A DNA stretch of 64,000 nucleotides from Novakomyces olei (taxonomy: Eukaryota): the NCBI GenBank assembly GCA_016906335.1, contig JADEYG010000015.1, positions 434,001-498,000 of the forward strand, in the 5' to 3' direction. A program made the translations under genes and the position numbers. Numbering within the stretch: the stretch's first letter is position 1; each line of letters opens with the position of its first letter. A model generated the notes under the pieces. That model was not told where the DNA came from, did not search any database, and worked only from the letters and a program-made list of their open reading frames with translations. This document shows, piece after piece, positions 1-64,000 of the stretch.

Positions 1-156
1 TTAATATATTGGCGATAGGAAAATTTAGACACGATTAGCCGTGACGAGCCAATCTCTCGCTATCTGTCAATATTTATTTTACGGGATTAGCAATAGAAAT
101 AATTAGTATAATAATACACATAGTCTCTCCTACTGCCCTGCTAAGCGCCGGACAAG

Positions 157-1361
157 ATGACAGGCAAAAAGATTCTTTTGTGTGCCCCTATAAACTTTGC
201 GAAATCGGCTCTTGCTGAGCTAGACGCAAAGTTTGGCGTCCATGTAAGCTTGTCCAAGTGCCTCCTTTTATATTTGTCGTTTTGCTTTGGTTGCTTGTAA
301 TTGACATGCGTAGGTCATTAAAGCGACAAATCGCAAAGCTTTCCTTGAAGAGCTTCAATCCTCGGAATGTGCAGGTGCAGTAGTTTCCTACAGACCGCTT
401 GATCTTATGGGGAAGTTTGGCCGATTTGACGAAGAGGTTATCAGCCATTTCCCTTCGACTCTCAAGTACATTGCCCACAATGGTGCTGGCTTTGACCAGA
501 TTGATATTGCGGCAGCCAAGGCTAAGGGTACGTTGAACAAGGCGGCAAGCAACAGCGGTGCAAATACCATTTGGTGGTTGAGCAACTTACACAGAGAAAC
601 AAAAGAATCAAGATTAACAAAAATTAACAAAATTAACCTAAATTTATAACTAAATTTATAAATCTAATTTAATTGCAGGCATTTCCGTGTCAAACACGCC
701 ACAGGTGGTGAATGCCGCTACAGCTGACACTGCAGTATTTCTGCTGTTGGGCGCTTTGCGCAAATTCAACAGCGGCCTGGCTTCGTTACGCAAGGGAGTG
801 TTCCGCCAACAATTCCAAATGGGCAATGACCCGTCGGGTAAGACGTTGGGAATTCTCGGTATGGGTGGCATTGGACGCGCTATTGCAGCCCGCGCAATGC
901 CCTTTGGTCTCAAGGTCGTCTATCACAATCGCAAGCGCCTTCCCGCAGAAAAGGAAGGATCTGCTTCCTATGTTGATTCTTTTGATGAATTGCTATCAAC
1001 CGCAGATGTAATTAGTCTCAATTTGCCTCTGAACGCAAACACAAGACACATCATTGGAGCCAAGGAGTTTGCAAAGATGAAGGATGGCGTAGTGATTATC
1101 AACACGGCAAGAGGCCCTGTCATTGACGAAAAGGCTCTCGTCGATGCCCTGAACTCAGGGAAAGTTGCTGCTGCTGGCCTGGACGTGTACGAGCGCGAGC
1201 CTGAGGTGGAAAAGGGTCTTTTGGAGAACGAGAATTGTATTCTACTACCTCATGTTGGTACCGTCAGCTTGGAGACGCAAACGGCCTTGGAAGAGCTGGC
1301 ACTGGCCAACGTCAAGAACGCTTTGGAAGAAGGCAGTTTACTGACTCCTGTTTCTACTTAG
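157..1361 (+). CDS. GOR1: D-isomer-specific 2-hydroxyacid dehydrogenase (glyoxylate reductase-like), 3 exons
   Basis: ATG 157; introns 244-313 (GTAAGC..TAG) and 528-678 (GTACGT..CTAAT..CAG). Motifs HNGAGFDQID, GILGMGGIG, INTARG, GLDVYEREP, LLPHVG. Confidence 0.85.
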
Positions 1362-1550
1362 ATTTCTCTTTTCGTATGTGAATAGGAGACGTCCTGCAAA
1401 AGAATCTACTTTTTCCTTGTAAATTATGTTGCTTGGAAATAGTATAAAAAAATTAGTATTAATAGACGCTAAATTAAATTATTGACTAGTAAATTACTTA
1501 AATTATAGCGATGATTAATGGTATCCAATTTATATGTATTATTTATAGAG

Positions 1551-2102
1551 ATGAGGTTTATGGATGCCGCGTCAATCGCTTATCGAATACGGCAAAATCT
1601 GTCTAGCGAAGAGTCATGGCGTGTTTCACGAAGTGTAGAGTCTTTTGCGGCAAATATGCCTTCTGCTTCCTTTGCCGGTAATGCCAGTTTTACAGCACGT
1701 GAGCCTACCGCGAAGGAATACTTTGCGGAATACGTTTACAGTGAACGAGGGCAGCTGAAGCTCGGAGACAGTACGGTTCTGCCTGCTTCTAAGAAATACG
1801 TGTGGCGATTTAGCGATAAGGGACAAGATGCTGTTAATCAAGGGCTAAGTATATGGTTCGTTTCCAATGATGATGACGAGAGGACAATGGACCTATTTGT
1901 GTCACTGGATTTCTCCTTTTCCAAAAATACAAAAGGCTGTACAGACGCTTTTGTGGCGCGTGGACAACACCTTTGTGGGAACGACACGTACTCTACTGTG
2001 TTTACGTTTGCAGAGGGAACAATGGCAGTAGAAATAACGTGTAAGGGACCAAAGAAATGGTACGTTAGTCGGACACAGTACGATAACGAAACTGCTGAAT
2101 GA
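1551..2102 (+). CDS. DUF6314-like beta-rich protein
   Basis: Pattern FAGNASF..YVYSERGQL..KKYVW..HLCGNDTY..KGPKKWY recalled from DUF6314. Start uncertain (ATG 1518, 1551 or 1560). Confidence 0.65.
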   Translation: MRFMDAASIAYRIRQNLSSEESWRVSRSVESFAANMPSASFAGNASFTAREPTAKEYFAEYVYSERGQLKLGDSTVLPASKKYVWRFSDKGQDAVNQGLSIWFVSNDDDERTMDLFVSLDFSFSKNTKGCTDAFVARGQHLCGNDTYSTVFTFAEGTMAVEITCKGPKKWYVSRTQYDNETAE

Positions 2103-2298
2103 ACCTGCACTTCCAGCCTCACATGAATAATTTATAATTTACTAAAGCATCCGTGCGTTTTTATGGATACGATTCGTCTCGCGATGAAAACAGCTCGTTC
2201 GTGGCTGGCTAGAAAACTTATAAACACCCTTAGTGGCCATTTTGAAACTTTAGACTGTAACCCAATACATAAGACATTTTCCTATTACATTCTGAACT

Positions 2299-2825
2299 TT
2301 AGATATCCTCCTCCTTTGCCTCTTCATCAGTGACAGTCGTTTCCGACGTATGCTGTGATTGAGCTTGATTCTGAAACCTTTCTCGGGCTCTATTCAGCAG
2401 CTCGCCTTGCTGTCGCAATAATTCTTCCTGTGACATCCCACTCTGGTCCAGTTTTGATTGTTTTCGTTCACGTAATTTTTGCTGTATTTTATGTTCCTTG
2501 ACGACTTCCTGCACCGGTTCAACGTATTCGCTAAATCCGAGTTCCTGTAGAGCCTTCACAATGTGTTCCGCGGCAATTGTTTTCTTTGAATCCTTTTCAC
2601 ATATTTCATTGGCCTCGGAGGAAACAAGGCGGATAAATTCGACACAGCAGTCAATAACAAGATCGCGTGTTTCACGCGCTGCAGTGACTTCCGGCGGAAG
2701 CATTTCTTGTATGAGCTTTTGTACAGTGGCTGAATGTCAGTAATTAATTGTCAGTGAATAAAACGAGTACCTTTGGGCAACGAAAACTCGTCGTCGTTCG
2801 ACGATCCAGCCCCGGAATCACCCAT
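2299..2825 (-). CDS. NCB2: Negative cofactor 2 beta subunit (Dr1), histone fold, 2 exons
   Basis: MGDSGAGSSNDDEFSLPK|ATVQKLIQEMLP..DCCVEFIRLVSSEANEICEKDSKKTIAAEH; short intron about 2730-2770. Confidence 0.93.
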
Positions 2826-3300
2826 TGAGATTCTATGTTCGACCTGACTGTGCTCCGTTAAATGTAATTAAAAGGCCGGCTAAAAGCTTGAACGAGGCAG
2901 AGAAAGCCGCCAGCTTAGGCTTCTGCAAATACGAATTAATCCACGTCCCGCGTGACCGCCGGCATTCTTCAAAATGAGCATTTACACGAATGCAGTAAAC
3001 GCGACATTTGTAAAATTGTCCTCTGCACGTAGCATTGCTTATACCATATTTTGAACAAAATATCAAGTATACAGTGCTGTGCTGCACGAATATAATATTA
3101 TATTAATATTCACAAATTTATGCCATTTTGTCGATGTATAAAAAAGTATGCAGTAATCATACTGCCCAAGCAATCTTGTATGCATTATATACTGCAAAAG
3201 CTGGAGAAAATTTTTTGATTGCTGCCGACTTTTCAAAGGGCGCAACATCGAGTTTCCAGCATCGTCAGCACACATATTACCTTATTCGCCCTCATTCACG

Positions 3301-5639
3301 ATGGTGCAATCAAGCGTTCTCGGTTTCCCTCGGTAAGTCGGCTTTCTACCAGAGTTGTCGGTTCTGCAATTGATGCTAATTTATTTTATAGAATGGGCCC
3401 CAACCGTGAGTTGAAGAAGGCACTTGAGTCATACTGGGCCGGCAAGTCTACGGCACAAGACCTTTTGGCCACTGGCAAACAAATCCGCAAGGACAATTGG
3501 CTGCTGCAAAAGTCTCAGGGTGCGGATATCATCCCCTCAAACGACTTTGCCTACTATGACCAGGTGCTGAACCATTCAGTTCTCTTCAACGCCATCCCGG
3601 CAAAGTACCAAGGTCTGGCTCTTGATCCGCTGGATGTTATGTTTGCCATGGGCCGTGGCCACCAGAAGGGCGGTATTGATGTCCCCTCGCAAGAGATGGT
3701 GAAGTGGTTCGATAGCAACTACCATTACATGCGCCCTGAGGTTTCAGAGGAGACACAATTCAAGCTGGCTGCCACTACTCCAGTCGATGAGTTCAATGAG
3801 GCTAAAGAGCTTGGTATCAAGACCAGACCTGTTCTTGTAGGCCCTGTAACCTTCTTGTACCTGGCGAAGGCTGCTGCTGGCTCTAAGGTTAGCCCTATCG
3901 CTCTTTTACCCAAGCTTTTACCCGTCTACGTGGAGCTTTTGAACAAGTTGGCCGAGGCCGGTGCGGAATGGGTACAGATCGATGAGCCTATCGTCGTTTA
4001 CGATCTGCCACAGGAGATCAAGGACGCCTTTGCTCCTGCTTATGAAGCGCTTTCAAAGGCTTCAGTAAAACTGCTGTTTACCACTTACTTTGGTGACATT
4101 GGCCCTCACTGGTCCATTGTCCAGGCTTTGCCCGTGGACGGTATTCACTTTGACCTGGTCAGGTCTCCCGGCCAGATTGAACAGATCTTGTCCGAGTTTA
4201 AGGGCGACAAGGTTATCTCTCTCGGTCTTGTTGATGGACGTAACATCTGGCGCACTCGGTTCAAGACTGCCTTTGAGCAGGTGGAGAATGCTGTGCAGGA
4301 ATTCGGGTCAGACAAGGTTATTGTCGCTACTTCTTCCTCGCTTTTGCATACTCCTCACACACTCGAGAGCGAGCACAAGTTGGACGCTGAGATCAAGCAA
4401 TGGTTTGCCTTTGCCAAAGAGAAGGTCAAGGAGGTGGCTGTTCTTGCCACTGCTGCCAATGAAGGCCCCGCTAAAGTCCGGGGTGACTTTGAGGCCAACG
4501 AGGCCGCTCATGAGGCTCGTGTAAAGAGCAGCATTACCTATGACCCTGCTGTCAGAGACCGAGTCAAGGCAGTAAAGCCTGCTGACCTTGATCGCCCTTG
4601 CCCCTTCCCTGAGCGCCGTGAGGCCCAAAAGACGCTTAATCTGCCTCTTTTCCCCACTACCACCATTGGCTCTTTCCCGCAAACAAAGGAGATCCGTGTC
4701 CAGCGTAACAAATTTACAAAGGGCGAGATCAATGCAGAGCAATACGATCGATTCATTGAGAAGGAGATTGAGAGCGTTGTTCGTTTCCAGGAGGAAATCG
4801 GACTCGATGTCCTCGTGCACGGAGAGCCAGAGCGTAACGACATGGTTCAGTATTTCGGTGAGCAAATGAAGGGCTTTGCCTTTACGCAAAGCGGATGGGT
4901 CCAGTCCTATGGCTCCCGCTGTGTACGGCCCCCCATCGTTGTCGGCGACGTCAGCCGTCCTGAGGCAATGACGGTAAAAGAATCGAAATACGCCCAGTCT
5001 ATTACCAAGAAGCCCATGAAGGGCATGCTCACGGGCCCCGTGACCATTATCCGCTGGTCTTTCCCTCGTGACGATGTCACCCAGGATGTGCAGTTGGTAC
5101 AATTGGGTCTTGCTATCCGCGATGAAGTAAAGGACCTTGAGGCTGCTGGTATCTCTGTTATTCAAGTAGATGAGCCTGCTTTGCGCGAGGGTCTGCCTCT
5201 GCGCCACAAGGACTGGGACTCTTACTTGGAATCGGCGGTGAACAGTTTCCGTTTGGCTACTGCAGTGGCCGCCAAGGCTACTCAGGTTCATTCTCATTTT
5301 TGCTACTCTGATTTCAACGATATTTTCCCGTCTATCCAGGCTCTTGATGCCGATGTTATCTCTATTGAGGCCTCAAAGTCTGATTTGAAACTTATCAATG
5401 CCTTCAAGGCCTATGGCTACACTTCGTACGTCGGACCGGGTGTTTACGATATCCACTCTCCACGTGTTCCCTCCGTCGAGGAGATCAAGGAGCGTCTGCA
5501 GCAGTTTTTGAGCGTAGTAAAACCGGAATTGCTGTGGGTTAACCCTGACTGCGGTCTCAAGACCCGTGGATGGGACGAGACTCGCCGTTCGCTGATCAAC
5601 ATGGTTGAAGCTGCAAAATTCTACCGCTCAAAGTATTGA
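3301..5639 (+). CDS. MET6: Cobalamin-independent methionine synthase, 2 exons
   Basis: True start MVQSSVLGFPR at 3301; intron 3333-3391 (GTAAGT..GCTAAT..TAG). Motifs KWFDSNYHY, HGEPERNDMV, HFCYS, WVNPDCGLKTR. Confidence 0.97.
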
Positions 5640-6151
5640 GCTGCTGATGATTGCGGTACTAAACTTCAGTTGATGGAGCAACCGTTGGTATAAGGCTTAT
5701 ATAGCGATTCAACATTCGCGTATACGCCTTTTACTCTCCGTTAAATCAATCTTGTTTTTTACGGTTTTTGTTTTTCATATTGTGTGTGTGTATGGAAAGG
5801 CTATCGTTACCCATTATATTTCCCCTTTGATATATCCCTTCCGTTGCCCAACAGCTACTGTGTTGATGGCTATTTTTGCATAAAAGTATTGTCCATCTAT
5901 TTTTATTTTTTGTTTCTTTTTTTAATATTTTTATTCCTTTCAATTTTTTATTTTTATTTTTTGCTTTTGTTCATAGAGATACCTATATGTTCATGCTTTC
6001 TCAACAAAACATGTCTCTGGGAGATATTAATTATATTGTTATTAACCCATGTAATACCGCGTGTCCACGATATACGGTGAGTCGTTACGTGCCGGCCTTG
6101 GCCAACATCAGAAAAGATAGCATGCGTACAATAGCAGAGATAAATAAATAA

Positions 6152-6193
6152 TAATTAATTAATTAATTAATTAATTAATCAATTAATTAATTA
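6152..6193. repeat. (TTAA)n palindromic microsatellite
   Basis: About 10 copies of TAAT/TTAA with one substitution, just upstream of the steroid reductase gene. Confidence 0.9.
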
Positions 6194-6289
6194 TGTCTAT
6201 GTGTGACTAGTAGCAAATTAGTCAATGACGTATAATAAATAATATACGCTGTCGCACTTTACGCTGCGACGCCCGAATGTGTGTCGGCA

Positions 6290-7102
6290 ATGTTGCTGTT
6301 TGATCAAGCGCGGCTATTTCCACTTCTTTACAAAGTGTATGTGGGGTTCATCGTTGCATCGGCTCCCACTGTACTTCTCATCAATGCGCCACACGGAAAA
6401 TTTGCAGACAAAAACATATGGATTCTGCCCGTGAACGGCCGCCTTTCGTGGTTTGCAATGGAGATTGTCAGCCCGATAAATTTGCTGTTGCAGTATTCCA
6501 CAGGGCGGATATTTGATACGCGCAATGCGCTTCTCGCTGCTCTGTTTACACTTCACTATATTCAACGGGCGATTGTATCGCCTTTATTTCGTGCTCCCTC
6601 TGTCGCGAGAGCAGATGTAAGCGTTCCCTTGTCCGCAGCCCTCTTCAATTTCGTCAATGGCTCTTTGCTCGGAATATATTTGGGCAACACTACAAACTCG
6701 ACTGCCTCCCCCGTTTTTGCCCTCGGCCTGGTCGCCTGGCTGGGCGGGTTTGCTATGAATATCTACCACGATGAACTGCTCTACTCTTTGCGCCGAGGGA
6801 AACGAGGGCAAACGGGCAAGTACTATATCCCCTACGGAGGCTTATTCAAATACATTTCGCAGCCAAACTATTTCACTGAATGGATTGAATGGCTCGGGTT
6901 TGCCATTGCCTCTTGGCACTGTACGGGATCAGCGCGTGGGCTGCAGTTTGATGGGTACTGGGTACCACCCGGCTGGCTGTTTTTAGCCGCTGAATTGGCA
7001 GTAATGCTGCCACGGGCACTCGGCACTCACAAATGGTACAAACGGACGTTTGGAGACACATACCCTTCCGAGCGTAAAGCTATTATTCCATTTTGGCTTT
7101 AG
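6290..7102 (+). CDS. 3-oxo-5-alpha-steroid 4-dehydrogenase (SRD5A1/DET2-like)
   Basis: WFAMEIVSP, HYIQRAI, FNFVNG, NIYHDELLYSLR, YYIPYGGLFKYISQPNYFTEWIEW, RKAIIPF; multi-TM. Confidence 0.9.
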   Translation: MLLFDQARLFPLLYKVYVGFIVASAPTVLLINAPHGKFADKNIWILPVNGRLSWFAMEIVSPINLLLQYSTGRIFDTRNALLAALFTLHYIQRAIVSPLFRAPSVARADVSVPLSAALFNFVNGSLLGIYLGNTTNSTASPVFALGLVAWLGGFAMNIYHDELLYSLRRGKRGQTGKYYIPYGGLFKYISQPNYFTEWIEWLGFAIASWHCTGSARGLQFDGYWVPPGWLFLAAELAVMLPRALGTHKWYKRTFGDTYPSERKAIIPFWL

Positions 7103-7503
7103 CTCTGTGTGCTGGTCCGCCGGGTTTAGTACACGTTTCCCTTGCTAAGCACTACCTACCATTTAAATGCCCGCTCTGCATTACGGCTATGGCTAATTTG
7201 AGTTTGTTAATGATTTTGCCTTGGCCTTGGGCACGTGTTGAGCGACTATTGCCGAGCCATAATGACCATACTGAAAGCAGGCGCTGGGGCAACAAAAGCA
7301 CTGTTTATCGCAATTTGTACTATAAATATTCTTAGAAATATTCTTAAAATATTCTCAAAATATTCTTAAACTAATTATGAAAATGATCAGCACTTGTCTT
7401 TTTCATTAAACTTGTGGATATGTCCAAAATGTCAACACATTTTCATTAGGTTTATTATCATTTATGCAGAAATAATCATGGGTATCATTATGAAAACACA
7501 ACG

Positions 7504-7950
7504 CTATGGTACAACGGATAATCCAACACTCTTGGCCGTGCCTAGTACGCTCTTTGCAATAGACTCTAATGGCACTCCAGAAAGGTTGGCATCTTTTGCT
7601 TTGATTAGAGCAATCTCATAGACTTGCTTTAGACTGACTTGGCCTGATACTTGCCGTCCTGGAGTTTGTGCGCCTTTCTCGATTCCCGCAGTTTTCATCA
7701 ACAGGTAAGAAGTTGGCGGGGATTTTGTCTCAAACGTAAACGTCCGATTTGGTTTTACCGTGACCACTGTCGGCACGGGCAATCCGGGTTCAAGGGCTCC
7801 CGTGCGAGCATTAAACTCTTTACAGAAATCAATTGACTTTACGCCTCTTGCTCCGAGTGCCGGACCCACTGGAGGCGACGGAGACGCTCCTCCGGCAGGA
7901 ACGATTAGCCGGATCATGACATTCTGAGCAGCCTTGGCTGATTTAGACAT
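7504..7950 (-). CDS. MRPL19: Mitochondrial ribosomal protein uL11m
   Basis: [50 protein letters not shown]. Confidence 0.95.
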
Positions 7951-8102
7951 ACTGCTGTTATGTTAGCCGAGCTCTCGACACACTCAAGAGACGCAGAAAG
8001 AAAAGCATTGTATACACTGTCCTGTAAAAGCATAGATCCTTGAGAAAAAAGAAAAGTATAAAGAAACTGATCGCCTCTTGCCAAGTATCTCTTTGCTTGG
8101 AT

Positions 8103-8190
8103 TGCCTCTGTCGAAAGATGAAAAGATTTAATTATTTGTTTTAATCATGGAAAGTTTCATGATTAGCATGGATAATAATTCTTCCTCGGC
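8103..8190 (-). ncRNA. snR53: Box C/D snoRNA, snR53-like (guide for the 18S Am796-equivalent)
   Basis: Minus strand TCCATGCTAATC-ATGA(D')..ATGATTAAAA matches the recalled yeast snR53 core; guide is antisense to 18S AUUAGCAUGGA. Terminal stem TGCC/GGCA flanks variant boxes AGGAAGA and CAGA. Lies in intron 8224-7955. Confidence 0.75.
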
Positions 8191-8370
8191 AGCAAAGATA
8201 ATGAAAAGCAAAAATAAGCATTACCTTAATTTATATTGACCAGAACCGCGCGTTTGTGCGATCGGTTCTCCGTCCCCACTTTTATATTCTGGACGAACGT
8301 CAAATTCTTTGCCGCCTGTACATTGTTAACACTAATCCCAACAACGCCAATAAAGCTGCACGAGATATGT

Positions 8371-8448
8371 GATCAGGTAATCGAACCATATTTTCGTCTT
8401 CATCAGATTCAGAATTTGATAGTAGACTAATATTCGGGCTCATCATCT
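8371..8448 (-). ncRNA. Box C/D snoRNA with two rRNA antisense elements
   Basis: C box ATGATGA (8446-8440), D' CTGA, C' CTGATGA, D CTGA (8376-8373). D' guide TACTATCAAAT (18S AUUUGAUAGUA); D guide ATGGTTCGATTA (25S UAAUCGAACCAU). Lies in intron 8479-8316. Confidence 0.85.
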
Positions 8449-8641
8449 TCAATCCGGCAGAGTAGTGCAAATAACTTACCTTTTGATGTATTTGAAACAC
8501 AAGCAGGTACTATGGCCTCTGCTCGGTCCGGAGAATTTCAAGTCTTTATTGGTACGGCTCTTGAATTAGCATCAAATCCTTCGAGACTATAAAGATAGAT
8601 ATAGAGTGTGATATTGAGCCAATGCTCTTTCATATTCTTTT

Positions 8642-8745
8642 CAGCACATTGTTGTTCAGAATAATGGGTGTTTGGCATCCCGAATGTCAATCGATCATTA
8701 AGATCAGCCTGGGGCGACAACTTTATTCATCCTGTTACAATGCTG
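8642..8745 (-). ncRNA. snR67: Box C/D snoRNA, snR67/SNORD31-like (guide for P-loop Gm2619-equivalent)
   Basis: C box AGGATGA (8733-8727); D' guide GTCGCCCCAGG-CTGA pairs with LSU CUGGGGCGGC, and the +5 rule gives the second G. D box 8659-8656; terminal stem CAGCATTGT/ACAATGTGCTG. Lies in intron 8786-8560. Confidence 0.8.
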
Positions 8746-9866
8746 CCTCACTGGCAGTCTGAGCAGTACAGAAACAAGTTACCTACCTCGAACCTTTGAG
8801 CGTTTGTCGATGGACAAATTTTTCCTGTCAACGCAAGGCAACCGATTATTTCAGTATATGATAAATATTACTTGGAGAAAACCCTGACAGGTCCTAGATT
8901 TCTTCTACCAGAAAACCCTGCGCGTTGATATTATAGAATGACGTTGATTAAAGATAAGTGTGTTCTGCATTGGGAAATGTCGAGCGGGCATGAAATGATT
9001 CTTGATTTGCTGGCACATGGCAATTCACGCCTGCATTACGCCTTTTTATCAGCAGCAGTCTGCGTCAGAATTGGTTGGCGCTAGACTTGAGCCCAGCAAA
9101 AGATGGAGTTTTAGAATTGTAGTCTTTTGTTCTGTTGATGTATAGATAAATAGATTGGCAATGACTATGTGGAGAAATTAAACAATAGTTTGGCTTCACG
9201 AACGCAACATGGACTGTCGACAATGAAATAATAAACACAATTAAGCTCGTTTTTGTTAAAGCTGTACAACCAATTATGTACGCAATGTGCGCTCTCATAA
9301 TCATCTAGGCTTGCAATGCAATCCGTCTCATATTTCACACTACGGCTTTGTCACTTATAAGATTTCCTATTTCTTCTTACGCGGGCGGTATATAACAATA
9401 TCATTAATGAAATTATTGATAAATAATAATTACCAAATTAATTGAAGGGTGAGCACGAGGCGGTATTTGAAGCAAGAAACAGGTGTTTTGCGAGGCAACA
9501 GAGGATAATTTTCGGCTAAATCGAGTTCAGTCTTATCTGAAATTGATTGGATGTATTTGTTCGGCTCTTTATTGTGATAAATATTGCGATATTCGACTGA
9601 ATCTTCCGGGGCGGCATTTGTGTCGTAAAAAACGATTGAACAAACACATAAAAAAGGTCCAGGAGGCATTTAAGAGACTGAAACTTTTATCAAAAGCAAA
9701 TCAGCCATACGATCATTTCAGCCGAGTTCTCGTTCTGTTTAGGAGGCAAGGTTTAAGAAAAATCTAAAAGAACTGAAAAGACAAGAAACAACGCAAGACC
9801 AACAACAGCAAAGAAAAGAAGGGCCGTCTGATAAACAGGCAAGGACCGGTCAAAAAGGGTTCATAA

Positions 9867-10664
9867 ATGAATGATATGGTTAATTCAGGTTCAAAGGCGC
9901 AAAATGAGGCACAAAATGATACATATAATGCAAATAAAAGTAATAAAGCTCGAAAAAGGTTTGAAAGTTCCGATTTAGAACCGAGCACAGCTGAAGGGAG
10001 GTCAGCGGGATCAAACGACGACAATGCTACGAAACGCGCTTCACACAAATTACCAAGCGCAAAAAGTCTTTCATTATTTCCTTATTTGCAACATCATTCT
10101 TATGAAGATCCAAAGAGAGGAGGCAGAAAGCCAGGACAAATAAATATTGCTCGGAAGACTCGAGCTTCTTCTCCCGGATCAAACGTGACTCGATCTCGCA
10201 GTGCGTCATTGGCTCGAGATGACTTACAATTCGATCCTTCATTACTAAATTTGGATTGTCTGGGTATAATAAACAACCTGCGAGTCGCACAAAACCTTCC
10301 GGCTCTTGACAATATTGATTCATTATTAAATGAGGATAATCAAAAGAATGGATTCCCCTATGAAGATACAAGGACAGGTGGCAGTCGAGGTCGGGGAAGA
10401 GTAAGAGGAAGAGCCAGAAGCCGGGGTCGAGGCGGGAGTAATCATAGCGCCACGGAACGCAAAGATAGCAATGCTAACACTAGAGGACCTCATTGGCTCG
10501 AAAGCATGGATACGACGTACTCTATTGATGTAACGAAATTGGACAAGAACAAGGTGGAAGCTTCCATACATGATGCGCTTGCTGTACTTGATCGATTGCA
10601 TGAGTCGTGGATGTGGCTTGAGCTGGGTAAAAATGCAAACAAGCAACGAAATGTCGGAAAATAG
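9867..10664 (+). CDS. Hypothetical basic protein with RG-rich tract; may have upstream exons
   Basis: 265-codon ORF with KRGGRKPG, RGRGRVRGRARSRGRGG and a predicted helical C-terminus; no family recognised. Confidence 0.5.
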   Translation: MNDMVNSGSKAQNEAQNDTYNANKSNKARKRFESSDLEPSTAEGRSAGSNDDNATKRASHKLPSAKSLSLFPYLQHHSYEDPKRGGRKPGQINIARKTRASSPGSNVTRSRSASLARDDLQFDPSLLNLDCLGIINNLRVAQNLPALDNIDSLLNEDNQKNGFPYEDTRTGGSRGRGRVRGRARSRGRGGSNHSATERKDSNANTRGPHWLESMDTTYSIDVTKLDKNKVEASIHDALAVLDRLHESWMWLELGKNANKQRNVGK

Positions 10665-11167
10665 TGTCGTTTGATGATACCACGTAGTTTAAACATGTTA
10701 CTTTCAAGCCGATTTACAAGCTTGCTCTTGTTGAACACAGCAACAATTTTCATGATAGATCTACGGTATATTTCTTTGTAAATGTAAACTTTTGCAGCCT
10801 CCTATCCCATCGTATACGCCGATCTTGAAACCTTCCTTTGTTGCCTAAAGCAAGTCCTTTGCACCATGTGCATCGCTTTTAATTATATTTGACACATTTA
10901 GTTTATCACAATAATGATATGCCGAAATATTGGATAAAACTCGTTTAATTTAGCCTTTGTCAATATTCAGATAGCCATAATATTACAGTTCAGTATAAAG
11001 TAATCCATTATTACCTAGGATTCTGATACTTGGTGCAGCTGTTTACTATATATATTCACAAAACCTGACAAAATATGAATAAAATTAGTGACCGGCAACA
11101 GTCAGTACCATTAGTATAATGAATTAGAAAATTAATCGAAATAGAGGACTCTAGTCATGTACAGCCC

Positions 11168-12529
11168 ATGCGACTAGGATCGCAAGTGCTACGCAATTTG
11201 CGCCTCAATATGGCAGAGTATGTGAACGGATAATAGCGTTTGCTAAACTATTAGGAAAAAGCCTTTAAAATTTTATGATATTGGGTTCAATGGCATCGGT
11301 AGTCTTGTGGTGTTGACTACAAACTAACAAGGCAAGATAGTGTATACCACGGTTTTTACCACGACAAAAGGCACCATGAGCGTAAGACAGACCGAACCAA
11401 GCGTAGCTAATGCAAAGACGACCTGGAGCAAGTGTTATCGCGAGCCAAGGCGGTTGGTGTACAAAAACTTCTTTTGACAGGCGATGATCTGGAAGGATCG
11501 CGACAGGCTCTTGAGCTGGCCAAGTCTGATGGTAAGCCAATTGGCGATCATTTTTTTTCCCAACGATGCTCGAATGATCTAAATTTAATCGACAATGAAT
11601 TGTAAATTGTGGTTTGTCTGATCTGATAATAGACTCGTATGTTTCTACGGTGGGTGTGCACCCGTGCCGAGCACAGAGTTTTATCGCGGATTTATCTCAA
11701 ACGTCCGAGCTAAAAGCTCTCGCTATTGAGGGCCAGAGATTGGGCAAAGTTCGGGCATGGGGCGAATTAGGGCTTGATTATGACCGAACTCATTTTGCGG
11801 ATATAGAGACACAAAAGCTAGCCTTTCGACACCAATTAGAGGCTGCGGCGACTTTAGACTTGCCTCTATTTCTGCACTGTCGAAGCTCAGTCTCTGATTT
11901 TCTAGACATTTTATCGCCTTTTCTTCCATCACTCCCAAGACGCGGAGTGGTACATTCGTTCACGGGTACCGTTGAAGAAGCGCAAAGGATAATATCTCAT
12001 GGCTTTTATATCGGTATCAATGGATGCTCTGTCCGTGACGAGCAGGGAATAGATGTCGTTAAAGCACTACCGATTGATAAGATCATGTTGGAAACAGGTA
12101 CAATTATTTCAACAGTTCCATAAACATCTATTTCCCTCTTTTTATGCCATTTATTTTGTGTCGGCCAATCTTTGAGTCACGTAGCACTACGCTTTCAAAA
12201 TTACAAGGACTGTTTGACTTGCTTTACACTCACAACTTTTATTACCCTCAATTACGTGATTATGTCGAACTCAAAATCTAATACTAGACGCGCCTTGGTG
12301 TGAGCCGAGACCGAGCCATGCTTCGGCCAAATACCTTTCGTCGTACCCATTGAATGTTTTCGAGTCGGTGAAAAAGGAAAAGTATCGGCCAGATTATATG
12401 GTAAAAGGACGCAACGAGCCCTGTGTGCTTCCACGAATAGCCTGGGTCGTGGCGCAAGTCAAAGGAATACCACTGGACGCTCTGGCGGAGACGGTATGGA
12501 ACAATACAGTACGCGTCTTTAATGAATGA
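11168..12529 (+). CDS. TatD-family DNase (TATDN1-like), 6 exons
   Basis: Spliced reading KFYDIGFNG|DSVYHGFYHDKRHHE|HDLEQVLSRAK..STVGVHPC..GELGLDYDR..LFLHCR..VVHSFTG..MLET|DAPWC..KGRNEPC; stop 12527-12529. Confidence 0.88.
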
Positions 12530-13570
12530 AGAATCCGTTGCTACAAATAGATTGCCCATTCATATATCTCTACATATTATTATTTTAATATATACATGTA
12601 TAAAGGTGTGGTAGTGTGAAAGAGTCTGGATGATCAATATATGGCTTAGGCCATCACAGTAGTTGACACGTGCAGAAACCTACTGGACCAGGGTGATTTT
12701 GTAATTTTACACGGCTTTAGAGACGATAAGATAAAGCCTGAACAGAATACAATGCCTATGGAAAAACAAATTCGTTAGCCAGTATCCCGTCAAGCAGACA
12801 ACGCTGCGTCGAATCAGCTGGAGAGTCTCAGAATTGATATTAGCTTGACTCCAACATGGGTTATGGCTAGCAAAAGGAGAATTACGGGCAACGCATTTCT
12901 CTCCGATAGCTGGATTGCCCACAGTTTCCCGGGTCTATTGGCCATTTTTAGTCTATCTTCCACTCCAGATCGTGTGCATTAGACCAATTCGTTAGGCGCA
13001 AGCCCAAACAGTACTCGTGTCCTCCTTTCTAACCCCCTTATCATCTGCAATGGGATAATCAATGTATTAACCTCCTTTTTGAGAATTTTAATCTGTCGCG
13101 CACACGCACACTCCCTGACTTGAGTGGTGCGAGTAATAAATTACAAGCACAGACTATCTATATAGGATTTCCACCAACCATGTCGGGCAAAACCACGGTC
13201 CAGGCACTTTAATTAAACTAGTGAGACTGACAAGCGCAAGCCTTATACTACAATGGCCTCAAAGGCCCTACTCCCGTCGTGCTTCTACACGGGTGGGTAT
13301 AAACACGCGCAAAACAAAAGTGTTTAATTAGACTTGTGATTTGGCGTATATATAGGTGATGTCAAATACGAACAAAAATACACTAAATCTGTCGAATAAA
13401 CTGTACAAGGCAACAAAGTATAAGGCTTATATAATCATTTTGCCACGTGAGAATATGGTTTATGCACATACAGAATTGGGTAATAATCGAATTGCGGCGA
13501 CTAGACACGTACGTAAACCAACGCTCTCCCTATAAATTACTTGTCAATGAGCTCCACATAATATAATACG

Positions 13571-13590
13571 ACGCGTAAACGCGTTACGCG
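13571..13590. promoter_or_regulatory. MCB (ACGCGT) cell-cycle box cluster upstream of AXL2
   Basis: ACGCGT at 13571 and 13579 plus ACGCG at 13586. Confidence 0.6.
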
Positions 13591-14199
13591 GCGCGCACCT
13601 ACCCAAACGGGATCGAGAAGCTAATCGCACTGAAGGGGCAGACTGTGCCAGGAGTTGATCGCGCGGGCAAAGACTGCAGGCTGAATAATTACAGACGTTT
13701 GGGTTGAGCAACTAGCCAGCGACTGAACCAGATCCTTAGGCCTAACCAGCGCCGGCAAGTCGTAATTCTTGCAGGCACATTGTGAGACGGTCAGGAGCAG
13801 ACAGAGCAAGCCACAGAGCAAGCCACAGAGCAAGCTTCGAGTCTGGCAGCGCAGACTCAACTCAGACAGCCCGGGATCAGACACAGTAGGATTGCTCTAT
13901 TTTTTTATCGTACAGACACGAAAATTAACGTCTTTAGTCTAAGCCAGAGCCAGTCTACCTAATCACGGCTCGCGACTTTGAAGACACGACTACAAATATT
14001 ACGCAAAGCGATTCATGAGCCTAATTGTCGAGAGCCGATCCGCAGCAAAATCTGATTTGAGCTACTGCTGACGGCAGAAACAAAAAAGCAAAAGGCAGAG
14101 AAAAAGTACAGACAGACAAACAACACAGACAGACAAAGGTACAGACAGACAAAAGGTACAGACAGACAAAAAGTACAGACACATTGCCAAAGCAAGAGC

Positions 14200-15125
14200 A
14201 TGCTGCTACTACTGGCCGGCCTCTGCATGGCAGAGGCCTGCAGAGCAATTTCAGTAGGCTACGCCTTCAATTCGCAGCTGCCGCCGGTAGCACGAGCTGG
14301 CCAAGACTACTATTTCGTACTGTCAAACGAGACGTTTTCCCCACCCACGGCGAACGTGACACTGTCAGCAGGCGCACCGAGCTGGCTCGCCCTTGACGCG
14401 GCCACTCTGTCCCTCAGCGGGCAGCCCACGCAGGCAGACGTGGGGTCGCCCACGTTTACGATTACGGGCACTGACGCAGAGGGCCGAGTGGCGGAGAACG
14501 AGGCTACACTCGTTGTTACGAGCGCAGCAGAGCCACAGGTGCTGCAGCCGCTGGCTCAGCAGTTGGCTCAGCAAGGCCCGATTGACGGGTCTGGAGGCAT
14601 AATCCTGACGGGCAATGAGCCCTTTAATGTCACGTTTGCCAGGGACACGTTTGGGTGGAGTGGCAATGCCGAAGGCAGTTTACAAGGCAATTCAGAGGGC
14701 AATAACAGAGCAGAGCCGTCCTTTTATGGCGTCTCTGGCGATTTCACTCCGCTGCCGCCGTGGATCAGCTTTGACGCTGAGCAGCTGCGGTTCTACGGCA
14801 CAACGCCGTCACGCACGAGTGCTATTGCGCCTCCACAGTATTATACATTCAACCTCGTTGCCTCTTCCACACGTGGGTTCCGTAGCGCTTACGCGTCGTG
14901 GCACATTGCCGTCGGGACACACGCGTTGAGTATTAACGCGACTCACTGGAGCGCCAACGTGTCCTCCAGCAGCGACGCGTTCACGTTTCAGCTGCCACGT
15001 GACTCTGTCCGGCTCGACGGCTCTACTATTGCCGACGGCAATATCTCTTATGTGCAGAGCAACGCGAGCGACTGGCTGCACTTTGACAATGGCACTTGGA
15101 CTCTGAGCGGAGACCCACAATTGTC

Positions 15126-15157
<32 letters not shown>

Positions 15158-16959
15158 CTTCTTCTCCGTCAGAGCAGACTGTCGTTATTGAAGTGCAGGA
15201 CGTGTTTGGGGACAGGATCCAGGCGACAGTGCTCGTACAGGTCCTCACGGGTCTGTTTACGTCAGACTTTAGCAGTGTAAACGCTACCGCCGGCCAAAGG
15301 TTCGAGTACCAGCTCAACAGCTCTCGGCTGCTGGAGGACGCGGCTCCGGACGTGGAAGTGCAGGCCTCGAGCGATGCCAGCTGGCTCTCCTTTGACTCTG
15401 CCAGCCGCACTCTCTCTGGCACGGCTCCTCTGCGGCCGGGCAGTGTCAGCGTCCGCTGGACAGCCGCCTCGGCTTCCATGGGCCGCCGGGATACACGGAA
15501 CCAGACTATCAGTATCGTCCTGCCCGCCCGCCACACGTCCAGCCGGACAAGTCTCAGTACTAGTAGGACTAGTACTGTGACTAGTTCTGTGACTAGTACT
15601 AGTACAAGTACTAGTACAAGTACAGGGACTAGTTCTGTGACTAGTTCTGTGACTAGTCCTGGTGTTGGAGCAGAGGCTGCGAGCCGGGCGGGCACGGCGG
15701 GCCTGAGCACTCGCCAAAAACTGGGCATCGGCCTCGGCGTGTCGCTGCCAAGTGCTGCTATTATCGCCGGCCTACTCGTCTTTTGCCTTTGCTGTAGGCG
15801 TCGGCGGAGCGGATCGTCAGTGGACGGCGCACAAGGATCTGGCAAAGGATCCGGTGGAGGTTTCTACCGCAACCATTCGCCCACCGGCTCAAACACGATG
15901 CCTCCAATCTCTCGGCCGATAGCGACAAAGGACAGTAGGGAGGGGGCTTGGCCGATTGAGGACGAGTCCTGGGATGCGCCCCGGCGGCTGTCTGCCTTGC
16001 AGATCTTTAAAGAAAAGAGCGCAGACTCTCAGCTGTCGGGGTACATTGCCCGTATCCACGAGGGGCCGTACAGTGTGAATAATGGAAATAATGGAAATAC
16101 AAATAATACAAATGCAAATAATACGTACAATACAAATAATACGTACAATTATCCCAACGGCCATCCGCCACTAAGGTCGTGGCGGCGCCAGGCGACTCTG
16201 TCGTCGGACGAGTGGGAACACGATCTGCGTGCGAGCGATCAGAGTCTCGCCACGATTGCTACAAACGAGATTTTCAATGTCCACATGGTCAGCCCGAGAT
16301 CGCCTGAGCTGACGGAGGGACATGTGCCGCCGACGGTAGAGATTATGGGCCCGTCAGACCAAGGCGGAGACGGGATAGCCGCCTCTGAGCGGCAGCCAGA
16401 GCCGCTCAGCCAAGTGTACTCTGGCCAAGGCGTGCCGGCACGGCAGGCGGAGGATAACAGCGATGGCACTATTGGGCCCTATACGTCATCGAGCTCCAAC
16501 AGTGAGCACAATATGGGCAGGGACGCCACCCAGTCCACAATGGCCTCGCACAAGGAATCGATGGCCAGTTCAGCTCAGGGCAACAGTGAAGACTGGACGT
16601 CCTCATACGCAAATTCCTTTACCGAGGGCGACGACAGAGGCGACTACGCATCAGGTAGAGGCAGCAGCAATTCTGCTGCCAACTCTGAAGGAGGCAGAGC
16701 TTTGCTCGCCCGGCAATCAGCCGCTCAGTCTTCCATGGCTTCGTCACACTACCCGCCTAGCATGAGAGAGTCTTGCGCTACAAAGCTCAGCAGGATCAGT
16801 GATATCGACGACGACGATGATGATGATGATGAGAGCGCTAACGACGTTGACCGGTCGAGTTCGTCTTCCGGCTCGCTTTCGTTCGATTTGAGCCAGCATT
16901 CAGACGAGCATGAGGACGACGGAGGTCGCGATAGCAGTGGGAACGTGGCCTTTTTATAG
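14200..16959 (+). CDS. AXL2: Axial budding/polarity protein Axl2: signal peptide, cadherin-like repeats, S/T stalk, TM, disordered tail
   Basis: YAFNSQLPPVARAGQ, PSWLALDAATLSLSGQP, LPPWISFDAEQLRFYGTTP repeats; TM IGLGVSLP..LCCRRRR; single exon. Confidence 0.9.
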
Positions 16960-17279
16960 AGGAAACCGCGAAAAGTTTTGGTTTTGGTTTTGATGTTGTT
17001 GGAATAATACCCAAAGTTGTTTGAGAGACTAGTATACATACCCAAAGATTTAGATACATATAATATTGCCTGATGCTGAAATTTAATCGACTTGCTTGAA
17101 TTTCTAGATTTTGAATACAGAGTAAGAGCGCCACTTGTATCAAACTTATAAATAAATTAATGATTTAAAAAAAAAATTAGCCACTCCATTATAACACAGA
17201 TAGGTACACCAGAATGATCTTGCCTAGTCGAAGCGCTCCTTTGCAATCGACAAGAGCCAAAATCGTTTGAGCCAACTCT

Positions 17280-17675
17280 CTAGAAAGACAGTCTGTACAA
17301 ATCGTCTCGTCTCTGCAGCGGCATATGCGACCGGACAGTACGCACAGTATCGAGATTAACGTCACATAAACAGAATCCATTCTTATCTGCCACGTCTGAC
17401 ATTTGTGCGACAACGGTTCCCCATGGATCAATCACCATAGCGTGGCCATAGCTGCGTCTCTTTTCATTATGCTGTCCTATTTGGGCAGCGGCTATAACGT
17501 AGCATTGAGTCTCAATGGCTCTTGCCCGCAGTAGTACTTCCCAGTGAGCAGCTCCTGTTTTTTCCGTGAAAGCAGAGGGGAAAGTGAGAATTTCAGCTCC
17601 TCTCTGACGCAGAGCTAGAGAAATTTCGGGGAAACGGAGCTGAATTTGGTTATTATTTTGAAGACATGAATAAAA

Positions 17676-17758
<83 letters not shown>

Positions 17759-18541
17759 AAAGGACAATATTAATAAAATAAATTTGGAAACGAAAATAAT
17801 TATTGATTAATAAAGGATTATGCTCAATTGTATCTCAACATAGTGATTCAAACACATACGTCGAAACAAATCAAAAGCCCAACGTTCCCAATAGCGGAAG
17901 CCACACTTGTTCCTATATCGTTGCCCCGTGCAGTAGAACGTGATTCCATAAGAATCGGACCGTTTTCAATGTTCACATCAAATAAATGTAATTTTTCATA
18001 AGTGCGAGCAATCACTCCATCAACGTCAATGAAAAGTGCTCGATTCACGATCTTTGACTTGTCTGTATCACAGGGCGCGTGTACGCCAATGTTTACCTGA
18101 ACTTTCGAGTCTCGAGCTTGCTGACAAATTCCTTCTACAAATGCAAAAGTATCGGCAGAGTAAGTCAAATCATGAGATTCTTGAGCCTGATTTTTGTGAA
18201 TAAAATTGTTATATTCAAAAGGCAACTCGTGTTAAATGGACTTGCATACATTAGTAGCGATAAAATCGCTGGCTTCCGGCAGAAATACACACTGTTTAAA
18301 AAGTGTTTAGCAAACAATTGACGATACTAACGTAGTTTGTTCTCATGCCTGATTATAATGATTTTTTATTTTCATTAATCCTTTGCGGTTTGTTCATACT
18401 TTTGCTCCACTCTGGGCTGCCTGTCGTATAAGCCTCTGGCACAATCCCAGATTGCTTGTAATTGACCGGGTAGACGTGATCTATAATTAAGCCTCTCAAT
18501 TGTGACAGCTTATTTACCTGACACACTGCCGCTAGTACCAT
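17280..18541 (-). CDS. NIT2: Carbon-nitrogen hydrolase, Nit1 class (deaminated glutathione amidase), 5 exons
   Basis: MVLAAVCQ|..FLPEASDFI..YEKLHLFDV..ICFD|LRFPE..AHWEVLLRARAIETQCYV..HNEKRRSYGHAMVIDPWG. Confidence 0.88.
17669..17758. repeat. (TAAA)n microsatellite in a NIT2 intron; TTTA on the sense strand
   Basis: About 22 near-perfect copies. Confidence 0.95.
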
Positions 18542-19272
18542 TGCCGCTTAGCGTTAATTCGGTCGCGGGTTGCAGCAGATTGAGTGTTTGAAGAATGACA
18601 TCAAGTCTACACTAAAATAATAATAATAATAGTAAAATAGTTATTTACTAATTTGCTGTTTACTGTCTAATACAAGTTGTGGTAGTCTATGAGCTTCATA
18701 TTACACGTTGAATAAAATAAAATAAATAATATACTGCGATGTCGTATCACTCCTCTAGCTGTAGCACGGTAATATGACCCTTCTATGATCCTATGATGAT
18801 TCATGAAACTATAATGACCAATTATAATTCATACGCAGTTCATATAAACCATAAAATACATATTTCCTTTAGCTTTTCTCCACGACTATACCTGCCAAAA
18901 ATTGCCTTCTTTCGGGAAACATGATATCTTTTAAGAAGCTTTCTTCCGGTGAATCGAGCAATAGCTGTTTTTCGAACAAGAAAATAAAAACCATTATATA
19001 AGAATACAGGTTATTCCGCCAATAAAAAGGAAAATAAAGACAATGATACGAAACGATAATAATCATAGAGCAATCAATAATAAATATCAACAACTATAAT
19101 AGAAGAAAAGAATAAGCAGAGAAACAAAACAGGGAAAAAACAAAGAATGATATAATAGCCAGCAAACGACAAATTCTCTTATTTCTTCACCCATAGCGAT
19201 GTTACGTCATATATAAAAAAATAAAACAGAAACCACAAACAGATTCAGAGCGCTTTCTTCACATGCGCAAAT

Positions 19273-21465
19273 TTAACTCTTGCTCTCCTCTGCCTCCTGG
19301 TCGTCAATCACCTGTTGCATAGAAGCCCCGACGGAAACAATTTCATCCGAATCCGCAAGCAGCTCGGTTCCGTCCGGCAAAGTGATAATTTTTCCCTTCT
19401 TATTTCCTTGCTTTGACTGGCTGAGACCCGGCGAAGGCGCAGCTCCCATATCGTACTCTTGATGTTCCTCCTCAACTGATTCCTCATGGTTGGCAGCTAT
19501 TTCGGGTTCGCCATTGCTGTCCTCATCACCAACGACGCCCGCGTCTTCGTCAGAGTCTTGTTCATTTGTCGTGCTATATACTGCTTGTGGGTCGGATTCT
19601 CCATGATGATAACCGGGTCCAAGCATTTCAGCTGTTCATATCAGCAAGACGAGTTATAGATGAGATTTTAAAAATATAGAATAATGTAAATAGTATCGTA
19701 TTTAATTGCCATTTCATATAAAGCCTAAAATGAAACCAGTCCATATAGTATGGCTGAAATAATTTAACATGTAGGCAAACATAATGAAAACAAAATTATT
19801 ACTCAGAAAAAAAAAATTAGAAAAATAAGAAATAAATAAAAAAGAAACTAATATTATACTGGCAAAAAATTATTGACAATTAGACATACCATAAGAAGGA
19901 GGCGCTACTGGACCATCACCTTTCTCAACTCGATCCGCTACTAGATTGTACCATTCCTCTTTTGTTCGGTTCTGCAATAATGCTACGATGACCACAGTCA
20001 TGTTGTCGCAACCGATACCACCCATTTCTGCTGTAGCCGAGATGCAATTGTCCATCAGGTTTTCTGCTACGCTCTCAAGAGGCATTTTGGCGGCAATACC
20101 CCGCCGAACGAATTCAATAACCTCCTGTGAACTCTTACAATCCCAGATACCATCACAAGCCAGTACCACAAATTCGTCGTCTTCCGTTATAATGTGCTCA
20201 ATAACATCCGGGTAAGCTGCAAGTTAGAGAATATCATTAATGATAGAATAAACTAAGAAAAGCAGGAGATACGTTGTATTAAAGCAAAACGAATAAATTG
20301 GAATGAGTTGGGCGAATGCAAGAAACAATGCCCAAATTCAGAACGAACAAAAACCCTATTACTAAATTAGAAAGCAATGCACTTACCCGTTACAACTTGT
20401 CTTTCTGGCGGTAAATCCTTATTCCTTTTGAACTCAAAATCACCAATTGCTCGTGACAAAGCAAGATTTCCTACATAGTCAGCATCTAGGCTATAACCGC
20501 TTCTCGGTACCATTGACTCGGCCAAAATCTACGAATCCACCGGCCATCACAATTCTATTTTTTTCTGCTTCATTTTGCGGTTTATGGTCGTAGGACAACG
20601 GCTTTGCTCGACCCCGTGATCCGAGAACGGTGCGCGAATCACCAGCGTTAGCCTTTCAATTAGTACGGTAACGAATGGATGTAAGGATAAAATATAATAA
20701 AACAAAACAAAACAAAACAAAAAAAAAAAAATAGAAACACATTAGAGAAAATAAGGGCATCCTTACGCAATATATTTTGTTTTCTGGTGTAATGAGTATA
20801 GTCGTAGCCGTACATCCCGATGGATCAGACTGTAGAGTATCGTCAGCTAAAATTGCTTCGTCCGTGTGAATAAACGCCTGCTCTAGTGCTGTAGCATAAT
20901 CACCAGCGGAAAAAGCCTTTTCGTTGCTCAAGATTTTGCAAAGGTTGACACCACAGTAGCTCGCTACCCGAGAACCTTGAATCGTTAGAACTGTATTAGA
21001 GTGCTGATAGTAAAGCGACGGCAGCAAAAACAAAGGGCAATGAAAAGTACGATAAATTGAAGAGGAAAATAGAGCGATAGAACAAGAAAAAGTAACAGAA
21101 GCGGAAAGTCTTCAGCAATACATTGCTCATAGACTTGAACCGATCTGTAAACAAATTACGGGCATCTTCACTATATGATCGGCCGACATTAATTTAAAAC
21201 AAAACGCCAAAAGAACGGTGAGCCAAAAAAAAAGGTCTGTGAATAGCTGCAAGCACGGCCTACCTCCATGTCCGTCAAAAACAGCAAAGAAACTCATCTT
21301 GTCCGCATCCGGACCCGAGGCCTTTGGAACTGAAAGTACAGTAGAGTGAGCGTCCTCCATCGAGATTCTCCACCCCTGCATGCCCGACGCCCCGTACGCG
21401 TAGAATTCGTTTTCGCCATGGATCGAGTCCTTCGACGTTACTGGCTCGGAGAGTGTCTGACCCAT
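19273..21465 (-). CDS. PTC2: Protein phosphatase 2C (Ptc2/Ptc3), 6 exons
   Basis: [60 protein letters not shown]. Confidence 0.93.
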
Positions 21466-22503
21466 TGTTTTGTCAAATCAACCTTTAAATGTGAACAGTC
21501 GCGAGTGACGGCGAAGAAGTACACGTCCACCCAAGGTGGATTATTGATTGATATACGAGTCTCAATATATCAGATTTACCATTATTATGTTTTAGGATTC
21601 AGTAATATGGAACGCATATTTCTTCACTGTGGCCTCACGCACACTCGACATTGTATATACGCGCAAGTATATGCGTTATGTATGCGTTATGCTTGTATAT
21701 GTATGTATATGCGTATGTAATGAGCACGTAAGCCAAAGCTCGCTACGCGCGCATAACTTGGAAAGGCGGCGGGTTAAAAGAATGACATATATGCGGGTAT
21801 TATATTATTAATATTGTTTCTACATTATTAATTTTATTTTTAATCAATATCGAGGCCATACATATTTACTCCTCAATTATTATAAATATGTAATTATAAT
21901 ATTTGTTATCGAGAGTACCGCTTCCATATCCCACACGCCTGTTTGCGGACTACGCAGCCATCTCAAATAACCCTCAATCCTTTTTAATACGAGACTTTAT
22001 TATGAACATAAAAAAGCTTTCTTGACTTACAATGTGAATGAGGGTGTAAGCGCAGCAGTACTAAATCTAATCAACATAGGGCGGTGTACTCGGTACCCAT
22101 GATACTTTTTGATTGACGATGATGACAAGGCTCATATTTATATATATATATATGAATATTTTCACAAATATTTACCAATAAAACTCACGATATGTCGTCT
22201 GCTGGGCGTAGATTTGTTGCTGTTATGTTGTGCCAATTTAATATCTATACAAGACAACTAGTAATAAAGCAAGAAAAATTGACAATAAAGTTGAGCAGAG
22301 CAAAACAGATGAAGATAAAGTTAAATAAGTAAAAAATGAAACGAAATTAAATTTAAGCTTTCAAAGGCCCCTTCCACGTTGAAAGAATCACAATTCAGCG
22401 CTGCGCATAATACTTGTATAGACAAGCAAAATTAAAAAAGTAGAAAGTTATAACAACTGAGCATTCTCCAACGCAAGTTATTTACTACTATAATCGCTTG
22501 CAT

Positions 22504-24437
<1,934 letters not shown>

Positions 24438-24701
24438 TGCCGTCTGAGAGCAATGTGCTAAATCAGAACTTCAGACTCAAGTTGACTAAGATGCTCGCTA
24501 TTTGGGTAAAAGCAACGAGATTAATATGTAAACTAATCAATGCTATTATTGTGCATTTGTACTATTTTAGCCATAGCGATATAAAATATAGTAAGATATT
24601 AGAAGATTGTAATGTATTTGATAGATAGCCATTATGTAGACAAATAACGTCTCGACTCGTCATAATTGTCTACTAATTTCACATCACAAGGCTGTCCTTC
24701 G

Positions 24702-25430
24702 ATGCCGAACATTTTCGCCAATTTATATCAGCAGCGCGCTGTATCAGCGGACGATGCGAAGCCATGTTTTGTGGTATTCACTGGCCTCTGTATGATATAG
24801 TTTACTAAGAATCTAAAGTGCTTTCGACCGTCAAGTGTAGTTTTGATTACACCAAACAAACGAGTAAAGTAGTGTTTATTTGCCTTGCTGCTAACAATTT
24901 GTAAAAGGACTGGTAAAATTGATTTGTATCGCAGCGCTTACAAAAGGTTTTACACGTGCGTATCGCACCTTCAAGACAAAGGATTTTGTACGCCAAAGGA
25001 GGATAAAAGGGACAATGGTTCTGATTCACGACAACTCGCAATTAACCAGGAAATAAACCAGCTTAAAGAGGAATGGGAGGAAAAGCAAAGAAAAAAAGAA
25101 GAGGAAAGGAAGAAGAAGGGAACAGAGAAGTCTGAGAAGAAGGACGAGGCTCTTAACGAAAGCAAAAGCGACAAAGGTGGCGATAATGATGAGGGAAACA
25201 ATAATCAGAGTACGGGTAAAGATTTAGGGAAGGCAAATTCACATACTACAAAGAAAGACAGTGGATCTAATTCGCCACCGTCGCCTCAATTTTACGTGCT
25301 TCAGAAAGATTTCTTTTCTATGCGTTTAAACAAAGCCCGAAATGTGCAAAAGCAGCAACAAGTCACGCAATTACTCAAGTCAAACGCGCTTCCGTCTGCG
25401 CCTTCTACGCCTCTACAAAAACCCTTATAA
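24702..25430 (+). CDS. VFA1: Vps4-associated protein 1 (DUF1742), 4 exons including a 5-nt micro-exon
   Basis: Spliced MPNIFANLYQQRAVSADDAKPCFV|CFRPSSVVLITPNKR|DW|FYTCVSHLQDKGFCTP..coiled coil..YVLQKDFFSMR..LPSAP. Confidence 0.85.
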
Positions 25431-26078
25431 CAAAGATTCCGGATGAAGGTTAATGATCAGAGACTATCGATGGTTGCGATAATAATAAAATGCTTTACTC
25501 CATTGTGAATACGCTTTGCAACTATTGCCATTTATAATGATATCCATTACACTGAAACTTGTCCGTGAAAGACCGATTTAGCACATACATCGACTGTGGC
25601 TATGCTTACAAGACAGGTTCACGTACAAATCCGTCATTTCTACTTTATGAATCTTCATCTACTTATACCTTATACAGCTCATGAAGATTCCAGGTCGGAA
25701 GAGCCCATTATATTGAAATCCTAATCTAACTCACACGCCGATACGATGGAAAAAGGATTATTCCCAATCCCTGCACAGGTGGCAATATATAAATGTACCA
25801 ACAGATGAACATTAAATAAATGAAACTTGATAAAATCAAATGAAATCAAATGAAATTTAAATTTAAATTGAGGTAACAAAGAGAGAAGAAAAATTTAAAA
25901 AAAAGAAAAAGATAAATACAAGTGCATGAACAGTCAAATCACAAAATAAAAAATAAAACAAAACGTTTAGATTCGAAATTAATTAAAACTAAGAGGTTAA
26001 AAAAAAAACCGGCAGAATAAAATTTAGTATATAATTGTTTTACTTCAGAAAATTAAATTCTAAAATATAGGGCTTATG

Positions 26079-27667
26079 CTATCCGCGATTCCTGTATCCC
26101 ATTCGTTTCAAGCGCTCACAGCTGGGCATTTCGATTTCCTGTGCCCGTTTTAAAGCCTCCCTGTCAATAGTTCCTAGCCAACCATAAGCAGAATTAATAC
26201 GGTTCTGACGTTGCTGGTATTCAATGTCACAGTGCTCTGACAGATCCTGAACATGACGTAATTCAACCTGGCGATCGAGCTGTCTCCGCTTTGAAGCCGA
26301 AAACTTGGCCGACTGTGCCGGGTTGACATAGTAAGGGACCTTGTAATTCTTTGACAAAACCTCTTCAGTGTAAGGCGGAGATACAGAAAATTTGAAGCTC
26401 GGTGCCGAATTAAACATGGCTGAACCGCCTTCATCTGATGAAAATAAGGAGGAAAGCATCGTAACTAGCAGCAATAGGAGCAAAGGTGCTAATTGAATAA
26501 GACCAGAGCTTCTATTATCTTCCCCGCCCTGTCGCCTCTGTGCTCCGCCTCGACCTCGAGCAGTTTGGCCGTTTCCAAAATGATTAACACGGATGCCTGG
26601 GCCACCAAAGCTCGCCATGAAAGGGCTTCCACCACCACGGCCAAATGAGGCAGAAGCGCTGCCTCCACCAAAGAACATATTAAACAAGTCCTCGGCTGAA
26701 AGCTCGTCTTGCATACCGAACCCGCCATTAAAGCCTGAAGCAGCAGAGCGATATGTTCCGCCTGCAAACGGATTAGAGCTGGCCATCCGCGAAGAGCTTG
26801 AGTCTGGATCTGCACCATGCTGATCAAATGCTGCCCTTTTATTCGGATCTGATAGAACTTGGAAGGCTTTTGATACCACTGGTATGTTAGAACGTATATC
26901 TTAGATTTAAAAAGTAGGGAGAAAAACTAGAAAAGTAATTCAGGAAATGATGAGCTTGATAATAAAGTAAATTTCTGTACCGTAAAACCAAACAAAACAA
27001 AAAGTAGTATTTTTCGATCATAGAAATGAATGTGGCAGTAGTAAAAAATCACCGCGCAAGCAAAGTAACAAAGAGGCACAACCAAAACGGAGACTAAAAC
27101 CCAAACCCAAACACATATCGTATGTGAAACCACTCACTTTTAAAAGCCTCATCAGCGCCTGGAGCACTATTCTTATCAGGATGTAATTGTAAAGCAAGCT
27201 TCCGATAAGACCGTTTGATTTCGCTGTCGTTTGCCTTTTCGTGAACCTCTAATATTTCATAATACTTTGTACGGCCCCGTTTCACAATCTTTTCCACTAA
27301 TAATTTTTGTTCCCTTGTAAACCCAGCACCATCAGACTTTTTTGGAGAAGAAGCAGGTGCCTCGCTTGCTGCTTTTCTTTGACGTAGCCCATCAAACTCT
27401 TCTCCTGTTGATTTGGTATCCCCATTTGCATGTGACCCTGGCTTTGCGCTGTCAATTGTTTCTAACAGATCCGTCGCTTCTTTACTGGGGAACAGAGCAA
27501 TTGATTTGTTGGCGAACCTCAGCGCCCCCTCAGTATCACCAGCAGCAAGTTTCCGTCTCGCGATTCCAAGCGCTCTAGCTGATTAATATCCATTTACATG
27601 TCAAACAGTGAGAATCAAAAAACAAATAAAAGACATACTTGATCGAGTCGTCCCTATTGCCCTCCAT
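26079..27667 (-). CDS. HLJ1: ER DnaJ co-chaperone (DNAJB12/Hlj1 type), 3 exons
   Basis: [10 protein letters not shown] start; J domain with LHPDKN; G/F-rich region; TM; DUF1977-like C-terminus. Confidence 0.9.
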
Positions 27668-28262
27668 CCTTCCTCTACTATGCCTTTCTCGTGCAGAATT
27701 TTAATGCCAAGACAATCGCAATTGACAAAGTTTGGGGCCAAAGTGCTGCAAGGCCAAACGCCGGTATCGACGGCGCCAAACTCGTGCAGTCCAATAAAAA
27801 TGTCCGAGTGGCCGTTAAACGCAGCAGTAAAATTCGTTTCAATTTTGCATACTGCACCACGTGTAACGTTGGAGTTATACCGTACTACTACTACTACAGA
27901 TGAATGATTGTAGACTAATGTATGGAAATGTGTGTCTACCGTATAGGAGTACAGTATTAGCCTTACATATTAGCGCTACAAATTAGCCATATAGTATTAG
28001 AAATACACATTATCTATCTATATACACTTTATCTATACACTTTACCTATACACATTATATATGATCCATACACTATCTATATATTATCTTACATACTATC
28101 TATATTATCTATACACATTACACAATATTCATATACAAAGCCGTTGACAAAGGCCGCCGGGCAGCCTGTACGCTGATCAAAGCACTGTAATGCGAGACTA
28201 AGCAGAAATCAGAGCGTTATTGTATGCATGGAAATCTGACTACCAGACGCCTTTATGAGAGA

Positions 28263-30093
<1,831 letters not shown>

Positions 30094-30661
30094 GCCGTGA
30101 TGGAGCGTTTTCCTGACTAAATTTTGGGTTCCTATTTATGCATTATTCATTATTCATTATTCATTATTTATTTACTGTTCACCGGGGGGTAATCATTATT
30201 TTTCTGGGTTATTTCGGCGTTAAAGTGCGTCTTTGGTTTATCGTTGTACACATGTTTTATTTGAGCGCATTGTATTCCGTATTTTGCCATTTACAATCGA
30301 AGGCATACTGTGTGTCCCGACTGGATTATATATTATTATATCCTCTTCTTTGGATTTGGGTAATGTTCTCCTCAAACAAATTTTCAGCCGCTGTTTAGAC
30401 ACAATGTAGGTAGGTAGGGTGAATGTTGTATTGGCTTAAAGGCTCCACGGGGCGTAATAAAGATTGTGTTTCCATGGAGTGTAAGTGTCCATGACAAGAC
30501 TTTATGGGACTAGATAGTAGAAGAATATGTTATTTTCAAATAAAGTATTATTTATTACTAATATACCGATAGCAATAACAACAACAATCGTCTTTGCAAG
30601 ACATTAGTATTAAACACACAAACAAAAAATCTACATCAGACACTTTTCGGTCCCAATTTGT

Positions 30662-33572
30662 TTATTCCTCTTCCTGGGTCGGCTCAGTCTCTTTCTCGGC
30701 CTGCTTAGCCTTTGGAAGAGCCTGTGGTGGAGCTGGTTCATAAATTTCTCCAAATAGCCTCAGCATAAGAGCCTGTTTCTCCTTCTTCCCCAGCATAAGA
30801 TTACAGCTATTAGTTGATCGCCAGAGCGGCGCAATAATAATGTTGCCCGCCATCCTGGCACAATCATCCTGCTGCTGTTGCTGTGTAAGATCACAGCGCA
30901 GCACAGCACAGCCCAAGGGCATTTTCCTCAGTGTTTCCACGAACTCTGACTCTTCGCCATGATGATTGAAAGCACTAAATCGAGGGTATGAAAACTGCAT
31001 AAGAACACGAACGTCTTCGAGCCTGCCATTTACAATGCAATCCTTACTCAGATATGGGTAAATAAGGGTGACTCCCTCGTCTGTAATTCGGAACCGACAA
31101 AGGTTTGCCTGTGATGATTTCTCCATAGCATTTAAAGCAGATGCACTTAAATCTTGGCGGTAAAAGACACGAACTCCGCCGTGGACAAACTTGATATGGC
31201 CTTCATTGCACTGCAAAAGGTCACGCAACTCACTACTGACAAAATAGATTGCTCTAACCGGTTCGCCCATAACATTTCTCACTAAATAATGCGTCCTTGG
31301 GAAAGTGGAATCAATGCCGTACCGTTCCGTAATACGTACGAGTTCTTGATGATTTTCATCCAGAAACTTGAAGGGCTCGTCGCGAAATAAATTATTTTTT
31401 TCGACTGCAGAGTTTGGAGCGATTGCTATCGGGTCCGCTGCCAGTTCAGAAATCGTGTTATGCTTGGTCTCGGCGCCGTTAATTCGCTGCTTCTTGGCCG
31501 GCGGTTCTTCGTTTTGCAGAGTGGATTCATCGGGCCCAATTGTATCTCCGTGATCTTGAATTTCGGAAAAATTATGCGGCTCTTCCTGGCTTTTAACACG
31601 CGAATCCTCCTCAACATCACTGTCGTTATTTTGCACAATAGTCTCCGGCAAACGATCAGACGGAACTTGGTGTGGAACTTTTTCACGGAACTTGTCCGTC
31701 TGAATGTAGCTTGTTTTTTCAAACACTGCGACGAAAAAGCCACCTGTGTCCTGCGCCTGAGGCAGTACTCGAAACCTGTACCGTGTTAGATTTGTATCTT
31801 CATTCCGAATCAAACAAGTGTACAATTTATATAGTAAGAAAAAATGTAAAAGGCAGAGAGGAACAAAATTGACAATAGTTGATAGTAGTTGAGTATTTCA
31901 AGCGTTAAAATAGATAATTCTATTATCTACGATGCAAATCAAGAAAGCCACAATAAATGTTCAAGTCAAATATAGAGATAGGTAGGGCATACGCGTAATG
32001 CAAATTTAATCCGTCTGCCTTTTCAGCAGAAGGCGGCCACAGAGTTGGAGGAAAAACAGCCTTTTCGTCGTCTCCGAGCTCATTATGCGAATCCAATTCC
32101 TCACACGAATTGTTTATAACTTTCCAGGTTTTTCGACCTGGTTCGCGTTTCAGTCCGGGAACAAGATCGCCGACATCTACAAGCTTTACCGCTCCGCCAG
32201 TGGCATCAATTGCGGCGCTCAAAACTGCTTCGTCCTCGACTGGGTTAAGAGAGCATGTCGAGTACACGAGACGGCCACCGATATTCAGCATTTGCAGTCC
32301 GCGTAACAGGATCTTTAGTTGTATACTATATATTCGTATTAGTTTGAATTCGTTTCTCGACTGTGTTATTCCTTTACTTTACTGTACGCAATAATATTTT
32401 TTCTTTCTTTACTTTTTTTTCTCTTTTGTAGTTCCTTTTAAACTTTGCAAAACTAGACTTACTTATGAAGTGAATTTCCACTTTGCGGTTTCCATTTGTT
32501 CCAAAGTGCCAAATTTTTCCGAAAAGTGCCGTCTCCGGAACACGGTACATCGGCCAAGATACGATCAAACTTCATAAGCGTCCTTTTGCCATTCTTTAAT
32601 GTGTAAAAATTAGGCATTTTCGACGCATCATGATTGACAATGATAGAATTAGGAGAGTTGAGCCGTTTTACCTGGTGTACCAACAGATGAGCCCGTTTAT
32701 TATCAGCATCATTGGCAACGACTAAACCTGAAGGAGTCACTTCAGTTGGCCGTGGAGCCTGTTCATCCACATAGTCCATATGGGAAACTTCTGGTGCGGA
32801 ATGGATTGCCTCCACGAGCTGAGCCGTCTTTGATCCCGGAGCTGCACACATATCGAGAATGGTATGATGAGAGCGGACGTCCATAAAAAGCGGAGGCACC
32901 ATGGACACGAGTTCCTGTCGGGAGATGTTGCCTGCCTCGGTTTCGCTCACTAGGAACTGTTGTAGTTCACGAAAATGCGGTTCTTTACGAATAGCTTGTT
33001 TAGGTACATTGAGCTGGTAAGCAAGACCATTCGGGAACCACGAGATACACTCTGGCGGAGGGACAGTTTTGCCATTGAATGCAACGTCTTGCAACTGGGA
33101 AAGGTACTCTTTTTCCAAGTAGTTTCTCAGGTCTACTGCGTGTCTAACTGTTAGTAATAGAAAAGGCAAGCAATTGAGCTAAAGGACAACACAAGAAGTC
33201 AGCAGTTATGGTAGAACTGAAATAATTCATAACGTGAAAAAGAGTCTATAACAGACAAGACACTCACTTTTTGGATCCTGTAATCCTGAATGTCGCGGGG
33301 AGAGGTCGGCGCATAGTCGCCATAAACGATTCCCATTCGTCCTGTGGCACAATGCCTTGCAGCTTGTAGTATGTTTCAAATCGATCATTCCTTTATCGTC
33401 GTTAAAAAAAGTTTTGGTTCATGAACCTACTCTTTCACGATTGTTTCATAAGCATTGGTGCTGCCCGAGTTCGTTTGCTATTAGGCATTAGTCTTCTACC
33501 TCTAGATTTCAAACTCACAGGGCGGACAGTCTTCTCTTTACCGCCGCGACGGCCGCCGCGACCACGACCCAT
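30662..33572 (-). CDS. NCL1: tRNA m5C methyltransferase (NSUN2/Trm4), multi-exon
   Basis: ISRQELVSMVPP, LDMCAAPGSKTAQL, DRILADVPCSGDGT, VYSTCSLNPVEDEAV, QDTGGFFVAVFEK. Confidence 0.95.
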
Positions 33573-34548
33573 AGAGTCAGGACGATAAACCTTTTTCGAT
33601 ACACTGCAATTTATTATATTATTCTTTATGATAATTTTTTTATTGTACCATTTTTTATTTTACTATTTTTACCTACTCGAAGATCGTAATTGTTTTTTTA
33701 TTATGTCTCATATCAATATGTGAGATGTAACTTGGATGTCCAAGACAAATTATTATGACAGTCGTATGTAACACGAAACATAGAGAGACACAATATTTGG
33801 GGCAATATATTACATTATGTATAACATTATGTATAACATACGATTAATTTATCAGCACCCCCACACAAGACATCGCCTCCAGAGCTGCGTGGCACGAGGT
33901 TGTGAGAGGAAACTTTCTCACACTCTGCTGAGCCATTTGCATACCTGCTTTAGCCAGCGCTTCTGCGCTCTATCGGAAACAATAATTTCATTAAATGCTA
34001 GTAGCTACGCGGAATAATCTTTGCAAGTTTTACTTGTATACTTGTCCAAATACCCCACCACATAAAGCATCATCTAACTCACACCTCGAACCATAAATAC
34101 TGTCGCTCGCTTATGAGACCCCACCGCGCCCCACAAGTAAGAAGTAGTGACACAAAACGAACCTTATCGGCGCCAATACTTTGAAAATCTTATACTCTCG
34201 TGCCTTGTTTTTGCCACTTATAGTTTCTCCCATAAAAGAGGCACAAGCAATACATCGACTATATATTTGTTAAATAGTGATGGCATTCACCCACACACAA
34301 TCATTTAGTCCAGCAGCCCACCAACGTTCGTTTTTCTGTTCATTCGCTGAAATTAAAGCAAAAAGAAGGCGCTTTAATCGCTTTTGAGTTTAACGCAAAC
34401 GATCTACCAATATCTATTCAAGCGTATTGAAGTTCCGCACGGAGATTGCCAGTCACGCCTTCGGTCTATTTTTTTTGTCTTGCCGATCATTTAGCGAAAA
34501 CCGTTGGACACAATATATCGAAAGGTGAAAAGGGCAAAGTCTCTGTAA

Positions 34549-35960
34549 ATGTCTGGTCAAAGCGAACTCGAGGCCCCAACGCCGCCTGATATTCCTCGTA
34601 ATTACTCGGATTTAAACCTATTCTACTTTTATACCTGTCTACTGAATATCTTTTATTTCATATCGCATTATACGCTATCGAACTTTTTTGTTCAAGGCTT
34701 TGACTTTTCTTCGATTGAGGAGCACCGCGACTAACTATCTGTACAAAAGAAGATGGAAGCGTAAATTTAGTATCTTTGGCTGCTCGCAGTAAGATCGGAA
34801 CAAATCTTCATTCTATCGACTGCGTTTATCCCGGACTCTACGTTTCCGAGTATGTTGCCCTTAAAAAAATAGAGAAAAATGTGGATGGCCCGCTTGCTTT
34901 GATTTGTCTTGCGAGCCCTCCACTTTGGATATTATAGTGTATATGATCTTCAAACTAATCTACTGCTAGCATTTATGGCGCAGCTAATGAACCTGCATTG
35001 GAACGGATTGGAATTACAAACATCGTGAGTGTTGTAAACATCCCTACTCATATACCGGAAAAGTACGACGTACTCAATATCTCCGTTGAGGATAATGCCT
35101 TTCAAAACATTTTACAATTTTTGCCGCAGACAAACAAGTATATAGATGAATGCATCTCGAGCGGAGGAAAAGTACTGGTTCATTGGTAAGGCGTTGCGAC
35201 TGAATATGGCTAATTAGCTTCAGTTTTGCGGGGATGTCACGCTCCATTACTGTTGCCGCCGCCTATATTATGATGAAAGAGCAAAGGTCATCAGAGCCAG
35301 TCTTACGAGACATCAATCGTGTGCGGCGTGGTGTGCAACCCAATATTGGATTTATTAAGCAGCTCGAAATATACGAGCAATGCGACTACGAGCTGTCCTT
35401 GAATAAGGAACCTTACAGGCGTTGGCTTTTCCGAAAGTATGGGACTTTTGCAACACGTAAGTGAAAATTGGAGTATTCATCGAACGTATCTATATACACC
35501 GTTGATTACAATGGCATACATTTAACTAAAACCAAACTGTATGGCTAACTCTACAGTCAATGTAAAAGCCCCTAATGATGTTGCCTACTTGGAGGCGAAA
35601 CAGGCCGCTCGGGGCCAGAACGAATTGAGGTGCAAGAAATGCCGGTTTATTCTGGGACTTTCCTCACATATAATCCCGCATACGCCGAAAGGTACACCGG
35701 CTGGGACAGAAGTCCCGGCAGCCAGGGCACTTACAAATCCTTCGTACTCTTCAACTTGTCAACACTATTTTCTGGAACCCATCAGGTGGATGAAACCAGA
35801 GCTTGACAAGGGACTGCTGGAGGGCCGGTTTGATTGTCCTAAATGTGGCAGCAAGATTGGCAGCTATAAATGGCAAGGAATGCAATGCTCCTGTCTTGCT
35901 TGGATTGTGCCTGCGCTCAGTATTATGCGCAGTAAAGTGGACGAAGTACGGCGCCTTTGA
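34549..35960 (+). CDS. YVH1: Dual-specificity phosphatase Yvh1/DUSP12, 5 exons
   Basis: Spliced catalytic loop VHC|FAGMSRS, QPNIGFIKQL; C-terminal Zn domain CKKCR..CQHYF..CPKC..WQGMQCSC. Confidence 0.92.
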
Positions 35961-36546
35961 TATAAATACCCGAAAATGCATTTTGGATGTAAATTTTTCT
36001 TTATTGAAAAAGAGTTTGGTAGAAATTTGTACAGTTTTGATCGGTTAATACACGTTGAGATATCTTTGCGCATGTTAAGATGATAATTACGACAATATTT
36101 AAATAATCAAGCTTCTCAGCCTAGTTCCGATGGCGGATATTCAGTACACAACTTTGATAGGCAAATAAATCCATGAGTGGTCTATTTTGATTGCCTTTGC
36201 TGTTATGTCTTCAGGTTATTGTCATAATTAATTTTAAAATACTGCAATGTGACGATTTGATCAAATCTAGCCGTTCTGGGACTACGAAACAAATCCTTTT
36301 TCGCCAATAAAATACTAAAGTCAGGAGCAGTGCCTTTACCCATTTGACTGTTGGGCAATATAATTTATTCTTCAATTACGCGGACGGGTACCCGTGTGCG
36401 TAATAATGACAAGTACGAAAAATTTATAGAAAAATGTAAACGATAACCCTGACAAACCCTAATAATTATTTTGCCGAATAAATAATGCGGGCAATGTTTA
36501 CAACAATCTAGCATTTCGCATCACATGCATTCGTAGACCGGCAAGC

Positions 36547-38081
36547 ATGCCACCAAAGTACGTGGTGGACAACATATTGGCAGATGATTTGTTGGTCGCT
36601 TACCCGCGGCAATTGCTCTTTCGTTTGCTTAAAAGATTACCCAAAATTTCGCTGGCAAAATTGGCACTTGGCTGGTTGAATGATCCCTCATGCCCTCGAC
36701 ATCCTTTACGTGACGCTACTACGGACGAGGTTTACCAAGACCTCGAGAGCGAACAGGAAGCACGTGCAATATATGAGAAAAGCATCCTAGGAAAAACCGC
36801 TCGTTTACAGTGCCTCAATCGAGTGCTGGATGACTGGGTAAGTGGTACAGGCAAATTGTATGAATTGACTAACGTCAGTCTCGTGGACTGATCCTGCGGC
36901 AACTGGCCCAATGCGATCTTCAGTGTAAGTGCCGTAGATGGCTTGCCATTCTTTGCCATTCTTTTTGACTAGCTCTTTTATTGTTTAATTATTTTATTAT
37001 ATTTGATTATGTTTGATTATTTTATCGAATTAATTGGTTTGCCCGTATCGATCTTTAGCGCATAGTCTTTTGTCTATCACCGTTTGTCGCGTTTGTACGG
37101 CCTTCAGCTACTGCGTACCGTCTAATTATCTCTCATGTCCATAATCACTTGCTTTCTTGCCGCTTCTCGCATTCTTTACTAACTACAGGCTTGCTCGTCC
37201 ACCCAAACAGTGCTACTTGGTGCGCTAGTACAATGACAAGTCTTCCTTATTATGGTACCTAAATCGTTCCTTTTATTTATTTTGCTTTTATGCTTACCGC
37301 AGTGAGCGACGAGGCGCTGCTTAAAAAATTACGCAGAGAACTAGCCCCTCTTCTCCCAGTACATATCCATATTGCTCGGCATCCACAACAGCAGCAACTG
37401 CTTTTGCTACGATTCGAAGTTCATGAAGCCCCACCTATGTCCGGATCCCGCTCGATACCCCCTCCTAAACGGAAAGCCCTCTACTTTGCCATTGCTCTAT
37501 CGTCACCTTTTATATTTCACTGTGTTCAGCAATCTAATGTTCATGCTCTGTTGCTGCAAGCTGTGTCCCGTTCCTTTTCAGTTTCACCTCGATCAGCTCG
37601 TCTCTCTTCAACACAGATAACAGCACCTTCGTTGGCCTCTATTCTGGCTCGCTGTGGGCCCAAGAGGGGTACCAGTGCACTGGCCGCCTGGTCAATTTAT
37701 GCCCAGAATGAAGTTGAAGGATCTCCGCTAGATGCGGACCGAGTTCGACAACAATCAGATTTTGATGGATCTGAAGCCGAATTTCGGGCTCGCTGCACTG
37801 AGGCTCGAATGGGGCGGGAACAGCCTTATCAGCTATCTACACTGCACGTAAAATTGACAGAGCCTATGCTTATGGAGCCTCGATCAGAGACGCAACAGCC
37901 AATTGCCGCGGGTTCTGTTACAATGACTCTACGATTCGAAGGAAGCCATGTCTTGGACGCAGTTAAGGAGCTGGCAGAGGCTGGAATAGTTGATGCTGTG
38001 AAAATGCCGGCTTGGATGACGGGAGAAGTTCGTTCTAATTATTTCAGAGTTGAAAATGGCGTCGTAATGGACGAGGGTTGA
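36547..38081 (+). CDS. CHL4: Inner kinetochore protein CENP-N (Chl4/Mis15), multi-exon
   Basis: LLKRLPKISLAKLALGWL..DDW|SRGLILRQLAQCDLQ..ALAAWSIYAQNEVEGSPL..FEGSHVLDAVKELAEAGIVDAVKMPAWMTGE. Confidence 0.82.
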
Positions 38082-38194
38082 TCTCGTTGTGGATAATGTA
38101 TATAGTGTATTAATTTATTTAGCTGACGCTAGCTTACATTAGTTTACATTAATTTACATTTATGTTTATAGTTGTACAGCTCTTCATATAAAGC

Positions 38195-40303
38195 TCAAAG
38201 CTTCAACGCGGCCGACGTTTTAGCATCTTTATGTTTCCCATTGGCACCTTTTCTGTGCCCAGCAACGATTTTGCCTGTGGCCACGTCTCTCTGCTCTCCG
38301 TGCCGGCCGATAACTCTCACATTACCCGCCGCCAAATCACGAGTAAGCTGAAGCTTGTCCTGCTGCTGCGCAGTCTGAGCCTGTCCCTGACCTCGGCCGG
38401 CCAGTTCCTCAGCTCTTCGTCGGCGCTCAGCCTCACGTTTATGAGTGGCCCTGTTTTTGTCTCTCCGTCTAGCCGCCCGTTTCTCCTGACGCGTCATTTC
38501 TTCTCTGGAAATCGGAATCCCAGAATGACCAATGCGGTCTCCACCGCCGCCGCCACCCGAACCCGGCTGTTCCCGATCTCTCTGTGGTCGATAAACGTCC
38601 TGTGGGGCAAATGTGGAAGCAACACTTCCGGAAACTCCCGAGGGTTGAGCTTCTTCCATGCGTATTACAGGAACATTACGGACCTCAATGTCTCCAGTAG
38701 TGGTAGGCTTCGGTCTAAAATGCCACGAGGATAAAGCATCTAATTTTGCAACAACTTCAGACCAGAGCGACTCTATTTCCTTGTGAGCAGCGTCCAGTTT
38801 TTGCTCTGCTGCTGATGGATTATTACGCGGATCCGTCCGTTGTAAATGCTCCTGCTCGTACAATTCACCCAAACTCAGTTTGCTCTTAGACTCGTCAACC
38901 TGTAAGTCTCGAGACGGTTTGAAATCGTGCTGCTGCTGCTGCACTTGTGCGCGTCTATACATGACATCATCAAAGGCCTTGTTCAGTATGCGGTCTCGAA
39001 TCCTGTCTTCCAGAGCACTCGCCGTCTCTGCTGTGCTCAGAGGGACCGGCCTTGAGCTCTGCTCGTACTCTAGAGCACTTGCACTGCTATTGCTATTGCT
39101 ATTGCTTTGGCTCTTGCTATTTGCATTAGCATCATAAACCTCACCGTCCAGTAACGAGTTTACTGGCCGATCGTGCTTGCTGGCTTCACCTAGAAGCGCC
39201 CAGTTTTTAGCGGCCACATTCTCCTCCTCCAGCTGTGCAATCTGTGCAGCCAATTGCTCTTGCTTTCTCTCATGCAGCGATCGAGTCTCCCGTGAGGACT
39301 CTTGCTCGTCTTCGTCCGCAAACAAGTCTTGAGCCAGTCGGCCTCCAAACTCAGAGACATCTTTTTCCGATTGCTCGCCCGCCTCTTTTGCCTCCAAGTC
39401 TGAGTCCAATTCTCGTCCTTGTCCATCCAATTCCTCCTTGTCTTGGATGCTGAAGCGAACACGGGGCCTTTTGCCCCCACTAGTATCGTCGCCATCGTGC
39501 TTCCGTTTAGGCTGTAAAGATTTCTGAGGAGGAGCAAAAAAATCTGCGTAGAAAATCTCATTAGGATCGCCCCCATCCTCCCCATCGCTGGCAACTGCAT
39601 CCGGGTCTGCCGTATAGTCAAACTCTTCATCCTCTTCATTCTCACCGCCTTGCAGCGCATCGGCCTCGTCGGTTTCGAGCCGGAGAGTCTGCTTGTTGAA
39701 GGAGTCAATATCAAAGAATCCATCATTTAAACCGTGCTCGTCCTTTACGTACTCTGTAGATTGCGGCTCTATATAGCTTTGCTCATCTCCTTCCTCTTCG
39801 CTAAAGTCTTCATTGTCAAAGTATTCATCGCTTTCGCTCAATACTTCATTTGATCCTTCACTATTAGTTTCCAGAGACTCTTGTTCGTCTCTGCTCCCCG
39901 TTTCACTATCGCCTTCACTATCGCCTTCACTATCGCCTTCGCTACCGTCTTCAATAGAATATTCCTCTTCATCGCCTTTGCCCAGTGCTATCGGTAAAGA
40001 CTTGCTTTCAGTCGCAAAACCAATAGTATTTCCCACGACTTCATCCACAATAAGTCGTAACTGCTCGGAGACTTGATCGACCGTCATGTCTTCCACTAAT
40101 AACTCATCCAGTAAAAAGCCTTTGGGAATTGCTGGATCGATGAGAGACTTGACGGCATCAAGCGCCGTCCGCTTCGTATCGTCATTTGGAGCCAGAAATC
40201 TTGTTTGGTCTTTTTCCAGCACATCCAAAAAATCATGCGCCGTTTGGGCATTAGGCCTTGCGGCCCTGACACTTTGGTCGGAGGATGTGCTTGGCTGTAC
40301 CAT
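38195..40303 (-). CDS. MPP10: U3 snoRNP protein Mpp10
   Basis: Acidic N-terminal half with GLNDGFFDIDSFNK; LEEENVAAKNWALLGEA, RPVNSLL, KLDALSSWHFRPKP. Confidence 0.94.
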   Translation of the reverse strand: MVQPSTSSDQSVRAARPNAQTAHDFLDVLEKDQTRFLAPNDDTKRTALDAVKSLIDPAIPKGFLLDELLVEDMTVDQVSEQLRLIVDEVVGNTIGFATESKSLPIALGKGDEEEYSIEDGSEGDSEGDSEGDSETGSRDEQESLETNSEGSNEVLSESDEYFDNEDFSEEEGDEQSYIEPQSTEYVKDEHGLNDGFFDIDSFNKQTLRLETDEADALQGGENEEDEEFDYTADPDAVASDGEDGGDPNEIFYADFFAPPQKSLQPKRKHDGDDTSGGKRPRVRFSIQDKEELDGQGRELDSDLEAKEAGEQSEKDVSEFGGRLAQDLFADEDEQESSRETRSLHERKQEQLAAQIAQLEEENVAAKNWALLGEASKHDRPVNSLLDGEVYDANANSKSQSNSNSNSSASALEYEQSSRPVPLSTAETASALEDRIRDRILNKAFDDVMYRRAQVQQQQHDFKPSRDLQVDESKSKLSLGELYEQEHLQRTDPRNNPSAAEQKLDAAHKEIESLWSEVVAKLDALSSWHFRPKPTTTGDIEVRNVPVIRMEEAQPSGVSGSVASTFAPQDVYRPQRDREQPGSGGGGGGDRIGHSGIPISREEMTRQEKRAARRRDKNRATHKREAERRRRAEELAGRGQGQAQTAQQQDKLQLTRDLAAGNVRVIGRHGEQRDVATGKIVAGHRKGANGKHKDAKTSAALKL

Positions 40304-40723
40304 TCACGCAGCAGTTCTAATTTTTTTTGCTGTAATTCTTGTAAATTATAGTCGAGATAAAGCGAGAAAATATACAGGAGTATTATAATATAGTAAAATA
40401 TATTGGGCAGTATAATACCAGAGTACCAGAGTATTGTGTATATATAAACATATCAGCTGTCCAACTTGCTGCTCGCTGTTTACTTGTACTCGCCATTACA
40501 TTAGTTAATATGCCCTCCTATATCATTTATTCGCTACCATTATTCCCTACTATTTTAGTCCCTGCTACTATCGCCTACTATTATTCCTCATTATTCCCTA
40601 TTATACAGCAGATTCATTCCGTAAATTACGTAAATACTAAGCTTTTTGGCCTTTAAACACAAATCAACTCCACAATTCGTCTTCCGAAAACAACAGCAAA
40701 TCTTTATTCCTAATCTTTACAGA

Positions 40724-41262
40724 ATGAGCGCCAACGACCTCGACGTTTTTGGATACTCTTATGTAAGCTGCCGTCAATTTGGCAAGGCTTCTGACATGGA
40801 CAGGCCGCGTTTACTTTTGCCGGTGGAGTACTGGGTTACTATCGTGCACAGAGCACGGTCAGGTAAGGAAGGAGGTTACCAGGAAGGAACAAACAAGAAA
40901 AATGAAAAGAAATTAAAATAAGACATAAACCTTACGAAGCTGTTACTAATCCAAAAGCCTTGTATCTTCCACAGTCTTTGGAAGTCTACTCGCCTTTGGA
41001 GCCAACCTAACCTCCAAGAATCGTTCTAATGCTCACGTTATTTTCTGTATGACGTAGTAGTTGCAACGGGCTTAAACCATTAACAATCTAGGGACTTCTG
41101 CTCTGCTTGGATCTTTGTTTGGTGTTCGCTATAGCAAATCAAAGAAAGTATTCCCGGCGGGCATTATGGTGCTGATGTCGTACGTGCCCCTTTTACTGAC
41201 TTCAACACTGACGTCATAGTGCGATATCGGTCGTGCGCTACGGTCGCCGTATATTTGGCTAG
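40724..41262 (+). CDS. TMEM14-family small membrane protein, 5 exons, about 105 aa
   Basis: Exons 40724-40762, 40804-40862, 40958-41046, 41092-41179, 41220-41262 give MSANDLDVFGYSYAAFTFAGGVLGYYRAQSTVSL..GVRYSKSKKVFPAGIM..RYGRRIFG. Confidence 0.85.
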
Positions 41263-41872
41263 TAACTGGTTAAGCCTGTGAAATTCGTCGTGGAATGCAA
41301 GTTTACAAGTTTCATACTGGCTTCGTAAATTTGACGGTTATGCTTTCAAGACTAGGACTAATGAATAAATGAATGAATAATTAACTTATTAATTGCCTTG
41401 AGTCGAACAACGCGTTTAGACGACTTTGGTTAAATATAGTAATAGAACTGAACGTTCATTTAAAATACTAGGAATTTCTTTTGCAGATCTTGGTCTTGAT
41501 AAATATAAAAGTCAACATAGAATTATTACATTATTTTCTAATTGTTACATCAAGATACAGCGGTCAAAACCGTACGCAGTAGAGATCATGATCTCAGTTG
41601 CCATTCGTCAACTCATTCAGGATATAATTAATCACGCTTTGGCAAGACTTTTGCAATTCTTTAGGTAAAAGGTGTAGACCCCGAGGAAATTATGCAAATA
41701 ATTAATAGCAATTTTGCTCTGAATACTGATGAATCAAGCAGTACAGAAATATAAAATTTGTGAGTTTAGGACAAAGAAGATATATAAATAAGGGAAACTG
41801 TAACACACATAGGACAAACCACTTCTTAAATGCGCACTACAAATCCTTCAGTGCTAAACGGCTTGTTGCTTC

Positions 41873-44800
41873 TTAATCTCTCCAATGACGTTTAGTCAAA
41901 GCGGGCTCACCACTGTCGCGATGAATTGCAAAAAACCGAGTGGAAGGTTTATCACAAAACAAAAGCCAGTCCGGTTGTGCAGAGCCCATTCCAATATACC
42001 TGTTTGAATCACTCAATTTCAAGTAGGAGTTAATTCGATCAATAGCGTCAAGGATCGCATCGTGTAAAACGTTGGTAAGCCTGAAAACTTCCTTTACATC
42101 AAGGATCTCACCGTCAACATGGCCCGTGAGCATTGGGACGATCTTGCACGACGGTATAATATTAAAAAAATAAATAGAATCAAACTTTGGATTTTTAGGT
42201 TTAATCTCGTGTCCCACGCTAAATTTTTCCAGCAGCTCGTTACCGAATGTTATATCGACAAAGTCATCAGAAAGAGATAGGACGGGCCGAGTGAATGAAG
42301 TATTGCGCCCATCGTCAGGTTTAAAGGGCAAATCACACCGCCATTCAGTGAATTCTCTTGGGGTTTGGCGGTACAAGAAATCTCTGAATTCCTTTGTCAA
42401 GGCCTTGTAACCAGGATCTGCAATCTGGACAAGCTTCTGCCCGGGAAAGGCTTCAGCGTACTCGGATTCCAGTTTGTCAAGTTTTTCCTCATCGTATTTT
42501 GCGGGTTGCGATTGTATAGACAGATGATAACTAAAAGGCTTTTGCCTGTTATGAGGATTTTCATCGCAGACCTCTTTGCTCGTGCTGATTTTCGATACAA
42601 ACACAGTAGTGTTGCGTCCTCGACTCCAAATGATTTCATTTGCCATTGCCACCATATCCATCATGTCTTCCCGTATGATTCGATCCATTTCGATGGCATT
42701 TTTAGAGCTGTCTTCATAATAGTTCGAGGCCCTGAAAAGCTGCCGAGTTATCTCGCAAGTTGTGTTAATACTAATCGACACAAGGTATTGTAATGCATTC
42801 TTTTTCTGACCATTTTCGAAAACTAGCTCCTTGTACAAAGTACGCTCTCCGTCCTTGTAACCCTTCAGATCATACTTGAAGAGTCTTTCCTCAACAGGCA
42901 TATCAAGGGTTATATCTTCTGCATAGTCCTTCAACATAGAAAGTGCAATCCGCGGTCTGGGGTTATTGCATGGACCAACATGCGTGAGCCGGCAGCGCAT
43001 TTCTGTGAGCCAATAATATTTGTATCTTCTCAAAACTTTCTCCTTAAAAAAGCTCTTGTAAGAAGGAATAAGACCTGGTATTAACCCGTCCTTTAGGATT
43101 CTGGCCACATAAGCTGTCCGTGGTCTTTGCGCCAACTCTATACCACAATTTCTGTATGCAGGTTCGGTTGTGGGGAACACTAGCAGCTCTGGTGCTACCG
43201 TAAAGCTTTCCGTAGTCGTAACAGTGCTAGTAATCACACTAGTATTTACACTAGTACTTATGCTGGTAACAGTACTTATATCTAGCCTTGTCGTTGTGCT
43301 AACGCTAACATTGACGCTAAAAAGGGTGGAGACAGTTGTAATGAGCCGGGTCAGGTTGCGAGCGGGCAGGACGGTGGGACAAGTACACGCGGGCAAAACG
43401 AGCGGGGACAGGGTCCTGTTCTCATGGCCAGGCTGCTTTAGTACCCTGCTCTTGTCAGGCACACTGGCATTAACCTGGTAAAGGTCGGGGTGGCTCTTTG
43501 GTCTATCCCCAGTTCTATAGCTGGCATCGCTCTGATTGTGCGAGCCAGCCAGACCCGAGGCGAGTGCTGTTTCGTTGCTCTGTATGCCTGGCATAGTCAT
43601 ATTCTTAGTAAAACCCCCAGCGAGCCCGCTCTGCTCTGCATCCAGTCCGCCCAACCCGCCGCGTGTACCATTCTGCTGTAGTGCAAGTGTAGTAGTACTA
43701 TTTGCAGCATTGATAGCATGCATGTACCCGCCAGTCTCAATGGCCTCGGCGCCCTGAGTACTCTCAGAGCCGTCAGAGCCCCGGATCAATGTTATGGTGA
43801 CTGTAGCGCGTAAATGGTCGGGCAGACTGGAAGTGTTGTACTGGCCGATGGCACCCGGGCCATTGTCTACTATCATGGAGGGTGCAAAGCGTCCATAGAC
43901 TGTCGAGGCTTCCGTCTGCTGTAGCGGGCAAGCCGTAATAAAGATGGCAGAGAAACTGCAAGAAGAAATGGGAGGCAGTAGAGGGTTGAGTGTTGCGTTT
44001 GGCAGTGCAAACGCTGTAGAGTTGCCGGGTGAAAAAAGCGTTGGGCCAGTCTGATTGCCAGCCAGAGCCGCAGAGGCCACAGCGTCTATAGGTAAATACT
44101 TTGGCCGTCTCGTGAGTTCGTGTCTGGAATTTGGTGCGTCCATTGGCACACCTGTCGAAGCATTAGAAGATGTATTAAAAGCAGCCGGAAAAGCGTCGAT
44201 AGGGCCAGTGGCATTGCTGTGGCGTTGAATACCGCTCGGCGTGCGTCCAGGTTCGTTATTGTCAGTGTGAGATTGTCTTTCTGCTTCAACGTTACCAGGT
44301 ACAAGCTCTGAAATGTGTAAACCCGGAAAATCGGGATGGGCCGTGGCATTAATCAAATTTGAGCCATTCCTATCAGCCACAGTCTCATTGGAAGAATAGA
44401 CTAACCACGTCCCAGCTGTGCCGTTAATGGTCCCATTGTGACGCTCATGCTCGTCCTTATTTGAAGTCTCGTCCTTATTTGAAGTCTCGTCCTTATTTGA
44501 AGTCTCTTCCTTGTTTAAAGTCTCTTCCTTATTTGAAGTCTCTTCCTTGTTTAAAGTCTCTTCCTTTATCGAGCTCCATGAAACAAATCTATTCTGTGCA
44601 GATTCAAAAAGGGGCACTGACCCAAAAAGAATTCTGTCGTCTGTTTTTTTTGAAATCAGAGTCAAAGTGACTCTGTCAGCATCCGCCTGGACTCTGCTTG
44701 TAACTGTAACTGAAAAATTAGTACGTATTCCGGCCTGGCTCGTTCCGGAACTGCTGACTGCTCCTTCTTGGCTCTTTGTAGAATTGGCTTTTGCCACGGC

Positions 44801-47800
44801 ACTGCCTACTGTGTAGGTGGCCTCTGTGCGGTTTAATCTTGCATCTGTCCTGCCTGTTTTTGCCGCTTCCGAGCTTTTACGTTTGCCCCCCTCACCATCC
44901 GGCCAGGAGGACTCTGCCCCATTGGCGTTTGTACTATAATAATTAAATAAAAACGTGCTGGTCTTGTTAGACACGGCAAACGTGCCACTGCTGCCCTGTG
45001 ACACAGGGCGCGTAGAGTTAACCGCGATCCGTTGAGAGGAGTCAACTGTACGTGTCAATTGCTCAGACCTCTCTTCGCCGCTCTGTGTCTCCTCGTCGCT
45101 GCTTATTGTCGGATTAAAGCTGTCTCGTACTTCTGTTGGTGCTTTTTGCTGCGTGTATTGTGGTTTAGCGCTGTTGGGAGCTGTCGTATTCGCACTCGCT
45201 GTTGCAGGAACGTTTCGGGTCTTGTCGGCGGCCATTGCTCGGCTCACCGATTCAGTGGCAATTTTGTTTTGGTGGGTTTCAGAGTACGGCTCCCATACCT
45301 CATTGGCCTCTTGGGCCTCTTGGGCCTCTTGGGTCTCTTGGGCCTCTTGTCTCGTCGCACTGCCCGCACTTTCAGGTACTCTGCCATTGCTGTTTGTCTG
45401 TAAAGCATCTTGCGGCACTTGCTGTGACGTTTTATTGCCAAAGGAGACCACAATCGCGGCTGTTCTATTTGACGTGTCATTATTGCGGTCAGCAGTAGCC
45501 GTTGTTGATGCAAAAGTGTGCTTTGCTCCACTTTGCCTGTTTGGCTTATTAGCGTTGGCCAATGCATGTCTGTAATCCCGATCTGGCTCGCTTTTGCCTT
45601 TAGCTGGCTCTACCTCCGCAGGCGACGGTCGGCTTGTACCATGTCCTTGTCCGCCAGGGTTATTCGTACCCTCATTGCTCTGGGCTATAGCATTAATGGC
45701 GTTGATCTGTGTGCTATTTGAAGGGTGCTTAACGGTTCCATTCAGACTCGTGTCATCTGTGGACTGTATTGGAAATGGCTCCCCATGATCGCCATGCTCA
45801 AAGTGACTTTGGACATCTTGCATATTTACTCTACTATCTGTACTTTCAGGTCTGTACGCCTGCCCGTTTGAAGGCTTATCCTCAGCTCCTTTTGTAATAG
45901 TTGTCAGAGGTTTGAACAGATGCGCACTTTGGCTCTCCGTGGGCTCATTCTTTTCTTGTTTTGGGCTATTGTTTTCTCGGTCCTCCGGCTTTATCTTTGT
46001 GTGAGTGTGCTTCATGCCGTGCCGTGAACCTTTGTATTTTTCTCCTGTCTGCCCCGCCTTGTTTCCATGAGTTTGCTTTCTATCATCATCATCATCATCT
46101 TTTTCTTCTTTATCTTCTTCTTTATCTTCTTCTTTATCTTCTTCTTCTTCACCATTGTGACCGTTTTCATGTGGGCTATTTGCCTTTTCCTCACGCTGCT
46201 TATCTTGTGACTTTCTGGGACTGTCGTCTTGAACCATCGTTTGAGCTCTGGGCAAGTCTTCTTTCTGAGTTTTGTCTTGTTTTGCCTTTGCGCTATTTCT
46301 GTTGTCATTTCCCTTCATGTCTTTGTTAACAGCAGTATTGTGTTTTTCTAGAGATAATTTTTCGTCATCCTTCGGTATTGCCTTTGCGCTATTTCTGTTG
46401 TCATTTCCCTTCGTGTCTTTGTTAACAGCAGTATTGTGTTTTTCTAGAGATAATTTTTCGTCATCCTTCGGTACATCATTTTGGGCACCAGAAGCATTGG
46501 CTTCAGTGTTTTTGGTTTTCCTCGGATCTCTCGCCTTGCCTTTGTTTACGGCTTCTCGTTCTGTTTCTCCTGGATTTTTTGTCGCATCTCCTTCGCGAGA
46601 CCCTACATTATTGCCATTATCTTCGTGTTCTCGAGATTGCTGACTGTCGCCATTGTGGTCATCGCCGTGTAGGTTCCGATGGTCGTCTATAGCAGGTGCA
46701 TTCTGTTGTTTGTAATTATCATGAGCTTTAGCTTTCTGGCTATTTCTTAATTCTTTGTTTGAGGGATTTTGCTGTTCTTCAACTCGTTCACTTTGTGGAT
46801 CTATTGGTGCGGGTTTGGATTGCTGCTCATCGGCGTTGGGATCTGTTTCGGATTCCTGTTGGCTCTTCTTGGAGTCGTTGCTGTTGCCAGAACTCTTATC
46901 CTTGTTCCCTTTTGAATTGCTGATAGATTTGTGCTTGCCCTTGGCAAGCGTCTTTACCTTTGGTATTTGATCCTTTCTACGCTCGCTAGAGTCTCTGGAG
47001 GTACCACGGTCAACGTCGCTCTTATCGACGCCGCTCTTATCGACGCCGCTCTTATCGACGCCGCTCTTATCGACGCCGCTCTTATCGACGCCGCTCTTAT
47101 CGACGCCGTTCTTATCAACGTCATTCTTGTATTTTGAATGATCCTGCGCTGACTCAGCACCAAGAAGAGCTGGCTCTTTGCTATCGTCGATGGGCAAAGC
47201 AACTCTACCGTCTCTGTGACCATTGGAGTTTTGGCGGCCCCCTTTATGTTTATCCACATCCACATCAAATGATCTCGTTGCATTAGAGTTGTTATTGAGA
47301 GCCGAAGTCTGGCTATAATTTGACCATTTGAGTTCGTGTTGGCTTGTATTTTTGAACGGGGTTTTTTTTTGAGCTTTACGAAATTCCTCATACTGCTCCT
47401 TGCCGATTGATCTAGCTGTTTTTGCGATAAAACTAGCAGACGCATCAACGCTTTCGTCCAAACCTTGGTCCTTTCTGAAAATTTCAAACAAGTCTCTTGT
47501 TGAATTTGACTGCTGTATTGGTCTAGCTTTCTGGTATTTTGTTCGCCCTGTATTGTCTTTTGCGGCAGGTACAGATCTTTTTTTAATTACCATTTTCAAA
47601 GCTTTCGATTGGTAAGCTGCTCTATCTTCAAGTGCTACTAGATCATCGATTTTGTTGTTATGTTGCAATTGCTCATGATCCGCTCGAATTTCCTGTTCTC
47701 CGTTGCAAGACGTTTTCTTACCTTGTGCAACTGCGTCACATTGTGAGTCTAGATCGCTGTCGTCGTTGCTGTCTCTTTCAGAAGTATGTTTTTCTTTTTT

Positions 47801-48127
47801 ACCTTTTTCTTTGTCATAAAGCCCGCCGAGTGTCACGCTGCCTGCCAGTTGCTTACCTTCTATTGAATCAAGATCTCGTGGTATCTCTTTGTGTCCTAAT
47901 ATTGTACAGCATTTTGGATCGGGGCAATTACCATTGTCGAATACTAAACTCAGGCATTCCGAGATGGAATCTGCTTCTTGCTGAGCGGCTACCTTTTGAT
48001 ATTGGAGGCTATTTGCAATTTCGGGTGAAAATGCAGCTACAGCCCGAAATCTACCCAATGGGGTCTGTGGCAGAAACAGCACCGATGCTACTGTAATCAA
48101 AAGCAACCGATTTACTTCTGGTAACAT
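41873..48127 (-). CDS. 2084-aa secreted orphan glycoprotein with low-complexity repeats and a duplicated C-terminal domain
   Basis: Uninterrupted 6.25-kb ORF; hydrophobic signal LLLITVASVLFL; many NxS/T sequons; Thr-rich linker; no family recognised. Confidence 0.8.
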   Translation of the reverse strand: MLPEVNRLLLITVASVLFLPQTPLGRFRAVAAFSPEIANSLQYQKVAAQQEADSISECLSLVFDNGNCPDPKCCTILGHKEIPRDLDSIEGKQLAGSVTLGGLYDKEKGKKEKHTSERDSNDDSDLDSQCDAVAQGKKTSCNGEQEIRADHEQLQHNNKIDDLVALEDRAAYQSKALKMVIKKRSVPAAKDNTGRTKYQKARPIQQSNSTRDLFEIFRKDQGLDESVDASASFIAKTARSIGKEQYEEFRKAQKKTPFKNTSQHELKWSNYSQTSALNNNSNATRSFDVDVDKHKGGRQNSNGHRDGRVALPIDDSKEPALLGAESAQDHSKYKNDVDKNGVDKSGVDKSGVDKSGVDKSGVDKSGVDKSDVDRGTSRDSSERRKDQIPKVKTLAKGKHKSISNSKGNKDKSSGNSNDSKKSQQESETDPNADEQQSKPAPIDPQSERVEEQQNPSNKELRNSQKAKAHDNYKQQNAPAIDDHRNLHGDDHNGDSQQSREHEDNGNNVGSREGDATKNPGETEREAVNKGKARDPRKTKNTEANASGAQNDVPKDDEKLSLEKHNTAVNKDTKGNDNRNSAKAIPKDDEKLSLEKHNTAVNKDMKGNDNRNSAKAKQDKTQKEDLPRAQTMVQDDSPRKSQDKQREEKANSPHENGHNGEEEEDKEEDKEEDKEEKDDDDDDRKQTHGNKAGQTGEKYKGSRHGMKHTHTKIKPEDRENNSPKQEKNEPTESQSAHLFKPLTTITKGAEDKPSNGQAYRPESTDSRVNMQDVQSHFEHGDHGEPFPIQSTDDTSLNGTVKHPSNSTQINAINAIAQSNEGTNNPGGQGHGTSRPSPAEVEPAKGKSEPDRDYRHALANANKPNRQSGAKHTFASTTATADRNNDTSNRTAAIVVSFGNKTSQQVPQDALQTNSNGRVPESAGSATRQEAQETQEAQEAQEANEVWEPYSETHQNKIATESVSRAMAADKTRNVPATASANTTAPNSAKPQYTQQKAPTEVRDSFNPTISSDEETQSGEERSEQLTRTVDSSQRIAVNSTRPVSQGSSGTFAVSNKTSTFLFNYYSTNANGAESSWPDGEGGKRKSSEAAKTGRTDARLNRTEATYTVGSAVAKANSTKSQEGAVSSSGTSQAGIRTNFSVTVTSRVQADADRVTLTLISKKTDDRILFGSVPLFESAQNRFVSWSSIKEETLNKEETSNKEETLNKEETSNKDETSNKDETSNKDEHERHNGTINGTAGTWLVYSSNETVADRNGSNLINATAHPDFPGLHISELVPGNVEAERQSHTDNNEPGRTPSGIQRHSNATGPIDAFPAAFNTSSNASTGVPMDAPNSRHELTRRPKYLPIDAVASAALAGNQTGPTLFSPGNSTAFALPNATLNPLLPPISSCSFSAIFITACPLQQTEASTVYGRFAPSMIVDNGPGAIGQYNTSSLPDHLRATVTITLIRGSDGSESTQGAEAIETGGYMHAINAANSTTTLALQQNGTRGGLGGLDAEQSGLAGGFTKNMTMPGIQSNETALASGLAGSHNQSDASYRTGDRPKSHPDLYQVNASVPDKSRVLKQPGHENRTLSPLVLPACTCPTVLPARNLTRLITTVSTLFSVNVSVSTTTRLDISTVTSISTSVNTSVITSTVTTTESFTVAPELLVFPTTEPAYRNCGIELAQRPRTAYVARILKDGLIPGLIPSYKSFFKEKVLRRYKYYWLTEMRCRLTHVGPCNNPRPRIALSMLKDYAEDITLDMPVEERLFKYDLKGYKDGERTLYKELVFENGQKKNALQYLVSISINTTCEITRQLFRASNYYEDSSKNAIEMDRIIREDMMDMVAMANEIIWSRGRNTTVFVSKISTSKEVCDENPHNRQKPFSYHLSIQSQPAKYDEEKLDKLESEYAEAFPGQKLVQIADPGYKALTKEFRDFLYRQTPREFTEWRCDLPFKPDDGRNTSFTRPVLSLSDDFVDITFGNELLEKFSVGHEIKPKNPKFDSIYFFNIIPSCKIVPMLTGHVDGEILDVKEVFRLTNVLHDAILDAIDRINSYLKLSDSNRYIGMGSAQPDWLLFCDKPSTRFFAIHRDSGEPALTKRHWRD
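47015..47121 (-). repeat. 15-bp coding tandem repeat (GVDKS)
   Basis: CTTATCGACGCCGCT x5 plus degenerate flanking copies. Confidence 0.9.
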
Positions 48128-49651
48128 GACTCAGTGAGTGTCGCTTTTTTCTTTGTCCACTTCTTTGCGCTCTTTATTTCATGGGTTCCGATATCAATTG
48201 GCTAACATGGCAACTCACCGACCCTTTGAGAGCAGGCGGGTTTAATGAAAAGGCATTTATATCACGACGATGAAAATGCACTTAATTTACGAAATATAAT
48301 TTGTACGCGGCGTTTTAAAGCCACGTTGGATGACGTTTCGGCTGATGTATACATCAGCCGATATTCTGGACCTATCGTTCGGAGTTTATGAAACATGTCT
48401 CAGTCTGGGTCATGGCTCATCCTCGCGCTAGGCGCGATTGATTGGGTTTCATTACGTTTTCTTTATATAATGCACAAAAAACCATTTGCCTATGACTTTT
48501 TGATTTTACCCAAATAAGCATTCGCGTCTGCTAGCGTGGATATTTTGTATCATGTAATAAGATAGTGGCCTTTTCCATATCATTTTCTGCTAAATTTAGA
48601 TTAATTGGTTAGCATTTAAATCTTGTCTATTGCGCAATTGGCGTTTTATTCATAGTTGACTAGATGTACCCATAGTTAAAGCGGTAATTTTGGGTATGTT
48701 GGCGGTCACGCTAATTATTTAGTAATTAATTTCTCGCTTCCTCGATTTCGTAATCCCCTGAGATCACTGACTAGATTGATCGGATAAACCAATTTAGTTC
48801 AAGTATGAAGCTCTGTTGAAGAGCGTCTGGTCAAAGGCTCCCTTGACCCTTCTAAACGATTTAACATTATTTACTCTTTATAGACATTTAACTACTACCC
48901 CTTTGAGCAAACCCCTTTGAGCAAAAAAGCCTTGGAGTAATCCAAATATTAGATTATAATCATCTCCGAATTGCCCTAGTCCATTATGACTTCCTCTATA
49001 TTTTGACAGATTTCTGATATCTTACAATTTTTAATAACCCTGACCCTATAATCTTAATTTGTGGAAAGAGTAGGATTGAAAGGATGTTTACTCGGTGTTG
49101 TATTTTAACTGACTGGCCGTGGCTTTTGTTCTATAACGAATACCAAAACCTTTGGCATATGCTTAGAATCGATTTTTTTACTGACAATCCTCCATGAAGC
49201 ATTTTTACAATAGTGCACAGACTTTTGGATAGCTTTCGGTCATATTCATAGAATAATTCATGTCAGAGCATCCGCAAGGTATTTTACCCGTACCAAAAAG
49301 ACAATTCTTTAGCTTACGGATCCCGTCGAATGGTCGCGAATGCGTTACAGTTCCGAGGTAATTTTAGAACATTATAATGCAACCTAAATTAAATTGTAGA
49401 CGCACAGTCGTCTACAATTCCTACAGACTAATTAATAGACGCAGCGAGGTAAGCGGCCTGCTCTATAGTAGCGCTTGAGCTATAAAAGTATCATCAAACT
49501 CCAGTCCAACCGTAAATACTGGTCAAATACAGCCTGTAATTATATATTACTGCCAATTAGCCATCCCAGCATACAAGTCATGTTACAAGTCGTGTCTGTG
49601 CCTATCGAATTATATTCGATATTACTTGCACATACACCTCTGTCCCTTGTT

Positions 49652-49671
49652 AGGGTAGGGTAACAGTCACA
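49652..49671 (+). promoter_or_regulatory. Homol E (AGGGTAGGGT) plus Homol D (CAGTCACA) ribosomal-protein promoter
   Basis: Exact matches at 49652-49661 and 49664-49671, ending 55 bp upstream of the RPS23 ATG. Confidence 0.85.
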
Positions 49672-49725
49672 GCGCACAACAACTAAACTCAGCTGTGCGA
49701 GCCCGGATTTCAACTACACACAGCC

Positions 49726-50207
49726 ATGGGCAAGCCGTCGGGTATTAACGCTGCGCGCAAGCTGCGCTCGCATCGCCGTGAAGAACGCTGGGCGGACGCC
49801 CACTACAAAAAGCGTTTGCTTGGTACCGCGTACAAGTCTTCACCATTCGGTGGATCCTCGCACGCGAAGGGGATTGTATTGGAAAAAGTTGGTGTGGAGG
49901 CAAAACAGCCTAATTCTGCTATCCGCAAATGTGTGCGTGTCCAGCTCGTAAAGAACGGCAAAAAGGGTAATTTGAAAATCTTGTTTAATGGGACAGACTT
50001 TTCTAACTTTACGTAGTCACTGCTTTCGTTCCCCGTGATGGGTGCCTCAACTTTGTTGACGAGAACGATGAAGTACTGATCTCTGGTTTCGGTCGCAAGG
50101 GCAAGGCCAAGGGTGATATCCCTGGTGTACGTTTCAAGGTTGTCAAGGTCTCCGGCGTTTCGCTACTGGCTCTGTTTAAAGAGAAGAAGGAGAAGCCCCG
50201 CTCATAG
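49726..50207 (+). CDS. RPS23: 40S ribosomal protein uS12 (S23), 2 exons
   Basis: [41 protein letters not shown]; intron 49967-50016. Confidence 0.98.
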
Positions 50208-51460
50208 GCGCGATATTCAACGGAAAGTGTCTGTATTGAGCATATCATGAAATAGCTGCAATAAACTGGCGATTATTAGCATACGTTTTGCACTTGTGTT
50301 TTGCTATATGTATATTCTGTAGATAATGTTTTGCGTGTTATCATAAATCGGTGTTAATACTCGACGCTACGCTCGAATGCTGTATAGTTCGCTTGGATAT
50401 GTGAAGTATGTACGCTCACAGTGTACTGTCAATATTGCAGATTTATGTTATAATAATTACTGATTATTGTGGGTGGGTAGTTTTATTGTAGATTCTGCTT
50501 TGCGTGTATATATATGTCCAACATGTACGGAGGAGTAAGTTGGTTGCAACGTTGGTTATATGGGGTCGTGTTTTATGATTATTATGTGTGCTTTTCTTTT
50601 CAATTTATTCTTCTAATTTAATTTAATATTTTATAATATCAATACTTATAATTAAAATGTTCAGCTTAAAGTGCAGAAAATAATAGGTAATATGGTGTTC
50701 TTTGTATGCCGATAGCCGGTATCGCTAGCGCTAGCCAAAAAGCATTTGTAATAGACTGGCCCTGAAGACGATAGTATAGTGTCGCTAGACATTGGCATAC
50801 TAACCATTTTACCGGCCATTACGTATTTGGGCCGCCAAGCTGACTAAATACTTGTTCATAATGGTGCAGAGACGACGGCTCAGTGGACTGCGCCAAGCGA
50901 GCCGAAGTTTCAATTTCTTTTCTTTTACGATAAACACACTACTCTTTCATCTATCGAGACTTTTTATCGGTAATTGATAGATAATATGACAGGTGCAAAT
51001 GTACCGGGACAACTACTCGTTTCAGCGTGTATCACGCAAAAATACAAAATAGCCCGGTGCCCGAAATAGCTGTCAAGTAAGCCTTCGTGCTGAGCAATAT
51101 AAAACACATATTACTAATTGTGCCAGCGCACATGATATATTCACACTATATACTTCAGGGGATAACTTCCATTCACGTTCCTATTCCTGTGTATGTTTAG
51201 AATACTTGCAATATTAATTAATACTTTATATATATATAAACACATAATAGCCAATACTTTGGGCTAAAGCCAAAAGTCGCACCGATAACGATGAGGGATC
51301 GCGCCGACATCCTTTCGCCGTAACGAACGGTGCGATATTTAGAAGCACGTTTATTCAATTAATTTTGGGGATTTTGGAGACGAGTATTTAGCAATCGTTA
51401 GCGCTGTCAGGCTCCGCCAAACCGATTCAAGACCAGCACGAAATAGTCCGGCCGAAGTTT

Positions 51461-52566
51461 ATGGCTCAGCACGACGATACAGGCATGTGGGGCCTCAGTC
51501 CCGGAACAACGCCGCCCGAGTCGCCGCCTGCTATCGTATACGACGATACAGTAGAGAAAAATGTCAAACAAAGTATGCCGTTATTTCGATTTTGCCATTT
51601 CACGCGTCTTTGCCTGGTTTTGTTTCGACTTTTTATGCCGCTCCAATTGCCATGATCCCCAACTTTTTCTGCTGGGGTCTTGACATTTTTGCAATGCCCT
51701 TGCAATATTTTTGCCGTGCTTTGTTTATTTTATAATGAAATCTGTTTGAATCTTTTTATGCTAAAAAATGTCATTCTAATTCTCTTTTCCGACTGTTTTT
51801 ATCGGGTTGCAAACAGTCATCTCTATTGCGGAGTTTTACTATTTTTCCGATTCTTAGTGGCTTTCCTACTCTCTCTGTTCAATGCGTTTAATAACACTTA
51901 TTACTCAAACCGTATTAATAGCAATGTCTTGCACTCCTTGCACATCTTTCTTCTTCTAGCTCTAATTTTACAGTCATGATTCAACAATCGCAAACTATAC
52001 TGGCAGTCAGTGAGGCTTTACAGTCAAACTCGTTAGAGGTCTTTGTTACTGCGCTGCTCAAATCTGCCGACAACCCTGGGTCAAGGGTTTGCGTTTGTGG
52101 TGTAGGAAAGTCTGGTATTATTGGCCGCAAATTCGTAGCGACTCTGAGCTCTATCGGCGTTCCTGCTTTCTCTATGAATGCCGCTGATGCAATGCACGGA
52201 GACCTTGGCATGTTGTCACCACATCGGGATGTGGTTATACTTATCTCAAACAGTGGGGAAACTGTGGAACTGCTTACTTTAATCCCACACATCCGTCGTA
52301 TTGGTGTTGCTTCACTTCTTGCCATTACTCGCTGTACGGACAGTAAACTGGCCAAGCTTTGCGACTGTAGCATTGCTCATGGATTTTTACAAGAGAATGA
52401 AGGCAAAATTCCATCTTGTTCAACTACGGCAGTTCTCTCACTGTGTGATGCTCTGGCTATTACTACGGCAAGAATGCGGATTTCAACAACTGAAGACTTT
52501 CGGCTAAGGCACCCTGGAGGTGCTATTGGCGAGGGCCAGCCAGGGCCGTTTGGGGGAATAGTCTAG
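51461..52566 (+). CDS. KpsF/GutQ-type SIS-domain phosphosugar isomerase without CBS domains, 2 exons
   Basis: GVGKSGIIGRKFVATLSSIG, DAMHGDLG, SNSGET, PSCSTT, HPGGAIG; intron 51573-51973 joins exon 1 in frame. Confidence 0.85.
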
Positions 52567-53328
52567 TCCCAAGTGTGCATCCTTATTAAACATTTCAATG
52601 GGCTACAATATATATATACATACAAAATCTGGCTTGACGCCTGTTGATGTACAATTTCGGCCGATTCGTTGGAAGAGGGTCTGCTCGGCTTGCAAGAAAA
52701 CGTTGTTATATTATTGTTTGTTATTTTTCGAGTACTCTCAAATAGTTGCCTTTGGTCGCTTATACGTTTGGCTTGCCATGTTTACAAAAAATTACAGCTC
52801 AGTCACGGCAGACCTTGGTTTATGATTGGTCATATGCAAGCAAATGTTGTCAGTGTATTTTATTTCGATACTATTAATTCGCTTTTTCATATGTAGGATA
52901 GCCGTCGAACAGCCGTCGGGTTATGGCGTACGAGACAGATACAGCTTCCACAATATTTAGTTTAACGTTCTTTAAACTGCCGTTTCAGTTTACAAATTAA
53001 ACGCTTCAAATAGCATACTTACACCTACTTTTACTGAGCTCTAGTACGCGGTAAAATAATAATATCCTAACCCATATATAATTTATATATAATAATATAT
53101 GATGATAAATTGATTAGTTTGATACCGACCACTGAACCCACCATTTCAGTGCTATTACTATACTTTTATACGTTTATCCTTCTAGCTATCCACTATCCAC
53201 TATTCACTTATACCTTATCCTTCTATCCTTCTATACTTTTATACTTTTATCCTTTCATACTCTATACGTTTATTATGAGTATTGTACCATTATAAGGCCG
53301 ATTCTATTATAGCGAGTGAGAGCATTCA

Positions 53329-55131
53329 ATGCTTCGCATACGACTGCCACGGCAGGCGCGTGTTTGCCAGCGCAATAATTGCAGTCGCTCACACATTTTC
53401 TCGGGTTTAAACGCCCGTCGGAGTCTGCACGCAGACTCAGCAAATCCGCCTCGGCAGCGTCAGACGGGACTGCGTTTGGCGCGAGCCTTAGGCTACACTA
53501 TCGTTGGCGGCGGCATAATATATTACGTAGACGGCGTATTCAATGCTCGAGCGCTACGTCGAACCCTGCGCACTGCGTATACTGCGTCACTGATTGCCTA
53601 TGACTTTAAGAGACATGTTCGGCCTAATTCAACGGCACAGGAGCTGGAAGATTTGCATGCACGAACAGCTGGGAGAATAATGCAACTAATTACACAAAAT
53701 GGCGGGCTCTACATAAAAATGGGACAAGCGCTGGCCATGCAGGCGGATATACTGCCCCGCGTTTATTCCCGAATGTTTGCCGCCCTCTTTGACGAAGCGC
53801 CAGCTGTTCCTTGGCCCGAGATTCGCACTGTCCTCGAGTCGGAATTAGGATGCGAGTGTGACCAAGTCTTTGAGAGTATTGAGCACACTGCCTCTGCCAG
53901 TGGCAGCATTGCACAAGTACACAAGGCGAGATTGGCACCGGCACGGGGACATGCTGCTGGTACTGGCGCCCTGGTGGCAGTTAAAATACAAAAGCCAGAG
54001 ATACAAAAGCAGGTTGCCTGGGACCTAGCTGCCTACACTTGCCTTATGTACGTTTATGACAAGTACTTGTTCCACATTCCCATATATTTTACTGTGGATT
54101 ACACAAAGCAGAGGCTTAAAAGTGAACTGGATTTCGTAAATGAAGCAGAAAACAGTCGGCGGCTTGCACACTTGCTGGCTACAGACAAAGCAGCCGCAAA
54201 GCTGCGAGACAAGATAGCGATCCCTCGAGTTTTTGACCATGCTTCCACCAGCAAAGTACTTACTGCCGAATGGGTAGACGGGGTAAAGTTTTACGATTTT
54301 GATGGGATTGAGAAGCTGCAAGTTTCACGCAAGGATTTGATGTCGACTGTGGTGCAATGCTTTGCACTGCAAATGTTTCGCTTTGGTTTACTGCACTGTG
54401 ATCCACACCCGGGAAATATTTTCGTACAGCGGGGGCCTCGTGGTGCGCGAATAGTATTGATCGACCATGGCTTGTACATTGAGGAAAGCGAAAAGTTTCG
54501 TGAAGAGTTTTGTGATTTATTTACCGCTATTTTCCAGCTAGATAATGCTCGAATTCGGGAGATTGCCGAAGCCTGGGGAGTAGGACACGCAGATGTACTG
54601 GCTTCCGCTGTCATGCTACGTCCGTATCGAATGCCGGGAGGCGATGGAAGCTTTGATAGCCATGACAGCGGCCAGACTGACAAAAAAGAGCGTCGGCAAT
54701 CGGCGCCGTCTTCCCAGTATGAAGCTCAGTTGAGGCTGAAAGAAAAGCTGAGAACTGCATTGAAAGACCAGGAGAAAGTACCTCGAGAATTGCTGTTTGT
54801 GGGACGTAATATGCGAATCACACAGAGCCATAATCAAAAGTTTGGTAGTCCGGTTAATCGTATTAGTATAATGGCCTCTATAGCTGCAGATGCTCAGAGA
54901 TCCCGGACTGATCTTACGTTGCGGGAACGACTACGCCTGTACTGGGCACATGCTCGTTTTCTATTCACCAAGTCAATGTTTGACCTTTCTTTCTATATTT
55001 GGCGAGTAGCCAGTAAAGTGCTGCCTTCCAATCGGAAGATTAATTTTGAAGATTTATTGGAACAAAATATGCAAGCGATGGCTAAGGAAAACTTTGGTAT
55101 AGAGATGCACTCGCATTTGTTCCAGGGCTAG
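53329..55131 (+). CDS. MCP2: Mitochondrial ABC1/UbiB atypical kinase (ADCK1/Mcp2-like)
   Basis: Basic presequence; GGLYIKMGQ, ASGSIAQVHKA, VAVKIQ, LHCDPHPGN, IDHG. Confidence 0.85.
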   Translation: MLRIRLPRQARVCQRNNCSRSHIFSGLNARRSLHADSANPPRQRQTGLRLARALGYTIVGGGIIYYVDGVFNARALRRTLRTAYTASLIAYDFKRHVRPNSTAQELEDLHARTAGRIMQLITQNGGLYIKMGQALAMQADILPRVYSRMFAALFDEAPAVPWPEIRTVLESELGCECDQVFESIEHTASASGSIAQVHKARLAPARGHAAGTGALVAVKIQKPEIQKQVAWDLAAYTCLMYVYDKYLFHIPIYFTVDYTKQRLKSELDFVNEAENSRRLAHLLATDKAAAKLRDKIAIPRVFDHASTSKVLTAEWVDGVKFYDFDGIEKLQVSRKDLMSTVVQCFALQMFRFGLLHCDPHPGNIFVQRGPRGARIVLIDHGLYIEESEKFREEFCDLFTAIFQLDNARIREIAEAWGVGHADVLASAVMLRPYRMPGGDGSFDSHDSGQTDKKERRQSAPSSQYEAQLRLKEKLRTALKDQEKVPRELLFVGRNMRITQSHNQKFGSPVNRISIMASIAADAQRSRTDLTLRERLRLYWAHARFLFTKSMFDLSFYIWRVASKVLPSNRKINFEDLLEQNMQAMAKENFGIEMHSHLFQG

Positions 55132-55697
55132 AATGTGTATATACTTTTACTGCATATATCATGAATTTATGATTATAATTTTCCATCTTTTCTTGATTTT
55201 CATACTTTTGGTCAAAGATTAAAGCGGCTGGCGTAGATAAAGCTATCGGATTCAAATGAATTTTATTAGAAGCCCATTGTTTTCTGGTTTGTTAATCATT
55301 AATAACATAGATTTAGTAGACCACAAATGCATTCTATCGTCAGGACCAATAGTCGTAAAATGCAATATGGATAAAATTAAATGTTTATTACCATTCTATA
55401 ATAAATTTTCTATACTAAATTTACTACTTACATCCTTTTATATGATAATTTCACTGATCATAATTTCACTATATTATATTGTATCATATTATATCTTACT
55501 ATTATGATAGACCATATCAAAGTTCTATTTCCAATCATTATCAGATCCACGACAATAATTTCTATTTGTCGCTACTGTATTTCGAATTTTGGCATACACA
55601 CCAAAAACTTGGATTCTCGCCACATAATAAAAGGCGAGCGAGAGCAGTCTAGTCTTGACTCTTTTTTTGCTCCTCACCGGCGCCCGGTGGCATCAGC

Positions 55698-58435
55698 ATG
55701 AAATTTGGCTCCAGGTACTCTCACTTGAGCGTTCCGGAATGGAGATATCATAATGTGAGTTAATTTCCATACTCTGCTGACTTTTTAGATTGACTACAAC
55801 TATTTGAAACAACTGATCAAACAACAAAGTACCAAAGTGCAGAATGGCGATACAGAGTCTTCTACACAGATTAAATCTGCCATACTTGAAGAGTGCGAAA
55901 AGGTATTTGTTTGAATATTTTGTTCTAATTGATTTGTTTCTTTTGCTAACGATTGATTAGACGGCACGCTTTATTAAAGCCAAGTATTCTGAAATATACG
56001 CAAGCCTGAGTAAGTCTTCGTAAACAGCGTGGTAAATATACTAAACATTGTATTAGACGATTTGCAGTCTACGCTGGAAGATGTGGGTCATTACGCTGCC
56101 ACTGATAATCTATCTGTACCTATGCTTGAGCGGAATCTAGGGTTGCGCGAGGATTTGCAAGAAATCACAGACGAATCAAGCCGGCTAATCCGTTATTCTT
56201 TAGCTAGTACTGAGGCATTGAGAAAAATCTTAAAGAAGCATGATAGGCATTTAAGCAAGAAAGTTTCTCAGATGATTATTCAGCATTTGCCGTACCATGG
56301 AAACTTTCGGACGCTGGTGGAAACAGAGAGTCTTATCCTAAAGCTGGCCATATTGTGGCGGCCCATACTGACCAGCTCTGCTGACACTGGCCCTTTCTCT
56401 TTACCTATAGGAGAAACATTGGCCACTTACAGGTCTGGCTCTAGCTCGGCAAACCAACAATCTCGAGAGCGATTGCTGATCTCTGATGCTTCTAAGGATT
56501 CGGGTAATACTCATGCAATTTGCTACTGGGTGCATCCAGACGATACGGATCAAGTCTTACTTTTATTATGCAAATTTGTACCAATGCAGACAGAATACAG
56601 CAACGTCGGCGATGCTGTTTTTTGCCCTGAGAAAACTGCAATAATGGACGATGCAAATCAGACAAATCTTAAAACAAGGTTAAAGTGGTACCGTGATCGA
56701 GGACCCAATAGTGTCCCGTGTGTTCCTGAATTGTCTGTTATTAATAGCGCTTTACCTAAAACTGTACGGAATACCGAAGCAGTGACACTAAAGCTCTCTT
56801 CTTCAAAAACTCCTCAGGCGGATATTTGGCTCCCGGTCTCGAGAGATGCAGTTCGCTATTTTTTCATTTTTGCGGCCTCGAGCAAAGAACATTCGGATGC
56901 AGAACTAATGAAGTTTTGTCCTTTAGACCCAGAGACGGATGGGGAGACGTGGCTACGTTTAGCTAGAACTGCTATTTCGATTATTGCCACGGAGTTTAAT
57001 CCAACTGATCTCACAATTGGTAATTTTCGCAACCCTATTTACATGAGCATACCTGTTATTTTCATTATTTTATTCTTTACTTTACTATAAGTGCAAGTTT
57101 TATTTCTGTCGAGTGCCTATCTTGTTACATATTCGCGTTGTGATTATTATCAATCGTTTATTTCAAAGTATCTCCTTATTCTTACTGTTAGCTCTTCGCA
57201 AATATTCAAATCGTGCATGCTTTGCCAATTTGCACGGAGACACTACTGTCGTAGCTACGGTGGATAAGGACGTCAGCTTTGGAAGAACTGCGTCTGGATC
57301 GAAGGAAAACGCCATGTCGACTTCTCAGTTTCCGTATACGATTGTTAGTGTGAACTGGTCGGGACCCAAAGAACCCAGTTGGCTCAATGAACTTAATGAT
57401 AACTTTCTGGTAAGGACTGCTGTCTCATCTCTCTAGATTCTTATTATTTTAAATGCCATTATCTTTACTTATGGGCTTGTTTTTGTCTTTTATGCTCCTT
57501 TGATACGTTTATGTCTAGAAAACGACATTTTTACGATAATCTCCAAGTCTTTACTAACTCTACAGCTCACAAAAGTCGTAGTTTTTTCGGTCTACGCTCA
57601 GGGAGCTTGCCAATTGAGCAGCATACTAGACCAGGTCCCCTGGAATCATTTATTGCAGGCCGGTGCAGTGAGAAAATCACAGCCGAAAAACTCATTACGA
57701 AAGCCAAGATCGTCTTTGCGTTTATCGTCTACGGATCGCCGTGATTCAGAACGAAGTTTGTTACAGGACGACTGGCAAACGAACCCGAATGCGCCCCGTT
57801 ATTATTCAGAGTATGATAATAACGAAGAAGGTAGCAATGATCCATTTATGCTCACAATTCCGGCAGAAGAAAGTTCAAGCGATGAAGGCGCGACTAAGCA
57901 TTCATTCGATGAACGGTCACCTCTTTTGCACAACAAAGAACGACGGAGAGTTAGGCAGTTCTTAAGTAGCAAGGGCAGATCTATAATGCAATGGTCCCAG
58001 GAAGTTGCTAGAGAGTCAATTATGATTGTGAATAGTGCTGTACTCGGTGACCCTGATTTAGAGCAACAAAGGCCTTTTGCAAATATTGACAATTTGGAGA
58101 ACGAATCTGGTTTGCATCATCAGGACGTTGAGGCTCAAGCAGAGATGCCGTCAAATGCGCCCGACGTTATCCCCATAAGAGGCTTCGTGAATGTACAATT
58201 AATTATAATAATAATCATGGTGATTTTTGGAGTCACATCACTGGAACTGCGGTTCGTTGCGTCTTTGGTTTGGTTTGCTATTGGCTCTTTAATTGCCTGC
58301 ACTTTGAGTATGGCCAATATTTATTATGCACACAAATCACGGATATCATACACGAGTCAAAGGGCAATGATTGCCTTTATGTATATATTGACAATCGCAC
58401 TCGTGGTACTTTTCTGGACGCTTTTGCTAATGTAA
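55698..58435 (+). CDS. VTC5: SPX-domain membrane protein, Vtc5-like, multi-exon
   Basis: MKFGSRYSHLSVPEWRYHN|IDYNYLKQLIK, EALRKILKKHDR, YWVHPDD, QFPYTIVSV, RYYSEYDN; three C-terminal TMs. Confidence 0.7.
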
Positions 58436-58902
58436 ATTGGGGGAAAGGCGGGGCAATTGGAAATAATGAATAGGTTTCAACGAAAAGCAATTTATAATGA
58501 GAAAAAATCGGTAGTTAATCGAATGTTTGAGTCGACAGATTCAGTTACATGTGTGAATACACTCTGTGAATCGATGGACCATAGACAGAGTAATTTGTTT
58601 AGGTCACATATTAATGGCCATACAAGCGCTAAGATCAGGGAACAAATTACCGTTCATACGGAAGCCAATTCGTCTAGTTTTATGCTGACTTTTAATCCTC
58701 AAATGTAGAAGATCCATCAGTCTTGTAAATAATAATTTAATTTTAATTTCGTTTTCATTTTCATTTTCATTTTCATTTCTATTTATTTTATATCTACTTT
58801 TAAATGATTTTTGATCTCAGTTTTAATTTTAATTATACTCATAATTCTACTGAAACGAGCCCAACATGCTAACGTTGCGTACGCGTCCAAATCAGCAATC
58901 TA

Positions 58903-59271
58903 TCAGCTTCTCAAGGCCGCTAAACAGGGCACAATTGTAACCCGAGAAGTATCCCATACACCCTTGACCGTATAAATGTCCCGTTCCAGCAAATCACGGA
59001 TATCTTGCTCCGAATCTGCGTTCAGAATAAAATAGCTGCCAGAGAATTGGGGCTTTTCGCCTTCCTTTGGGTGCTTATCTTTGAACGTCGGGCCGGCAAC
59101 GTTTATCGTACCATCTGCTACTAATACTTTAGCGCCCTCCAAATGCTGAGATCGAGCTGCCAATCGCTTTTCAATGACACTTTCATCGTTTCCGTCGCCA
59201 ATGTCGGGGACGATTACTGCAGATTAGTAAGGCAATGTGCCCTTTGCCATACCCAAATACGGTTTTGCCAT
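58903..59271 (-). CDS. YCII/YciI-family protein, 2 exons
   Basis: MAKPYL|VIVPD..KRLAARSQHLEG..AGP..GSYFILNADS..LERDIYTVKGVWD. Confidence 0.85.
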
Positions 59272-59444
59272 ATTGAACCCAAGTTGGACGAGTCTGTGAC
59301 TCTATTATTATACTGTGCGTGTCAATAAAAGAGTCGCTAGCCGATTTATCACTATTAACCCTAACCCTACAAATATAATAAATCAATCCTGGTATACAGA
59401 TTTTATATTTAATAATGTACACTACATACAGATTTCGATGCTGT

Positions 59445-60731
59445 CTACAGCTTTTCTAATCTATCTCTACGATAGGCTTCGTGTAGCGAAACACGCGGCG
59501 GTCCGCCACGACTGCCGTCAGAAGCGCTATTCTCATCAATTGCCGGCTTGTCCCATCGCCATTTATGTACTAGTTCGTGGGGTAAAGTTCCGTTTAGCCT
59601 TTTATACACGTATTCGCCCACGTTTGGAAGAAACTTGAAGGCGTGCCCATTGCCGGCAGTGGCCACGACCAGATTCTCATAATCCGGGTGCCGATCAATA
59701 ATAAAGTCACCATCACTTGTATCAGTATACGCACACAGCCGTGTCTTGCAAAAAGGACGCTGAGCCAGTTCCGGTCCATAAAATTGGCTTATTCCCTCAC
59801 GCAGGGCCTTTTCTGCCTCCTGAGGCAGAGGATGACCTTGCGCAGACAAGGCAAGTGGCTCGTCAACAACGTAGCCTTGTCCGTGTCGGGCACATTTAAG
59901 TATCCCCGTTTCATTCGGTGGGAAAACGTAAAACCCGGTTCCTAGATGAAGAATAACGGGAAAATTAGCGTAACGCTCACATTCGCTCGGGGTCAGCTGT
60001 ATCTGAGCTACCGGATGGCCTGCAGTGATGATCTGTTGGCAGGCATTTTGCTGCCTGGAAGCAGATGAAAAAGGGTTTGCGGACAAAAGTGATCGAGACC
60101 AGCCACCGGTGGCTAAGATTACATGGTCTGCGGCCACTGTATCGTCATTGGCCATTGCCAGTCCCGATATCCGGTTCCCTCCGTCCACTTTAAACGCGGT
60201 AACGGTCCCGGCTTTGCCCGCGACAAAAGAGACACCCAGCTCTGCACACTCGAGGCAAAAATGCCGTACTGCCGCTTCAGCGTTAGCCCAGCCCGCCATT
60301 GGGTTAATGTAACCCACAGCGGGCTTATCTAAACGTCCAGACGCGGTGGGATACAGGCTGCGAAAATCATCGGCATTGGCGATTCGCTTTACCTGCAATT
60401 TAAATTGCTCTTCAAGTACCTTTAGAGCCCCTGCAGAATACTCGTGCTCTGCAGTATCTGCGCACAAATAGAGCCCACAGCGATGAAACTCGCTGCTTTT
60501 TTCCCAATAACAATCAAAGGCCTCAAGTCCCAAGCGCGCATACGTCGGATCAGCATAGTCTGGTCGAATTATACGAGATATGTCGACAGAAGATCCATTG
60601 GGTACCGGCGGTGGGCATTTATCGAGAACAGTAATGTTGCTATAGCCATGTTTAGCCAAAGCATAGGCTGTAGAAATCCCAAAAATCCCCGCGCCCACAA
60701 TGACTATTCGGTCTGTGCTTTGTAGGCCCAT
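59445..60731 (-). CDS. FAD-dependent fructosyl-amine / pipecolate / sarcosine oxidase family
   Basis: IVGAGIFGISTA, SSVDISRIIRPDY, LKCARHG, RLCAYTDT, GNGHAFKFLP, DGSRGG. Confidence 0.9.
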   Translation of the reverse strand: MGLQSTDRIVIVGAGIFGISTAYALAKHGYSNITVLDKCPPPVPNGSSVDISRIIRPDYADPTYARLGLEAFDCYWEKSSEFHRCGLYLCADTAEHEYSAGALKVLEEQFKLQVKRIANADDFRSLYPTASGRLDKPAVGYINPMAGWANAEAAVRHFCLECAELGVSFVAGKAGTVTAFKVDGGNRISGLAMANDDTVAADHVILATGGWSRSLLSANPFSSASRQQNACQQIITAGHPVAQIQLTPSECERYANFPVILHLGTGFYVFPPNETGILKCARHGQGYVVDEPLALSAQGHPLPQEAEKALREGISQFYGPELAQRPFCKTRLCAYTDTSDGDFIIDRHPDYENLVVATAGNGHAFKFLPNVGEYVYKRLNGTLPHELVHKWRWDKPAIDENSASDGSRGGPPRVSLHEAYRRDRLEKL

Positions 60732-61155
60732 TGGCGGCAACCTTAAATTGCAGTCGAGCTATAAATTAACCATTGAGATGATGGGTCAGTTTTTTTTTAT
60801 AATAAATATACAACGATTTGTTCTGCGACATACATTGATAGACTGGTGTTTTATGTATAATTTTATAATAATTACTGAGATAGCGATAATACGTTCAAAA
60901 ATAATCGTTTAAGAGTAATCATTTCAGAATAATCGTTTCAAAATAAAAAGATAAATTTGAGGGGACAAATAGCAGCATCAAACAATCACTGTCGCAGGGC
61001 GAGTTGCGATAATGGACTTGCGTTGGCAATAAAATGTACGCATACGACAATTAAGTCTCTTGGTTTCGCAAAGTATGGGTCTGGCTACACGCTGAGACCG
61101 AATGGCCCAATTATTGTTTTATTCCCTCTGTTTCAAAGATTATTAAACTATGAAA

Positions 61156-61466
61156 GTGTGTAGACTAATCGCTTGAACGAACGACTCAACTGGGTGAGTC
61201 GCCAACACAAGGATCAGTCATGGAATTCTCGAGGTAATGAGGATCCAATGACATTTCTTTCCTCCCCTCACCAGAACCACTATATTGATTTAGAGCAATA
61301 AAGGGGCAGAATAGGGAGATATTTGTGTACCCACGTCGAGTAATATGAAAGACACGAGTAAAGGACAAGGTAATAGTTTCCCTTCAGTCAGAGACCATTC
61401 GCGCTACAATTGAAAGCACAAAAGTCTCAATTGATAGCACAAACGGCCTCTGGCTGCAAGGGCAAA
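61156..61466 (-). ncRNA. Structured H/ACA-like snoRNA (one long RNA or two in tandem)
   Basis: G-U-rich hairpins fold best on the minus strand; H boxes AAACTA (61379-61374) and AAAGAA (61260-61255); final hairpin followed by ACA at 61161-61159. Confidence 0.6.
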
Positions 61467-61866
61467 GTTAAAATGTGAATTTTTTCAGGTTCAGGTCGTT
61501 CGTTTACTTTAAACATTTATAATATATCGGAGGGCGATATCACGTATATGTATATTTTCAGATTTTCAGATAAATTATAGTCTTCCATACAATGATACAA
61601 TAATTTTCCGATGTACCAGCAAACATTTACCAGAAGGATACACATACAAATGATATGTAAATATACATAATAAATGTATTTTTATGATACGGAAAAAGTT
61701 ACGAGGCAAGTTGTGTGCCTCTCAAGGATACTTTAGAAAGGGAATGATAGACAACTTGGTCACACCGGAAGAATCAAGAAGAAATTTGGGTTGTGTAGTC
61801 TGTATAGTTCAAGCGCCCTTAATCTAGTTTATAGACTTGTCTATCTGTATCTGTAAAAAGCCTGAT

Positions 61867-63457
61867 CTAAAGCCACCACTTGCTCCATACAAGCCACGCC
61901 TCATCTGAAGCAGTAAATTCAAAGCTTATATCTAGAACCCTTTCGAATCCTTCCTTCTCCGCGGGGGCCTCGTACCGTTTATTGAAAGCGTAATAAGCAG
62001 TCATTGGCAAGACTTCACGAATACCTAAAGCGTTTTGCCCGCCAAACGCACGTACGAGATTGTTGTGGCGAGATAAGTCCATGGAGGCAGTAAAATGTAA
62101 GCATCTGATGGGGACATTAAATCTAGTGGCTAAAGAAGTCCAATGTCGTCGCGTCTCCCTGTCAGGATTGGTATTATCAACAACAACGGAATTGCCCTTT
62201 TCCAGCTCTTGTGTCGCTAACCTTAAGCAGCGATCACGGGTCTTCAATATATCTTGATTGACTCGCACATATCCAAGAGGAACAATATGGTCCACTGTAA
62301 AACTACTTTTCCCTGACGATGGAAATCCGACTGTTATAATGATCTCGATAGGCGCTTGCTTTTGAATTCTAACAGATGGCGCACGAGAAGAAGGGTCTGA
62401 TTTAGGCTTGTAGAGAGCAGGTACAAAATCGCCCCACGAAATTTTTTGATCTGGTGAATGCCCAAGAAAATATTCTTCGGGAGTGTGAAAACGAAGACCT
62501 ATGTTGGCTGCAAACTTCCGGTCAGAGCAAGCGAAATCATGGTGCCGACCTGCCGCATCACCCACACAAAAGGAGCACTCTTCATCTTGAATCTTTAGCA
62601 GGGCGACAACAGTTGGAAAATTATAGGGCTAAAGTATACTAGAAACTAATTGTTGAATCGAGAAAAATAAAATTAAATAGTTAAATAAGTTAAAGCCAAC
62701 ATCAAAGCATTCACTCAAATTTATTTAAAACAAGGAAGAACAACAGTAAAATATGGGCCAAAGACTAGCCGCGACTTACCAACGCTAAAATCTGGTCCAC
62801 AGTTGTCATGAAGAAATTTGACGTACTCGTCCCACATTCGAGTCCTCGGCTTTCGGTATTGATCGTCACTCGTAGCTGCATAGTACAAGCAAGGCACATC
62901 TAGCCGATCCAATATGACGCCGATCTTGCGCTGTAAAACCTGATATCGTTTACTCCCCGGCTTATTAGGCGCTCCACGTTGGTTACTGAATATTACAATA
63001 TCGTAGCCCGAGTCTGATAATTCCTTCAAGCGTAAGGGAACTTCTGGCCGCCACCATTCCCAATCGTCAGCAGTCACGGCAAACGTTTTACCAGATTGTG
63101 TTTTTATAATGGTTCCATCCTGCACGTCAGTAAAACTCTTGTTGTTTCAAATGTAAACCCTAACCATATCAAATGCTGCTATTTTCCGTTTGGTTTCAGA
63201 AAAGGAAGTTTGGTCGATTTTAAAGCTTGCCACCGAAAGGCGAGGGTCTGCGTGCCAACTGACTTTGGTTTTAGCTGGCTTGGCTTGAGCGTCATGATCT
63301 ACTTTATGGATACAATTAGCCTCGAATGCAAGGGTTTAGTCGTACATTGTTGAGTGTATGATGTAATTGCTCTTTGTGTTAGAAGTCGCCGCTTGTCCAA
63401 AGTCTGTGAAGTATCTTTTTTGCTAATAGCGCCGGATTCATCTCGCTGCCTCTTCAT
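61867..63457 (-). CDS. PNK1: Bifunctional polynucleotide kinase/3'-phosphatase, 4 exons
   Basis: AAFDM|DGT, IFSNQ, YRKPRT, VGDAAGR, SDRKFA, GFPSSGKS, VDNTNP. Confidence 0.93.
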
Positions 63458-63733
63458 AGCCGTCCCCACATCTCTAAAGTCTACTCTTCTATTGACGAAT
63501 TATATATACATTAATCTGTATAATCTGCTATTTCGCATCGATGACAGTTTGTCGTAATGTACAAAAATAATATATAAAGTATATTTAACAGTATTTATAT
63601 TTATATATATATATTCATATATTTATATATTTTTTTTATAAAGTATTTTATATTTTACACAGTAAATCATCCAAAGTGCCATACGAATGCGACTTCCAAA
63701 GCACTGACGACTGTGACTGGCATTAACTGTAAA

Positions 63734-64000
63734 ATGGTACAAAAAATCTCCATTTTTCATTGCTAACGCAGTCTAGTCGCGTTTAGAAATTTTATCGCCT
63801 GAAGGGTTACGCTGCGACGGACGGCGGTGGAACGAGCTACGTCGGTTTTCGAGTCGTATCTCTGTTCGGCCATCGGCGGACGGGTCAAGCTATCTGGAGC
63901 ACGGCAATTCTAAAGTTATATGCACCGTACATGGCCCACGTGAGCCTTCTAGGCGCGGGCAAATTTTACAAGACCGCGCTGCTATCGTGGCAAGCATATA
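63734..64000 (+). CDS. SKI6: Exosome RNase PH subunit Rrp41, 5' part only (runs off the window)
   Basis: ATG|intron 63737-63776|SRLEILSPEGLRCDGRRWNELR..ADGSSYLEHGNSKVICTVHGPRE. Confidence 0.9.

Follow-up and report, generated by a model that had tools for sequence, protein, structure and literature searches.

Introduction

In S. cerevisiae, snR67 and snR53 belong to one polycistronic unit (bioRxiv 10.1101/352906), and the table of PMC8307265 gives 25S-Gm2619 as the target of the snR67 D' guide and 18S-Am796 as that of the snR53 D' guide. The fungal clusters described in PMC2780460 (N. crassa clusters I-V) and PMC3596301 have UHG-like hosts, with one snoRNA per intron, short and poorly coding exons, and canonical splice signals; their content is common to the yeast polycistrons, and the hosts, which have short ORFs only, are taken as non-coding. 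The table of PMC2780460 lists 18S-Am793 (D' guide) and 26S-Am356 (D guide) as the targets of N. crassa CD11. De-intronization of snoRNA hosts has been reported for budding yeasts, in passages that cite Mitrovich et al. 2010 (e.g., in PMC3596301). Intronic snoRNAs with protein-coding hosts are on record for four ribosomal protein genes of S. pombe (PMC4138321) and 27 cytoplasmic ribosomal protein genes of Drosophila (PMC2246290). A literature search for an intronic snoRNA hosted by MRPL19 or another mitochondrial ribosomal protein gene found no such case in the portions of the literature covered, including those of PMC2246290, PMC3511168, and PMC4202332.

Here, we analyzed a 64-kb stretch of DNA (hereafter, the window), whose minus strand carries three box C/D snoRNAs at 7955-8786, directly upstream of the uL11m (MRPL19) gene. 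From 5' to 3', the first is a likely snR67 homologue, the second a double guide without family assignment, and the third a homologue of snR53 and CD11 with variant boxes; a donor, a branch point of the CTAAC type, and an AG frame each of them. When compared with the snR67-snR53 unit of S. cerevisiae, the same two families are present in the same 5'-to-3' order and both D' guides are conserved, but a third snoRNA stands between them, splice signals flank each snoRNA, the D guide for Um2724 is lacking, and there is a protein-coding ORF downstream of the last acceptor. The locus shares with the UHG-like hosts the one-per-intron layout, the short exons, the splice signals, and the content common to yeast polycistrons (PMC2780460 and PMC3596301, for the clusters described there); in contrast to their short ORFs, a predicted ATG-free leader runs here onto a conserved uL11m ORF. 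As in the protein-coding hosts of S. pombe and Drosophila, snoRNA output would be tied to transcription and splicing of an mRNA. However, those hosts are mostly genes of cytosolic translation with introns between coding exons, as described in PMC4138321 and PMC2246290, whereas here three putative 5' UTR introns precede a mitochondrial ribosomal protein. A sequence-only reading of this locus had cited both the co-transcription of snR67 and snR53 and the use of non-coding hosts by fungal clusters, and the sources cited above agree with it, on the latter point for described clusters.

Results

Layout of the locus

The features are collected in Table 1. Recomputed from the sequence, the three intron intervals and their motifs were all found where the sequence-only reading had placed them, and each interval contained exactly one C/D RNA, as it had claimed. 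Its further statement that the exons between the introns are free of ATG also held for exons 2 and 3 and for the 4-nt leader that follows the last acceptor. On the same strand, no ATG was found from 8967 to 8787. The two copies of CAGGGTTTTCT were the sole matches to this motif in the window with up to one mismatch allowed, and they may act as a promoter element for the host transcript; this 11-mer was not matched to a known factor. For putative exon 1, an RRPE-like motif, GAAAAATTT, was spotted by eye.

Table 1. Features of the snoRNA-uL11m locus, with positions in the window.
Feature	Position	Strand	Remarks
11-nt motif CAGGGTTTTCT, two exact copies	8876-8920	-	34 nt apart, ~90-135 nt ahead of donor 8786
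Putative exon 1	8787-8860	-	3' end set by donor 8786; 5' end 8860 is a guess
Intron 1 (predicted)	8560-8786	-	227 nt; GTAGGT 8786, GCTAAT 8570-8565, AAG 8560
snoRNA 1, likely snR67/U31-clan homologue	8644-8743	-	boxes and Rfam RF01177 match
Exon 2 (predicted)	8480-8559	-	80 nt, no ATG
Intron 2 (predicted)	8316-8479	-	164 nt; GTAAGT 8479, GTTAAC 8330-8325, CAG 8316
snoRNA 2, canonical double-guide C/D RNA	8373-8446	-	box pattern
Exon 3 (predicted)	8225-8315	-	91 nt, no ATG
Intron 3 (predicted)	7955-8224	-	270 nt; AAG/GTAATG 8224, GCTAAC 7967-7962, CAG 7955
snoRNA 3, snR53 / N. crassa CD11 homologue	8103-8191	-	guides and internal boxes; variant C and D
uL11m (MRPL19) coding exon	7504-7950	-	148 aa, ATG 7950, stop included, intronless

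The three snoRNAs and their guides

An Rfam scan of the window returned nothing at or above any gathering score, so the scores given below are all sub-gathering. Guide targets were sought in heterologous eukaryotic rDNA contigs (57 loci), which came from scanning prokaryote assemblies with the ITS1 primer; when viral contigs were scanned with primers for rRNA, the only hit was an RNA-virus-like contig, whose short rRNA-like segment matched nothing in Rfam. Against these heterologous rRNAs, four of the six guide elements performed no better than shuffled guides. The predicted rRNA sites were the snR67 site, the snR53 site, a large-subunit site at ~360, a large-subunit site within ...CUAAUCGAACC..., and a small-subunit site at ~122.

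In snoRNA 1, the C box AGGATGA (8733-8727) has one change from the canonical sequence, and it is followed by the D' box CTGA (8707-8704), a C'-like box (8698-8693), and the D box CTGA (8659-8656). The minimum-energy fold showed an external stem of 7 bp, pairing 8743-8737 with 8650-8644. The Rfam model RF01177 (snR67; clan CL00053, U31/snR67) matched 8654-8737(-) over its full length, model positions 1-83, with 44.9 bits (E 3.8e-7 in a 2-kb search and 1.2e-5 in the whole window), against a gathering score of 55 bits. It is thus likely that snoRNA 1 is homologous to snR67, though short of curated Rfam membership. The D' guide is nearly the same as that of the RF01177 consensus, and it formed 11 bp (1-2 G-U) with one large-subunit rRNA site in three of the heterologous loci (L048, L078, and L082), a score equalled by 42 of 300 shuffled guides. 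We take this site to be G2619 in yeast numbering. For the D guide and 25S-Um2724, no duplex of at least 9 bp covering position 5 was found; the best score was 8, and 261/300 shuffles equalled it. This result was expected: according to a passage of PMC5824354, fungi outside Saccharomycotina have no D guide for Um2724 in snR67.

The second snoRNA is fully canonical, with C ATGATGA (8446-8440), D' CTGA (8412-8409), C' TGATGA (8405-8400), and D CTGA (8376-8373); the four boxes of a general C/D guide RNA were found in this order, with guides of 10-21 nt to D' and D. Its C-D'-C' pattern was the sole instance in the window, and none of 100 shuffled sequences had one. In 12 of the 57 rDNA-primer loci, a single large-subunit rRNA site, universally conserved, paired with the D guide over 11-12 bp, and 27/300 shuffles scored equally well, whereas the D' guide, with 11 bp (2 G-U) at a small-subunit site, was no better than shuffles (105/300). 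No Rfam family was convincing for this RNA, the best being snoZ223 with 19.4 bits (E 2.3), and its predicted targets are absent from the tables of PMC2780460 and PMC3511168.

The boxes of snoRNA 3 are C AGGAAGA (8186-8180), D'-like ATGA (8160-8157), C'-like ATGATTA (8148-8142), and D CAGA (8110-8107). Canonical C (RUGAUGA) and D (CUGA) boxes were not found in it, but a terminal stem of 4 bp, TGCC (8191-8188) with GGCA (8106-8103), abuts the boxes. In the kink-turn model of C/D RNAs, two U residues of the C and D boxes face each other. The box changes in snoRNA 3 would hit both of these, turning U.U into A.A with the G.A pairs kept; the kink-turn retains its G and A residues. The Rfam model RF00338 (snR53 / fungal CD_11) matched 8117-8187(-) with 27.3 bits (E 0.64), against a gathering score of 70 bits. 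Relative to its consensus, 17 consecutive nucleotides, including the D' guide and the D'-like box, and 10 nt of the internal boxes are identical. The D' guide formed 11 bp (1 G-U) with the small subunit of one rDNA locus (L086) at position 801 and with the same site in four other loci, and 51/300 shuffles scored equally well; this is the 18S site known as Am796 in yeast and Am793 in N. crassa. The D guide formed 13-15 bp with one large-subunit site in 16/57 rDNA loci, including a duplex of 15 bp without G-U in L047, and its 14-bp match was reached by 5/300 shuffles. Both guides match the targets listed for N. crassa CD11, the D-guide position, 363 in L086, being equated with A356 by its similar numbering in a conserved region; the C and D boxes are variant in comparison with CD11. 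The D guide, called species-specific in N. crassa in a passage of PMC2780460 on 26S-Am356, appears to be present in a distant ascomycete as well.

Collectively, the complementarity of the guides to conserved rRNA sites, notably that of the D guides of snoRNAs 2 and 3, supports a predicted snoRNA function. The assignment of the flanking pair to snR67 and snR53, made by the sequence-only reading, was backed by sub-gathering Rfam matches and by the conserved guides.

Splice signals around each snoRNA

In the window, the density on each strand was 1.34 per kb for strict donors (GTRNGT) and 2.14 per kb for units of a branch point plus AG. From these measured per-kb rates, simple arithmetic gave a rough probability of order 1e-5 for the three-fold arrangement of donor, snoRNA, and branch point with AG by chance, with the donor 20-60 nt upstream and the unit 40-160 nt downstream, windows that were picked post hoc. 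Motif densities in the 880-nt region were merely ~2x background. Other introns of the window, which restore ORFs, have GTAAGT, GTGAGT, or GTATGT donors, CTAAC or CTAAT branch points, and 3-13 nt from branch point to AG, and the motifs of the snoRNA introns agree with these. In intron 1, the branch A is 6 nt before the acceptor G. Its acceptor is AAG, which we counted against the explanation favored below; such an acceptor was confirmed at 23438-23165(-), an intron that also has CTAAT-6 nt-AAG at its 3' end, across which a Pfam AAA profile runs (positions 1-43, then 46-131). The donor of intron 3, GTAATG, is weak, as it is without the +5 G found in all 27 ORF-joining candidate introns of the window; one likely donor with another +5 base, CAG/GTACAA, was seen at 12098 in a TatD gene. 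Intron 3 also has a second CAG, ending at 7952.

The uL11m frame and the predicted host transcript

The ORF at 7504-7950(-) encodes a bacterial-type L11, with the Pfam domains Ribosomal_L11_N (PF03946, 2.7e-24) and Ribosomal_L11 (PF00298, 1.6e-26). The top PDB matches were uL11m chains (E 4e-48 to 9e-46), aligned from residue 2-5. Among the matches listed, there were at least 120 homologues of 134-206 aa, most of them 146-149 aa, with identity up to 68%, and the named ones are annotated as mitochondrial L11/YmL19. With both L11 domains, and with mitoribosomal uL11m rather than cytosolic uL11 as its closest relatives, the protein proved to be MRPL19, as the sequence-only reading had named it. 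An N-terminal extension of uL11m encoded by the upstream exons was rejected, because these exons contain no ATG and the homologues begin at the same methionine.

Several observations argue for continuity between the snoRNA introns and this frame. A GCTAAC-8 nt-CAG unit ends 4 nt before the uL11m ATG, the spacing that the sequence-only reading had reported. The would-be spliced leader contains no ATG in 354 nt, versus 17 in the 661 nt of introns and 6 in the 366 nt of introns outside the snoRNA bodies; at background ATG density, an ATG-free leader has P ~0.003-0.005. Moreover, the distance from snoRNA 3 to the uL11m ATG is only 152 nt (8102-7951), and two ATGs in this stretch would remain in the leader if it were not spliced. 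The best explanation, which we hold with moderate confidence from these sequence features, is co-transcription: one transcript with three intronic snoRNAs and the uL11m coding exon. Whereas the snoRNAs, the splice motifs, and the ORF can be read from the sequence itself, we infer that the transcript would be continuous, the splice sites used, and the snoRNAs accumulated. The product would be a spliced 5' UTR, a term to be preferred to the 'spliced leader' used before, as nothing suggests trans-splicing.

According to this explanation, a single minus-strand unit, transcribed by RNA polymerase II, would start near 8830-8870 and extend to the end of the uL11m gene, giving a pre-mRNA with three introns in its 5' untranslated region and one box C/D snoRNA in each. 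Splicing and debranching would free the introns, exonucleases would trim them to snoRNPs, and these would guide 2'-O-methylation of cytosolic 18S and 25S rRNA. Once joined, the exons would make up a leader of ~230-260 nt that is free of upstream ATGs and leads into the uL11m frame. The unit would thus correspond to the snR67-snR53 polycistron of S. cerevisiae, here with one snoRNA per intron and a protein-coding last exon.

Linkage in distant fungi

The synteny of snR67 and snR53 with MRPL19, proposed earlier as a check, was examined in 43 metagenome uL11m loci of up to 62% identity, of which 34 had >300 nt and 25 had >1 kb of upstream sequence. A blastn-short comparison of the three snoRNAs with up to 2.5 kb upstream of the 34 loci gave just 9-14-nt chance matches, and the exact guide words of snR67 and snR53 were not found in a snoRNA context in the metagenome uL11m loci. 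On inspection, the upstream matches in L020-L022 and L031-L033 turned out to be no snoRNAs, and the one guide-word match upstream, in L013, looks like coding sequence. Upstream in the 34 loci, no homologue of any of the three snoRNAs was found. It follows that distant fungi do not conserve the linkage, which may be an accident of gene order. As a separate observation, the best named relative of MET6 stood at 65%, and another at 86% was found on a 4.2-kb contig.

Discussion

The locus could also hold two overlapping but separate units, in which a non-coding host comprising exons 1-3 ends before the ATG and has snoRNA 3 either in the terminal exon or in the 3' region, and uL11m is transcribed from its own promoter, located either in exon 3, in which case intron 3 would still be used, or in the last 150 nt. 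Described fungal clusters as a rule have non-coding hosts (PMC3596301, PMC2780460), and if snoRNA 3 lay in a terminal non-coding exon, there would be a precedent in the exon-encoded snoRNA of N. crassa cluster III, described in PMC2780460. Exon 3 contains a TATAAAAG-like motif at ~8288 and a TATAAAT-like motif at ~8235, which could be an internal promoter; given these two TATA-like motifs, transcription of uL11m could start separately, whether or not it includes snoRNA 3. The weak third donor and the lack of conserved uL11m synteny point in the same direction. On the other hand, a consensus GCTAAC...CAG right before the ATG requires an upstream donor, the absence of ATG from exons 2 and 3 (seen in 201/5000 shuffles) and from 179 nt upstream would be pointless in a non-coding host, and 150 nt is tight for a terminator plus a promoter in a stretch with two upstream ATGs. 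We therefore regard two separate units as possible but rather unlikely.

It is hardly credible that the splice-like motifs arose by chance and that the snoRNAs are released from a polycistronic precursor that is not spliced, with uL11m as an unrelated neighbor. The S. cerevisiae snR67-snR53 unit, listed as a cluster in bioRxiv 10.1101/352906, is processed in this way, and the motif densities are only about twice the background, yet the ordered arrangement occurs three times, this genome clearly uses the same kind of introns, and one snoRNA per intron is usual outside Saccharomycetaceae in the clusters of PMC2780460 and PMC3596301. The departures of snoRNA 3 from RUGAUGA and CUGA, together with its low Rfam score, would fit a decaying relic that forms no snoRNP, leaving two functional snoRNAs and an ordinary 5' UTR intron 3. 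We consider this very unlikely, because both guides and the internal boxes are intact, the D guide reaches its 15-bp duplex without G-U, the terminal stem abuts the boxes, and the box changes would fall on the facing U residues of the kink-turn with the G.A pairs kept.

Under the co-transcription that we favor, a further proposal is that an ancestral snR67-snR53 host was captured as the obligatory 5' leader of uL11m, and that a ribosome-biogenesis-type promoter sets the supply of this mitoribosomal protein while splicing of a weak last intron with a variant-box snoRNP gates it, as a selected cis-coupling between cytosolic ribosome production and mitoribosome assembly; we find this improbable. 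The sequence-only reading had gone as far as a functional link between the biogenesis of the cytosolic and mitochondrial ribosomes. This claim was left unsupported by a snoRNA-uL11m linkage seen in 0/34 distant loci, and a selected link between the two ribosomes is speculation, a hypothesis only, without conservation support.

The locus is a modest variation on the known intron-per-snoRNA arrangement of fungi. The snR53 homologue altered at the facing U residues of its C and D boxes is of interest to snoRNA specialists. If confirmed by cDNA, the locus would be a fungal C/D cluster with a protein-coding host and all snoRNA introns in the 5' UTR, and it would offer a snapshot of a non-coding host fusing with a neighboring mRNA, the opposite of the de-intronization of budding yeasts.

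Source DNA and the uL11m Gene

The window has a G+C content of 43% and is fungal nuclear DNA. Its methionine synthase showed at most 65% identity to any named protein (the nearest from Schizosaccharomyces japonicus, followed by many Pezizomycotina), and its mitoribosomal protein uL11m (MRPL19) at most 68% to anything in the protein collection, indicating that the source is an ascomycete-like fungus with no close sequenced relative in the collections searched. An apparent short intron was seen near the 5' end of the methionine synthase gene. The best solved relatives of the uL11m ORF were mitoribosomal uL11m chains (E 4e-48), and since these align from ORF residue 2-5, the genuine start codon is the ATG at 7950. 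About 1.9 kb lie between this ATG and the upstream plus-strand ORF starting at 9867.

Table. Features of the snoRNA-uL11m locus and other elements of the window.
Feature	Position	Strand	Remarks
Intron 1	8786-8560	-	holds snoRNA 1
snoRNA 1	8654-8737	-	snR67 over whole model, 44.9 bits (gathering score 55), E 3.8e-7 (E-value reporting)
Exon 2	8480-8559	-	80 nt
Intron 2	8479-8316	-	holds snoRNA 2
snoRNA 2	C 8446-8440; D 8376-8373	-	C ATGATGA, D' CTGA, C' TGATGA, D CTGA; canonical boxes
Exon 3	8225-8315	-	91 nt
Intron 3	8224-7955	-	holds snoRNA 3
snoRNA 3	8117-8187	-	snR53 match, 27.3 bits, E 0.64
uL11m ORF	7504-7950	-	both L11 domains (Pfam)
Methionine synthase, apparent intron	3333-3391	+	~59 nt; GTAAGT ... 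GCTAAT ... TAG
TatD-like gene, probable intron	12098-12287	+	donor CAG/GTACAA
Vps4-like AAA ATPase gene, intron	23438-23165	-	274 nt
Candidate intron at SIS-domain ORF	51573-51973	+	401 nt; GTATGC ... TCTAAT ... CAG; ends 2 nt before in-frame ATG
H/ACA snoRNA-like match	61154-61321	-	S. pombe snR100 family, 41 bits (gathering score 80), E 2.7e-6 (whole window)

Three C/D snoRNAs in Successive Putative Introns

The sequence-only reading had placed one C/D snoRNA in each of three successive introns; this arrangement was recovered, and all the splice motifs were found at the positions proposed. The Rfam scan it called for agreed in part: no call was made in the whole window at gathering thresholds, and the snR67 and snR53 matches appeared by E-value. 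snoRNA 3 shared 17 consecutive identical nt with the snR53 consensus, covering the D' guide and the D'-like box, plus an identical 10-nt C'-like box. The C-D'-C' pattern of snoRNA 2, a double guide without an Rfam family, has a single occurrence in the window and appeared in none of 100 shuffles. The external stem of snoRNA 1 has 7 bp, a 4-bp stem adjoins the boxes of snoRNA 3, and snoRNA 2 has a weak stem; with z between -0.1 and -1.1, the folds of all three are of ordinary stability, which is the expectation for C/D RNAs. In snoRNA 3, the C box is AGGAAGA and the D box was read as CAGA, and these two departures from the consensus fall on what we take to be the two U residues facing each other in the C/D kink-turn. 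The snoRNA annotation is sound, with the boxes of snoRNA 3 and the sub-threshold Rfam scores as caveats. An H/ACA-like match was also returned elsewhere in the window.

The splice signals of this fungus were learnt from the GT...AG intervals needed to join long open frames in the window. These introns, of 55 to about 400 nt, have GTAAGT, GTGAGT or GTATGT donors and CTAAC or CTAAT branch points, with the branch A 3-13 nt from the AG. Introns 1 and 2 agree well with these signals. The Vps4-like gene intron ends like intron 1, in CTAAT-6 nt-AAG, and the Pfam AAA profile spans it: the match breaks off at profile position 43, on the residue just before the intron, and picks up at position 46, on the second residue beyond it. 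This genome thus makes use of AAG acceptors near the branch point. In intron 3, the branch point and acceptor are ideal, and the donor, AAG/GTAATG, has no G at +5. The sole likely precedent found in the window is the donor of the TatD-like gene, which probably has this intron. There the Pfam profile stops at position 202, on the final residue of the exon, and position 214 is reached only after 38 residues of the next one, so the acceptor may lie elsewhere or an insertion may be present; with 27 extra residues behind the acceptor, the precedent is not a firm one. Strict donors occur at 1.34, and branch-point-plus-AG units at 2.14, per kb per strand. It is therefore very unlikely that chance alone arranged them in order around three snoRNAs in a row; rough arithmetic from these window rates, with distance windows chosen post hoc, gives a probability of the order of 1e-5. 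The candidate intron before the SIS-domain ORF is long for this genome, and the whole-window Rfam scan found nothing inside it.

Guide Targets

Guides were scored against 57 heterologous eukaryotic rDNA loci, contaminants in prokaryote assemblies, with 300 shuffled guides per element as control. The snoRNA 3 D guide, taken from the CAGA box, paired over 13-15 bp at one large-subunit site in 16 of the 57 loci, reaching 15 bp without G-U in one contig (L047); its 14-bp match to two others (L082 and L086) was equalled by only 5/300 shuffles. In 12 loci, the snoRNA 2 D guide paired over 11-12 bp with a second large-subunit site, also universally conserved (shuffles as good, 27/300). The D' guides of snoRNA 1 (11 bp, one site, three loci; 42/300) and snoRNA 3 (11 bp, one site, five loci; 51/300) are, taken by themselves, no better than shuffles, and draw their weight from identity with the Rfam family guides. 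Against these contigs, pairing of the snoRNA 2 D' guide was unsupported (105/300 as good) and the snoRNA 1 D guide had no target (261/300). Between them, the guides of snoRNA 3 match both rRNA targets that a table of PMC2780460 gives for the Neurospora crassa snR53 homologue CD11 (D', 18S-Am793; D, 26S-Am356), which argues that CAGA is the working D box of snoRNA 3.

Contigs with eukaryotic rDNA occur in many assemblies that are labelled bacterial or archaeal (L045-L101); L082, L086 and L094 carry complete eukaryotic small-subunit and whole or partial large-subunit rRNA, so these assemblies include contaminant contigs. Near the 3' end of an RNA-virus-like contig from a viral collection (L044, 2810-2860), about 40 nt match conserved large-subunit rRNA around primer LR5, with no Rfam rRNA call on that contig; this stretch may have been captured from a host, or the assembly may be chimeric.

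uL11m as the Probable Last Exon of the snoRNA Host

From sequence features, the best reading, which we hold with moderate confidence, is that the snoRNA introns and uL11m would form a single transcription unit. As had been claimed, the intron 3 acceptor lies 4 nt before the uL11m ATG, and exons 2 and 3 hold no ATG; the 4-nt leader and the 179 nt that precede the first donor are likewise free of it. Such an ATG-free run of 354 nt has P ~0.003-0.005 at background ATG density, and exons 2 and 3 alone lacked ATG in 201/5000 shuffles. The three introns contain 17 ATGs in 661 nt; the 366 nt that do not belong to snoRNA bodies account for six. This depletion fits the leader of a translated mRNA and not a non-coding host, and thus counts for uL11m as the last exon; N. 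crassa non-coding snoRNA hosts do contain short ORFs (PMC2780460).

Separate or overlapping units for the snoRNA host and uL11m would be a rather unlikely arrangement, one that draws on the weak third donor, on TATA-like motifs in exon 3 that could start uL11m independently together with snoRNA 3, on the N. crassa precedent of a non-coding host whose terminal snoRNA is exon-encoded (PMC2780460) and on the non-coding hosts in which fungal clusters have so far been found (PMC3596301). It has to contend with the position of the last acceptor, with a would-be leader free of ATG, and with the gap of only ~150 nt from snoRNA 3 to the uL11m ATG, where two further ATGs would remain in any unspliced leader. 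All remaining readings together carry only a small chance.

Relation to Known Clusters and Proposed Coupling of the Two Ribosomes

Co-transcription of snR67 and snR53 in Saccharomyces cerevisiae and the usual non-coding hosts of fungal clusters, both cited in the sequence-only reading, are borne out by the literature: snR67-snR53 is one of five polycistronic clusters in this yeast (bioRxiv 10.1101/352906), with targets Gm2619/Um2724 and Am796 (PMC8307265), and outside Saccharomycetaceae such clusters typically sit in UHG-like hosts, with each intron carrying one snoRNA (PMC2780460, PMC3596301), the latter source stating that the fungal clusters found so far have non-coding hosts. The N. olei locus has the same one-per-intron arrangement, but differs by an extra snoRNA between the snR67 and snR53 families and, probably, by a coding last exon. 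In S. pombe and Drosophila, it is common for a single intronic snoRNA to have a protein-coding host (PMC4138321, PMC2246290); a mitoribosomal protein host for a fungal snoRNA cluster was not found described in the literature text available to our search.

The proposed link between the biogenesis of the two ribosomes did not gain support. Homologues of snoRNAs 1-3 were found upstream of uL11m in 0 of 34 metagenome loci with usable upstream sequence (25 with >1 kb), all of them distant (≤62% identity); for another cluster, Canzler et al. report flanking proteins not conserved across fungal lineages. A selected functional coupling of cytosolic and mitochondrial ribosomes is speculative. Co-transcription, if true, would couple the outputs of the snoRNAs and uL11m at the promoter.
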